A stretch of DNA of 56,721 nucleotides from IMG/VR virus record IMGVR_UViG_3300027819_000014, positions 1 through 56,721 of that record. The stretch is one strand, 5' to 3'. Positions 1 through 56,721 of the stretch are shown one piece after another (within the stretch, counting starts at the first letter, position 1; every line of letters starts with the position of its first letter). This DNA comes from a virus. Taxonomy: Duplodnaviria > Caudoviricetes. The position numbers and the translations under genes were made by a program. The notes under the pieces are model-generated. The model was not told the DNA's origin and searched no databases. It was given only the letters and a program-made list of their open reading frames with translations.

Positions 1-929
1 CGCGATCGCACTGGACGTCCGGATAGGGCTTCCAACTCTTCCGCTAAAGTCATCCCGGTGACCAGCGTATCACGGTCAAACAGTATAACCGCGCTTTCGC
101 ACTTCCGTATACATTGTGCGAGAAGTGGCTTCTGTTCTGGTGAAATCGCGGTTCCGAGTGTAGCCACCGCTGCGTAGCCTTGGGGGTTGCCATAGTGATG
201 CAGTTTAATTGCGTCTAATGGGCCTTCCGTAATCAATAGCGTCTTAGCTCCGGCGACCGCATCCGTGTTGAAGATTAAACGCTTATCTCCCTGTGTCCGG
301 TAACGCAGATGAGCATTACGACGGATATCTCGCCCGGTCCAACCGATCAAGATCTGATTAACGTAGAATGGGATAATCAACCGCCACGCGAAATCACCAG
401 TCAGCACATAACGCAGATCGAATTGCTTAGCTACGGCGGGCGTATCTGCTCCAAAGCCACGGGTCTGTGCTAAGTACGTCATGAACAAATCACCATAGCG
501 GGAAGTCGATCTAGCGTAGTCATTCAGAGGTTTGAATTCTAGCGGCATTTGCAATGGGGTTGATTCTGGTTCTACTTTAATTCGAGTATGTATATGAACC
601 TTTGGGCGCATCGCCTCAGTAGCCTTGTCCAGTTCCTCCTGTTCTGGTGTGGCAATCAGTTGATTGTTGACAATAGATTGCGCATCGGCAAAACTGCACT
701 GGAGCAGCTTCTGCACAAGTCTACGGGGATTGCGTCCCGCGTGCTGCCCGTTACGCCAGCAATGCCATGCCGGATCACGGATATCAAGTTTAAGTCCAAG
801 GTGTTCGGAAGAATCTGCATTTGCACAGTACGGACATTTAACGGACAAGTTTCCCGTTGTAGTGTGTGGTCCTTGCGTGACGTACGGAATTCCGTAATCA
901 TCACAGAAGCGTTTCCAGTCAAACTTCAC
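1..929 (-). CDS. DnaG-like DNA primase (3' end runs off the window; absent from the ORF track)
   Basis: GTG at 929 overlaps the upstream stop; my translation MKFDWKRFCDD..CPYC..HCWR (Zn finger)..RLIIPF..GWTGR..ITEGPLD..FDRD (TOPRIM). Confidence 0.9.
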   Translation of the reverse strand, partial: MKFDWKRFCDDYGIPYVTQGPHTTTGNLSVKCPYCANADSSEHLGLKLDIRDPAWHCWRNGQHAGRNPRRLVQKLLQCSFADAQSIVNNQLIATPEQEELDKATEAMRPKVHIHTRIKVEPESTPLQMPLEFKPLNDYARSTSRYGDLFMTYLAQTRGFGADTPAVAKQFDLRYVLTGDFAWRLIIPFYVNQILIGWTGRDIRRNAHLRYRTQGDKRLIFNTDAVAGAKTLLITEGPLDAIKLHHYGNPQGYAAVATLGTAISPEQKPLLAQCIRKCESAVILFDRDTLVTGMTLAEELEALSGRPVRS

Positions 930-1387
930 GATTTACTTAACCTACTATCAAGATGTATTCGCATAGTCTTAAGGCGTGGTAGAGTATCACTCCCTCGCGC
1001 CGTCGGGTGTGGCCCGATAATCAGCATGGATTCTGGAACGAGCGGAACCAACGCGTCAGATGCAATGCGTCCAAAGGCCAAAACTATGTCAGGATTTATT
1101 TCCTCCAACACAGATTGCAGATGATTTATGTCAGCAGGAAAAGCCGATGCTGCGTGACCGCCGATGTTCGGTGAAGCTTCTTCCCAAATGATATTTCGGC
1201 ATAGTGTTTCACCAAACACAGATTTCAGTACTCGTCCAGACTTACACCCCATAAACAAGGTTCGCATGATAAAGTCGTGTCGCTTGAGCCCACGCTTTAA
1301 ACCACGATCCAGAATTATACGTATCCGGTCAGGGTCTTTGAACCATTGGTTCTGCATAATAGCAAGGATGGTCTGTTCAGGCTTCAT
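926..1387 (-). CDS. Uracil-DNA glycosylase-like protein
   Basis: PDIVLAFGRIA and HPTAR resemble UDG-superfamily C-terminal motifs. Confidence 0.55.
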   Translation of the reverse strand: MKPEQTILAIMQNQWFKDPDRIRIILDRGLKRGLKRHDFIMRTLFMGCKSGRVLKSVFGETLCRNIIWEEASPNIGGHAASAFPADINHLQSVLEEINPDIVLAFGRIASDALVPLVPESMLIIGPHPTARGSDTLPRLKTMRIHLDSRLSKS

Positions 1388-1544
1388 GGCTTTTTAGGCT
1401 TCAATCCTGTCCCTTTACAATTGGGCATACCCATTCACGATAAGAAATATCTCCCGGAGCGCTGTCGTCGCACTTACCCGATCCAGAGCATTGATCACAT
1501 TTATCGGACTCTAGTTTGGATACTTTAGTCTCGTATTCATTCAT
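1384..1544 (-). pseudogene. Small DnaJ-type zinc-finger gene with an apparent 1-nt deletion
   Basis: MNEYETKVSKLESDKCDQCSGSG..VCP continues as NCKGTGLKPKKP* only after a frame change near 1422; ATGA overlaps at both ends. Confidence 0.55.
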
Positions 1545-3169
1545 GCTGTAACTTCCTCTTCATCAATTAGGGACTCATCCCCGGTGAGTATTGCCGCAAG
1601 TAGATTCTTACCTTCACGGTGATACTGGAGCAGCTTCTCTTCAATTGTACCTTTAGCTACAATGTCGTAGATCAGTACGTGGCTTTCCTTCTGTCCGGGA
1701 CGACGCACTCGCCGTTCAGCCTGCGTGCGGGTGATTGGATCTTCGGGGCTTTCAAAGTAGATTTCGATATTACAGACAGATTGTGGATTGATCGCTTCGC
1801 TACCCACCTGAGTATTGGCGATCAATCCTTGACAGTCTTTATCCACCATAAACCGATGGAATTCACCGGCAACGTCTTTCATACCGCCCCGGATTTCCGC
1901 ATATCCAACCTTCAATTCTGTGAGCAGTTCGGCGATCATCTGCCCCGAGTAACGGAAGTGATGGTACACGATGAACTTGCGTCCCGCGATGCGGTCTTCA
2001 ACCAGTGTCCGCAATGCCTCCAGTTTGGGGTTATTCTTCACCCGGAACTGGATACGTTCGGCGGATACATCATCCTCCTCAGGCTTCAAGGACAAGAATC
2101 CGGACGCGCACTGCCGCATCCGTATATAGACAGAATCCAGCGAGTGGTAGTCGCCACGCTTCTCTTTTATTTTCGCCACAATCCGTGTGTAATACTCTAG
2201 ACCCTCTTCGGTAAGAGTCACGTTCTTGCGGAGGCTGATCCGGCGTGGTAACTCAGTAAGCTCTTCCGAAGTGTAGCTGAGGGAGCGGTGTTTAATGGTA
2301 CGGTGCAGCAATTCTGTTTGCTCAGGACGAAACTTGTAATCCACCCCACCCCAGTAGTTGGGTTTGCCATCGAAGAACACCGCCCGGAACATGCCCATGG
2401 TCTCACCCAACGTGGCTCCGTGATCGATCAGTTTGAACTGTGGCCAGAGCGTCTCCGGATTGCGGCCGAAAGGGGTGCCGGTCAGTCCGTAGCGGAACGG
2501 ACAGCGCCAACTGAGCCAACTCAACATCTTGAATAACAGTGAGTCGTGTCGTTTGATCCGATGGATCTCATCGAGAATTAAGAAATCGAAGTTCTCAACA
2601 AAACTCACGGCGGAATCTTCGTTCAACACTCGGTGTTTCTTACTAGGTTGCTTTTTCTTCTTAACCATATCCGCCATATAGACCTGAAGTCCACCATGGT
2701 TGATTAAGAACATATCTGCCTTGCGATTCAATAAGGCAAAGCGTTCCTCTTTGGATCCGGTCAGGACGCACAGCTTCAGGTCGGGTGCGTTGTCATTAAT
2801 CTGCTCGATCCACGTGGTCATGTGGATGCTTTCCGGCACTACAATCAACGCACAGGAAGCCTCTCCACGCAACCGACGATAGCGGAACAGGTCGTACATC
2901 AGTCCAGTTTTGCCCCCACCCATGTCGTAATAAAACAAGAAGTCTGGTCGCGTTTCCGCCCCGACCATAAATCCGGCCATCTGGTGTATCCACGGATCTC
3001 TACAGAAACGATATCCAAGTGTACGAATTTCCGCAGCGAGTTCCTCCTTCGGCACGGACTTCATGAAGTCGAAATTGTCCAGAGGGCGTTCGGCGTACGC
3101 CTGCAACGCGGCGGGCGCAATTATCGGTAGCCGAACCTGCCTACGTGGCCGACGGGTCTTCTTGACCAT
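1541..3169 (-). CDS. SF2 (SNF2-like) helicase
   Basis: DMGGGKT, LILDEIH, LTGTP, QAERRVRRPGQ motifs. Confidence 0.9.
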   Translation of the reverse strand: MVKKTRRPRRQVRLPIIAPAALQAYAERPLDNFDFMKSVPKEELAAEIRTLGYRFCRDPWIHQMAGFMVGAETRPDFLFYYDMGGGKTGLMYDLFRYRRLRGEASCALIVVPESIHMTTWIEQINDNAPDLKLCVLTGSKEERFALLNRKADMFLINHGGLQVYMADMVKKKKQPSKKHRVLNEDSAVSFVENFDFLILDEIHRIKRHDSLLFKMLSWLSWRCPFRYGLTGTPFGRNPETLWPQFKLIDHGATLGETMGMFRAVFFDGKPNYWGGVDYKFRPEQTELLHRTIKHRSLSYTSEELTELPRRISLRKNVTLTEEGLEYYTRIVAKIKEKRGDYHSLDSVYIRMRQCASGFLSLKPEEDDVSAERIQFRVKNNPKLEALRTLVEDRIAGRKFIVYHHFRYSGQMIAELLTELKVGYAEIRGGMKDVAGEFHRFMVDKDCQGLIANTQVGSEAINPQSVCNIEIYFESPEDPITRTQAERRVRRPGQKESHVLIYDIVAKGTIEEKLLQYHREGKNLLAAILTGDESLIDEEEVTA

Positions 3170-5705
3170 CTTCTTCCTGACGTAAGTCGCGGTGACTGCG
3201 GCTGATCAACGATTCAAGATGTGAATCGTACGTGCTTGGCAGCAGCGCAGCGGATAAAGAGAACTGCCCGATCTTGTAGGCTTGGGTGATCAGCGTCACA
3301 AATCGATCGTCCTCGCCCACCCGCGTGTTAGAGGCGTAAATACGAGCTAGACCCAACTCCCGCTCCGTGGAGGTTTGCGAGTATGTTAACACGGTGTCCG
3401 CCGTGGCGATCTTTGAATAGTCTTCGGCGGTGTGTGCATCAGTGAGCAGCTTCGCGGTCGACCCCGCCCGGTTGGACTGCGTCGCGGTGGCACAGATCAA
3501 GTTGCGCTCCACGGCAATGCCACGCAGTTCCTTGAAAATGCTGCCGAGTTCCAATCTGTAATTGTCGGTGCCGAGCTTCATCAGGTCGGGGTAATCGATG
3601 ATCAGCACGTCAGGTGTGAAATGTTGTGCTCGTTCTAACAGATCGAGATAGTTGCGTAACTGCTGAATGGTCAAACCTCCGGTGGGGAAGGCTTTCACCA
3701 CTAAGCGGTCTTTGGCGTTGAAGCGTTGCAGCTTGCCGGAGAGGATCTTGCGTGCTCCGGTATCCCGGAAAGCGGGCACGTTCCGTAGAATCTCTCGATC
3801 TAGCAACTCCACCCGACCTAAACTATCCAACCGCAGCCGGGTGATGTTGACCTGAGCCTTTGTACGCTGAATACTGAACAGACTTTGCAGATACCGCTGA
3901 ACGATCAGTCGCTCGGATATCTCCAGTGTGATGTGCACCACATTCAACCGACGCAGCAACGCCTGTTTACCGATATGTATTAATTCCCACGAATTGTGGG
4001 CAACCATATCTGAGACGATAAAGTTTTCGTGTTCAGGTACAGTTAAATCAAACGTCTCGCGTTCGCCAACGTCTTCAATCTTGACAACTTGATCAAACAA
4101 AAAGTCATCAGTCCAGCTTCGGCAGCCATAAAGACTACGTGTTCCACGTCCGTGATCATCTTCAAGTAAAGGCTTTAATCGTTTGGCTATTGTCATCTTT
4201 TTACCGGTGAAACCAATTCGGGTAATGTATCTAAGAATATTTGTGCGGTCCTTTATGTGCACAGCACCGTAGCCTGGATATACTTTTCCCTGGAAGTGTC
4301 CAACACCGTAATGAAATTTGCCTACGACGCCAAGGCGTAATAGTAGGTGGTATACTTGTTCAGCCATTTTTGCACTTGCACTACTGTACTCGATTACGGC
4401 TGTTTTTCCGCTACCGTATATAGAACCATCACAGGAAAAAAGCGCGCGTAAAAATTCAGCAATCAATTCGTCTCGTAATTGAAAGACAAAGTCAGGGATT
4501 GTTTTTTCTTTTGACAGTTTATTGGCTAGACCAAGGCTTTCGAACCAGTCAGCCGTGTGGCAGCTATTGTGCCTATTCTTTTTACGGTAATTATTTACTA
4601 CGTAATACACTTCTCCATCACAACTGCGAGTAACTGAATCTCCAAAAGCCATCCGTATACACTTACAGAAATCTTTGGCTATAGTTCGATCACTTCCTTT
4701 AGAAAGCCACGGTCGTGGACCGTTCATGTGTCCATCGGCTAACACATACCCGAGCACTCGTAATTTGCATGGATCTTCTTTCTTCTGCCCAAGATTTACT
4801 AGGTTTCTGGGAACGGCAATGCGATCAACTTTCGGGCGAAGTTCGTCAACAGGAATCCAGACGTGCTTTTCTGTAAAGTACAAGTGTTCTTTTGTGGTAA
4901 CGATTCGCCGTCCGGTTTTTGTTGTCAGTCGAACACAGGGCTTTTTTCCATTTGTCCAGTGCTCAGTTACGGAGGTGACCTTCATCTGGCCACTCTCTGG
5001 ATCCATTGCAAGCACACGCTTATCTTTATCGCGGACTACGTCAGCAATTCGTTTCTGCTTACCGTTAGGCAAAAGCACAAGTTCATCAGCCGCAATACAC
5101 TTGCCTCTCTTGGGAGGTGCGATGAACAAATGCAACTCTCCACGGGCTGGCCCCAATTGGGCATCATCCAAGGGCTTTATCCCTAATGGTAGTAATCCAC
5201 TACGGGTTTCCTCATTCAGCCGATCCAGCCCCTCGATCAGCCGCAGTCCAGGGGTGAAGGACGACACCTGCGTACGCAACGCAGTGTTCAGCGCGGTCTT
5301 AGCTTCTTCCAGATTACCCGCCTGTACCGCCTCAGATGCTCGGACAATCCCAGTACGCAAGGCTTGATCGCTGACAAAGGTGTTGAGTTGGGAGATGACG
5401 AAATCCTCGTTCACCGTGTCCCGCAGATCGGCGATCTGTTCCGCGAGTTCCGCATAGACTTCCGGTGGGGTGCTGCGGTCGGAGCCGTCCTCGACTAATT
5501 CCTCAATCAGATCCACCGTATGTGTTAACGGTGGGCAACGGAACGTGTCCAGGTACGTGTAGATGCGCTCCACCAATCGGCGTTGCCCTGCGGCCGCAAA
5601 CATCCGTGGGGTCACCGCGTTGCGTATCAGCGCGGAAGCGTTTGTTGAATAACAGAGTAGCGTGAGGATCTGGAGTTGCAGCGGGATGGGGAATTCGCCG
5701 TTCAT
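3141..5705 (-). CDS. Replicative DnaB-like helicase containing an intein
   Basis: APPKRGK|S Walker A interrupted by the intein; HITLE, IIDYPD, ATQSNR. Confidence 0.92.
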   Translation of the reverse strand: MNGEFPIPLQLQILTLLCYSTNASALIRNAVTPRMFAAAGQRRLVERIYTYLDTFRCPPLTHTVDLIEELVEDGSDRSTPPEVYAELAEQIADLRDTVNEDFVISQLNTFVSDQALRTGIVRASEAVQAGNLEEAKTALNTALRTQVSSFTPGLRLIEGLDRLNEETRSGLLPLGIKPLDDAQLGPARGELHLFIAPPKRGKCIAADELVLLPNGKQKRIADVVRDKDKRVLAMDPESGQMKVTSVTEHWTNGKKPCVRLTTKTGRRIVTTKEHLYFTEKHVWIPVDELRPKVDRIAVPRNLVNLGQKKEDPCKLRVLGYVLADGHMNGPRPWLSKGSDRTIAKDFCKCIRMAFGDSVTRSCDGEVYYVVNNYRKKNRHNSCHTADWFESLGLANKLSKEKTIPDFVFQLRDELIAEFLRALFSCDGSIYGSGKTAVIEYSSASAKMAEQVYHLLLRLGVVGKFHYGVGHFQGKVYPGYGAVHIKDRTNILRYITRIGFTGKKMTIAKRLKPLLEDDHGRGTRSLYGCRSWTDDFLFDQVVKIEDVGERETFDLTVPEHENFIVSDMVAHNSWELIHIGKQALLRRLNVVHITLEISERLIVQRYLQSLFSIQRTKAQVNITRLRLDSLGRVELLDREILRNVPAFRDTGARKILSGKLQRFNAKDRLVVKAFPTGGLTIQQLRNYLDLLERAQHFTPDVLIIDYPDLMKLGTDNYRLELGSIFKELRGIAVERNLICATATQSNRAGSTAKLLTDAHTAEDYSKIATADTVLTYSQTSTERELGLARIYASNTRVGEDDRFVTLITQAYKIGQFSLSAALLPSTYDSHLESLISRSHRDLRQEEDGQEDPSAT
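3993..5099 (-). mobile_element. Intein (369 aa) with LAGLIDADG homing endonuclease, in the helicase P-loop
   Basis: Starts CIAADELV, block B TTKEH, LGYVLADG and FLRALFSCDG, ends FDLTV..NFI..VAHN/S. Confidence 0.93.
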
Positions 5706-6295
5706 TTTTGTTCTTTATCCAATTGAGGATTCGTACGGAGGGAGGCTACTAAGGGGAGTAATCCGTTGCGGGCGTAATCAGGGAAGTTTTTATCCACCAC
5801 TACAGCTAGATTTTCCAACCCCCAACACACGCTGCGCCACCCAAAACCGTGTATGTGTTCAGGGCTGTTCAATTGGCCAATGACCATATCTGCGTACAGC
5901 CGGAGCATCGAAATTGTTTCCGGACGGGATGCTTTAGGGAACCACGTCTGGTGTTGATCCAACGCATGGGCCACAGCCTGGGACCATTGCGAATAGATCG
6001 GGATTTTGCGGAACGCCGACAACGGCATCGGCGTGCGGGACCCGAGTTGATGCGCCACCTGAGTGGACAGCGCGTCGTAGATTATCCGCTCCTGCCAGGT
6101 GCTCTCGGTTGGTAAGACTGCGTCTGGGGTGGTAGCTTTATTTACTGACTTACCGCTCAACCGCCGGAGGATGGTGATATGCCGGTACAGCTCGTCTAGA
6201 TCTGCTGGGGTCAACCCGGATGCCATGCGCTTCAGCACCGTCACCGAGGCGGCTCCGGTTATCGGAGCGGAAGACTGAACCGAATCCCCAACCAC
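5702..6295 (-). CDS. Hypothetical protein, first gene of the replication operon
   Basis: ORF overlaps helicase start (ATGA); start uncertain. Confidence 0.7.
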   Translation of the reverse strand: MVGDSVQSSAPITGAASVTVLKRMASGLTPADLDELYRHITILRRLSGKSVNKATTPDAVLPTESTWQERIIYDALSTQVAHQLGSRTPMPLSAFRKIPIYSQWSQAVAHALDQHQTWFPKASRPETISMLRLYADMVIGQLNSPEHIHGFGWRSVCWGLENLAVVVDKNFPDYARNGLLPLVASLRTNPQLDKEQK

Positions 6296-6325
6296 GGGAA
6301 TCTCAATCGCTAATATCGGGAGAGG

Positions 6326-6370
6326 AAAAAGGGTCCGGACCTAGACTTCTTGTTGACAGCTAGGTCCGGA
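6326..6370 (-). terminator. Intrinsic terminator-like hairpin in the replication operon leader
   Basis: 11-bp perfect stem TCCGGACCTAG (6334-6344)/CTAGGTCCGGA (6360-6370), followed by CCCTTTTT on the minus strand. Confidence 0.6.
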
Positions 6371-6375
6371 TTTCC

Positions 6376-6486
6376 TCAGTCTGTGTGTGCTTTACGTTCG
6401 CCGACCGCGATGGGGAAAGGAACAAACCCGTCGTAAGGCAGACTGAGAAACTGGGGTGTAAGGAGATGAGGTATTAAGCGAGACAT
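6376..6486 (-). CDS. Possible 36-aa leader peptide
   Basis: AAAGGA 5 nt before ATG; MSRLIPHLLTPQFLSLPYDGFVPFPIAVGERKAHTD*; ends just before the terminator. Confidence 0.35.
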   Translation of the reverse strand: MSRLIPHLLTPQFLSLPYDGFVPFPIAVGERKAHTD

Positions 6487-6542
6487 GACGATCCTTTCGA
6501 GGAAAGTAGTGTTACACAGTCAGCGATACAGCACACGGAAAA

Positions 6543-6572
6543 ATTATACCGTGCAAAATTTGCGGAAGTAAA
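6543..6572 (-). promoter_or_regulatory. Sigma70-like promoter of the replication operon
   Basis: TTTACT-N18-TATAAT; same flanks as the promoter at 26374-26403. Confidence 0.7.
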
Positions 6573-6604
6573 GTTCTTTTTATTAGGGGTGAAATTTGTC
6601 ACGT

Positions 6605-6633
6605 TTTCAAGGGGGTTAGCTTAGGGGTATAAT
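6605..6633 (+). promoter_or_regulatory. Sigma70-like promoter of rep
   Basis: TTTCAA-N17-TATAAT; RBS AAAGGA before ATG 6668. Confidence 0.6.
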
Positions 6634-6667
6634 TTCTAGGGTAGACTTTTAATAAAGGAAAGACATC

Positions 6668-7675
6668 ATGCCACACGCGAACTCTGTTAGCGGTTACGGG
6701 CCACCAACTATGGGTGAAGATGACAAAGAAAAACTAACTCGTGATTTTAATTTGCAATTTGCAGGAAAAGCACCAAGTAAAGCTGATAAAAAGCCACAAG
6801 CAGAAATTAAACCCCGTACCGCTCCTAATACTCACCTAGAGCTTGCACCAAAACGGGCCGGTGTGATTTCAAACAAAGTATACACTATTGCTAAGGGTAA
6901 TACACCGCTGGGTGTCCCAGCAACAGCCGCGATTGGACTACAGATTCCAATGAGCTATCGCATATACGCATTGTTAATCTCACAAATACGTCCAACTAAA
7001 GACTTAAGTTTTGCCGAATTCACAGTCCATAAAAATGCACTGTGGCAAGCGATTGGTGCTGATCCGTACCCTTCACTTGAAGAAGTGGAACGGGTTATGA
7101 CCAACTTAGCTGGTGGTGTTTTTGTTGTAAGTGATGAACGTAAGTTTGCTGTAATGTCATATATGCAATACTGCAAATTTGATCGAACAACAGGACTGTG
7201 TCAGCTTCGATTTAATCCAGAAGTATCACCATATCTTCGCCTTGATGAGCCGCGTGATTACCGTAAAATACACTTTCAATCTGTCTGTAGATTGTGGTCC
7301 GCGTACAGTGCTGAGCTGTACATGTTCTTAAGGCGATTTGTTGGGCGTGACTACTCACCTACGCCGACTAATAAGGAGCGAACAAAAATTACGCACGAAG
7401 TGTCCTATAGCACACTTAGAATGATTTTGCAGGTAGATGATCGGCATTACGCTAGGCACTGGTCTGAATTTAATCACGACGTTTTACGGCCAGCTATAGC
7501 CGATATAAATAAGTATACCGAATTAATAGTTAAATACACCGTTAAGCGAAGTCTTAAAGCACAAAAGCGGGGGCCAGTACATTCTATCTGCTTTAGTGTT
7601 ACAGAAAATAAACGTATGATTAGTGATCTTGGTAAGCGAAAACGCGCTAAAGCTATACCTGATCTGTATGCATAG
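6668..7675 (+). CDS. Plasmid-type replication initiator (Rep_3/RepB family)
   Basis: LRFNPEVSPYL, YSAELYMFL, LRMIL..Y..WSEFNHDVLRPAIADINKYT typical of Rep_3 winged-helix domains; adjacent iterons. Confidence 0.85.
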   Translation: MPHANSVSGYGPPTMGEDDKEKLTRDFNLQFAGKAPSKADKKPQAEIKPRTAPNTHLELAPKRAGVISNKVYTIAKGNTPLGVPATAAIGLQIPMSYRIYALLISQIRPTKDLSFAEFTVHKNALWQAIGADPYPSLEEVERVMTNLAGGVFVVSDERKFAVMSYMQYCKFDRTTGLCQLRFNPEVSPYLRLDEPRDYRKIHFQSVCRLWSAYSAELYMFLRRFVGRDYSPTPTNKERTKITHEVSYSTLRMILQVDDRHYARHWSEFNHDVLRPAIADINKYTELIVKYTVKRSLKAQKRGPVHSICFSVTENKRMISDLGKRKRAKAIPDLYA

Positions 7676-7753
7676 TACCGGTAACTCCCCTTATTGTACC
7701 GGTAACTCCCCTTATTGTACCGGTAACTCCCCTTATTGTACCGGTAACTCCCC
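7675..7753 (+). repeat. Iteron array: 21-bp GTACCGGTAACTCCCCTTATT x3 plus a 16-bp fourth copy
   Basis: Exact head-to-tail repeats with two-helical-turn period, starting at the rep stop codon. Confidence 0.9.
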
Positions 7754-7756
7754 GCG

Positions 7757-7802
7757 TTATCCATAGTGAAATCTAACTTACAACTTGTAACTAGGAACTA
7801 GT
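7757..7802 (+). promoter_or_regulatory. DnaA-box-like site and AT-rich AACT repeats (putative origin unwinding element)
   Basis: TTATCCATA 7757-7765 (one mismatch to TTATCCACA), then CTAACTTACAACTTGTAACTAGGAACTAG. Confidence 0.5.
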
Positions 7803-7870
7803 ACCTACACCGAAAAATTATTTTCTGTGTTCAGTATCACCTAAATACCACACCTCGCTAACGCTCGGTG

Positions 7871-7900
7871 TGTAGGGAGCGCAAAAGCGCGCTCCCTACA
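7871..7900. terminator. Strong hairpin between convergent transcription units
   Basis: 12-bp perfect stem TGTAGGGAGCGC/GCGCTCCCTACA; no clear U-tract. Confidence 0.55.
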
Positions 7901-7935
7901 ACAGGCTTCGCCGTACTGGGTTCTTTACAACACAA

Positions 7936-8355
7936 TCACGTTACGGGTAGTGAAGTAATCCGTACCCCGTTCAAGTAAACCGGTAGCCCCGCTTTCAGTG
8001 ATATCTTTACCATATCTTTTGTACCCTTGCTTTCCGTGATGTTGTTATGGAACGCCAGGACCAGCGTGGGTTTCCCTTCCGTGAGCATCTGCCGGTTACG
8101 TATCGGACCAGCGGCTTTGTGATATTGATTCCAGTCCGCAGGGTAGGCAAGGATACGGTCTTTGGGTACACCTAGTTTTTGGGCCATCTCCGCACCCATG
8201 CGGTCTGCGCCGTTAGCGTCACCGTGGATGATGATATCCACTTTACGGTTCAAGTGCTTGTCCAGAACGTTGGTGAGTGTACTCAGGTCGTTCCAATTTC
8301 GATCTCCGGTGATCAGGATGCGCTGTGGCTTATTGCGGATAAAGGGTCGGGTCAC
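7936..8355 (-). CDS. SLOG-family (YspA/DUF2493-like) protein
   Basis: ITGDRNW, IIHGDANGAD, PADW..AAGPIRNRQML, SKGTKDM. Confidence 0.85.
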   Translation of the reverse strand: MTRPFIRNKPQRILITGDRNWNDLSTLTNVLDKHLNRKVDIIIHGDANGADRMGAEMAQKLGVPKDRILAYPADWNQYHKAAGPIRNRQMLTEGKPTLVLAFHNNITESKGTKDMVKISLKAGLPVYLNGVRITSLPVT

Positions 8356-8609
8356 CTGTAAGCCTCAATTAATTGTGCACCACGTGGTATGATATTGGCG
8401 TATCCGGCCCCGGAGATTCCGGTAGCAACGGCAATTCCAAGATATCCTTCGTCAGCTTGCCAACCATCTACCGCGTCCTGGATATCGTCATAGGTGCAGC
8501 GGAATCGCTTTGCCGCCTGCCGTAAGGTCGGGTACACGGTGCCTTTGCCTTTAGCCTCGTGCTTAGTGGCAAAGCGATCTGCATAATCAAATAATTCTTG
8601 TGGGGTCAT
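8352..8609 (-). CDS. Hypothetical protein
   Basis: Tightly packed in the early operon. Confidence 0.7.
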   Translation of the reverse strand: MTPQELFDYADRFATKHEAKGKGTVYPTLRQAAKRFRCTYDDIQDAVDGWQADEGYLGIAVATGISGAGYANIIPRGAQLIEAYR

Positions 8610-8611
8610 GG

Positions 8612-9247
8612 TTATTTATTCCAGTAGGTTCCGAACTTACCGAGTTTGAGTGCGGCGACCAGATCACGCTGTAACACGGTGGGTGACGCAGGCAGTGGAA
8701 TGGTGAATGGCTTATCACCCTTATCGTTATCATCGAAGCTCGCGAACCAGACGTGTGGACGGACGGTTAAAACGGCATCCTTCTCATCAATCTTTATCGC
8801 AGAGAACCGATATCGATCGATGTTTCCCACAACACGCATCGCTCGCAAAACCTTGAGGTAGTATTGGCGTTTCCAACCGTCCAGAAACACGGGACGGGTT
8901 GAATCTCCGTTATAGATTGAAAACGATTCATTGAAGAACCAAATCCATTCTTTATCATCTATTGCACGGATTTTCGGTACGTCATGCTCATTGTACTTTG
9001 GGCCAGGATCGCCTCTTCCCATACACCACGCAACGGCATGCGGGTGCGGACGTAGCATTGCTGTGGTCTGGGCCATCACTAATTGCCCGGCTACAGGTTC
9101 GCCTTTTTCCGCATATCGCCATTGAGGCCATCTTTCTTCAGTTGGTCTGGTGTGATTGTCACACAATTTGGACATGTGTTCAGCTTCAGCTAATAGATAG
9201 GTCAGGATGCGTTCACGGTCAGTTAGGTCATTTTTCGGTGCTTTCAT
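8612..9247 (-). CDS. Hypothetical protein
   Basis: 211 aa, ATGA overlap. Confidence 0.75.
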   Translation of the reverse strand: MKAPKNDLTDRERILTYLLAEAEHMSKLCDNHTRPTEERWPQWRYAEKGEPVAGQLVMAQTTAMLRPHPHAVAWCMGRGDPGPKYNEHDVPKIRAIDDKEWIWFFNESFSIYNGDSTRPVFLDGWKRQYYLKVLRAMRVVGNIDRYRFSAIKIDEKDAVLTVRPHVWFASFDDNDKGDKPFTIPLPASPTVLQRDLVAALKLGKFGTYWNK

Positions 9248-9510
9248 TTGGGCACATCCTTATTCATTGGTTTGAGCACTACACTAACACGGGCTTTGGC
9301 GTAGCTTTGTTTGAATCCGGCTTGGTGGTGTGCGACGTATGCCCGCCACTTATCGTTGTGACAGGAGCCAAAAGCGATGATAGGTACGCAGATGCGTTTC
9401 GATTCTGCAGCCAGCGCTTTCATTTTGGTCCGGATTTCAGCGAGCTGATTTATTTTCTTGGAGATTCGGCTTGGTGCTTCAGGGATTGTTTTCCGTTTAG
9501 ATGTTTTCAT
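9244..9510 (-). CDS. Hypothetical basic protein
   Basis: ATGA overlaps. Confidence 0.7.
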   Translation of the reverse strand: MKTSKRKTIPEAPSRISKKINQLAEIRTKMKALAAESKRICVPIIAFGSCHNDKWRAYVAHHQAGFKQSYAKARVSVVLKPMNKDVPK

Positions 9511-9713
9511 TTGGTGTCATCCAGACATTGGTTGATTCGGCGTGCTAGCATCCGTGCCATCTTCCGGGTGAGGGTAAAGCTAAATCCGGCTTCATCTCGT
9601 TTTGGAAAGAAAGCAATTTTTAGGTCTGTAGTAGATGCTGTGGTAACTGCCGCGTATGGGTAGACTCCAAATTTGTGAGTGTGCCAACCCACAGATGGTT
9701 TATGTTTTGCCAT
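9507..9713 (-). CDS. Hypothetical protein
   Basis: RBS GGAG; operon packing. Confidence 0.7.
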   Translation of the reverse strand: MAKHKPSVGWHTHKFGVYPYAAVTTASTTDLKIAFFPKRDEAGFSFTLTRKMARMLARRINQCLDDTK

Positions 9714-9716
9714 GGT

Positions 9717-10040
9717 TCACTCCTTCACCATCAATGACAAGTGTGCCAGCATCACTTTCCGGACCTCTTCGTACACCGGGTCTTCGATTGATGCCCAGCT
9801 AAAGCCTTTCATGTTGGCGAACGCTGTACCGCCACCTTGAAAGTACCGGCGTCGAGCTTGGGTTCTTCCCACCACCTTTTTGAAAACGTCATGGATGGAG
9901 CAGAAAGCCACCGCGTACCCCCAGGATGTACCGTCATGTCTGGCGAATACGGTAGCGGCTTTGACTTTCGGATGGTTGGGGATTTGGAAGTGGAAATACC
10001 GTTCTTTATGCGTGGTGCTTTTATGCGGATGTTGTTCCAT
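9717..10040 (-). CDS. Hypothetical protein
   Basis: RBS AGGAG; AFCS..DVF.K..GR..A motif seen in small phage proteins. Confidence 0.7.
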   Translation of the reverse strand: MEQHPHKSTTHKERYFHFQIPNHPKVKAATVFARHDGTSWGYAVAFCSIHDVFKKVVGRTQARRRYFQGGGTAFANMKGFSWASIEDPVYEEVRKVMLAHLSLMVKE

Positions 10041-10209
10041 GGTCAGGCTCCTGTAGTTTTCTGGAAAGTTCAGAAACGGTTACATCTCTCCGGTTCGGGT
10101 GTGGTTTTGATTTGAACTGTTCCCAACGCTTTTCGGTAAACAAACCCATCATTTCGATTGGTCTTTCGTTAGGATACATCCACAGATATTTGATCAAGTA
10201 TTCATTCAT
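10021..10209 (-). CDS. Hypothetical protein
   Basis: Operon packing. Confidence 0.55.
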   Translation of the reverse strand: MNEYLIKYLWMYPNERPIEMMGLFTEKRWEQFKSKPHPNRRDVTVSELSRKLQEPDHGTTSA

Positions 10210-10212
10210 GGA

Positions 10213-10584
10213 TCATTTCCTTTTGGCTTTACGTCCATGATACCGTGTGCCCGCAATCTCCGGGAAACCGTGCGCGGTGTAGAAGTTTTTCAGACACCAA
10301 ACATCCAGATGCGGATTACGGGGGTAGGGTGAAACTAGAAATACCACATCGGTGTCGGTTTGATCTTGCCACTGCCGCAGTAATTTCAATAAATACAGCC
10401 CGACGCCGTTGCCCCGGTGATCCGGGTGAACGTACAGATTGGTCATCAGAGCAATATGGTGATTGTAGATGCTGACTTGCGCTGCTTTCGCCTCACGTTT
10501 GGGCAGATAGCGGATGACGAAGTGTGCTTTGTTGCCGAGCGTTGGGTGATGGGCCTCAAAGTAGAAGCCACGTGGGATGATCAT
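10213..10584 (-). CDS. GNAT-family acetyltransferase
   Basis: LYVHPDHRGNGVG and LKNFYTAHGF. Confidence 0.85.
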   Translation of the reverse strand: MIIPRGFYFEAHHPTLGNKAHFVIRYLPKREAKAAQVSIYNHHIALMTNLYVHPDHRGNGVGLYLLKLLRQWQDQTDTDVVFLVSPYPRNPHLDVWCLKNFYTAHGFPEIAGTRYHGRKAKRK

Positions 10585-10763
10585 AGAATTTCCATATTCT
10601 TAATTGGTATTTCTACTCGAACCATCCGATATCCATGTGTGGTATCGCGACCAAACAAAAGATCTTGTTCTGCGGCCTCATAAGAAATGAACGGTCCAGA
10701 TATTAAGGATTTGATTTCGCCGTGTTTGTAGAATCCAACAAAGTATAGGTAAAGAGTAGTCAC
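10581..10763 (-). CDS. Hypothetical protein
   Basis: GTGA overlap start at 10763. Confidence 0.55.
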   Translation of the reverse strand: MTTLYLYFVGFYKHGEIKSLISGPFISYEAAEQDLLFGRDTTHGYRMVRVEIPIKNMEIL

Positions 10764-11080
10764 TTCCGCTTCTCCCGTTGCATTTTGGCTACACATTCCA
10801 CGATGGCGCGGTTGAGGTCTGTACTATGGCGGTCAATAACGACACCTTCTGATACTGCACACCACATATCGTTATAGAATCCGCAGTTGATGTGCAATTT
10901 CTTCACCAGCGCCATCGCCTGTGCGTCGTTGTGGAGGGGCCAATACGGAGAATCCAGTTTTTTGACAAGAATCATGGCATCATAGTCAAGTTCGGCATTC
11001 GCTGCGCGTTCGGCAATTATTGTATAACCCATCGCCTCCGCACACAGCCGGGTCATTTCTAGATCAGTCATGTTGCTCAT
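10760..11080 (-). CDS. NinX/DUF2591-like phage protein
   Basis: LCAEAMG..WPLHNDAQAMALV..NRAIVECVA. Confidence 0.55.
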   Translation of the reverse strand: MSNMTDLEMTRLCAEAMGYTIIAERAANAELDYDAMILVKKLDSPYWPLHNDAQAMALVKKLHINCGFYNDMWCAVSEGVVIDRHSTDLNRAIVECVAKMQREKRK

Positions 11081-11187
11081 CCTAGCCACCCCACATAGAT
11101 AACGATGAGGACGCCGATCACGCCGATCGCGGTCAGAGTCCAATCGAGTTGATTGTTTGGCCAGAAGTGGTGCCGTTTACCGTTCAT
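11077..11187 (-). CDS. Small membrane peptide (36 aa)
   Basis: RBS AAGGAG; hydrophobic TAIGVIGVLIVIYVGWLG. Confidence 0.55.
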   Translation of the reverse strand: MNGKRHHFWPNNQLDWTLTAIGVIGVLIVIYVGWLG

Positions 11188-11203
11188 GATTTAGTGCTCC
11201 TTT

Positions 11204-11491
11204 TCAATGTCCGTGGTGGGTGCGGAAGTTTTTCACTACAGCCAATTGTTCCTCAGTCAGCATATGGTTGGCTTTGGCGAACGCCAGCCCCTGCCACCCA
11301 TCTTCCACTTCCGGGTAACTGATCTGATCCCGTACCGGTACGCCCTCGGCCAGGATCGTGTACCGAGTGTAGACCTCGTAGAAGTTGGGGGAGGCTTGGA
11401 CGGTGAAGGGACCGAGCGCGAACTGTTGTGGGACGGTGGACGGGGTGTCGTTTTCAGTTCGTACTCGGATGGTGCCGTGATTGTTTTTCAT
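11204..11491 (-). CDS. Hypothetical protein
   Basis: Operon packing. Confidence 0.7.
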   Translation of the reverse strand: MKNNHGTIRVRTENDTPSTVPQQFALGPFTVQASPNFYEVYTRYTILAEGVPVRDQISYPEVEDGWQGLAFAKANHMLTEEQLAVVKNFRTHHGH

Positions 11492-11520
11492 TTCGGTTAC
11501 GCCTTTGTGATTAGATTTGA

Positions 11521-11826
11521 TTATTTCTGTGGTTTGATTGCGTCAATTGCACGAAGACTGTAAATCTGCCAACCATCATCACACCATTTTTGAATGTACG
11601 CCATATAACGAATTCCGTTATCTGGAATAGTTTTTAATTGAAACCAAATGTTGGCTCCACCATAACAGCCGCCGATCCAGGTGCCCCATTGGAATCCTTC
11701 GTAACCAACAACCTCATAACCTAATTGTTTGAATCGGTCAGGTGCTGCCTGTTTTCCTTCGTCTAGATTGGCATAACCACATCCGGTAAATAATAAGACA
11801 AGAGATACTATGTACGCATGTTTCAT
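11521..11826 (-). CDS. Putative lipoprotein
   Basis: Signal peptide with lipobox-like FTGC; RBS AAGGAG. Confidence 0.7.
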   Translation of the reverse strand: MKHAYIVSLVLLFTGCGYANLDEGKQAAPDRFKQLGYEVVGYEGFQWGTWIGGCYGGANIWFQLKTIPDNGIRYMAYIQKWCDDGWQIYSLRAIDAIKPQK

Positions 11827-11858
11827 TTTAGCACTCCTTAAAGTTTAAATTGGTTATA

Positions 11859-12482
11859 TTAAAATGCTGCATCTGCACCGGTACGGATGCCTTTCTCATC
11901 CACTACCATGCTCGGTGCCCAACCGGGTCCATTGATAAAGTGGAGCCACGTCTTGTAATCACCTTCTGTATCCCCACCCCACCTGTGAGTTGACATGTAA
12001 TGTGCCAGTTCCTCAGGTGTGGTGAATACAGGCGAGATCGGACTTCCTTCGCTCACGGTTTCCCAAATTTGATACCCCGGCCCAGCAGGTGGTTCAGTCG
12101 ATTGCCATGCGACGTATTCGGCTTTGTTTACAGGATCAATTCCGTCCCCGTCACAATGAGCACAGGTGCACCAGTCTTTGGATAGCCCAGCCAGTTCACC
12201 AAGTTTCTTTACCGCGATATAGGCATCCGAGGAGTCATGACCGAATGGTGCGTGTGGTGCTCGGCCACACAAAAACGTGGTGATTGCAGACACGTTTTTA
12301 TCTTTTAATACTGCGCGATCCCACATCAAGCTATTGAGGTGTTTGGCGATGATGTCGTAGCTAGCCGAATATCCGGCGCGGCATTTTGGGCATTCTTTGT
12401 AATGTGGATTGACAAAGCCAGCCCAAGGAATGTTAAGCGGCCATGCAAAATCCAGTGCGACTCGTTTCAGTTCACGTCCCAT
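11859..12482 (-). CDS. Hypothetical protein with two CxxC motifs
   Basis: MGRELKRV..CPKC..CAHC..GYQIWETVSEGSPISPVF. Confidence 0.8.
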   Translation of the reverse strand: MGRELKRVALDFAWPLNIPWAGFVNPHYKECPKCRAGYSASYDIIAKHLNSLMWDRAVLKDKNVSAITTFLCGRAPHAPFGHDSSDAYIAVKKLGELAGLSKDWCTCAHCDGDGIDPVNKAEYVAWQSTEPPAGPGYQIWETVSEGSPISPVFTTPEELAHYMSTHRWGGDTEGDYKTWLHFINGPGWAPSMVVDEKGIRTGADAAF

Positions 12483-12499
12483 GATGTTCTCCTTTTTGA

Positions 12500-13258
12500 T
12501 TAACCAATTGATAAGAGTGCCGGGTTAAGTACTGTACCTTTCTCGTTAGCTTTCTCTCCCTCGGTGCCAATTTGGGTTTTCAAGTTATGCCATCTGCGTA
12601 ATTGCTCTCCATGTTTCCAGCAGTTGGCTAAGGTCGCAACTGCACAGCCATACATGAACCCGGTGATGCCTTCCAGGTCGGCTATCTGTGAAGTGTCATC
12701 GGCGACTTCTTCAAGCGTTTTCCCGAGAGACATCTCAAGTTGCATTAATCGTGCCCACCGTTCTGAATATGTGATTACTGCCCCGCCGTAGCCATCTGAG
12801 TTTTTATTCTTGAGTTCTTGCCAACGTATTTCATCGGACAGTTCAATGTTGGCGGCACCGATCAGTTTATTTTCAATGGCAGTTTGTTTGATGTTGGCTT
12901 CTCGATCGATTTCCGCATAGCGTTCTCGACGTTTCCGTTCGTTCTCAGCCTCGATCCGGTTATCGTTTGCTATCTCTTCCGCCGTAAGAATCGGATTAGG
13001 ACTTGGCCCAACAGCACTGTTGGTGTACCCGCTCAAAGCGCGGGACCAGTCACGATAGATTAAGTCTGGGTTAGAATCTTGATTTACGGTTATCGTGACG
13101 CCGTTAAAATCAAATTGTATGTCTGCGTCAAGATTATTAGCCAGTGTGATGGCCTCGGAGATTGTGGTTGTGACGCTTGATCCTATCAATGTTTCGATAC
13201 TGAATAAAACATTTCTGATCTTTTTCGGCTTGCCGTAGAAAGATGTGAATCTGTTCAT
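12500..13258 (-). CDS. Hypothetical protein
   Basis: 252 aa; RBS AAGGAG. Confidence 0.8.
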   Translation of the reverse strand: MNRFTSFYGKPKKIRNVLFSIETLIGSSVTTTISEAITLANNLDADIQFDFNGVTITVNQDSNPDLIYRDWSRALSGYTNSAVGPSPNPILTAEEIANDNRIEAENERKRRERYAEIDREANIKQTAIENKLIGAANIELSDEIRWQELKNKNSDGYGGAVITYSERWARLMQLEMSLGKTLEEVADDTSQIADLEGITGFMYGCAVATLANCWKHGEQLRRWHNLKTQIGTEGEKANEKGTVLNPALLSIG

Positions 13259-13446
13259 TTCTGTTCTCCTTTAGTCACTCTTTCGTCACATTCAAATGTA
13301 ATTACAACAGGGGTTCTTTTACGTTGAAATGTTTCCTGATGCGGTCCGGAGTGTCCTTTGGGTAATTGACATTTGATAGTTGCGTGGTTATCCCCAAAGT
13401 CATCTCCGATGTGAAGCTCAGCCAGACAAATGTTACTCATGATCAA
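13255..13446 (-). CDS. Small Cys/His protein
   Basis: C..CQLPKGHSGPH motif. Confidence 0.6.
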   Translation of the reverse strand: MIMSNICLAELHIGDDFGDNHATIKCQLPKGHSGPHQETFQRKRTPVVITFECDERVTKGEQK

Positions 13447-13900
13447 GTTTCCTTTTTACGTTGAGCGGCAATTTTTGGTACAATTCTTCATCGAACTTTT
13501 CGGTTGTGAGTTTGTACGCTCTTGCCGCAAGGTCATATGCCCATCCTGCGTTACCGCAAAGGGCATCTCTGAAGGCTTCCAACTTGATCAAATCATCCCG
13601 TAATTGGGTGATGATCAGATACACGTTGCTACAGCTTTTGTCCGCACCACCCTCCAGCAGAAACGTCAGGAAGTTATTAATTTCTTCAGGGGTGAATCTG
13701 ATCGGCGGACGTTTTACACTAGTTTCTGATCCCGGATGGTTGGTGGTTGGGGTATGGGTGGTAACAATAATTCGAGCGCCCACGCCTCCGTTTCTTTTGG
13801 TTTTACATCCGGAATCACATAGATCGTGGGCTCCGTTCAGACAGTTATAGCACTGCCTACCGTTGTAAGAGGTACATTTACACGGGTGTAGCATAGTCAT
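13433..13900 (-). CDS. Hypothetical protein with Cys-rich N-terminus
   Basis: ATGA overlap start at 13900. Confidence 0.65.
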   Translation of the reverse strand: MTMLHPCKCTSYNGRQCYNCLNGAHDLCDSGCKTKRNGGVGARIIVTTHTPTTNHPGSETSVKRPPIRFTPEEINNFLTFLLEGGADKSCSNVYLIITQLRDDLIKLEAFRDALCGNAGWAYDLAARAYKLTTEKFDEELYQKLPLNVKRKLDHE

Positions 13901-14751
13901 TTCCTGCCCTCCTTTGTCATCACTAGATCGATCATCTTGCCGTATTTCTTTTCCCAAGCTGCTGTACCGACGTTCTTCAAAAACCAGTCGGCCTGTGCGG
14001 GCGTCATATTCACGGGGAAGTATTTGTGATACCATGTACGGCAGTCTTGCAGGGTCATTTTCTTTTTGCCGGGTGTGGCGTTATGTAGCCGCAACATTTC
14101 CCGCTTCATGTCATCGATCACCAGTGACCGTTTGACTTGCCCCAACATGATGTCTTCGGCCCAACAGTGCACGACGGGTTTGCTACCCCAACGGTTACGG
14201 ATTGCCCGGCGTAGCGGCATTACCGTATTCCACCATTCTGCTTCTCCTGTTCCGCCCCACGTATCAAGTAGGTAGAAGTCGAATGGTGCTTGGTGCAGAC
14301 GGTCACTGGTGAGGTATTTCATAATGTCGGAATGCACCGTATCGTAGACTCCATTGGCGCAGAGTTTGATTACCTCTTTCGACTTCTCCACGACCGTTAC
14401 TCCAGTAACACCGGGAATTTCGGTCAGTCGTTTGGCCACGATGCCTAACCCTAATCCGCCGACCAGTACCTCGCCTTGCGGTTTGACCGTGTACAGCATT
14501 TCTTCGATTTGATTTAATTCTTCCGGCAGATCGGTCATCCAGATTTGTTGCCTTTCACACAATTCGTGGATCAGTAACGGCTCATCGAGTTTGGCGTTGA
14601 GTGGTTTCACGCCTCGGGTATAGGCTTGCCGCATGCCGATCACGGGTGTGGTACCGGTTACGACCCGGTGTTTTACAGAGAACTTGCCGATTGTCTTTTC
14701 CGGTAGGTCGATGGGGGATTTGTACCAGGCGGGCTGATATGGTGTGGTCAT
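13897..14751 (-). CDS. Class I SAM-dependent methyltransferase (spermidine-synthase-like)
   Basis: VLVGGLGLG, VTVVEKS, LLDTW. Confidence 0.8.
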   Translation of the reverse strand: MTTPYQPAWYKSPIDLPEKTIGKFSVKHRVVTGTTPVIGMRQAYTRGVKPLNAKLDEPLLIHELCERQQIWMTDLPEELNQIEEMLYTVKPQGEVLVGGLGLGIVAKRLTEIPGVTGVTVVEKSKEVIKLCANGVYDTVHSDIMKYLTSDRLHQAPFDFYLLDTWGGTGEAEWWNTVMPLRRAIRNRWGSKPVVHCWAEDIMLGQVKRSLVIDDMKREMLRLHNATPGKKKMTLQDCRTWYHKYFPVNMTPAQADWFLKNVGTAAWEKKYGKMIDLVMTKEGRK

Positions 14752-15110
14752 TTCGGTTTTCCTTTCCTAAGTATTTCTCGGTACTTGTGTGCTGCTTTTA
14801 TTGTTTTCTTGGCAGACGGAGCACTGATATTTCCGGTACGCATGATTTTGTATAGTGCGTCATACAACGCACATCCGAACCAACCCATTGCCGTAATAGC
14901 CATGTCGTATTCGTAATTGGCGGTGCTGAGCGCTTCACGTTTCTTGGTTGCATCTGGATCGTGCTGCCGGCAATAGTGCTTGCCGTCCTTGGCAACGATA
15001 GACCATTTACGTTTACATTGGTGCGATCCTCTGTACCAACCGTTACTGTAGGTATCTACCTTTTTGGAGCATTTGGTCGGATCTAGAGTTGGTGTGGATT
15101 TGGTTTTCAT
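14748..15110 (-). CDS. Hypothetical protein with C-C-C-H zinc motif
   Basis: C..HQC..YCRQH; start at ATGA overlap. Confidence 0.65.
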   Translation of the reverse strand: MKTKSTPTLDPTKCSKKVDTYSNGWYRGSHQCKRKWSIVAKDGKHYCRQHDPDATKKREALSTANYEYDMAITAMGWFGCALYDALYKIMRTGNISAPSAKKTIKAAHKYREILRKGKPK

Positions 15111-15550
15111 GATATCTCCTGAGATTGTTTTAATTCGTCGCGGACTTTCATCAGTAATTTGCCGAGTTTGTTTTGACCGACGCCGTTGCATACGCCCCAG
15201 TAAGTGTCATACCAGTAGTTATGCTCGATCAATTCTTGTTCTCCCGTTTCCAGAAGTAATTTGGCCAATCCTGGATTTGAGAATTTGATCCGAAGAATAT
15301 CGAGCATGATCGTGTCTTTCACCTGCTCCCAGTCTTTTCGTAAAGGTAAGCTGCGGGCACGGTGTTTGGCTTGTCCCGGCGTAGCACATGCCGTAACCCA
15401 ATCGTGGTGTGTTTGATTGGTCATTTTAGCGGCTTGGTAGGCGTGTTCTGCTGTCAAGTACCATCGCCCGTTGTACAGCAGGCGGGATGTGTGGAAGTTG
15501 CTGAGGAAGGCCCAGTGGCCTACAAAGGCGGGTGCGGTTGGCATCATCAT
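15107..15550 (-). CDS. NADAR (YbiA-like) family protein
   Basis: FLSNF, TAEHAYQAAK, KFS..L..LL.TG, DTYWG, GQNKLGKLLMKVRD; RBS AAGGA before 15550. Confidence 0.92.
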   Translation of the reverse strand: MMMPTAPAFVGHWAFLSNFHTSRLLYNGRWYLTAEHAYQAAKMTNQTHHDWVTACATPGQAKHRARSLPLRKDWEQVKDTIMLDILRIKFSNPGLAKLLLETGEQELIEHNYWYDTYWGVCNGVGQNKLGKLLMKVRDELKQSQEIS

Positions 15551-15559
15551 TTCCTTTAT

Positions 15560-15804
15560 AAAAATAAAGCCGTTTTCGATCCACCGAGACGGTGCTCGGA
15601 GCGCTATCAGCCTCCCGGCCAAGGTGCGCACGACCCTCATATTATTGATTTCAACCTGCCATTCGTAGCCTGCGCATTTCCTTGCTAGGCACTCTATGGT
15701 CAACTTGTATAGCTCATTCACGCCGGACGCTTACGTTCCGCGTCACATCAGTGTCGCTACTGTCCGAGGGCAGATTTACCACCGGCCTCGGCTCCGGTGA
15801 GGTC
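15560..15804 (-). ncRNA. Putative structured intergenic RNA
   Basis: Nested stems 15798-15804/15632-15639, 15769-15776/15653-15660, 15756-15760/15665-15669, 15740-15744/15726-15730. Confidence 0.4.
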
Positions 15805-16055
15805 TATTTGATGGCAAACGGTTTTGCGCCACGTGGAACCATTTTCATCGTGACTGCACCTTTTTCCATTAACGGGCACGGCGGGCCAAGCGGATCAAGT
15901 TCACCTTCCATCTCGTACCCTGTTGGCCAGTGTGATATTTGGCTTGGGCGGAATGATCCGGCCCATATGCTAACCGCTTCATGTATGTACTGACGCATCC
16001 TTTCTCGGGATACACTCGGCACACGGATGACGGACACAACGTAGTGATCTTTCAT
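15804..16055 (-). CDS. Hypothetical protein
   Basis: ATGA overlap. Confidence 0.65.
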   Translation of the reverse strand: MKDHYVVSVIRVPSVSRERMRQYIHEAVSIWAGSFRPSQISHWPTGYEMEGELDPLGPPCPLMEKGAVTMKMVPRGAKPFAIK

Positions 16056-16291
16056 TTCGGTACCTTTCCTTTCTTCTGTTTTGTTTTCATCTTCTGCATT
16101 TGTTGCCGGAAGTAATCACCACAGAACTTTGGCGGGTTGGCGATTTTGGCTTTCAGTTCTTTTACCTGCGATTTCAGGTTGCCGTTTTCGCGCTCGATCG
16201 CGTAACGATGGTCCATGGTGCCGACCGCGAGTAATATGGCGAGTACGGTAACGATGCCTGCGAGTATTTCGACGCGGGTTGTGTATTTCAT
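16052..16291 (-). CDS. Membrane-anchored coiled-coil protein
   Basis: N-terminal hydrophobic helix. Confidence 0.65.
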   Translation of the reverse strand: MKYTTRVEILAGIVTVLAILLAVGTMDHRYAIERENGNLKSQVKELKAKIANPPKFCGDYFRQQMQKMKTKQKKGKVPK

Positions 16292-16551
16292 ATCACACAC
16301 TTCCCGGGTTTATCTTCCGTGTCAAGTTTGGCAAGTACAGCACGACTATGATTACAGTATTCTAGTGCAGCCCTTGTTCCGGCTAAATCTCCAAATAAAT
16401 ACAGCATACCTTCAAGAGCTTCTTTCAATTCCGCGATCTGCTGCTTCGCCAATTGCAATTGATAGTGCGTCACGGTCGCATTCGGTACATTGGTGGATAG
16501 AGCGGGGCCAAAGGTGTTATGCCTGATATTGATTTCTTTGTCGGTGTTCAT
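16288..16551 (-). CDS. Hypothetical protein
   Basis: RBS GAGG. Confidence 0.65.
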   Translation of the reverse strand: MNTDKEINIRHNTFGPALSTNVPNATVTHYQLQLAKQQIAELKEALEGMLYLFGDLAGTRAALEYCNHSRAVLAKLDTEDKPGKCVI

Positions 16552-16565
16552 TTTGATTTCCTCTT

Positions 16566-16892
16566 TTATTTAGTCAGACTTTTGATAGTGGCCTCACATG
16601 CCTTTTCCCAACCCGCCGCGTCGTTGGTGAAATCACCGTGCTCCATGGTTCGCAATTCTTCCATCACCCGATCCAGTACGGCTTGGCTGATGGTGTCCGC
16701 CGATCGTACGTCTTTCAGTAACCGTTCGGACACTAATTCCGCCGCCGCGATCATTTGTTTCAGTTCATCCTTCTCCCATTGCGGGGTGGATTTTGCGATC
16801 AGGTCTTGGTAAAATCGGCCGTAGATCGCACAGGCACGGCGGAGCAGGGTGATTTCGGACGGGCGGAGGTCGATGCTGTAGGAGGTGCTCAT
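16566..16892 (-). CDS. Hypothetical protein
   Basis: Start MSTSYS at ATGA overlap. Confidence 0.65.
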   Translation of the reverse strand: MSTSYSIDLRPSEITLLRRACAIYGRFYQDLIAKSTPQWEKDELKQMIAAAELVSERLLKDVRSADTISQAVLDRVMEELRTMEHGDFTNDAAGWEKACEATIKSLTK

Positions 16893-17038
16893 TTTTTGGT
16901 TATCGCGGTGAAGAGCGCAACAAAGCCACAGAATACTCCTATCGCTAACGATTCCGGAGTTTGTGTTACCCACGCATATCGCGCGAGTCCTACTCCACAT
17001 CCTATCATGTTCAAGATCGCCAGGAAGTATGTGATCAT
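16889..17038 (-). CDS. Small two-helix membrane protein (49 aa)
   Basis: MITYFLAILNMIGCGVGLARYAW..LAIGVFCGFVALFTAITKK*; ATGA overlaps both sides. Confidence 0.6.
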   Translation of the reverse strand: MITYFLAILNMIGCGVGLARYAWVTQTPESLAIGVFCGFVALFTAITKK

Positions 17039-17253
17039 GATATTTTCTCCTTCACGAGATAGATCTTTTTCGGATCGGGAAACGGCTCAGTACCTTCCCA
17101 ATATTCCGTGACCGCGACAAAGGTGCGAACTTTGGGAACCTTCAGCACGGCTGGAAAGCGGTAAGTGACCCAGTCGCCCAAGCCCTTACCCGGCGCGACT
17201 AGACGGTGGTTGAAGCCTTCCACCCGGTCGCGGATTTCATGATCGATTTTCAT
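17035..17253 (-). CDS. Hypothetical protein
   Basis: ATGA overlaps. Confidence 0.65.
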   Translation of the reverse strand: MKIDHEIRDRVEGFNHRLVAPGKGLGDWVTYRFPAVLKVPKVRTFVAVTEYWEGTEPFPDPKKIYLVKEKIS

Positions 17254-17663
17254 TTGCTTTTCCTTTTCGGCTTCATTTCTTCGTGAATCGACTGTAGACC
17301 GGTTATGGTTTTTGCTAGCAGACGTAAGCGTTCCCGTCCTTTTTCTATCACGAAGTGCACTGCAATTTGCGGTGTACTTCCGGACGCAGCAAAATTATTA
17401 CCGTCTAAATACGCGGTATATGCGGGTGCTTGGTGGTTCTGGTTTTGGTACACTTTGATACTTCGGCAAGGTGATACCACGCAATAATACCAACCTAAAT
17501 TTTCCCAAACATCAGGTTTCCATCCCGACCCTAAACGATGAGCCAGTGTATTTGCGGACTTCACAGCTTGCCGATACATTTGGATCGAGCAACCACATCC
17601 GCAAGCAGGGGAGCAATAAATGTTTCCTCGCCTACGGGCTACCCAACTTAGTGGTTTGCTCAT
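17250..17663 (-). CDS. Hypothetical protein
   Basis: YCSPACGCGC..VWENLGW. Confidence 0.75.
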   Translation of the reverse strand: MSKPLSWVARRRGNIYCSPACGCGCSIQMYRQAVKSANTLAHRLGSGWKPDVWENLGWYYCVVSPCRSIKVYQNQNHQAPAYTAYLDGNNFAASGSTPQIAVHFVIEKGRERLRLLAKTITGLQSIHEEMKPKRKSK

Positions 17664-17914
17664 ATCAATTCCTTTACTTGGTTAGCTGGGACGACAAACA
17701 CCGCCCGCTCCTTTGACCAATACCCCGGTGTGGGGAAGTCGGTGAGGTGGTGTGTTGGCCTCCCTTTCTTTTTATCTCTATCCCACCGCAAATTCTTTTC
17801 GATCGGTCCGCGCCCAACTACGACATTGACATTTTTGACCAGATAGATATCGGCGACGAACGTTGCGTCGTGTCCGCAGAACAGAACATTGGCGCCCATG
17901 TAAGGTTTACTCAT
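17660..17914 (-). CDS. Hypothetical protein
   Basis: ATGA overlaps. Confidence 0.65.
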   Translation of the reverse strand: MSKPYMGANVLFCGHDATFVADIYLVKNVNVVVGRGPIEKNLRWDRDKKKGRPTHHLTDFPTPGYWSKERAVFVVPANQVKELI

Positions 17915-18411
17915 TTGTCTTTTCCTTGGTTAATCAGCGTAAGGTATGCCGGGCATTTGCCTTGTTTGAAATAGGCGCAGCCGGTGGTGCAGACGTCACC
18001 CGTCTTATCTTTTATCCCTATGAACACAACAGTCGTCAGGTCATGTTCTCCATCGTGCAGAAACTCACACCCTGCGTTGTAGAACTGATCCAGTGTGACA
18101 TGATCATTTACCCGTTCGTGTTTGGGCGTCGCCACTCCACGGCTGCCACGTTTGGTATTCGGACGGACTTGGACGGCAGCGGGTTTTTGTTTCGGCGGAG
18201 CGACAATTATCGTAAGCTCACCACGATTCATCACGCCGAGCGTTTTGCCGATCTTGACTGTCTTTGGGGCAATCTTCGGCTCGTACGGTGACGGATTGTA
18301 TCCCGGACGTTTGGTATTTTGCCGGGAGCAGGTGCTGATGGCTCGGCCCCGCGTGTTGTAATCAATCGCATCGCGTTGTGCTTGGGTTACGTTGGTGGAG
18401 AAGGTGGCCAT
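17911..18411 (-). CDS. Hypothetical basic protein
   Basis: RBS AAAGGA before MATFST. Confidence 0.65.
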   Translation of the reverse strand: MATFSTNVTQAQRDAIDYNTRGRAISTCSRQNTKRPGYNPSPYEPKIAPKTVKIGKTLGVMNRGELTIIVAPPKQKPAAVQVRPNTKRGSRGVATPKHERVNDHVTLDQFYNAGCEFLHDGEHDLTTVVFIGIKDKTGDVCTTGCAYFKQGKCPAYLTLINQGKDK

Positions 18412-18549
18412 GATCGTTATTTCCTTTCTGTTTTGATTGTGAATTAGAGTGTGATCAGCAATATCAAAATTATACCGATCATTATGATGCCGTCTGCCTT
18501 TGATGGCTCCGGTCCGTGCCAAGGTTTTGGCGTGTTGTCCCGCATGTGG

Positions 18550-18876
18550 TTAATGTTGTTTTGCATAGTTGACTTTGTAGTCGGAGATCCATGAGCAATC
18601 TCCAAACCGGAGTCGCCACATTGCAAGACGGCCGATATTGATCGGGGCTTTCGGTTTCCAGATCAGGGCAAGGTCAGTGCGCCCGCCGGATGTTTTCATG
18701 AGGTAGGCTTTGGCAAACACCTCCGACACTTTAGTGGCCGTTGTATGACCCTCTTCTCGCCACAGTTTGAATACGCCATCTATCCAATCCTGCGGATTAC
18801 CTCCGGCACCGAGTAGCACGACCCCTTCTTTGTCCGTTTCGCACAGTTTACTGAATGGTGCTGTGGTTACTTTCAT
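18550..18876 (-). CDS. Hypothetical protein
   Basis: RBS AAAGGA; CSWISDY C-terminus. Confidence 0.75.
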   Translation of the reverse strand: MKVTTAPFSKLCETDKEGVVLLGAGGNPQDWIDGVFKLWREEGHTTATKVSEVFAKAYLMKTSGGRTDLALIWKPKAPINIGRLAMWRLRFGDCSWISDYKVNYAKQH

Positions 18877-18894
18877 TGTAATTTCCTTTCCAAA

Positions 18895-19074
18895 TTAAAT
18901 TTTACATTGATCGGCAATTTTCCTCATTGCGATTTGGTATTCCTCGTGCGTCGCTTTGGGATTGTCGGTTACCCATTGTGATTTCAGTACCTCGTACCGG
19001 GCAAAGTCCGGTCGGTAATGCGCTCTCGGTGCCGGGTTAAAGTAACGGCGTTCACGGAAGGCGATCGTTCTCAT
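18895..19074 (-). CDS. Hypothetical protein (59 aa; not in ORF track)
   Basis: MRTIAFRE..YEVLKSQW..NPKATHEEYQIAMRKIADQCKI*. Confidence 0.65.
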   Translation of the reverse strand: MRTIAFRERRYFNPAPRAHYRPDFARYEVLKSQWVTDNPKATHEEYQIAMRKIADQCKI

Positions 19075-19373
19075 GCCGCCTTCCTTATCGCTTCGTTGTT
19101 CCGGGCCACCACTTTCACCGTGGTGCAGGGCGTGGAGGTGGTATTGGCGGAGATAAACTGTGGCGAGAGCTTGGCGTAAACCGCTGCCATGTTCAGCCGC
19201 TTCCGCTTTCCGGACGTCACGGTGGCGCGGAACAGTTCGCCCTCGTACGCGCCATCTCCCCGCTTGGCGAGTTTGGCTTTAAGGTCGTCGGCTGTGGCGC
19301 TGAGGTCCGCGATGCTGGCCAGCAATTCGCCGAGTTTATCTACGTCTTTGCTGAATTTGAGCTGATTATTCAT
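19071..19373 (-). CDS. Hypothetical protein
   Basis: VDKLGEL..YEGELFRATV; preceded by the ACAACGATAAAGGA leader motif. Confidence 0.8.
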   Translation of the reverse strand: MNNQLKFSKDVDKLGELLASIADLSATADDLKAKLAKRGDGAYEGELFRATVTSGKRKRLNMAAVYAKLSPQFISANTTSTPCTTVKVVARNNEAIRKAA

Positions 19374-19402
19374 TTCGGTTTCCTTTATCGTTGTTGGGCT
19401 AT

Positions 19403-19642
19403 TTACAACAGGTGATGTTTCTTGGCGAAAGCTTCCAGCGCTGCTCGGGAAGTGAATCCGGCTTTTAGGGCAATGAGAGTGGTGAGTTTACGCCCTGAGT
19501 GCACCTGTATTGGTGACTTGATGACTTGGTATCCGTGAGATTCGAGCAAAGCCTGTTGTTCGTCCTCAGCTTTGTCCAGTGTTTGTAATGCCTTGATCGC
19601 CTGGCGTACAGCGACTTTCGTGGTGTGGGAAAGGGTGCTCAT
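19403..19642 (-). CDS. Hypothetical protein, paralog A
   Basis: 67/79 aa identical to 23932..24171. Confidence 0.85.
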   Translation of the reverse strand: MSTLSHTTKVAVRQAIKALQTLDKAEDEQQALLESHGYQVIKSPIQVHSGRKLTTLIALKAGFTSRAALEAFAKKHHLL

Positions 19643-19881
19643 CGTATCTCCATTGTGGTAGGATCAAGTACGGAATCTGCCGGGTGTGGCGCGTTGCCGG
19701 ACAGCACTAACTTCAACTCTCTCGTGAACGGTGCGACTTGGTGCGGGAGCAGATCGATTGTGCGTTTCGTGCCGTAGCGTTGTAACAATATGGTGACCAT
19801 TTCCCGGTGATCGGCAGATTTAATCCCGGCCAACACGGATTGAAGTTCGTTGGGCGGTCGGAGTTTGATTCTGGGTCTCAT
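19639..19881 (-). CDS. Hypothetical protein
   Basis: Start MRPRIKL at ATGA overlap. Confidence 0.6.
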   Translation of the reverse strand: MRPRIKLRPPNELQSVLAGIKSADHREMVTILLQRYGTKRTIDLLPHQVAPFTRELKLVLSGNAPHPADSVLDPTTMEIR

Positions 19882-20198
19882 GATGCTTCCGTCCGTTTCA
19901 CACACTCCGCGCAACGTGATAGCAGTTCCGCACGAGACCGGTTCCTATCCACAGAACCTATTTTTAAGTTGTCACGGTAATCGAGCGGAGAAGCGTGGTT
20001 ATAGCCACGCCTGACTAACTCTGCCGCAAGACGATCATGCCGCGATTGAAGTAACCGGGTATCCAACAAGCCCGTGGTGGCGTAGCCTTTCATTGAAATA
20101 CCTTTGCGTATACTTCCAGCGAACATGTGCATCTCAACATGCTCACCGAGCAGGTGCGAACGACACATAATTTTTGGATCGACGGGCCACATTCTCAT
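19878..20198 (-). CDS. Pyrimidine-dimer DNA glycosylase (DenV/endonuclease V-like)
   Basis: MRMW.VDP..MCRSHLLGEHVEMH..RHDRLAAELVRRGYNH.SPL. Confidence 0.75.
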   Translation of the reverse strand: MRMWPVDPKIMCRSHLLGEHVEMHMFAGSIRKGISMKGYATTGLLDTRLLQSRHDRLAAELVRRGYNHASPLDYRDNLKIGSVDRNRSRAELLSRCAECVKRTEAS

Positions 20199-20527
20199 GA
20201 TTGCTGTGCTTTGGCGAGGGCGGCGTGGGCGTTAGATCGGACGATTCTATACTCGTTATCCGATCCGCTGAAATCGTTGCGCTCCATTTCGCGCACACAC
20301 GCCTGCAAAGCCGCAAGCAGATCAGGCGCAGCGGCGATCAGCTGTGCATTGGCTCTTTGTGTGTCGTAATCAGGAGCAGAGATAAACTTTTTTGGGAGCC
20401 CTTCCTGATCCACATCTTTGTCTGCCATCCCGTAAACAATGTATCCTTGGGCAGAGTGGATAGAACAATAGTGCGCTGTATATCCACCACAAACTCGCCA
20501 TGGTCCAGGTGTAAATTTGTTTCTCAT
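20195..20527 (-). CDS. Phage protein of the TPGPW...ANA.LIAAAPDLL type
   Basis: Recognisable recurrent phage motif. Confidence 0.75.
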   Translation of the reverse strand: MRNKFTPGPWRVCGGYTAHYCSIHSAQGYIVYGMADKDVDQEGLPKKFISAPDYDTQRANAQLIAAAPDLLAALQACVREMERNDFSGSDNEYRIVRSNAHAALAKAQQS

Positions 20528-20528
20528 G

Positions 20529-21794
20529 TTAAAAGTTCTCCTGTATGTGAATGACGTCACCGAACGGTGCCTGATCCACGTGACTGGTGGATCCCCAGAT
20601 TACCGGGTAGGACGGGGTCTGTGTGGGAAAGGATCCGTACATATCCGTGAGATACACTAAGCAGTCAGGTTGGATTCCCGCACTTTCCACCCAATCAAAC
20701 ACCGGGCGGAAATCTGTACCCCCACCGCCACGCGGATGGAGTTCCAGCGGAAGATCATCCACCGTAAACTCAGCTACCCCGTTCACCTTCGCGTCGCAGT
20801 ACACGACATAGACGCGTTCCGGTTGGGTGTCTTCAATGATGGTGGTCAGTTCTGCTGCGAATTGTTCCAGCACTTTCGCACTGATACTGCCGGACGTATC
20901 TATCCCCACGACCAGTGGCCCTGCGGCTTCAGTCCGCATCCCCGGCAGGTACAGCCCACGACCGATAAACCGGCGATTGGGCGTGGACCAAGTGGAATCC
21001 GACCGGCTCACGCTTTGAAAGAACCGGCGAAGTTCCTCTCGCCAATCCACCTGCGGCTTGAGTATCTCGGTCACGATGCGGTCCAGTTCGGCCGGGAAGA
21101 ATCCTTGCCCCTTAGCGTTGTTGACCGCCTGCTGAACAGAAATTCTCCATTCCTCACCCTGTTCCCGGGATTCAGCCGGACTCAACGCCTGTTCATCTTC
21201 TCCCGTAGCGTCTCTCACCTCTCCAGTCGGGCTTGGGGGAGCCTTACCCCCGTTCCCGTCGGCTGCGGTCGGCTGTGATCCGCCTGGATCGCCTGGGGAG
21301 GGGTTTTGATCGGGTTCAGAACCCCCTTTTCCGTTTCCGCCTTCTGAGGAGGGCTTTTTATCCCCACCGGGGTCGTCACCGTCTTCCCCCTGTGGCTTCT
21401 GGGTGTTGAGCGAGGCGCATACCTCTTCGGCAGACTTGCCTTCGTAGGCGGGGTCGAATAGGGTGCCCGTGGGGAGCGGTAATCCGCTTTTCTTCACCAT
21501 CGGATTGATGATATAATCACAGGAATCATTCCAGATCTTCGGATCACGGTCACCACGCCGGAGTTGATGTTCCAGAGCACAGTGCATGATCTCGTGGGCC
21601 AGTACGCCTGCGCCTTCCAGGATCGGGAGGGTGTCGAAGAACGTTTCCGCGAAGCCGATTTTACGACCATCAACCCAGATGCTTTTGCAGGTCGGATCAA
21701 TTACGGGTTCCAGTGACATGACAAGTTGACCGAAAAACGGATGATCCAATAACAAGGCACGGCGGGCTTTGAGGAAGCTCTCAGGTAATTTCAT
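20529..21794 (-). CDS. DUF2201-type metallopeptidase + VWA domain protein
   Basis: HEIMH zincin motif, low-complexity linker, MIDAS DTSGS, GGGGTDF, YLTD. Confidence 0.9.
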   Translation of the reverse strand: MKLPESFLKARRALLLDHPFFGQLVMSLEPVIDPTCKSIWVDGRKIGFAETFFDTLPILEGAGVLAHEIMHCALEHQLRRGDRDPKIWNDSCDYIINPMVKKSGLPLPTGTLFDPAYEGKSAEEVCASLNTQKPQGEDGDDPGGDKKPSSEGGNGKGGSEPDQNPSPGDPGGSQPTAADGNGGKAPPSPTGEVRDATGEDEQALSPAESREQGEEWRISVQQAVNNAKGQGFFPAELDRIVTEILKPQVDWREELRRFFQSVSRSDSTWSTPNRRFIGRGLYLPGMRTEAAGPLVVGIDTSGSISAKVLEQFAAELTTIIEDTQPERVYVVYCDAKVNGVAEFTVDDLPLELHPRGGGGTDFRPVFDWVESAGIQPDCLVYLTDMYGSFPTQTPSYPVIWGSTSHVDQAPFGDVIHIQENF

Positions 21795-21840
21795 GTTGTG
21801 CTCCTTTATCGTTGTGTAAGGTCCCACAGCAGCAAGCCCG

Positions 21841-22026
21841 TCAGTATACTCGAGGTAACTTATCTGACGGTGCCACGCTTGGCGATGCTTGCGCTGTGGG
21901 TTGGCTGGTGATGAGGGAGAAGGGTCGGGTATCGTGAATTCCCGGCTTCTTCCGCCCTTTCGGCGTGCGGCACGGATCTCCTTCCTCCGCACCGCACGTT
22001 GGGCACTGATGCAGGATCAGTTTCAT
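21841..22026 (-). CDS. Small zinc-finger protein
   Basis: CPTCGA..GDPC..H..R. Confidence 0.7.
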   Translation of the reverse strand: MKLILHQCPTCGAEEGDPCRTPKGRKKPGIHDTRPFSLITSQPTAQASPSVAPSDKLPRVY

Positions 22027-22892
22027 TTCTTCGGCGATCCCATGAATGACTGCATCTTTTTCATTATTGATGCGGCATCAGTTGCGACTTTCTTCCGCAA
22101 TCCCGGGTCCGCCCGCACCACATCCGCCGTTTGCTTGGCGAGTTTGGTTTCGATCTCCTTCCGCATCTCCTCCAGTTTCGGGTCTCCGGTGAAGTTCAGC
22201 TTGGCCACCACACCGACGACTTCTTTCAGGTTTTCAAACAACGAATTGCGGAAGACGTTTTCTTCCTTGCTCAGCCGGTCTTTGGCGTGACTGACTGCTT
22301 CACCCAGGCGACGATATAAATCCTGCAGCGCGCCCTTCTGCAGCGTCTGCATGTCTTGTTCGGCTTGCGCTTTCAGTTCGGTGAGTTGTTGCTTCGGCAC
22401 GTCGATGCGCCAATCCGTGGTGGAGGGCAGCTGCATGACGATGATGTCCAGTCCGAAGCGCGACGCAATACTTTTCGCTGAAGGATAGTCCGCTGCGTTG
22501 GCGAGCTTACCCTGGAGCAGCATGCCTTCCTTGACCGCTGCGGTGTAGTTACTCACGATCTTTTGTACCGCCGCTTTGTGCTGAGTTTCGAATTTGCGCA
22601 TCGCCGTGAGGTAGTCTTGCAGCGCAGTGACCGGGGTCATCCGTACGCCACCGTCCAGCCACGGGAGCGTGTTGGTCATGTGATAGTCGTACGCCTGGGC
22701 CCGGACTTTGGAGGCGTCTTCCAGGTACTCACGCGGGATGATCGTCTTGTGGTAGGTGCCAACGCGGGCGTTCTTCGCTTCGAAATCCTTGGCCACTTTG
22801 GCGGTGGCGACCCGGTCCACCTTGCGGGCATTCCAACTGTGCTGGACAAACTTGACGAGTACTGCGCGTTCGGAGATAGTCTTGACAGCCAT
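22023..22892 (-). CDS. Helical partner of the MoxR/VWA module (DUF3150-like)
   Basis: TLPW.DGG.R, DYP..I..RF, FRNSL.EN, LNFTGDP; position between AAA and VWA genes. Confidence 0.7.
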   Translation of the reverse strand: MAVKTISERAVLVKFVQHSWNARKVDRVATAKVAKDFEAKNARVGTYHKTIIPREYLEDASKVRAQAYDYHMTNTLPWLDGGVRMTPVTALQDYLTAMRKFETQHKAAVQKIVSNYTAAVKEGMLLQGKLANAADYPSAKSIASRFGLDIIVMQLPSTTDWRIDVPKQQLTELKAQAEQDMQTLQKGALQDLYRRLGEAVSHAKDRLSKEENVFRNSLFENLKEVVGVVAKLNFTGDPKLEEMRKEIETKLAKQTADVVRADPGLRKKVATDAASIMKKMQSFMGSPKK

Positions 22893-22920
22893 GGTTGCGT
22901 TTCCTTTTGTGTTGTGCTGA

Positions 22921-23901
22921 TTAATGATTGAGAAGGATTGCTTGATTGCGCACCGTCCAGGAGATATAGCCTTGCGTCTCGGCCATTGCAGGATTCCGCT
23001 TGGTGATATCACGATATACCAGGACTTGAAAGTCCTTTGGAAGTCGATCAACGTACGCGAAGACGGCTTTGGCGGGTTTCACTTCTGCCTGGTGCACGAG
23101 CATGGAGCTCACTGCGTACAGCGCGGCCGCATTGTCCGGCACCAATGCGGTGTCTGGATGTTTGCAGATATCTTCGTAGTCGGGCAGTGAGCGGAAGACC
23201 CGGAAGAACCCGGTGAATTCGATCGCAGCGGCTTCTCCTACGGTGCCGGCGATGGTTTCCATAAAGCATTCATCCGCCATGCCTTGCTTCATGATGCGGG
23301 AAACGAACTCCCAGGAGCGAGGCGTGGGGAAGGCTTTCTGCGCCGGATCAAACTTGTGGAGCAGCTCGGGACGGAAGTTCAGGAACGCGATCACTGCCGC
23401 TTCCACATCGTGTGTCAGCGCCCACGCAACCCAGTCTTCCAAATGCACATCGTATTGAAGGTGGGTGAAGCGGTTGGCGATGTGGCTTGGCATCCGTTGG
23501 GTAGCAGCTCGGTCGGTCTCACGATTGCCCGCAGCCACTACGTCCCAGCCTTCCGGAAGTTCGTACTCGCCAATGCGCCGATCAAGGATAAGTGAACTGG
23601 CTGCGCTTTGTACGATTGGCACGGCTTGAACTAACTCATCCAGGAACAGGATGCCTTTGCCGGTACGTGGGAGGAAGGACGGAGTGTTCCAAACCGTTTT
23701 GCCGTTCAGGATGGTCGGGATACCACGCAAGTCTACTGCGTCGAGCAGCGGTAGGCGTAGGTCGATGAACTGGCGTTTCATGGCCTTGGCGACTTGGGCT
23801 ACGGTTTGGGATTTGCCCACCCCAGGCTGTCCCCAGATAAAGCAAGGCTGATGGGCGGTGATAAGGGAGGTGAGAGCGTAAGCGATGAGTGAAGGTTTCA
23901 T
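22921..23901 (-). CDS. MoxR-like AAA+ ATPase
   Basis: GQPGVGKS, LFLDEL, AAGNR, NRF.H, TPRSW. Confidence 0.92.
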   Translation of the reverse strand: MKPSLIAYALTSLITAHQPCFIWGQPGVGKSQTVAQVAKAMKRQFIDLRLPLLDAVDLRGIPTILNGKTVWNTPSFLPRTGKGILFLDELVQAVPIVQSAASSLILDRRIGEYELPEGWDVVAAGNRETDRAATQRMPSHIANRFTHLQYDVHLEDWVAWALTHDVEAAVIAFLNFRPELLHKFDPAQKAFPTPRSWEFVSRIMKQGMADECFMETIAGTVGEAAAIEFTGFFRVFRSLPDYEDICKHPDTALVPDNAAALYAVSSMLVHQAEVKPAKAVFAYVDRLPKDFQVLVYRDITKRNPAMAETQGYISWTVRNQAILLNH

Positions 23902-23931
23902 TTACGGGTTTCCTTTATCGTTGTGGATGAT

Positions 23932-24171
23932 TTACAGCAGATGGTACTTGCGGGCGAAGGCTTCCAGTGCTGCTCGGGAAGTGAACCCGGCTTTCTCGGC
24001 GATAAGGGTGGCGAGGGTACGTCGCGAGTGCACTCGTATCGGGGAGTCGATGACTTGGTAGCCGTGTGATTCTAGCAAAGCCCGTTGTTCGTCTTCAGCT
24101 TTGTCCAGAGTCTGTAGTGCCTTGATCGCACGGCGGACAGCGACCTTGGTGGTATGGGAAAGATTAGCCAT
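23932..24171 (-). CDS. Hypothetical protein, paralog B
   Basis: 67/79 aa identical to 19403..19642. Confidence 0.85.
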   Translation of the reverse strand: MANLSHTTKVAVRRAIKALQTLDKAEDEQRALLESHGYQVIDSPIRVHSRRTLATLIAEKAGFTSRAALEAFARKYHLL

Positions 24172-24397
24172 TTATACCACCACTTTTCTTGGCAAGGTCA
24201 ATCAGATGTGCGTCGATCTCGGCCACTGCGGAGTTGCTGAGGGCTTTGACAAAGCCTAAATGCCGAAGCATCATGATGAACAGATCACGTTGGTCACTCG
24301 GCGACAAATCTTTTGGTTCGAAGATGACGCGGATGCCTGACATCATGCCGGTGGTTTCTACTCTCATGAAAGATTCCTTTATGGTTGTGATGGACAA
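24164..24397 (-). CDS. Hypothetical protein
   Basis: Operon packing; start uncertain. Confidence 0.6.
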   Translation of the reverse strand: MSITTIKESFMRVETTGMMSGIRVIFEPKDLSPSDQRDLFIMMLRHLGFVKALSNSAVAEIDAHLIDLAKKSGGING

Positions 24398-24464
24398 AAC
24401 GCTACTGTCCCCACAAGCGAACTCCCTTCACTGCAGAATTCGCTTGGAGAACCGATTGCGCAAC

Positions 24465-25418
24465 TTACGCAGCCGACACCTTGATGAACTTGTGGTCAGT
24501 GTCCCAACTGATGTCGGACGCCGTGCCCCCGGCTTTCAGGAAGTCGGCGACGGTTTTTGCCGCTTTGTACAGCGAGAACCGTTTGTGGGAATCCGACCCG
24601 GCACGCTTCGGATTTTCTTTCACCAAGAGGGTGATCTTTCGGGTGTCGGCGGCGACGACGGTGGTTTTCTTTGCGGCTGCGGTTTTCTTGCTGGATTTCT
24701 TGGTACTCATAGTGGCGTTTCCTTTGTCGTTGTGTTGCGGGTTATTACTGCGGGTAGTTTCCAGATTGCTCTGGCGTTGCGCTCGGGCTGCTTTCAGGCG
24801 TTCAGCGGCGGCGGCTCGGGCTTGTTGCTCGGCTTCGGAAAGCTCCGGTATGGGCTTCCCGAGGATACGACACAGTTCACAGGTTGCAGCGTACGTCCGG
24901 ACGATCAGCGAGTCAAACAATTTCTGTGCTGCTTTCTTAAGATCGTACGGTTGCGTGGCGTCGTCTTTGTTCATCACCGGGTGCAGATCGGTGGTGCTGG
25001 TGGTTTCCTGATCGATCAGGATTCCGGTGCTCGGGTCACGGCGCGGGAGATCGTGATTGAGTTTGATCACCTGCATTTCTTCATCCCGCACGGTGAGGTA
25101 CCGATTGTGTCCGCTCTTCTCTTCCAGGAGTAGAAAGGTACGGTGATGACAATCCTGGAAGACGTACGGTTTGATCACTGGGATTTCTGGTGCTTTCCGT
25201 ACCATTACTCGGAGTTTGGCGTTGGAAGCTTTTCCGGCACGTTTCGCTGCCCGTGCGATGATTGCATGGTCGGCGTCGATGTCGGCAGCGGTCTTTTTTG
25301 GTTCCTTTGCCACTTTACCCTGAATGGCGTCGGAGTTGCGCTTCGCAGCTGCGTTGGCTTCTTTTGCAGACATCTTCTTGGGCGGCGGCAGCTTTTTGAT
25401 CACTTTCGGTTTGGCCAT
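24465..25418 (-). CDS. Lys/Ala-rich basic protein with probable internal in-frame start at 24710 (81-aa DNA-binding-like product)
   Basis: RBS before MAKPK; leader motif CACAACGACAAAGGA before internal MSTKKSSKK..NPKRAGS..RFSLY..DISWD. Confidence 0.75.
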   Translation of the reverse strand: MAKPKVIKKLPPPKKMSAKEANAAAKRNSDAIQGKVAKEPKKTAADIDADHAIIARAAKRAGKASNAKLRVMVRKAPEIPVIKPYVFQDCHHRTFLLLEEKSGHNRYLTVRDEEMQVIKLNHDLPRRDPSTGILIDQETTSTTDLHPVMNKDDATQPYDLKKAAQKLFDSLIVRTYAATCELCRILGKPIPELSEAEQQARAAAAERLKAARAQRQSNLETTRSNNPQHNDKGNATMSTKKSSKKTAAAKKTTVVAADTRKITLLVKENPKRAGSDSHKRFSLYKAAKTVADFLKAGGTASDISWDTDHKFIKVSAA

Positions 25419-25431
25419 GTGATTTTTCCTG

Positions 25432-25602
25432 TTAGTGGAGTGGGACAATGAAACCGTTGAACTGAGCAGCTACACGCTCTGCGGCTTCAACGGATTTGAA
25501 CACTTGTTGAAACGGCACGCCTCGGACGGTGGCGTACACTTTGGCCACGGCGCGACGGTAACGGGTTTTGGTGCAGCGGTTGAAGGTGGGTTGGATATTC
25601 AT
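25432..25602 (-). CDS. First gene of the early operon (56 aa; not in ORF track)
   Basis: CACAACGATAAAGGA leader; MNIQPTFNRCTKTRYRRAVAKVYATVRGVPFQQVFKSVEAAERVAAQFNGFIVPLH*. Confidence 0.7.
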   Translation of the reverse strand: MNIQPTFNRCTKTRYRRAVAKVYATVRGVPFQQVFKSVEAAERVAAQFNGFIVPLH

Positions 25603-25629
25603 GGTCGGTGATCCTTTATCGTTGTGGGT

Positions 25630-25659
25630 AAAAATGAATCACGGTGTGGAATGTGATTC
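25630..25659 (-). terminator. Terminator-like hairpin at the 3' end of the long leader
   Basis: GAATCAC/GTGATTC stem followed by ATTTTT on the minus strand. Confidence 0.5.
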
Positions 25660-26368
25660 CCTACAGCCGACTTCCTTTCCGTATTCACCGTCGGTCAGAC
25701 GTGTTGTTTCGGGAAGAGGGCTGCGGGAAAACATTCTTTAGGCGTTACTACATCTGCACATAATTATGTGCGTCACCGGATCAGCATCAACCTGGCGCTA
25801 CGTGGACGGAATTTATGGATCACTCACACTGATCTCACGTTCTATCACGGCTACCACAGGCTGCGTATCACGGACTCCATCGATTTGGATTAGGGAGTTG
25901 CAACCGTAAGGCGCGGCGACATAATTCACAGGGAGCAACAGTGGTGTCGCTGGGTGCGCTCCGTAGTGTTATCGGTTTCTCCGCGTCATCTGCGGCATCC
26001 CTACTGACATCTTCGGTCTGAGCACTCAGCACCTACGCTGAGCTAATTTTGTGTTGTATGAATATGGCACCGTACCAGCCGACCTAATTAAAGTGTCAGC
26101 GTCAAGACGGTTCGCATTTTGGTGGGGGGAACGGATTTCATCCCACTCAGTTTGGTTCGGTTGAACGCTTCAGCCGGTAAGGGCTTACTGCTTGTCGGTG
26201 ACCGCATCACGCGGGACCTATCAACACGGAAACTGAGTCCGGTTATTTATCGTCACCCTGAACTAGCGGAGAGGTCGGTGGCCTAACGAGTACTGGAGCT
26301 TGACTTTCTGCCCCGGAAGACCACCGATCCTCCGGGGGGTTGACCAGAATCACATCCTCGTTACTATG
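25630..26368 (-). ncRNA. ~740-nt structured non-coding RNA / leader
   Basis: No ORF of 60 aa or more; bounded by promoter and terminator; many nested stems with minus-strand G-U pairs. Confidence 0.6.
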
Positions 26369-26373
26369 CCGAA

Positions 26374-26403
26374 ATTATACTGCCGACATGTGCAATAAGT
26401 AAA
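26374..26403 (-). promoter_or_regulatory. Sigma70-like early promoter
   Basis: TTTACT-N18-TATAAT. Confidence 0.7.
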
Positions 26404-26467
26404 GTATTAAATCACGAGCTAATTACCCTAATTAAATCAATGGCTTGCAAGTGCCATAAATTCATCC

Positions 26468-26497
26468 TTTACGAGCTTACTTTTGCAGGGGTAAGAT
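26468..26497 (+). promoter_or_regulatory. Putative promoter of the packaging operon
   Basis: TTTACG-N18-TAAGAT upstream of terS. Confidence 0.45.
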
Positions 26498-26557
26498 TGG
26501 ACCCGGTGCCGGGGTAGACGATAGGGTAATAAATCATTATGGCGAAATTAGTTCAGT

Positions 26558-27082
26558 ATGAGTAACGCATCATCCGCATCCCGTTCCACTCCACGCATTA
26601 AGTTGCGTGGTAATGGACATTCCGCTCCACCGCAGCAACAGAAGAATAATTCCACTGCTGTATCACTCAGTACTAAACCTTCCAGACCCATTCTGCGTAA
26701 CGGTAATAGACTCATGAAGGGTACGGGTCCGTTACCCGGTGCGGGTGCACCTAAAGGTAGTCAGAATTATCGTAACGGTCGGCTGGTGAAGAATGCTTTT
26801 ATGGCTGAGTTGGCCAAAGTGTTCAAGTTGAAATCACGAGCCAATACTGTAGCGGGCTTGGAGGCGATCGCAGGGAAGGTGATTAAGTTAGCTCGAGCGG
26901 GCAGTATCCCTGCTGCCAGAGAAGTGTTTGATCGGATAGAGGGTAAACCAGCACAGATGATCATCGGTGATCCAGACAACCCAGTATTTTTCAAGGCTGT
27001 GGCGGAGATGTCAGATTCTGAACTAGAGCAAATCGCTAGAGGCTATACCGTGAATGGTGAAGCAACACGTGTTGATGAATAG
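26558..27082 (+). CDS. terS: Terminase small subunit
   Basis: GAPKGSQN motif, A..G.IPAAREVFDRIEGKP, MSDSELE; upstream of terL. Confidence 0.75.
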   Translation: MSNASSASRSTPRIKLRGNGHSAPPQQQKNNSTAVSLSTKPSRPILRNGNRLMKGTGPLPGAGAPKGSQNYRNGRLVKNAFMAELAKVFKLKSRANTVAGLEAIAGKVIKLARAGSIPAAREVFDRIEGKPAQMIIGDPDNPVFFKAVAEMSDSELEQIARGYTVNGEATRVDE

Positions 27083-27092
27083 GTGACTTTTT

Positions 27093-28013
27093 ATGAATTA
27101 TCAAAAACACTACGATCAACTTATTTTCCGGGCACGGCATCGGCATATTAGAGGGTATAAAGAGAAACACCACGTCATTCCCCGCTGTATGGGTGGTGAT
27201 AACTCTAAACGCAATATTGTCCGACTTACACCGGAAGAACATTTTGTTGCTCATCAGCTTCTTGTAAAAATGCACCCTGGTTGTCATAAACTTGCGTACG
27301 CTGCAGGGGTAATGGCTATTAGAGGTGGTGCAAATAAGATATACGGTTGGCTTCGTAGAGCAATGGTTGGAAATACTCTTTCGGATGCAGGTAGGGCTAA
27401 GGTGTCAGCCGCAAGGAAGGGAAAGAAGTTATCTCCAGAGCACTGTAAAAAGCTTTCTGACTCACATAAAGGAAAAACAAATTCTCCGGAGGCCTGTGAA
27501 AAGATATCAAAGGCTTTGACGGGTAAAAAGCGTTCACCAGAAGCTTGTGCTGCTATTTCGGCGGGAAGCAAAGGGAAAACACTATCTCCAGAACACTGCG
27601 AAAAGATATCCAAGTTGAAGAAGGGTACACATCATTCGCCTGAGACGTGTGCTCGGATCTCTAAGGGTGGACGTGGTCTGAAGCGTTCACCAGAAACGTG
27701 TGCACGAATATCTGCTGCGCGTAGGCTTCGGCCGTCACCAATGTTGGGTCGGCACCATTCTCCGGAAGGAAAAGCCAATATATCTGCTGGACGTACGGGT
27801 AAGGGTTTGGGTTGGAAACATACTCCTGAGATGATAGCATATATGTCAGCAGTAAATAAACAACAGGCCATTTGGGTTGGTAAGAAGCATACAGAAGAGA
27901 CAAAAGTTAAGATGGTGAAGTCGGCATTAAAGCGATGGTACGGTGACGGTTGGGAAGCTGTAGCAGTAGCCCGTGGACATGTGATTAACGGTACGGCAGA
28001 AAGGGTGGATTAA
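27093..28013 (+). CDS. HNH homing endonuclease with NUMOD3 repeats
   Basis: EKHHVIPRCMGG.N...N.V.LTPEEHFVAH; about eight 17-aa SPExCxxISxxxKG repeats. Confidence 0.9.
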   Translation: MNYQKHYDQLIFRARHRHIRGYKEKHHVIPRCMGGDNSKRNIVRLTPEEHFVAHQLLVKMHPGCHKLAYAAGVMAIRGGANKIYGWLRRAMVGNTLSDAGRAKVSAARKGKKLSPEHCKKLSDSHKGKTNSPEACEKISKALTGKKRSPEACAAISAGSKGKTLSPEHCEKISKLKKGTHHSPETCARISKGGRGLKRSPETCARISAARRLRPSPMLGRHHSPEGKANISAGRTGKGLGWKHTPEMIAYMSAVNKQQAIWVGKKHTEETKVKMVKSALKRWYGDGWEAVAVARGHVINGTAERVD

Positions 28014-28017
28014 TATT

Positions 28018-28506
28018 ATGCGTACAACTATCCGGGAACTGAGTCAGAAGGGTAAATCACTTCAACGTCGTGTAGCCAAATTAGCTGATGATTCTGATGG
28101 TGTGTGGCGTACAGTTAGAGGTCGGCGAATATTTATTGGTAAAGGTGAAAGTTTTGATGACGCGTTGAAGAAAAGTTTGGGTGGTAAAAAGTCTGGGGTA
28201 TCCCGTGATGATAAAAAGCAACAAGACGTAGAGGCTAAACATAAACCAGAAGATAGCCGAAAGTGGGAGTCAGCGCGCAAACCCGGTGAACATAAATCGG
28301 GTGATCCAATCCCGATGGATGAGCGTAAAGCATTCGGTAAAGGTTTGAAGGTTGGAGATACCTTTGATCATGGAATACACGGTAGTTTAGCTGGAAAATG
28401 GAAGGTCACCTCCAGGGACGGCGATTATTTAAAGATTCGTAATACAAAGACCGGGAAGGTTGAAGATATCCATGACAGTAATGCTTCTCCGGCCTTTTAT
28501 AAGTAA
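28018..28506 (+). CDS. Putative head-cargo protein 1 (GVWRTxxGR motif + beta-barrel-like tail)
   Basis: N-terminus paralogous to 34392..34826. Confidence 0.7.
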   Translation: MRTTIRELSQKGKSLQRRVAKLADDSDGVWRTVRGRRIFIGKGESFDDALKKSLGGKKSGVSRDDKKQQDVEAKHKPEDSRKWESARKPGEHKSGDPIPMDERKAFGKGLKVGDTFDHGIHGSLAGKWKVTSRDGDYLKIRNTKTGKVEDIHDSNASPAFYK

Positions 28507-28508
28507 TT

Positions 28509-30062
28509 ATGATCCAAACCGCCTTAGCCCGCAACGAGGTGCCCCCTCACATTAGGGCACAGGCGGAGTTAGAGCTCAGACGTCGTTACGCTCCCGCCCG
28601 CGAGTCACTCAAAGGCTTCACTCAGGCCACGATGCCCAATATCCTGTGGGGCTACTTTCAAGAGCGGTTGTGCCGAGAGCTGGATCAGTTCTTGCTGGAT
28701 GTGTGGGCGGGGCTAAATCCGAGGCTGATGTTTATCGGCCCGCCTCGGCACGGCAAATCTGAAGTGGCTTCTAGAAGGTTCCCTGCGTACACGTTCGGTA
28801 AGGCTCCTAAGTCCAATTTCATCTCCTGTTCCTATGCTGCTCCGTTATCTCAGCGGATGAACCGGGATGTACAGCGCGTGATGGATCAGCCCGTGTACCG
28901 GCGCATCTTTCCTGATACCAAATTACACAGCACCAACATCGCCACTCTATCCGGGCAACCTTTACGTAACGCACACATATTTGAGATCGTCAAGCACTTA
29001 GGTTCATACCGTTCGGCGGGCGTAGGTGAAGGCATCACTGGGATGGGGTTTGATATCGGGGTGATAGACGATCCGGTGAAAGACGCTCAGCAGGCGAATA
29101 GTGAAGTGGAGCGGAATGGGATTGCGGAGTGGTATGAGACCACGTTCTACTCTCGTGCCTCCCCGCTGTCTGGCATATTGCTGATCATGACGCGGTGGCA
29201 TGAAGACGATCTCGCCGGTCGGTTACTGTACAAAGCACAGTTTGAGGGCGGGGAGCAATGGCGGGTTGTACGTTTACCGGCGATTGCGGAGGAAGACGAG
29301 TTCGATACCGTGACCGGAGAATTGATCCGGCACGAGGGTGAGGCGTTACACCCCGAGCGGTATCCGTTATCCCGGTTGGAGCAGATACGCACGGTGTTGG
29401 GATCATACAACTTTGCCGCGTTGTACCAGGGCAGACCCGTGCCTAAGGGCGGCGGTATTATTAAGAAGGAAGACTTTAAGTTCTACCGACGTGCGGAGTT
29501 GGGTGAGAATCCATTATTCGATCTTGTAGCATTGAGCACAGACGCGGCGTTCAAGGACACCAAGACTTCTTCCTATGTGGTCACGCAGGCGTGGGGCAGG
29601 CGTGGGAACAGGCATTATTTATTGGCACAGAGCCGGAAGCGGCTGACGTTTTCCGGCACGGTGAAGGATTTACGGACGATGCGGGGTCGGTTTCCGAATA
29701 CGAATGCGATCCTGATTGAGGATAAGGCGAACGGTCCTGCGATTATTGAAACACTGGCAAAGGAATTGCCGGGCGTGATCGCGATTGAGCCTCAGGGAAG
29801 TAAGACGGCGCGGGCAGAGGCAGTGGTTCCATTATATGAAGCAGGTAATGTGTTGCTGCCACACCCAGATGAGGAGCCGTGGGTAGAAGCATTTATGCAT
29901 GAGTGGTTGAGTGTGCCGACCGGTGCGTTCTGGGACCAAGTCGATGCAGCCTCGCAGTATCTCGTAAAGTTTGGAAGAGTATTACCTGTTAATATGTCTA
30001 CAGCGATGGCCGCAGAATCCGCGGTGGCAGCAGAAGACACCGGATCACCTTGGAATATGTGA
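28509..30062 (+). CDS. terL: Terminase large subunit
   Basis: PPRHGKS, VIDDP, MTRWHEDDLAG, IEDKANG, DQVDA. Confidence 0.96.
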   Translation: MIQTALARNEVPPHIRAQAELELRRRYAPARESLKGFTQATMPNILWGYFQERLCRELDQFLLDVWAGLNPRLMFIGPPRHGKSEVASRRFPAYTFGKAPKSNFISCSYAAPLSQRMNRDVQRVMDQPVYRRIFPDTKLHSTNIATLSGQPLRNAHIFEIVKHLGSYRSAGVGEGITGMGFDIGVIDDPVKDAQQANSEVERNGIAEWYETTFYSRASPLSGILLIMTRWHEDDLAGRLLYKAQFEGGEQWRVVRLPAIAEEDEFDTVTGELIRHEGEALHPERYPLSRLEQIRTVLGSYNFAALYQGRPVPKGGGIIKKEDFKFYRRAELGENPLFDLVALSTDAAFKDTKTSSYVVTQAWGRRGNRHYLLAQSRKRLTFSGTVKDLRTMRGRFPNTNAILIEDKANGPAIIETLAKELPGVIAIEPQGSKTARAEAVVPLYEAGNVLLPHPDEEPWVEAFMHEWLSVPTGAFWDQVDAASQYLVKFGRVLPVNMSTAMAAESAVAAEDTGSPWNM

Positions 30063-30072
30063 GGGAGTAAAA

Positions 30073-30309
30073 ATGACCAAAAGCGAAGCCGTAATGGTAT
30101 TGGTGCGTGAGGGTAGGCGATTGCGTCAATCTGTAGAGTCCAACCGGCGGATCATCGCCGCGTTGAAAACTTTGAACGTGGAGGGTGATGAACTCCTATC
30201 CGTAGGCCATCAGCTAGAGTTGTGGAAGGCGACGGGTGATCCGTATCTACACCGTGCCCCACGCTCACCCTCATTCGCGGAAGTGAGTAATATGGAAGTG
30301 AGTGCATAA
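30073..30309 (+). CDS. Hypothetical protein
   Basis: RBS GGAG before MTKSEA. Confidence 0.65.
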   Translation: MTKSEAVMVLVREGRRLRQSVESNRRIIAALKTLNVEGDELLSVGHQLELWKATGDPYLHRAPRSPSFAEVSNMEVSA

Positions 30310-30314
30310 CGATC

Positions 30315-31148
30315 ATGGAAGTCGGACACCCAGTGACCACAGAAAACGGATCACACGGGATCGTGGCGATGCGGCATAAGGACGGTACGACCACGATAGA
30401 CTTAATTGGCGGGACCACGATCCGTACCCGCCACAGTACGCTCAAAAGTTATTTCGATAACCCAATGCCGGAGGCGTCTATGGATGCAATGGTTAAGCCG
30501 GAACAAAGTACACGAGAGCAAATCCTTTCTATTATCAAAGCAGCGGGCGATGTAAGACTGTCCGCCGATGAGATTTATTCTCGTGGGTCATTTGCAGGTA
30601 AGGCTCAGGTGGCGAATGAGCTTTATGTGCTCTACCGCAAACACGCGGTGATCGGTCGGGAGAAGTACGATGCGGCCGAATCGGGCCGAGCGGTGTACAA
30701 GTATTGGCTGGTGCCGGGAGCAAAGCTGCCAGAGAATCCGAAGAAGGAAGTGAGCGAGAAGCAGCCAGAGCCAATTTTGACATCTAAATTCACGGTATTG
30801 TCCGCACCGGTACAATCGAAATCTAATTTCTCCATAGGAACGATGTCTGCCACGACAGGGATTGGAACTGGAACTATATCTGCGGGTAATGTAGTAGGCA
30901 CTACACCCGCGCCCACTAACTTTAAGTTCCCTACGTATGGTGTATGCATTCATTGTGGTGGTAACTTAACTCTGGATCACGTCTGCCCCCGTGATAGAGT
31001 GAAAGAGCAGCCGATCAAATCAGATGAGAATGAAAAACATAACTTGGCCACGTTGAAGGATCTGTTTGCACGTCGGGCTGCGATTGACGCGGCGATTGTG
31101 GCGCTGAAGAAGGTGATGTACTGGGATGATGAGGTGACTCATGGGTAA
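30315..31148 (+). CDS. Hypothetical protein (possible winged helix, CxxC..H.C)
   Basis: TREQILSII..LSADEIY..; CIHCGG..HVC. Confidence 0.65.
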   Translation: MEVGHPVTTENGSHGIVAMRHKDGTTTIDLIGGTTIRTRHSTLKSYFDNPMPEASMDAMVKPEQSTREQILSIIKAAGDVRLSADEIYSRGSFAGKAQVANELYVLYRKHAVIGREKYDAAESGRAVYKYWLVPGAKLPENPKKEVSEKQPEPILTSKFTVLSAPVQSKSNFSIGTMSATTGIGTGTISAGNVVGTTPAPTNFKFPTYGVCIHCGGNLTLDHVCPRDRVKEQPIKSDENEKHNLATLKDLFARRAAIDAAIVALKKVMYWDDEVTHG

Positions 31149-31356
31149 AGGGATAGACATGGCCCGTGGGAATGCCCCACTACATGCGGCGGTGTTGGAT
31201 GATTTTAAGGATCAGTTGCTGATCATACTTCTTAAACGATTGGGTGGTCAGGTATCGATTCCTGTGGCTGAGGTGGACGATACAGGGCAGGATATGTTGG
31301 CGTTCCGTATTGATGAACAGAAGGTATTCCATTTTGTGTTGAGGAAGAAGTCATGA
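31141..31356 (+). CDS. Hypothetical protein
   Basis: RBS GAGG. Confidence 0.7.
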   Translation: MGKGIDMARGNAPLHAAVLDDFKDQLLIILLKRLGGQVSIPVAEVDDTGQDMLAFRIDEQKVFHFVLRKKS

Positions 31357-31931
31357 GTGTCGCCACACTTGAAGATAGAATTGCACGGCTTGAGCGATTG
31401 GTATCGGAACTGGAGGCTCGTACCGTCGGATTGGTCACACTTGGGCCACAGCCTGAGAATGAAGATGACGTGGCTCGTCGTGAGAGTAAGACCAGACGAC
31501 TTATTGACGCAGTAAAAAAGAAGCTCTCCCCGCCACCTATCGTTCCTCCTGTTGATCGCAGCCAACAAGTCTTAACCGACGGCAGTCCGGTTCCGGAAGA
31601 TCGTTCACATACGCAAGATCGTGGTGACGGGCAGCAGAAGGATTACGTGGTATTGTCAGCAAATGAACGAAAGAAGGGTTTTGTGCGGCCGGTGCGTGAT
31701 TCTTATATTCATGTCGGCGTTGGTGGACATGAGGTAGACCCGAGTAATCCGGCCAAGTCTGGATTAAAGGCTCCCGGTTGTGGCGTGTTGACTCGTATGG
31801 GGTTGATATTAGCTGAAACCTATGCGCGCGATCCTAAGTTCTATAATGGAACATTTTGTGTTGGTTGTGGTAAACATTTTCCTTTGGATCAATTTGTGTG
31901 GGCAGATACAGATGAGATAGTCGGGAGTTGA
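31353..31931 (+). CDS. Zinc-binding phage protein
   Basis: FVRPVR.SY.H..CG..T.M..AETYARDP.FY..TFC..C..HFP. Confidence 0.8.
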   Translation: MSVATLEDRIARLERLVSELEARTVGLVTLGPQPENEDDVARRESKTRRLIDAVKKKLSPPPIVPPVDRSQQVLTDGSPVPEDRSHTQDRGDGQQKDYVVLSANERKKGFVRPVRDSYIHVGVGGHEVDPSNPAKSGLKAPGCGVLTRMGLILAETYARDPKFYNGTFCVGCGKHFPLDQFVWADTDEIVGS

Positions 31932-31937
31932 GTAGCG

Positions 31938-32144
31938 GTGGATAGCTTAAATAGGGGGTGTGCGATGTTTATTCTTAGCAAGCGATCCGAGAGAGGTTGT
32001 GAATGTTATCCGGAATGTCGGATTGATTGTACAGATCGGGAAAAATGTCTTGACACAATGCCGGAATATCAAACGAAGCTATATCGCGCAAAGAGATACG
32101 CGGCTGCGGTCCGTGCGAATTCTCCGCGTCCAGCATTGAGGTGA
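31938..32144 (+). CDS. Small Cys-rich protein
   Basis: ORF track; start uncertain. Confidence 0.45.
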   Translation: MDSLNRGCAMFILSKRSERGCECYPECRIDCTDREKCLDTMPEYQTKLYRAKRYAAAVRANSPRPALR

Positions 32145-32154
32145 AGTAGAGATT

Positions 32155-32334
32155 ATGACCATTAACGTACAGACCGCCTGCCCCATCTGCAATCGCAATT
32201 TCGCGACCAACAATGGGTTGTGGGTACATTTTAGTATGAAGCACCCAAATGATCCGTATCCGTTTAAGATGAACTGGTACGATAAGAGTAAAGAGAGTTG
32301 GAAACGGAAGAAGCAGAATGAACTTCAAACGTAA
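32155..32334 (+). CDS. C2H2 zinc-finger protein (59 aa; not in ORF track)
   Basis: CPICNRNFATNNGLWVHFSMKH. Confidence 0.65.
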   Translation: MTINVQTACPICNRNFATNNGLWVHFSMKHPNDPYPFKMNWYDKSKESWKRKKQNELQT

Positions 32335-32461
32335 ACGCTCAAGACGTCAGGTGCGTTGTACGATGTGCACACAGCATCGGTGGTTTGGTAATAACAAAGG
32401 CAGAAGAAGCTTCCGCGACGAGAAGCTGGCTGTAATCGCGAAGGAGCAACGTCATGGCTGA
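32318..32461 (+). CDS. Small Arg-rich CxxC protein (47 aa)
   Basis: MNFKRKRSRRQVRCTMCTQHRW.. Confidence 0.55.
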   Translation: MNFKRKRSRRQVRCTMCTQHRWFGNNKGRRSFRDEKLAVIAKEQRHG

Positions 32462-32840
32462 TGCATTAGCTGAAAGAGCAAAAGGGTTGGAAGAAGATAT
32501 CATGTTGCGATATAAACAAGGTCTTTTTCAGTTTCCTAATAATTTGCCGGAGTATTTGCTGCGACTTTCAAAGATGTATGGTCCGATCAGGATGGAAAGA
32601 CTTACTCTGACACCACACGGTAATGGTTCCTTGCAAGGGCATTTCAGCGTACCAAACCATAAACGTGAACTACTAGAAGCATTGTCTAGAGCTATCTTAA
32701 GGGATAGTTGGGAGTGGGAGATTGAAGAGTTGTTAGGCGGGGATTGTTTTGTGCACATAACACGGTACGTGGGTGATGATAAGTTTATGTTAAAAGGCCA
32801 TGATGAGCCTTCCTCAGTTTATGGAGAGCACTATGGCTGA
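32454..32840 (+). CDS. Hypothetical protein
   Basis: RBS AAGGAG. Confidence 0.7.
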   Translation: MADALAERAKGLEEDIMLRYKQGLFQFPNNLPEYLLRLSKMYGPIRMERLTLTPHGNGSLQGHFSVPNHKRELLEALSRAILRDSWEWEIEELLGGDCFVHITRYVGDDKFMLKGHDEPSSVYGEHYG

Positions 32841-34395
32841 TACTTGGTTGAAACGATTCGCAGTTTCCTTTGTCCCCGGCGCGGGGTCTTTCTTCGCCCC
32901 GCCCGCCATTAAGGATCCGAGTAAAGCGGACATGCAGCGGGCGCTCGCGTACGTGGACCCCTCACGCCTTACAGCGTCTTGGGCTATCTCACCCTATAAT
33001 CCAAGCTGGCTCGTGACTCGCAAGGGTCTTCAAATCTATGACCAGATGCGGCGCGACGAGCAGGTGAAGGCCGCGTTGAAGTTTAAGGTCGATTCCGTGC
33101 TGGCGTCAGGGTGGGAGGTGGTCAGTCCAGGGGATCAGGATGATGATTGGGAGGTCACACGGTTTGTGAAGGACTCGTTGGACTTTGTGCCGGGTGGGTG
33201 GAATCTGGTGTTGGTCAACATCCTCAGTGCACTCGCCTACGGGTATTCGGTTAATGAGCGTTTATATGAGGAGCGGGCACTCGGAGAGTGGAAAGGAAAA
33301 TTAGTTTTATCCCGTGTGCAGAGCATCAAGCCACACTATATTGATTTCCTTACGGACGAGTTCGGGGTGTTGAAGGGCGTGCAGCAGCAGTTGACTGGCT
33401 CTGGTAACACTTCGCTGCCCCCTGCTAAGTTTATCCTGTACGCACACGCGCACGAGTTCGGGAATTTTTATGGTACAAGTGATCTGGAAGCCGCATATCG
33501 CGCGTTCTGGGTAAAAGATAACGCGTACAAATGGCTGGCGATTACGTTAGAGCGGTACGGCATGGCTCCGCTGTTCGCGATGTATGACCCGAACTCTTAC
33601 ACAGGCAATGCGGTGGAGGAACTGAAAAAGGTAGTGAAGAATATCCAGAACGCCTCACTGGGTGTGATCCCGCGAGCGACAAAAGATTCGCTGGAGCTAT
33701 GGTCACAGTCGTTGAACAAGGGCAGCACTGAGTTGTTCCTGACCGCGTTAGATCGATTTGATCAGCACATTGCCCGTGGTATTCTCGTACCGGAGTTGAT
33801 GGGCATGAGCTCTAACCAGGGTACGACTGGATCGCTGGCCCGGAGCCAGACCAGCGCAGGATCATTTTTACAAGTCGTCTCCCAGATTCAGCAGAGTGTG
33901 GCCGGGGAGGTGATGAACGCACAGGTGATCCCCCAGTTGTGTGATCTCAACTTCCCGTCCCTGCAATCTTATCCTGTGTTCAAGTTCCTGCCGATGACGG
34001 ATGATAAGCGGCTGGAGATCATCACGGCGTGGGCGTCGCTGGTAGGCGGACAGGTGGTGAACAAGATTGAGGACGATGAGATACACATCCGCAAAGTGCT
34101 CGGGTTCCCGGAGAATGAGAACCCGGAGGTGTTGCCGAATCCTGAGACGCTTCCTGCGGGTGTAGGGCCAGACAGGAAACCGGTTGCGGTGAAGAAGCCA
34201 AATCCGTTTGAGAAGAAGCCCGCGATAGCCAAGGGTGGTGAGACGCCATTGAAGAAAGCACAGACGCCGAAGGTGATTGAGGCGTCAGAGTGGTCGGCGG
34301 AGATGCGGGAGTTTGCGGAAGAGCATGACGCGGTGTGGGTGGAGATGGAAGATGGTCAACGGGTGGCGGTTCCAACTGAGGAGACAGTGATATGA
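32833..34395 (+). CDS. Portal protein (Mu gp29/DUF935-like)
   Basis: YDQM.RD.QV, AL.YGYSV.E, GN.YG.S.L.AAY..W..K..W...LERYG, GSLAR. Confidence 0.9.
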   Translation: MADTWLKRFAVSFVPGAGSFFAPPAIKDPSKADMQRALAYVDPSRLTASWAISPYNPSWLVTRKGLQIYDQMRRDEQVKAALKFKVDSVLASGWEVVSPGDQDDDWEVTRFVKDSLDFVPGGWNLVLVNILSALAYGYSVNERLYEERALGEWKGKLVLSRVQSIKPHYIDFLTDEFGVLKGVQQQLTGSGNTSLPPAKFILYAHAHEFGNFYGTSDLEAAYRAFWVKDNAYKWLAITLERYGMAPLFAMYDPNSYTGNAVEELKKVVKNIQNASLGVIPRATKDSLELWSQSLNKGSTELFLTALDRFDQHIARGILVPELMGMSSNQGTTGSLARSQTSAGSFLQVVSQIQQSVAGEVMNAQVIPQLCDLNFPSLQSYPVFKFLPMTDDKRLEIITAWASLVGGQVVNKIEDDEIHIRKVLGFPENENPEVLPNPETLPAGVGPDRKPVAVKKPNPFEKKPAIAKGGETPLKKAQTPKVIEASEWSAEMREFAEEHDAVWVEMEDGQRVAVPTEETVI

Positions 34396-34826
34396 ATAAG
34401 ATTGCGGAACTGAGTCAGAAGGGTCAGGAGTTGAAACGTCGTGTTTCAAAGATGGCTGAGGAAAATGGGGTATGGAGAACTATACAAGGCCGTGCGATTT
34501 TTATCCCCACGGGTGGTTCAGTTGAAGACGCAATGAAGAAAGGTGGTTTGTCTAGAAAGGCTGCTGGTAACGCGGGAGGTAGCGGAAAGATTATAACTGG
34601 ACCAAAGTCTGGATTATCCTTGGATAAAGCACACATTGCCTTGAAGAAGGCTGCAATGCGTGATTTGGTGAAAGGGAAAAGAGTTCGAGTGGATGGCGGA
34701 TTTCGTTCTACTGGTGTTATTCAGAAAGTGGATAAAGTAAGATTCCGTGTACAGATATCTTTTGCTCCCGACTCTTCTGGGATGGGTTCTCTGGCTTGGC
34801 ACCCTATAGAGGATATTCGTCCGTGA
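34392..34826 (+). CDS. Putative head-cargo protein 2 (GVWRTxxGR motif + KOW/SH3-like tail)
   Basis: N-terminus paralogous to 28018..28506. Confidence 0.7.
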   Translation: MNKIAELSQKGQELKRRVSKMAEENGVWRTIQGRAIFIPTGGSVEDAMKKGGLSRKAAGNAGGSGKIITGPKSGLSLDKAHIALKKAAMRDLVKGKRVRVDGGFRSTGVIQKVDKVRFRVQISFAPDSSGMGSLAWHPIEDIRP

Positions 34827-34863
34827 AGTTAAGCATCGTCGTGGCCACTAACCGAGGCATTTT

Positions 34864-35091
34864 ATGGATAAAATGAAAGAAAAGGCACGACTGTTACAGG
34901 CTGAGGCAGAGAAACGTCCTCCTGGTAGTGTGTTCACATTTGAAGGCTTGTGTTATATCACAGTAGGTAAGAGGCCATCCAGTCTACGCCACACCAACCC
35001 GTACTTGCGGAAGCTGAGCGATCAGGAATTGGCTAAGGCAATTGAGAAAAGTGTGAAGAGTAACTGTACGGTGGAGGGAATAAAAGTATGA
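34864..35091 (+). CDS. Hypothetical protein
   Basis: Operon packing. Confidence 0.5.
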   Translation: MDKMKEKARLLQAEAEKRPPGSVFTFEGLCYITVGKRPSSLRHTNPYLRKLSDQELAKAIEKSVKSNCTVEGIKV

Positions 35092-44318: not shown

Positions 44319-45481
44319 TGTATAAATACCCGCTCATGCGTAACAACATCATCCGCGAGGATCTGGACGCGGTGATCGCACATCTGCAACAGGACAATCC
44401 ACAGTTAACGCAGGGTGAGCAGGTACGTTTGTTTGAGGAGGAATGGTCACGGTGGTTGGGCGTCAAGTACAGCGTATTCGTTAACTCTGGTTCTTCCGCT
44501 AATCTATTGTCAATGGCAATATTGAAACGTCGGTTCCCGGAGGGTGGGGAAGTGATTGTACCGCCGCTCACGTGGGTGTCGGATATCGCGGCAGTACTGC
44601 AGAACGGATTCCGCCCTGTGTTCGCGGATATTGATCCGCACACGTTGAGCATGGATACGGATCAGATACTGAATAAGATCACGCCACGTACGCGTGCAGT
44701 ATTCCTCACACACGCACAGGGGTTTGATGGGTTGACAGATAAGCTGCTAGAAGAATTGCATATCCCACTGATCGAGGACGTGTGCGAGTCCCATGGGGCT
44801 ACACATAACGGGAAGCGGCTCGGGAGTTTTGGCTGGATATCTAACTTCTCGTTCTACTATGCGCATCATCTCAGCACGATAGAGGGCGGGATGATCTGCA
44901 CCAACGACCATAGAGTTTATCAGCAAGCGCGGATGCTGCGGTCACATGGGTTGGTGCGTGAGATCAGCAACGCTTCTGTACGGGAGGCGTGGGTGGTTGG
45001 GCATTCTGATCTCAATCCAGAATTCATTTTCAGTATGCCCGCATACAATGTGCGGAACACAGAGATCGGTGGGATACTCGGTCGGTCACAGTTGAAGCGG
45101 TTGGGGGAAAACATTGTCAAGCGCAATGGTAACTTCAATCGGTTTTTGAATTTATTGGATCCGATGAAGTACCGGACTAAGTTCAAAATGTGGGGTTCCA
45201 GTAATTATGCCTTTCCGCTGGTGTTGCAGAAACCAGATATCGTTTTCTGTAATCGTTTGGAATCGCGGATGCGTGAGGCAGGGATAGAGTTCAGACGCGG
45301 GAGTTCCGGTGGCGGTAATCAACTTCGGCAGCCTTACCTGAAACACCTGATGCCGGAGGGCTACTACAGACAATTCCCTGAGACTGAGCATATTCATTTC
45401 TACGGTTACTATTTGGGCAATTACCCGGACATGACCAGTGCGGAAATAGATGAAATTTGTGCTGTGGTGAATTCGGCATGA
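44318..45481 (+). CDS. DegT/DnrJ-fold PLP enzyme, ColD-like NDP-4-keto-6-deoxysugar 3-dehydratase
   Basis: VNSGSSANL, IEDVCESHGA, FSFYYAHH.STIEGG (His at the usual PLP-Lys position), YNVRNTEI. Confidence 0.88.
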   Translation: MYKYPLMRNNIIREDLDAVIAHLQQDNPQLTQGEQVRLFEEEWSRWLGVKYSVFVNSGSSANLLSMAILKRRFPEGGEVIVPPLTWVSDIAAVLQNGFRPVFADIDPHTLSMDTDQILNKITPRTRAVFLTHAQGFDGLTDKLLEELHIPLIEDVCESHGATHNGKRLGSFGWISNFSFYYAHHLSTIEGGMICTNDHRVYQQARMLRSHGLVREISNASVREAWVVGHSDLNPEFIFSMPAYNVRNTEIGGILGRSQLKRLGENIVKRNGNFNRFLNLLDPMKYRTKFKMWGSSNYAFPLVLQKPDIVFCNRLESRMREAGIEFRRGSSGGGNQLRQPYLKHLMPEGYYRQFPETEHIHFYGYYLGNYPDMTSAEIDEICAVVNSA

Positions 45482-45502
45482 AAATAGTTCAGAAGGTATA
45501 AA

Positions 45503-45700
45503 ATGGAAAAGCACGCCGCTTGTCAGTACAAGTGTCAAGGCTACACAATGGACTTTTGCTGTGGAGAGTTTTGTGAGTTGTTAATTACTCAGAGAAAACA
45601 CCACACAGAAGGTTGCCAAGTTTGCCAAGTCAGTGGTTTTCATGTTTTGGATGAAGGCGGTTATCTCACGATGTCCGAGAAGATAAGCAACGCAGAATGA
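45503..45700 (+). CDS. Small Cys-rich protein
   Basis: ORF track. Confidence 0.5.
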   Translation: MEKHAACQYKCQGYTMDFCCGEFCELLITQRKHHTEGCQVCQVSGFHVLDEGGYLTMSEKISNAE

Positions 45701-46110
45701 AACGCACTACAGATTACCAGATCGCCAAGGAGGTCATGCTAACGATGGTTGACCTTGGCATGAACTATATCGCGCCAGGTGGGTATTATGATGACGACGC
45801 TGATCTTGTTGACGAAATTATAAAGCGTTGCGCGCTTTCCGATACCAGCGTCAAAAAGAATACTGCGAGATTGTTCAGGGTATGTAATAAGCTCTGTCAT
45901 TGTGGTATTTTCTACGGCGTCGTGGCAGGGACGCACAAAGAGTATTTTGGGGAGCCAACGAAGCAGCGAGAATTCAGGTTTACTGATCCGTCCTATTATC
46001 TTCGGCTCTTACCAGATTACATATATTCGAAAGGTATGGAACCTGACCGGCAACGTGAGGCTAAGTTCTTGCTGCGACACTTTCAAGGAGCGCGGAAGAA
46101 TGAAGATTAA
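45697..46110 (+). CDS. Hypothetical protein
   Basis: ATGA overlap. Confidence 0.65.
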   Translation: MKRTTDYQIAKEVMLTMVDLGMNYIAPGGYYDDDADLVDEIIKRCALSDTSVKKNTARLFRVCNKLCHCGIFYGVVAGTHKEYFGEPTKQREFRFTDPSYYLRLLPDYIYSKGMEPDRQREAKFLLRHFQGARKNED

Positions 46111-46351
46111 ACCAGTTATAAAACACAAGCGTGGCGCGCCCATGAGGGCACAACAGAATAAGCGGTATATTCTATCGCAGGACAACGATTGTCACTGGTA
46201 TGTAATCCCTGTGCTGAAACTTAGTGCGTGGGATGCATGGTTAAACATACCAAGCGATGACGAACGCAGTTGGGTTCCCCCGGATTTCGCTGATCCTGTT
46301 GGCGGAAGCCCAAGTCTCGTTACTTTTGAAAACTATCAGAACCCAATATAA
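46100..46351 (+). CDS. Hypothetical protein
   Basis: RY.L.QDNDCHWYVIP motif. Confidence 0.65.
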   Translation: MKIKPVIKHKRGAPMRAQQNKRYILSQDNDCHWYVIPVLKLSAWDAWLNIPSDDERSWVPPDFADPVGGSPSLVTFENYQNPI

Positions 46352-46361
46352 GGAGAATCAA

Positions 46362-46595
46362 ATGGCTTCTTTTCCTAAATGGATGAAGGTGGTTAGCTTA
46401 CCGAAAGAAAGTCCCGTAGTGTTCGAGATCAATCACAAGCATCCGGGGTTTTGGTTTGAGGTTTTATTATTTTATTTCCGGAAGTTGGTGGGGCGGGATT
46501 GTTATAAATATGGTTCCAGGTCTGTGAGGCCAGATAGCTGTCCTGACGGTGGCCCTATTCTTGATAGCACTGAAAAGAAATTGGTGAGACCATGA
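46362..46595 (+). CDS. Hypothetical protein
   Basis: RBS AAGGAG. Confidence 0.6.
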   Translation: MASFPKWMKVVSLPKESPVVFEINHKHPGFWFEVLLFYFRKLVGRDCYKYGSRSVRPDSCPDGGPILDSTEKKLVRP

Positions 46596-47017
46596 GTAAA
46601 GTTCCCTATCGAGATATGTGGGCAGGCGGCACCGGTCCTGTAGTTCTGTCCCACCCGTTGACAGAAAACGAGTTGATGGGTGCCGGGGTTGTGTTGGGTA
46701 AAGAGGGGCAGATCATTCAAGCGTTGCGGGGTTCACTTGAACAAGCAAAGGTGGAACTCGCTGACGAACAACGTCATTCAGCCGAATTGAGAAAGCGACT
46801 AGACAAGTTTTCTTGGATTTCTGTTAGTGATAGGGTACCGGAAACTCGTTACCCGATGCTGGCTGTATGCGTTGGAAAAGTCTACCGGCTCTGGTATAGC
46901 TCGAAAGAAAAGAAGTGGCATCAGCCACCCGACCCAGTTGGTGTGTGGGACGTTAAGTTTTGGATGCCATTACCGGAGCCACCTAAATGCGCCATTCGTT
47001 ACAGGCAACCGACCTAA
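46592..47017 (+). CDS. DUF551-like protein
   Basis: WISVSDRVPE..V.FWMPLPEPP. Confidence 0.8.
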   Translation: MSKVPYRDMWAGGTGPVVLSHPLTENELMGAGVVLGKEGQIIQALRGSLEQAKVELADEQRHSAELRKRLDKFSWISVSDRVPETRYPMLAVCVGKVYRLWYSSKEKKWHQPPDPVGVWDVKFWMPLPEPPKCAIRYRQPT

Positions 47018-47244
47018 AGGCCGGAAGATTGTATCAACTTAAACCAGCCGGGAAATCTGTTTATGGGGCTATTGTCGGAAACTTACGTATCATCCACATC
47101 ACCAGTGATCGTAACATTGTGACTTATCTCAACACAGCATTTCCACAAAGTCCGCCAATTTCTATAGGTAGCCATAGATTTCTGATGAAGGTTGAGCACG
47201 AAGTATTTGAGCCAAAATCTGAACCAGGGAGTCACAATGAGTAA
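46987..47244 (+). CDS. Hypothetical protein
   Basis: ORF track. Confidence 0.5.
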   Translation: MRHSLQATDLKAGRLYQLKPAGKSVYGAIVGNLRIIHITSDRNIVTYLNTAFPQSPPISIGSHRFLMKVEHEVFEPKSEPGSHNE

Positions 47245-47977
47245 CAACGCAGACAAAAGGTTTGGTAGATACGTTGATGCAGTTAACACCATGTATGGTC
47301 AATGTGCGCAGTGTGGCGGCAACCTAACTTCGGATCATCAGTGCCCACGGCTGAGTGACACAGAAAAGACGTATCCTGAAATGTTCCGTTGTAAGATATG
47401 TGGAACAATTTGGAGGAGGCATGCACATGTTTGGTCTCTGAACAATCCGATGCAGAAACCCGGTGCGTGTTGTGATAACCATCCTGGATTTCTAAGTGTA
47501 ATTGAGCCGATACGGGAGTGTTTATCAAGAATTGCTTCACGGTCCGCTGAATATGATAAAAGTAGAAATTTAGAAAATATAATTGCAAATCAATCAAAGC
47601 GTATTGAGGAGTTTGATTCTTGCATTCATCACGTCGCGGAAGCGTTAGGCGCTTGCTGCGGCGGCGTTGACGGTGATCAGACAAAAGAGGGAGCAACAAC
47701 CCGAGTTTTGCTCGAAAAGATTGCCGAATTAAAGGAAAGGGCGGTTCATCCCGGGGTTCAAGAAGCACGAGACTTTGTTAATGATCGTCGCAAGAGTCTT
47801 TTGAAGAAGTCCGCACCGCGTACAGAATGTCCGGGTTGTTTCTGTGCTATTTACGACATGGCTAGAGATCAAGGGTGGTGTGCCGACTGCTATCCTTGTC
47901 GGGGTAAATATATCGAAGGTAATCGTGGTTACATTGAGGGCAATCGCGGCAGTCTTCCTGACGGAGTGTCTATATGA
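47237..47977 (+). CDS. Hypothetical multi-CxxC protein
   Basis: CAQCGGNLT.DH.CPR also occurs in 30315..31148. Confidence 0.65.
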   Translation: MSNNADKRFGRYVDAVNTMYGQCAQCGGNLTSDHQCPRLSDTEKTYPEMFRCKICGTIWRRHAHVWSLNNPMQKPGACCDNHPGFLSVIEPIRECLSRIASRSAEYDKSRNLENIIANQSKRIEEFDSCIHHVAEALGACCGGVDGDQTKEGATTRVLLEKIAELKERAVHPGVQEARDFVNDRRKSLLKKSAPRTECPGCFCAIYDMARDQGWCADCYPCRGKYIEGNRGYIEGNRGSLPDGVSI

Positions 47978-48156
47978 AATACCTACTGATATCAGCCGTA
48001 GTCGCGTGGCTGATTACTGTCTACGCTTATCATTACGCGCAAGGTCAAGGAGATAACTTCGGTGCGATATTTGTGCCAATGGTTGCATTGTTGGTTTCGG
48101 CAATTATGACAGCCATCTACTTTGCATGTGCCATTTGGTTGCATAGGTTATGGTGA
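47974..48156 (+). CDS. Small membrane protein
   Basis: Two hydrophobic helices. Confidence 0.65.
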   Translation: MKYLLISAVVAWLITVYAYHYAQGQGDNFGAIFVPMVALLVSAIMTAIYFACAIWLHRLW

Positions 48157-48166
48157 AGGACGGAGC

Positions 48167-49630
48167 ATGAGACAAACCGTAGATCTGTTATTGGTCAATC
48201 CTGGTAATCGGGTAGAGCAGTTCGCTAACCTAGCGCCGTTGGCGACAGTAGCACAGCCATTGGGCATAGCGATGCTGGCCGCTTACGTGCGCGAGCAGGG
48301 CATATCAGTGGCCATATTTGACGCCGAAGCCTACGGGCTGACACCGGTAGAGGCGGCAGATCAGATAGAAGCCTTATACAACCCACCGTTATTGGTTGGG
48401 CTCTCCGCGTTCACCACCAAGATGACCTCCGCCGGTCACATCATGCAGGAACTGAAGCGACGGTGGCCGGAAACTAAAATGATGTGTGGTGGCCATCACC
48501 CTTCCGCCATCCCGGAGCGTACGTTGCGGGAGGAGGCGACAGACTACGTGATCAAGGGTGAGGGGTTTTACCCGGTTACAGAACTGATGCAACGGTTGAA
48601 GAAGGGCGAGCACTGTTACGATATTATGGGCGTATGGCTGTGGCGACCGGACGGCACAGTGCATCCGGGCGGGCAAGCACCGGGGCCACAGAAGCTAGAT
48701 GAGCTTCAATTCCCTGCTTATGATCTATTGCCGATGAAGCAATATAAAGCGCATCACTGGCAGGCGTGGGGTCGTGGAACTATTGACACAACTGGATTTT
48801 CTTTAATTCATACGTCACTTGGGTGTCCCTACAATTGCAGTTATTGCAGCGTAAATGTAGTTTATGAGCGCCACACGGTGCGTTATCGCAGTCCGGTCAA
48901 GGTAGCCGATGAGATTGAGCATCTGATCAACGTATACGGGGTGCAGCATTTCGAGTTTATTGACGACACCTTTACCACCAATCGTAAGCACGTGGAAGCA
49001 ATCTGCGATGAGATTATTTCACGCGGGTTAGGGGACAAGGTCAACGCGTGGGCCTTTTCCCGGGTAGACCGGGCTGACCCTAGATTTCTGGCGAAGATGA
49101 AAGCAGCGGGGATCAATTGGGTGTTCATGGGATTAGAGTCAGGCAATGACACGGTATTATTAGGAGTAGACAAAGGGCAGTCTGTGGCCGATATACGTGA
49201 AGCAGTGGATAAGGTGCATGCGGCGGGGATACATATTGGGGGTAATTACGTGTTCGGTCTTCCCGAGGACACACACGAGTCCATGGACCAGACGTTTGCG
49301 CTGGCCCGGGATTTGAACACTGAGTACGCCAACTTTTTTATCATGATGTCTTACCCCGGCTCGTTTATGCACGATGCCCTACCTCCGGCAGACGCGTTGC
49401 CGAAGAAATGGTCACAATATGGGTTCTTTGCCCCGGACGCTTTACCGCTACGCAATGCGACGGTATCTGCGGCAGATATTTTGGAACGCCGTGATCGGGC
49501 ATTCAAAGAATACTTCGGCGGTGAGCGGTATCAGGGCATGGTGGAGCAGAAGTTCGGGTCTGAGACATTGGAGTTTCTACGGTCTCAGGTGTTGTCCAAA
49601 CAATTGGTTCGGCGGCGGACGGTTATATGA
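48167..49630 (+). CDS. Cobalamin-dependent radical SAM enzyme (class B methyltransferase-like)
   Basis: PLGIAMLAA, GGHHPS, GEG, GCPYNCSYC, DDTF, GLESG. Confidence 0.92.
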   Translation: MRQTVDLLLVNPGNRVEQFANLAPLATVAQPLGIAMLAAYVREQGISVAIFDAEAYGLTPVEAADQIEALYNPPLLVGLSAFTTKMTSAGHIMQELKRRWPETKMMCGGHHPSAIPERTLREEATDYVIKGEGFYPVTELMQRLKKGEHCYDIMGVWLWRPDGTVHPGGQAPGPQKLDELQFPAYDLLPMKQYKAHHWQAWGRGTIDTTGFSLIHTSLGCPYNCSYCSVNVVYERHTVRYRSPVKVADEIEHLINVYGVQHFEFIDDTFTTNRKHVEAICDEIISRGLGDKVNAWAFSRVDRADPRFLAKMKAAGINWVFMGLESGNDTVLLGVDKGQSVADIREAVDKVHAAGIHIGGNYVFGLPEDTHESMDQTFALARDLNTEYANFFIMMSYPGSFMHDALPPADALPKKWSQYGFFAPDALPLRNATVSAADILERRDRAFKEYFGGERYQGMVEQKFGSETLEFLRSQVLSKQLVRRRTVI

Positions 49631-49836
49631 AGGTGATTCGATTTCGTAGATTGAGTGGCGATGTGTGGGAAATTGCTTTTAATGAAGCCCACCTTAGGAG
49701 TAAGTTAAACAGGGATCTAGCTGAAGTTATTATGCCAGCTAAACCGTGGTTTGTCAGACTATGGCGTAAATTATTTCTGCTGTTTGGAAACGGCGAATCC
49801 AACGCGTCGCTGGTCGTTGGAAACGATAGGAGTTAG
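49627..49836 (+). CDS. Hypothetical protein
   Basis: ATGA overlap. Confidence 0.5.
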   Translation: MKVIRFRRLSGDVWEIAFNEAHLRSKLNRDLAEVIMPAKPWFVRLWRKLFLLFGNGESNASLVVGNDRS

Positions 49837-49842
49837 AACCCT

Positions 49843-49980
49843 ATGGATACGAACGTAAAAGCACTGCTAGATAAAGCGGCGCAAGCGGAAGAGGCACACC
49901 ACGCGATGAACTTCGCGCAAGCTGCTCTCAATGCCGCACATGCGTTGCAAGTGCTGAAACAGATCGAAGATAAGAAGTAG
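49843..49980 (+). CDS. Small Ala-rich protein (45 aa; not in ORF track)
   Basis: RBS AGGAG; MDTNVKALLDKAA..AMNFAQAALNAAHA. Confidence 0.6.
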   Translation: MDTNVKALLDKAAQAEEAHHAMNFAQAALNAAHALQVLKQIEDKK

Positions 49981-50032
49981 TGGGAAATGGGTCGGGGGAT
50001 TGTTTCTCCGACCCAAACTTAAGGAGAACGAT

Positions 50033-50344
50033 ATGGCAAAATATCGGAAAAAGCCTGTGGTGGTTGAAGCAGTTCAACTTCGGTGGGATACTTGGGATGA
50101 AATGTGCATTCATGCCGGAGTCGGGAAATTAAGTGAGGGCAAGCCAGAAGGTTGTTACGTGGATTTGAATGGTAATGCACTTCCTTCAGGTGGTGGTGCT
50201 GAGGGAGAACGCATGGGCCTACAAATACCAACTCTTGAGGGGTTGATGTTGGGTATTCAGGGCGATTGGATTATTCGTGGTGTGAAGGGAGAATTGTATC
50301 CCTGTAAGCCCGACATCTTCGATGCTACGTACGAGCCAGCATGA
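50033..50344 (+). CDS. Conserved phage protein (YRKKPVV.EA family)
   Basis: IPTLEG.M..GDWII.GV.GE.YPCKPDIF..TYE. Confidence 0.85.
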   Translation: MAKYRKKPVVVEAVQLRWDTWDEMCIHAGVGKLSEGKPEGCYVDLNGNALPSGGGAEGERMGLQIPTLEGLMLGIQGDWIIRGVKGELYPCKPDIFDATYEPA

Positions 50345-51174
50345 TGGCAGAAAAACAAGTATCGATCATTTTGGAAGATTGGGGGGTAAGGGAGCGCTTC
50401 CATACGTTGGACTGGTTGTCTAACCAAACGGTGCCTCGTGATCAGTATGAAATTATTTGGGTAGAGCTTTACTCACGTGTGCTGGATCATGTGAAGGCGA
50501 AAGTAGATCACTTGCTGACCTTAAATCAGGAGGGGCTGTATCATAAGCACAAGGGAATGAATGCGGGAATAGTAAAAGCAAGTGGTCGTATCGTGGTGAT
50601 GTGCGATTCGGACGCCGTTTACCCGCCGGAGTTTGTAGAGTCAGTGATCGGGCACTTCGCCACGGATCATAGAGTGGTCATGTATCATCAGCACCGCAGT
50701 TCGCGGGAGTACCCGGAAGGGGTCTCGGACTTCACGGAGATCGCCAGCCATGAGTTCTACGCCAAATGGCCTAACGTGGGCGCATGTTTAGCTGTATTAA
50801 GAAGGGACGCGATTGGGTTCGGCGGGGTGGATGAGCATGAGTTATTTCGCGGACTGATCTGCGGGCACAATGAGTTGGCGTGGCGGATGATTAATGCGGG
50901 TGTCCCAGAAGAGTGGGACAACAAATTGCTCACCTATCATTTCAAGCACCCCGGATCGGACGGCGGGAGCAAGCACGAGCGGTACATGAGTGAGCACCAT
51001 ATTGACATGCACAATTTGACTGGGGTGGATGCGTTTAGGGAAGGGCGGGTGATGCCTTTGTTAGAGAATCCAGATATTCATAAATTGCGGATGGCACAGC
51101 GGATCATCGGCACCGAGTTTGAAAAGAAATATTCCGTGTATCCTCCAGGCGATCCAAGAGGTAGAACGGCGTGA
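50341..51174 (+). CDS. Glycosyltransferase, GT2/GT-A fold
   Basis: L.NQT..YEII.V, N.GI..A.G.IV..DSD, GG.DE. Confidence 0.85.
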   Translation: MMAEKQVSIILEDWGVRERFHTLDWLSNQTVPRDQYEIIWVELYSRVLDHVKAKVDHLLTLNQEGLYHKHKGMNAGIVKASGRIVVMCDSDAVYPPEFVESVIGHFATDHRVVMYHQHRSSREYPEGVSDFTEIASHEFYAKWPNVGACLAVLRRDAIGFGGVDEHELFRGLICGHNELAWRMINAGVPEEWDNKLLTYHFKHPGSDGGSKHERYMSEHHIDMHNLTGVDAFREGRVMPLLENPDIHKLRMAQRIIGTEFEKKYSVYPPGDPRGRTA

Positions 51175-51554
51175 AGTTCTGCCCCATTCACTGGTCGGCA
51201 TTGCGCGATATGGTGATCGGTAAGGGTATGGGTGCGTTGATTTCTAAAGACGGGGCAGCGGCAGCAGATCGGTTGGTGGAAGAGTTGGAAGGTGTCGCGA
51301 CCCCGGCGACGTATGATCCACTGATGGCGTCGTACTGGATGATCATGGGGATGGCGATCAAGAACGGTGGACTGTACTTGATGGGGACAAAGCAGGGTGA
51401 CGGTGATGGGGAATATTGCCCGCTCTGCGAAGTTGAAGAGGCCGGATTGCGGGTTGAGAGCAAATCGGGGTTGGCTGACGAGTGGCTGGAAGGGTGCACG
51501 GATGCGGTATTGGTGTATTGCCGGGAACAAAATCTTTTGAGCAAACCTCAATGA
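51171..51554 (+). CDS. Hypothetical zinc-binding protein
   Basis: MKFC..HW..YDPLM..CPLC. Confidence 0.75.
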   Translation: MKFCPIHWSALRDMVIGKGMGALISKDGAAAADRLVEELEGVATPATYDPLMASYWMIMGMAIKNGGLYLMGTKQGDGDGEYCPLCEVEEAGLRVESKSGLADEWLEGCTDAVLVYCREQNLLSKPQ

Positions 51555-51871
51555 GATTATCTGCTGCATTTTCTGAAGAGGCCCATCGGTATCGGGTCTA
51601 TGATTACCCTGCGGGTGAGCAGCGACGCGATTTGTGTTGGGTTGATGATGTGACCAATCAAGTAGGGGTAGGGTTTGCGACTTGGGGTCGGGAGTACGTG
51701 TTCGAGGTAGAGCAGCGGAAACGGGTTCTGATTATTCCCGGTGTGTATTGGATTGCGTTGGACTTGCCCGAGGAGGAGGATTTTGTGCCGCCGTATGAGG
51801 TGAATTTAGAGAACGGGAAAGATGTTGTTTTCAATTGGAGCAGACCAAAGGATCCGGCGGTGGTTAAATGA
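51551..51871 (+). CDS. Hypothetical protein
   Basis: ATGA overlaps. Confidence 0.6.
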   Translation: MRLSAAFSEEAHRYRVYDYPAGEQRRDLCWVDDVTNQVGVGFATWGREYVFEVEQRKRVLIIPGVYWIALDLPEEEDFVPPYEVNLENGKDVVFNWSRPKDPAVVK

Positions 51872-52572
51872 CCTTCTCCCCTTACCCGCGCCCCGTTCGC
51901 GAGATACATCAGATTGAACTTTCATCGCGCTGTAATCTTAAGTGCGTTTATTGCCCCCATCACCCGAATTTACCCCGTACCAAGGAGGATATGAGTGAAG
52001 ACACATTCCGCCAATCCCTTGATCTTATTCAGCACTACGTACGGCAAGGAACGCAGACGGAACTCTCGCTCACGGGTATCGGTGAGGCTATGCTCCACCC
52101 GAGGTTCGTGGAGTATGCAACTCGCGCACGGGAGGTGGTCGGTCCACATCGACAATTGGTCATCACGACGAATGGACTTTTGCTAGATGAGAAGATGGCT
52201 GCGGCAATAGCCCCGTTACACCCGTTGGTGTTCATCTCATTGCACCGGCCGGAGAAGGCAGGGCCAGCGATTGAGATAGCAAAGAAGTATGAGATCCTAG
52301 CCGGGATAAATGCTAGTTTCGCTACATCATCTTTCGATTGGGCCGGATCACAGAAAAATTGGTTCGTGAGTGCGCCGAAGATACCATGTGAGTATTTAAG
52401 AAGTGGTTGGGCAGTAATTTTGGTGGATGGAAGAGTGGCGACGTGTTGTTTGGATGCGGACGGGTCGAGTACGATTGGGCGGGTAACGGATAATCCGGAA
52501 ACTCTGATGCTGAAGCCGTGGAAGAGTGAGAAAGGGGCAGGGTGTGAGTTTTGCCATATGAGTATTCCATAA
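51868..52572 (+). CDS. Radical SAM protein with SPASM/Twitch-like C-terminus
   Basis: CNLKCVYC, GIGEA.LHP, TTNG, C..DG.V..CC.D..C..C. Confidence 0.88.
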   Translation: MTFSPYPRPVREIHQIELSSRCNLKCVYCPHHPNLPRTKEDMSEDTFRQSLDLIQHYVRQGTQTELSLTGIGEAMLHPRFVEYATRAREVVGPHRQLVITTNGLLLDEKMAAAIAPLHPLVFISLHRPEKAGPAIEIAKKYEILAGINASFATSSFDWAGSQKNWFVSAPKIPCEYLRSGWAVILVDGRVATCCLDADGSSTIGRVTDNPETLMLKPWKSEKGAGCEFCHMSIP

Positions 52573-52901
52573 TGGGTTGGTCAATCGGATTTGACGATCG
52601 TTGGCAACGTGACATTGGTTATGGTGTTCCAGCGTACTGTGATCATCCGAAATGCAATAAAGTAATAGATCGCGGACTGGCTTATGTTTGTTGCGAGCAA
52701 CAACCCTATGGAGGCGAGCACGGTTGTGGTTTATTTTTCTGTGAGGATCATCGAGACCGTCGGGGGCGGTGTCCTAAGTGTGCTCGTTATGATCACGTTC
52801 CGTACAAACCGAAGCCGGACCACCCTAATTGGGTAAGGCATAAAGAAACGGATCCGAGTTGGGCTGAGTGGCGGAAGGAACGCGAAAGGGAAACGGCATG
52901 A
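52572..52901 (+). CDS. Conserved Cys-rich phage protein
   Basis: MGWSIG.D..RDIGYGVPA.CDHP.C..IDRGL. Confidence 0.8.
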   Translation: MGWSIGFDDRWQRDIGYGVPAYCDHPKCNKVIDRGLAYVCCEQQPYGGEHGCGLFFCEDHRDRRGRCPKCARYDHVPYKPKPDHPNWVRHKETDPSWAEWRKERERETA

Positions 52902-53122
52902 AGCGACGTCGTTTCGTTAGGAAAATAAAATTCACATGTCTAGCCCTGGGACAGTTTCGTCGTGTTCGAAGTGTTTGCACCACCAGACTTCGAAGAGACC
53001 GGAACATTCGTTATAAGATACGCGGGTTTTTACTCCATGGAATGATTTACAGAGCCGCCCGAGATTCAGTAGGTAGATGTATAACGGTTACTTTGGAACG
53101 AGTGGTTGGTAAAGGTGTGTGA
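52898..53122 (+). CDS. Arg-rich hypothetical protein
   Basis: ATGA overlap. Confidence 0.5.
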   Translation: MKRRRFVRKIKFTCLALGQFRRVRSVCTTRLRRDRNIRYKIRGFLLHGMIYRAARDSVGRCITVTLERVVGKGV

Positions 53123-53137
53123 AGGATAAAGCTTGTT

Positions 53138-53314
53138 ATGAAACAGACCAAACCTTTATTGCTTGAGGATCATTCTACGGAAAAGTATCCGTATTCGATT
53201 GATATACAAATACAGACTGGCTCGTTGGAGGCAGTTATGTTGGAAGATATATTAGAATCGGCCAACGTGTTTTATGTTGGTGATGAAGTTATTTGGAGAC
53301 GTAAGCGTGACTGA
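53138..53314 (+). CDS. Hypothetical protein (58 aa)
   Basis: MKQTKPLLLEDH..WRRKRD*. Confidence 0.45.
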   Translation: MKQTKPLLLEDHSTEKYPYSIDIQIQTGSLEAVMLEDILESANVFYVGDEVIWRRKRD

Positions 53315-53654
53315 GAATAATAACGGTGTCGAGTACCCAAAAATAATGTGCGGGAAGTGTTCAATCGAGATGATTGTGATCGGGGTAGGTACGGCAAGTG
53401 GTAGGCTAACCTATCAGTGTGAGAAGTGCGGCGATAAACAATTAGGGAAGAATCTGGCTGCAATGCAGTTAGGTTCACTTGGGGGCAGGGCACGGGCGGC
53501 GGCTTTAACTGAAGAACAACGTCGGGAACAGGCCATCAAGGGTGGGAAGTTAGGAGGGAAAGCCCGTGCAGCAAATCTTTCCCAGGAAGAACGTTCAGAA
53601 CAGTCAAAAAGAGCCGCTAACATATTGTGGCAGAAGAAGAAATTAGGTTTATAG
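53307..53654 (+). CDS. Zinc ribbon + basic KGG-type repeat protein
   Basis: CGKC..CEKC; LGG.ARA..L..E.R.E x2. Confidence 0.75.
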   Translation: MTENNNGVEYPKIMCGKCSIEMIVIGVGTASGRLTYQCEKCGDKQLGKNLAAMQLGSLGGRARAAALTEEQRREQAIKGGKLGGKARAANLSQEERSEQSKRAANILWQKKKLGL

Positions 53655-53704
53655 CCTATAGAATTTTGTAGTTCGGCGCTTCCTCAGGGCGCTAAGTCAA
53701 GCAT

Positions 53705-53733
53705 TTTACTTCTATGGAGGAACCCACTATAAC
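53705..53733 (+). promoter_or_regulatory. Putative promoter of the protease-capsid operon
   Basis: TTTACT-N17-TATAAC ending 7 nt before ATG 53740. Confidence 0.55.
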
Positions 53734-53739
53734 CGGCTC

Positions 53740-56721: not shown

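What the first reader, a model, noticed from the sequence alone, without database searches (positions are those of the whole stretch)
25630..26368. ~740-nt structured leader RNA with a long-range terminator/antiterminator pairing
Seen: an ORF-free stretch between a near-consensus promoter and a terminator hairpin, ahead of the 18-kb early operon. Stems: 26357-26363/26284-26290; 26326-26337/26311-26322 (12 bp, two G-U); 26272-26278/26079-26085 enclosing 26230-26238/26145-26153; 26037-26043/26024-26030; 25945-25950/25916-25921; 25719-25728/25658-25668. The wobble pairs I checked favour the minus strand. The 5' segment GGAUGUGAUUCU (26357-26346) can form 12 bp with GGAAUCACAUUC (25660-25649), which contains the first arm of the terminator, so the two pairings are mutually exclusive. 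Inference: a large phage ncRNA (size class of GOLLD/ROOL, though I recognise neither) or a giant attenuator gating lytic entry.
Basis: partly seen in the sequence, partly recalled or inferred. Interest (0 to 1): 0.85.

Follow-up and report, generated by a model that had tools for sequence, protein, structure and literature searches.

The report
Conserved structured phage early-operon leader RNA
The gene-free stretch ahead of this uncultured phage's early genes encodes a large folded RNA, also present in two related phages and matching no catalogued RNA family, but the proposed long-distance on/off pairing is not conserved.

Summary
Window 25603-26368 (minus strand) has no conserved ORF. It lies between a promoter kept in three phages (TTTACT-17/18-TATAAT/TATTAT) and the ribosome-binding site of the first early gene. 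Two homologous leaders were found: L005, about 680 nt, and L003, about 430 nt.

Between window and L005 the first 300 leader columns are 91% identical. That compares with 81% for terL DNA, 64% for terS DNA and 60% for the DNA upstream of the promoter.

Compensatory changes support a 5' domain of three nested helices plus a loop-to-tail pseudoknot (27 pairs, 81/81 cells paired, 7 double changes). They also support several central helices, a hairpin, and the apical stem of a long 3' hairpin (E1), whose main stem is almost invariant. Only the minus strand folds better than shuffles (z -3.9 against -0.6). Rfam gives no match, so it is neither GOLLD nor ROOL.

The 12-bp 5'-3' pairing is 12/12 in the window, 11/12 in L005 and 9/12 in L003. 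The "terminator" is weak (-7 to -10 kcal/mol) and loses to E1 (-30 to -37).

My reading is a new multi-domain cis-acting leader whose 3' domain gates the ribosome-binding site. Its function is untested.

The parts
26374..26403 (-). Early promoter: -35 TTTACT at 26403-26398, 18-nt spacer, -10 TATAAT at 26379-26374. The inferred start is near A26367.
   Evidence: 10/12. The same hexamers are in L005 and L003. A second copy of this promoter type lies at 6572-6543. The start site is inferred from spacing only.
26272..26368 (-). 5' pseudoknotted domain. P1 is 26363-26357/26290-26284. P2 is 26347-26344/26296-26293. P3 is 26337-26329/26319-26311. The pseudoknot pairs the P3 loop (26326-26320) with 26282-26276. 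An invariant internal loop (CAGAAAGUCAAGCU) lies between the 3' strands of P3 and P2.
   Evidence: 27 pairs, 81/81 cells paired, 7 pairs changed on both sides (0 of 500 shuffles reach this; slid controls give 0-1). Every helix has at least one double change. Searches give the alignments. Model R1 finds only this copy in the window.
25792..26271 (-). Central domain, variable in length: full in window and L005, mostly absent from L003. Helices with compensatory changes between window and L005 are 26213-26211/26205-26203, 25863-25852/25800-25788 and 25834-25830/25822-25818. Motif GGGAUGAAAUCC (26144-26133) is shared by all three leaders. A stretch of about 100 nt, roughly 26065-25960, is largely missing in L005.
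   Evidence: 12 compensatory pairs against 4.1 +/- 1.6 in column shuffles, and energy -163.9 against -91.9 +/- 7.7. One search gives the three-way alignment. One search shows a low-depth relative that covers 26010-26126.
25756..25771 (-). Hairpin D: GCACAU/AUGUGC, preceded by the invariant GGUGAC.
   Evidence: 6 pairs, 2 changed on both sides in L003, 100% of cells paired.
25649..25736 (-). Long interrupted hairpin E1. Its helices are 25736-25731/25654-25649, 25729-25719/25668-25657 and 25716-25713/25674-25671, with an apical stem at about 25704-25698/25692-25687.
   Evidence: The main stem is 96.9% paired and almost invariant. The apical stem has 3 of 4 pairs changed on both sides. Free energies are -37.4/-30.3/-35.6 kcal/mol in window/L003/L005, z -5.4/-3.7/-3.0.
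25629..25659 (-). It cannot form together with the base of E1.
   Evidence: -7.5/-10.1/-7.2 kcal/mol. The terminator scan does not call it. The stem is invariant, and the U run is short in L003.
25600..25628 (-). Invariant CCACAACGAUA(A/G)AGGAU with the Shine-Dalgarno AAGGA (25616-25612) and the ATG (25602-25600). GGAUCAC (25614-25608) is complementary to GUGAUUC (25642-25636).
   Evidence: One search shows the invariance, even though the ORF that follows in L005 is unrelated. The minimum-energy folds of window and L003 pair GUGAUUC with the Shine-Dalgarno region. L005 forms a different, weaker pairing.
25432..25602 (-). First gene of the early operon (56 aa, basic N-terminal half, no family match). 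It is followed by a 327-aa gene at 24465-25448.
   Evidence: A homolog follows the leader in L003 but not in L005.

Best explanation
This is a new, conserved, multi-domain 5' leader RNA of the phage's roughly 18-kb early operon (replication and anti-defence genes). It is transcribed leftward from a sigma-70-type promoter and ends at the ribosome-binding site of the first gene.

Shown:
- It is non-coding, conserved above its surroundings, specific to the minus strand, and folded.
- The 5' domain is compact: P1-P2-P3 plus a pseudoknot between the P3 loop and the 3' tail, starting about 4 nt from the inferred transcript start.
- The central domain is structured and variable in length.
- The 3' domain consists of hairpin D and the long hairpin E1.

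Inferred mechanism:
- The 3' domain gates expression of the first gene or genes. The heptamer GUGAUUC can pair either with GAAUCAC, which is normally locked inside E1, or with the Shine-Dalgarno segment GGAUCAC.
- With E1 closed, which is the thermodynamic default, the ribosome-binding site is occluded.
- Opening or cleaving E1 would let GAAUCAC capture GUGAUUC and free the ribosome-binding site. A trans factor binding its invariant 5' strand could do this, as could a double-strand-specific nuclease such as RNase III.
- The 5' pseudoknot domain is most likely a 5'-end stabiliser or a docking or sensor module for RNA polymerase, a protein or a ligand.
For: Homologs: L003 and L005 carry the same promoter, 5' domain and 3' domain.

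Conservation between window and L005: 270/296 (91%) in the first 300 leader columns, against 1216/1500 for terL DNA, 311/489 for terS DNA and 93/154 upstream of the -35.

Covariation: 5' domain, 7 double changes, 81/81 cells paired, 0/500 shuffles. D plus E1, 5 double changes, 4/500. Window-L005 full length, 12 compensatory, 10 one-sided and 0 broken pairs, against 4.1 +/- 1.6 compensatory in 60 column shuffles. Structures predicted from one sequence and scored in the other give compensatory 6 against 2.15 and 8 against 2.2, and disruptive 25 against 37 and 42.

Folding z-scores are -3.86, -2.98 and -3.07 for the three leaders, and -0.58 for the window's plus strand.

E1 is far more stable than the terminator-like hairpin. 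The Shine-Dalgarno region is paired in the minimum-energy folds of window and L003. The leader, including the Shine-Dalgarno sequence, is retained in L005 although the ORF that follows is unrelated, so the leader is a module that includes the translation start region.
Against: - There are only three full sequences, two of them close, plus one 117-nt fragment. The counts are therefore small and not phylogenetically independent.
- The consensus structures came from the same alignments, although the shuffle, slide and single-sequence controls address this.
- No RNA data exist (one search lists no RNA run), so the transcript ends, any processing and the on/off states are all unobserved.
- The main stem of E1 and both heptamers are invariant, so the switch itself has no covariation support.
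- In L005 the Shine-Dalgarno segment is GGAU-AC and the predicted occlusion uses a different, weak pairing.
- The trigger is unknown.
- Part of the invariance at the 5' end could instead reflect a promoter-like site on the opposite strand (TTGACC-16-TACTAT, 26340-26367).
Confidence: 0.5

Rival explanations
1. A stand-alone large non-coding RNA in the size class of GOLLD or ROOL. It would be released by termination or processing near 25630 and act in trans, for example as a scaffold or as a decoy against host defence. The downstream genes would be expressed by read-through.
For: It measures 430-770 nt, has several domains with covariation along its whole length, and is the most conserved DNA in the region. 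A hairpin plus U run sits at its 3' end in window and L005.
Against: The conserved block runs without a break through the Shine-Dalgarno sequence to within about 10 nt of the ATG. The 3' hairpin is weak, loses to E1, and has a poor U tract in L003. The central domain is dispensable in L003. There is no Rfam match.
Confidence: 0.2
2. The 5' pseudoknot domain is a cis-acting processive antitermination element. The nascent RNA would bind and modify the host RNA polymerase, as HK022 put does (recalled), so that it can transcribe the whole 18-kb operon.
For: It lies immediately downstream of the early promoter at the head of a very long operon. It is compact, with strongly conserved unpaired nucleotides.
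Against: The scan finds only one terminator-like site on the minus strand between 6500 and 26450, at chance level, so no need for antitermination is evident. The fold, a pseudoknot, differs from the two stem-loops recalled for put. No boxA-like site lies in the leader. Nothing tests polymerase binding.
Confidence: 0.15
3. One reading: a giant attenuator in which the 5' segment 26357-26346 pairs with 25660-25649 to prevent formation of an intrinsic terminator.
For: The complementarity is perfect in the window (12/12, -14.6 kcal/mol) and is the best upstream partner there. The window's minimum-energy fold includes this helix.
Against: The pairing is 11/12 (-7.9) in L005 and 9/12 (-3.7) in L003. 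It is not the best partner in either, and the changes are uncompensated. The segment lies in the variable joiner between P1 and P2 and overlaps both helices. The terminator is weak and is not called by the scan. E1 occupies the same 3' segment locally (-13.2/-13.5/-13.2 for its base in the three leaders, -30 to -37 for the whole hairpin).
Confidence: 0.08
4. A DNA-level element (packaging site, replication origin, overlapping divergent promoters) or a decayed gene, rather than an RNA.
For: It sits next to terS. A promoter-like site on the plus strand (26340-26367) has both hexamers invariant in all three phages.
Against: Double compensatory changes occur in helices whose arms lie up to 75 nt apart, and in a pseudoknot. 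The fold is strand-asymmetric and wobble pairs appear on the minus sense only. A frameshifting indel sits between two runs of invariant columns. No ORF is conserved.
Confidence: 0.05

Closest known systems
Phage lambda PL leader (nutL plus the RNase III-sensitive hairpin ahead of gene N). Recalled from the literature, not read here.
   Same: It is the first element after the early promoter and an untranslated structured leader ahead of a small basic first gene. A long hairpin next to the ribosome-binding site is thought to control translation of that gene.
   Different: No boxA-like sequence lies in the leader. The leader is 2-3 times longer, begins with a pseudoknotted domain, and shows no sequence similarity. 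RNase III cleavage here is only my inference.
HK022 put RNAs (cis-acting antiterminator RNAs). Recalled; search gave a listing only.
   Same: A conserved folded RNA made immediately downstream of an early phage promoter at the head of a long operon.
   Different: As recalled, put is about 70 nt with two stem-loops and no pseudoknot. Binding to RNA polymerase is untested here. The operon shows no excess of intrinsic terminators.
GOLLD and ROOL large ornate RNAs (Rfam families; the start of the abstract of bioRxiv 10.1101/2024.12.08.627333 was seen in the listing).
   Same: Size class, association with phages, and several structured domains.
   Different: No match to either model at the gathering threshold or at E up to 10. 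This RNA is contiguous with a ribosome-binding site. Its length varies from 430 to 770 nt through loss of a whole domain.
Riboswitch and attenuator leaders with mutually exclusive hairpins.
   Same: A shared heptamer can choose between two partners, one of which is the Shine-Dalgarno region. There is a compact, pseudoknotted, conserved 5' domain that looks like an aptamer.
   Different: The putative sensor and the expression platform lie 350-650 nt apart. No ligand or known aptamer class is indicated (no Rfam match). The terminator is weak.

Membership tests
GOLLD RNA (Rfam) | A match to the family covariance model at its gathering score. | tested here: not met
   cmscan of the whole window at gathering gave 0 matches. 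The 2-kb region at E up to 10 gave only two chance snoRNA matches. L003 and L005 at E up to 10 gave none.
ROOL RNA (Rfam) | A match to the family covariance model at its gathering score. | tested here: not met
   The same searches.
Intrinsic-terminator attenuator | A G+C-rich terminator stem with a short loop, followed by a conserved U tract. | tested here: not met
   The stem has 7 bp with 2 G-C pairs and a 7-10-nt loop. The scan does not call it. Free energies are -7.5/-10.1/-7.2 kcal/mol. The U run is UUU in L003.
Intrinsic-terminator attenuator | A conserved alternative (antiterminator) pairing that excludes the terminator. | tested here: inconclusive
A local alternative, E1, is conserved and excludes the hairpin, but it is so much more stable that the terminator would rarely form.
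Lambda-type nut site | A boxA-like sequence upstream of a boxB hairpin in the leader. | tested here: not met
   None of the 46 matches (up to 3 mismatches) to a recalled boxA consensus lies within 25600-26370, and the total count is at chance level. boxB was not tested.
HK022 put RNA | Two adjacent stem-loops that bind RNA polymerase and make it resistant to terminators. | not testable with these tools
   No family model was to hand. The fold found here is three nested helices plus a pseudoknot, which differs from the recalled put fold.
Small self-cleaving ribozymes (hammerhead, twister, pistol, hatchet, HDV-like) | A match to the Rfam models. | tested here: not met
   None matched inside the leader in any of the three sequences. 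A hammerhead-like match lies elsewhere in L003.
Protein-coding gene or pseudogene | A frame conserved across homologs. | tested here: not met
   No ORF exceeds 54 aa. A 1-nt indel lies between two runs of invariant columns. The uORF is 31 aa, 46 aa and 8 codons long in the three leaders.

The most novel reading that the evidence does not exclude
A previously undescribed class of large phage RNA. Its compact pseudoknotted 5' domain would be a true sensor or catalytic or polymerase-binding module: a new aptamer, ribozyme or put-like element. That module would communicate through the structured body with the switch at the ribosome-binding site, setting the timing of the whole early programme of replication and anti-defence genes.
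Probability: 0.25. Interest if true: 0.8.

Novelty: new variant of a known kind. Interest (0 to 1): 0.6.

Why it matters
Structured leaders at the head of phage early operons, such as lambda nut and HK022 put, are classic control points, but few are known. Very few are this large or contain a pseudoknot.

This one is a well-defined candidate for a new RNA family. It has a 97-nt 5' domain in which every helix, including the pseudoknot, is backed by compensatory change. It sits ahead of genes for replication (an intein-bearing DnaB, a primase, an SNF2 helicase) and anti-defence (a Tad4-like protein, NADAR).

The element is short enough to synthesise and to test in vitro or in a reporter without culturing the phage. 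Its narrow known distribution, three or four uncultured groundwater and other environmental phages, limits its general importance for now.

Tried and rejected
Known RNA families. Rfam at gathering on the whole window gave nothing. Rfam at E up to 10 on 25000-27000 and on L003 and L005 gave nothing credible in the leader. No tRNA or tmRNA was found.

Similarity searches with no result. blastn of the leader found nothing in phages, E. coli genomes or plasmids. tblastn of the 327-aa neighbour found nothing in phages.

Protein-based locus searches in viral contigs found nothing with the 327-aa protein, the ATPase, terS or alignment A2.

Pattern scans with nothing new. Chance hits in coding DNA were discarded: L004 and L006 (read) and L007 (read).

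Sequencing runs. No RNA holder was listed. X3 and X4 gave no cover of the leader. The low-depth relative in X1/X2 covers only 26010-26126. Its listed changes lie mostly in unpaired or window-specific sequence, so it adds little.

A second copy in the window. Model R1 with filters off found only the known copies.

Coding readings. I considered the small frames on both strands and the MFSRSPLP uORF and rejected them. The frames are not conserved, there is no Shine-Dalgarno sequence, and the AUG is paired inside E1.

Central motif to tail pairing. A possible pairing between the central motif GGG(A)UGAAAU and the U-rich tail ahead of the ribosome-binding site is the best partner in L003 (-13.4) and L005 (about -9.3 to -9.6), but not in the window (-7.1 against -9.4 elsewhere). 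I leave it as unexplained.

Supplements of papers were not consulted. For papers I saw only the listings and the starts of abstracts. Statements about lambda N and RNase III and about HK022 put are recalled.

Full report
Setting. The window is an uncultured-virus record that forms part of a 116,918-nt metagenome contig. Genes left of about 25600 run on the minus strand. They include a Toprim primase, an SNF2 helicase, an intein-bearing DnaB, a MoxR-type ATPase, a DUF2201/VWA protein, a Tad4-like protein, a NADAR protein and many unknowns. Genes right of 26558 run on the plus strand: terS, an HNH/NUMOD3 endonuclease, terL and so on. The finding lies in the divergent control region between the two arms.
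Noticed in passing
L003:2179-2240 (+): A type II hammerhead-like element in the intergenic space after the 268-aa gene of the related phage. It scores 29.2 bits (gathering score 37), E 2.4e-4 on the 201-nt stretch, with CUGACGA, CGAAAC and GUC all in place. No counterpart was found in window 24100-24600.
   Followed up: partly
window 26340-26367 (+): A promoter-like site, TTGACC-16-TACTAT, on the opposite strand inside the first 30 nt of the leader. Both hexamers and the 16-nt spacing are invariant in all three phages. It would fire rightward across the leftward promoter toward terS, which suggests mutually exclusive divergent promoters.
   Followed up: partly
window 6300-6640: A second divergent control region. 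TTTACT-18-TATAAT lies at 6572-6543 (-), followed by a short ORF starting near 6486 and a hairpin plus U run near 6360-6325. TTTTCA-18-TATAAT at 6604-6633 (+) lies ahead of a Rep3-type initiator gene (6668-7675).
   Followed up: partly
window 3141-5705 (-): A DnaB-like helicase interrupted by an intein with a LAGLIDADG endonuclease domain (Pfam Intein_splicing, LAGLIDADG_3, DnaB_C).
   Followed up: no
window 27093-28506 (+): An HNH/NUMOD3 homing endonuclease (27093-28013) and a 162-aa ORF sit between terS and terL. In L005, terS is directly followed by terL, so this looks like an insertion.
   Followed up: no
window 12500-13258 (-) and 15107-15721 (-): Early-operon genes with a Tad4 (Thoeris inhibitor) domain and a NADAR domain, which are probably anti-defence functions.
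   Followed up: no
window 26144-26133 and 25635-25624 (-): The central motif GGG(A)UGAAAUCC is kept in all three leaders. It is the best predicted partner of the U-rich tail ahead of the ribosome-binding site in L003 (-13.4) and L005 (about -9.5), but not in the window (-7.1). This may be a conserved long-range contact, and it remains unexplained.
   Followed up: partly
window 24533-24725, 24883-24994, 25443-25545, 26010-26126: Contigs of the source-sample runs include a low-depth (2.5-5x) diverged relative, about 82-93% identical over these pieces. At least two related phage strains therefore co-occur.
   Followed up: partly
L002 (parent contig): The 56.7-kb virus record is a piece of a 116,918-nt metagenome contig. 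This agrees with the 49% completeness estimate.
   Followed up: no
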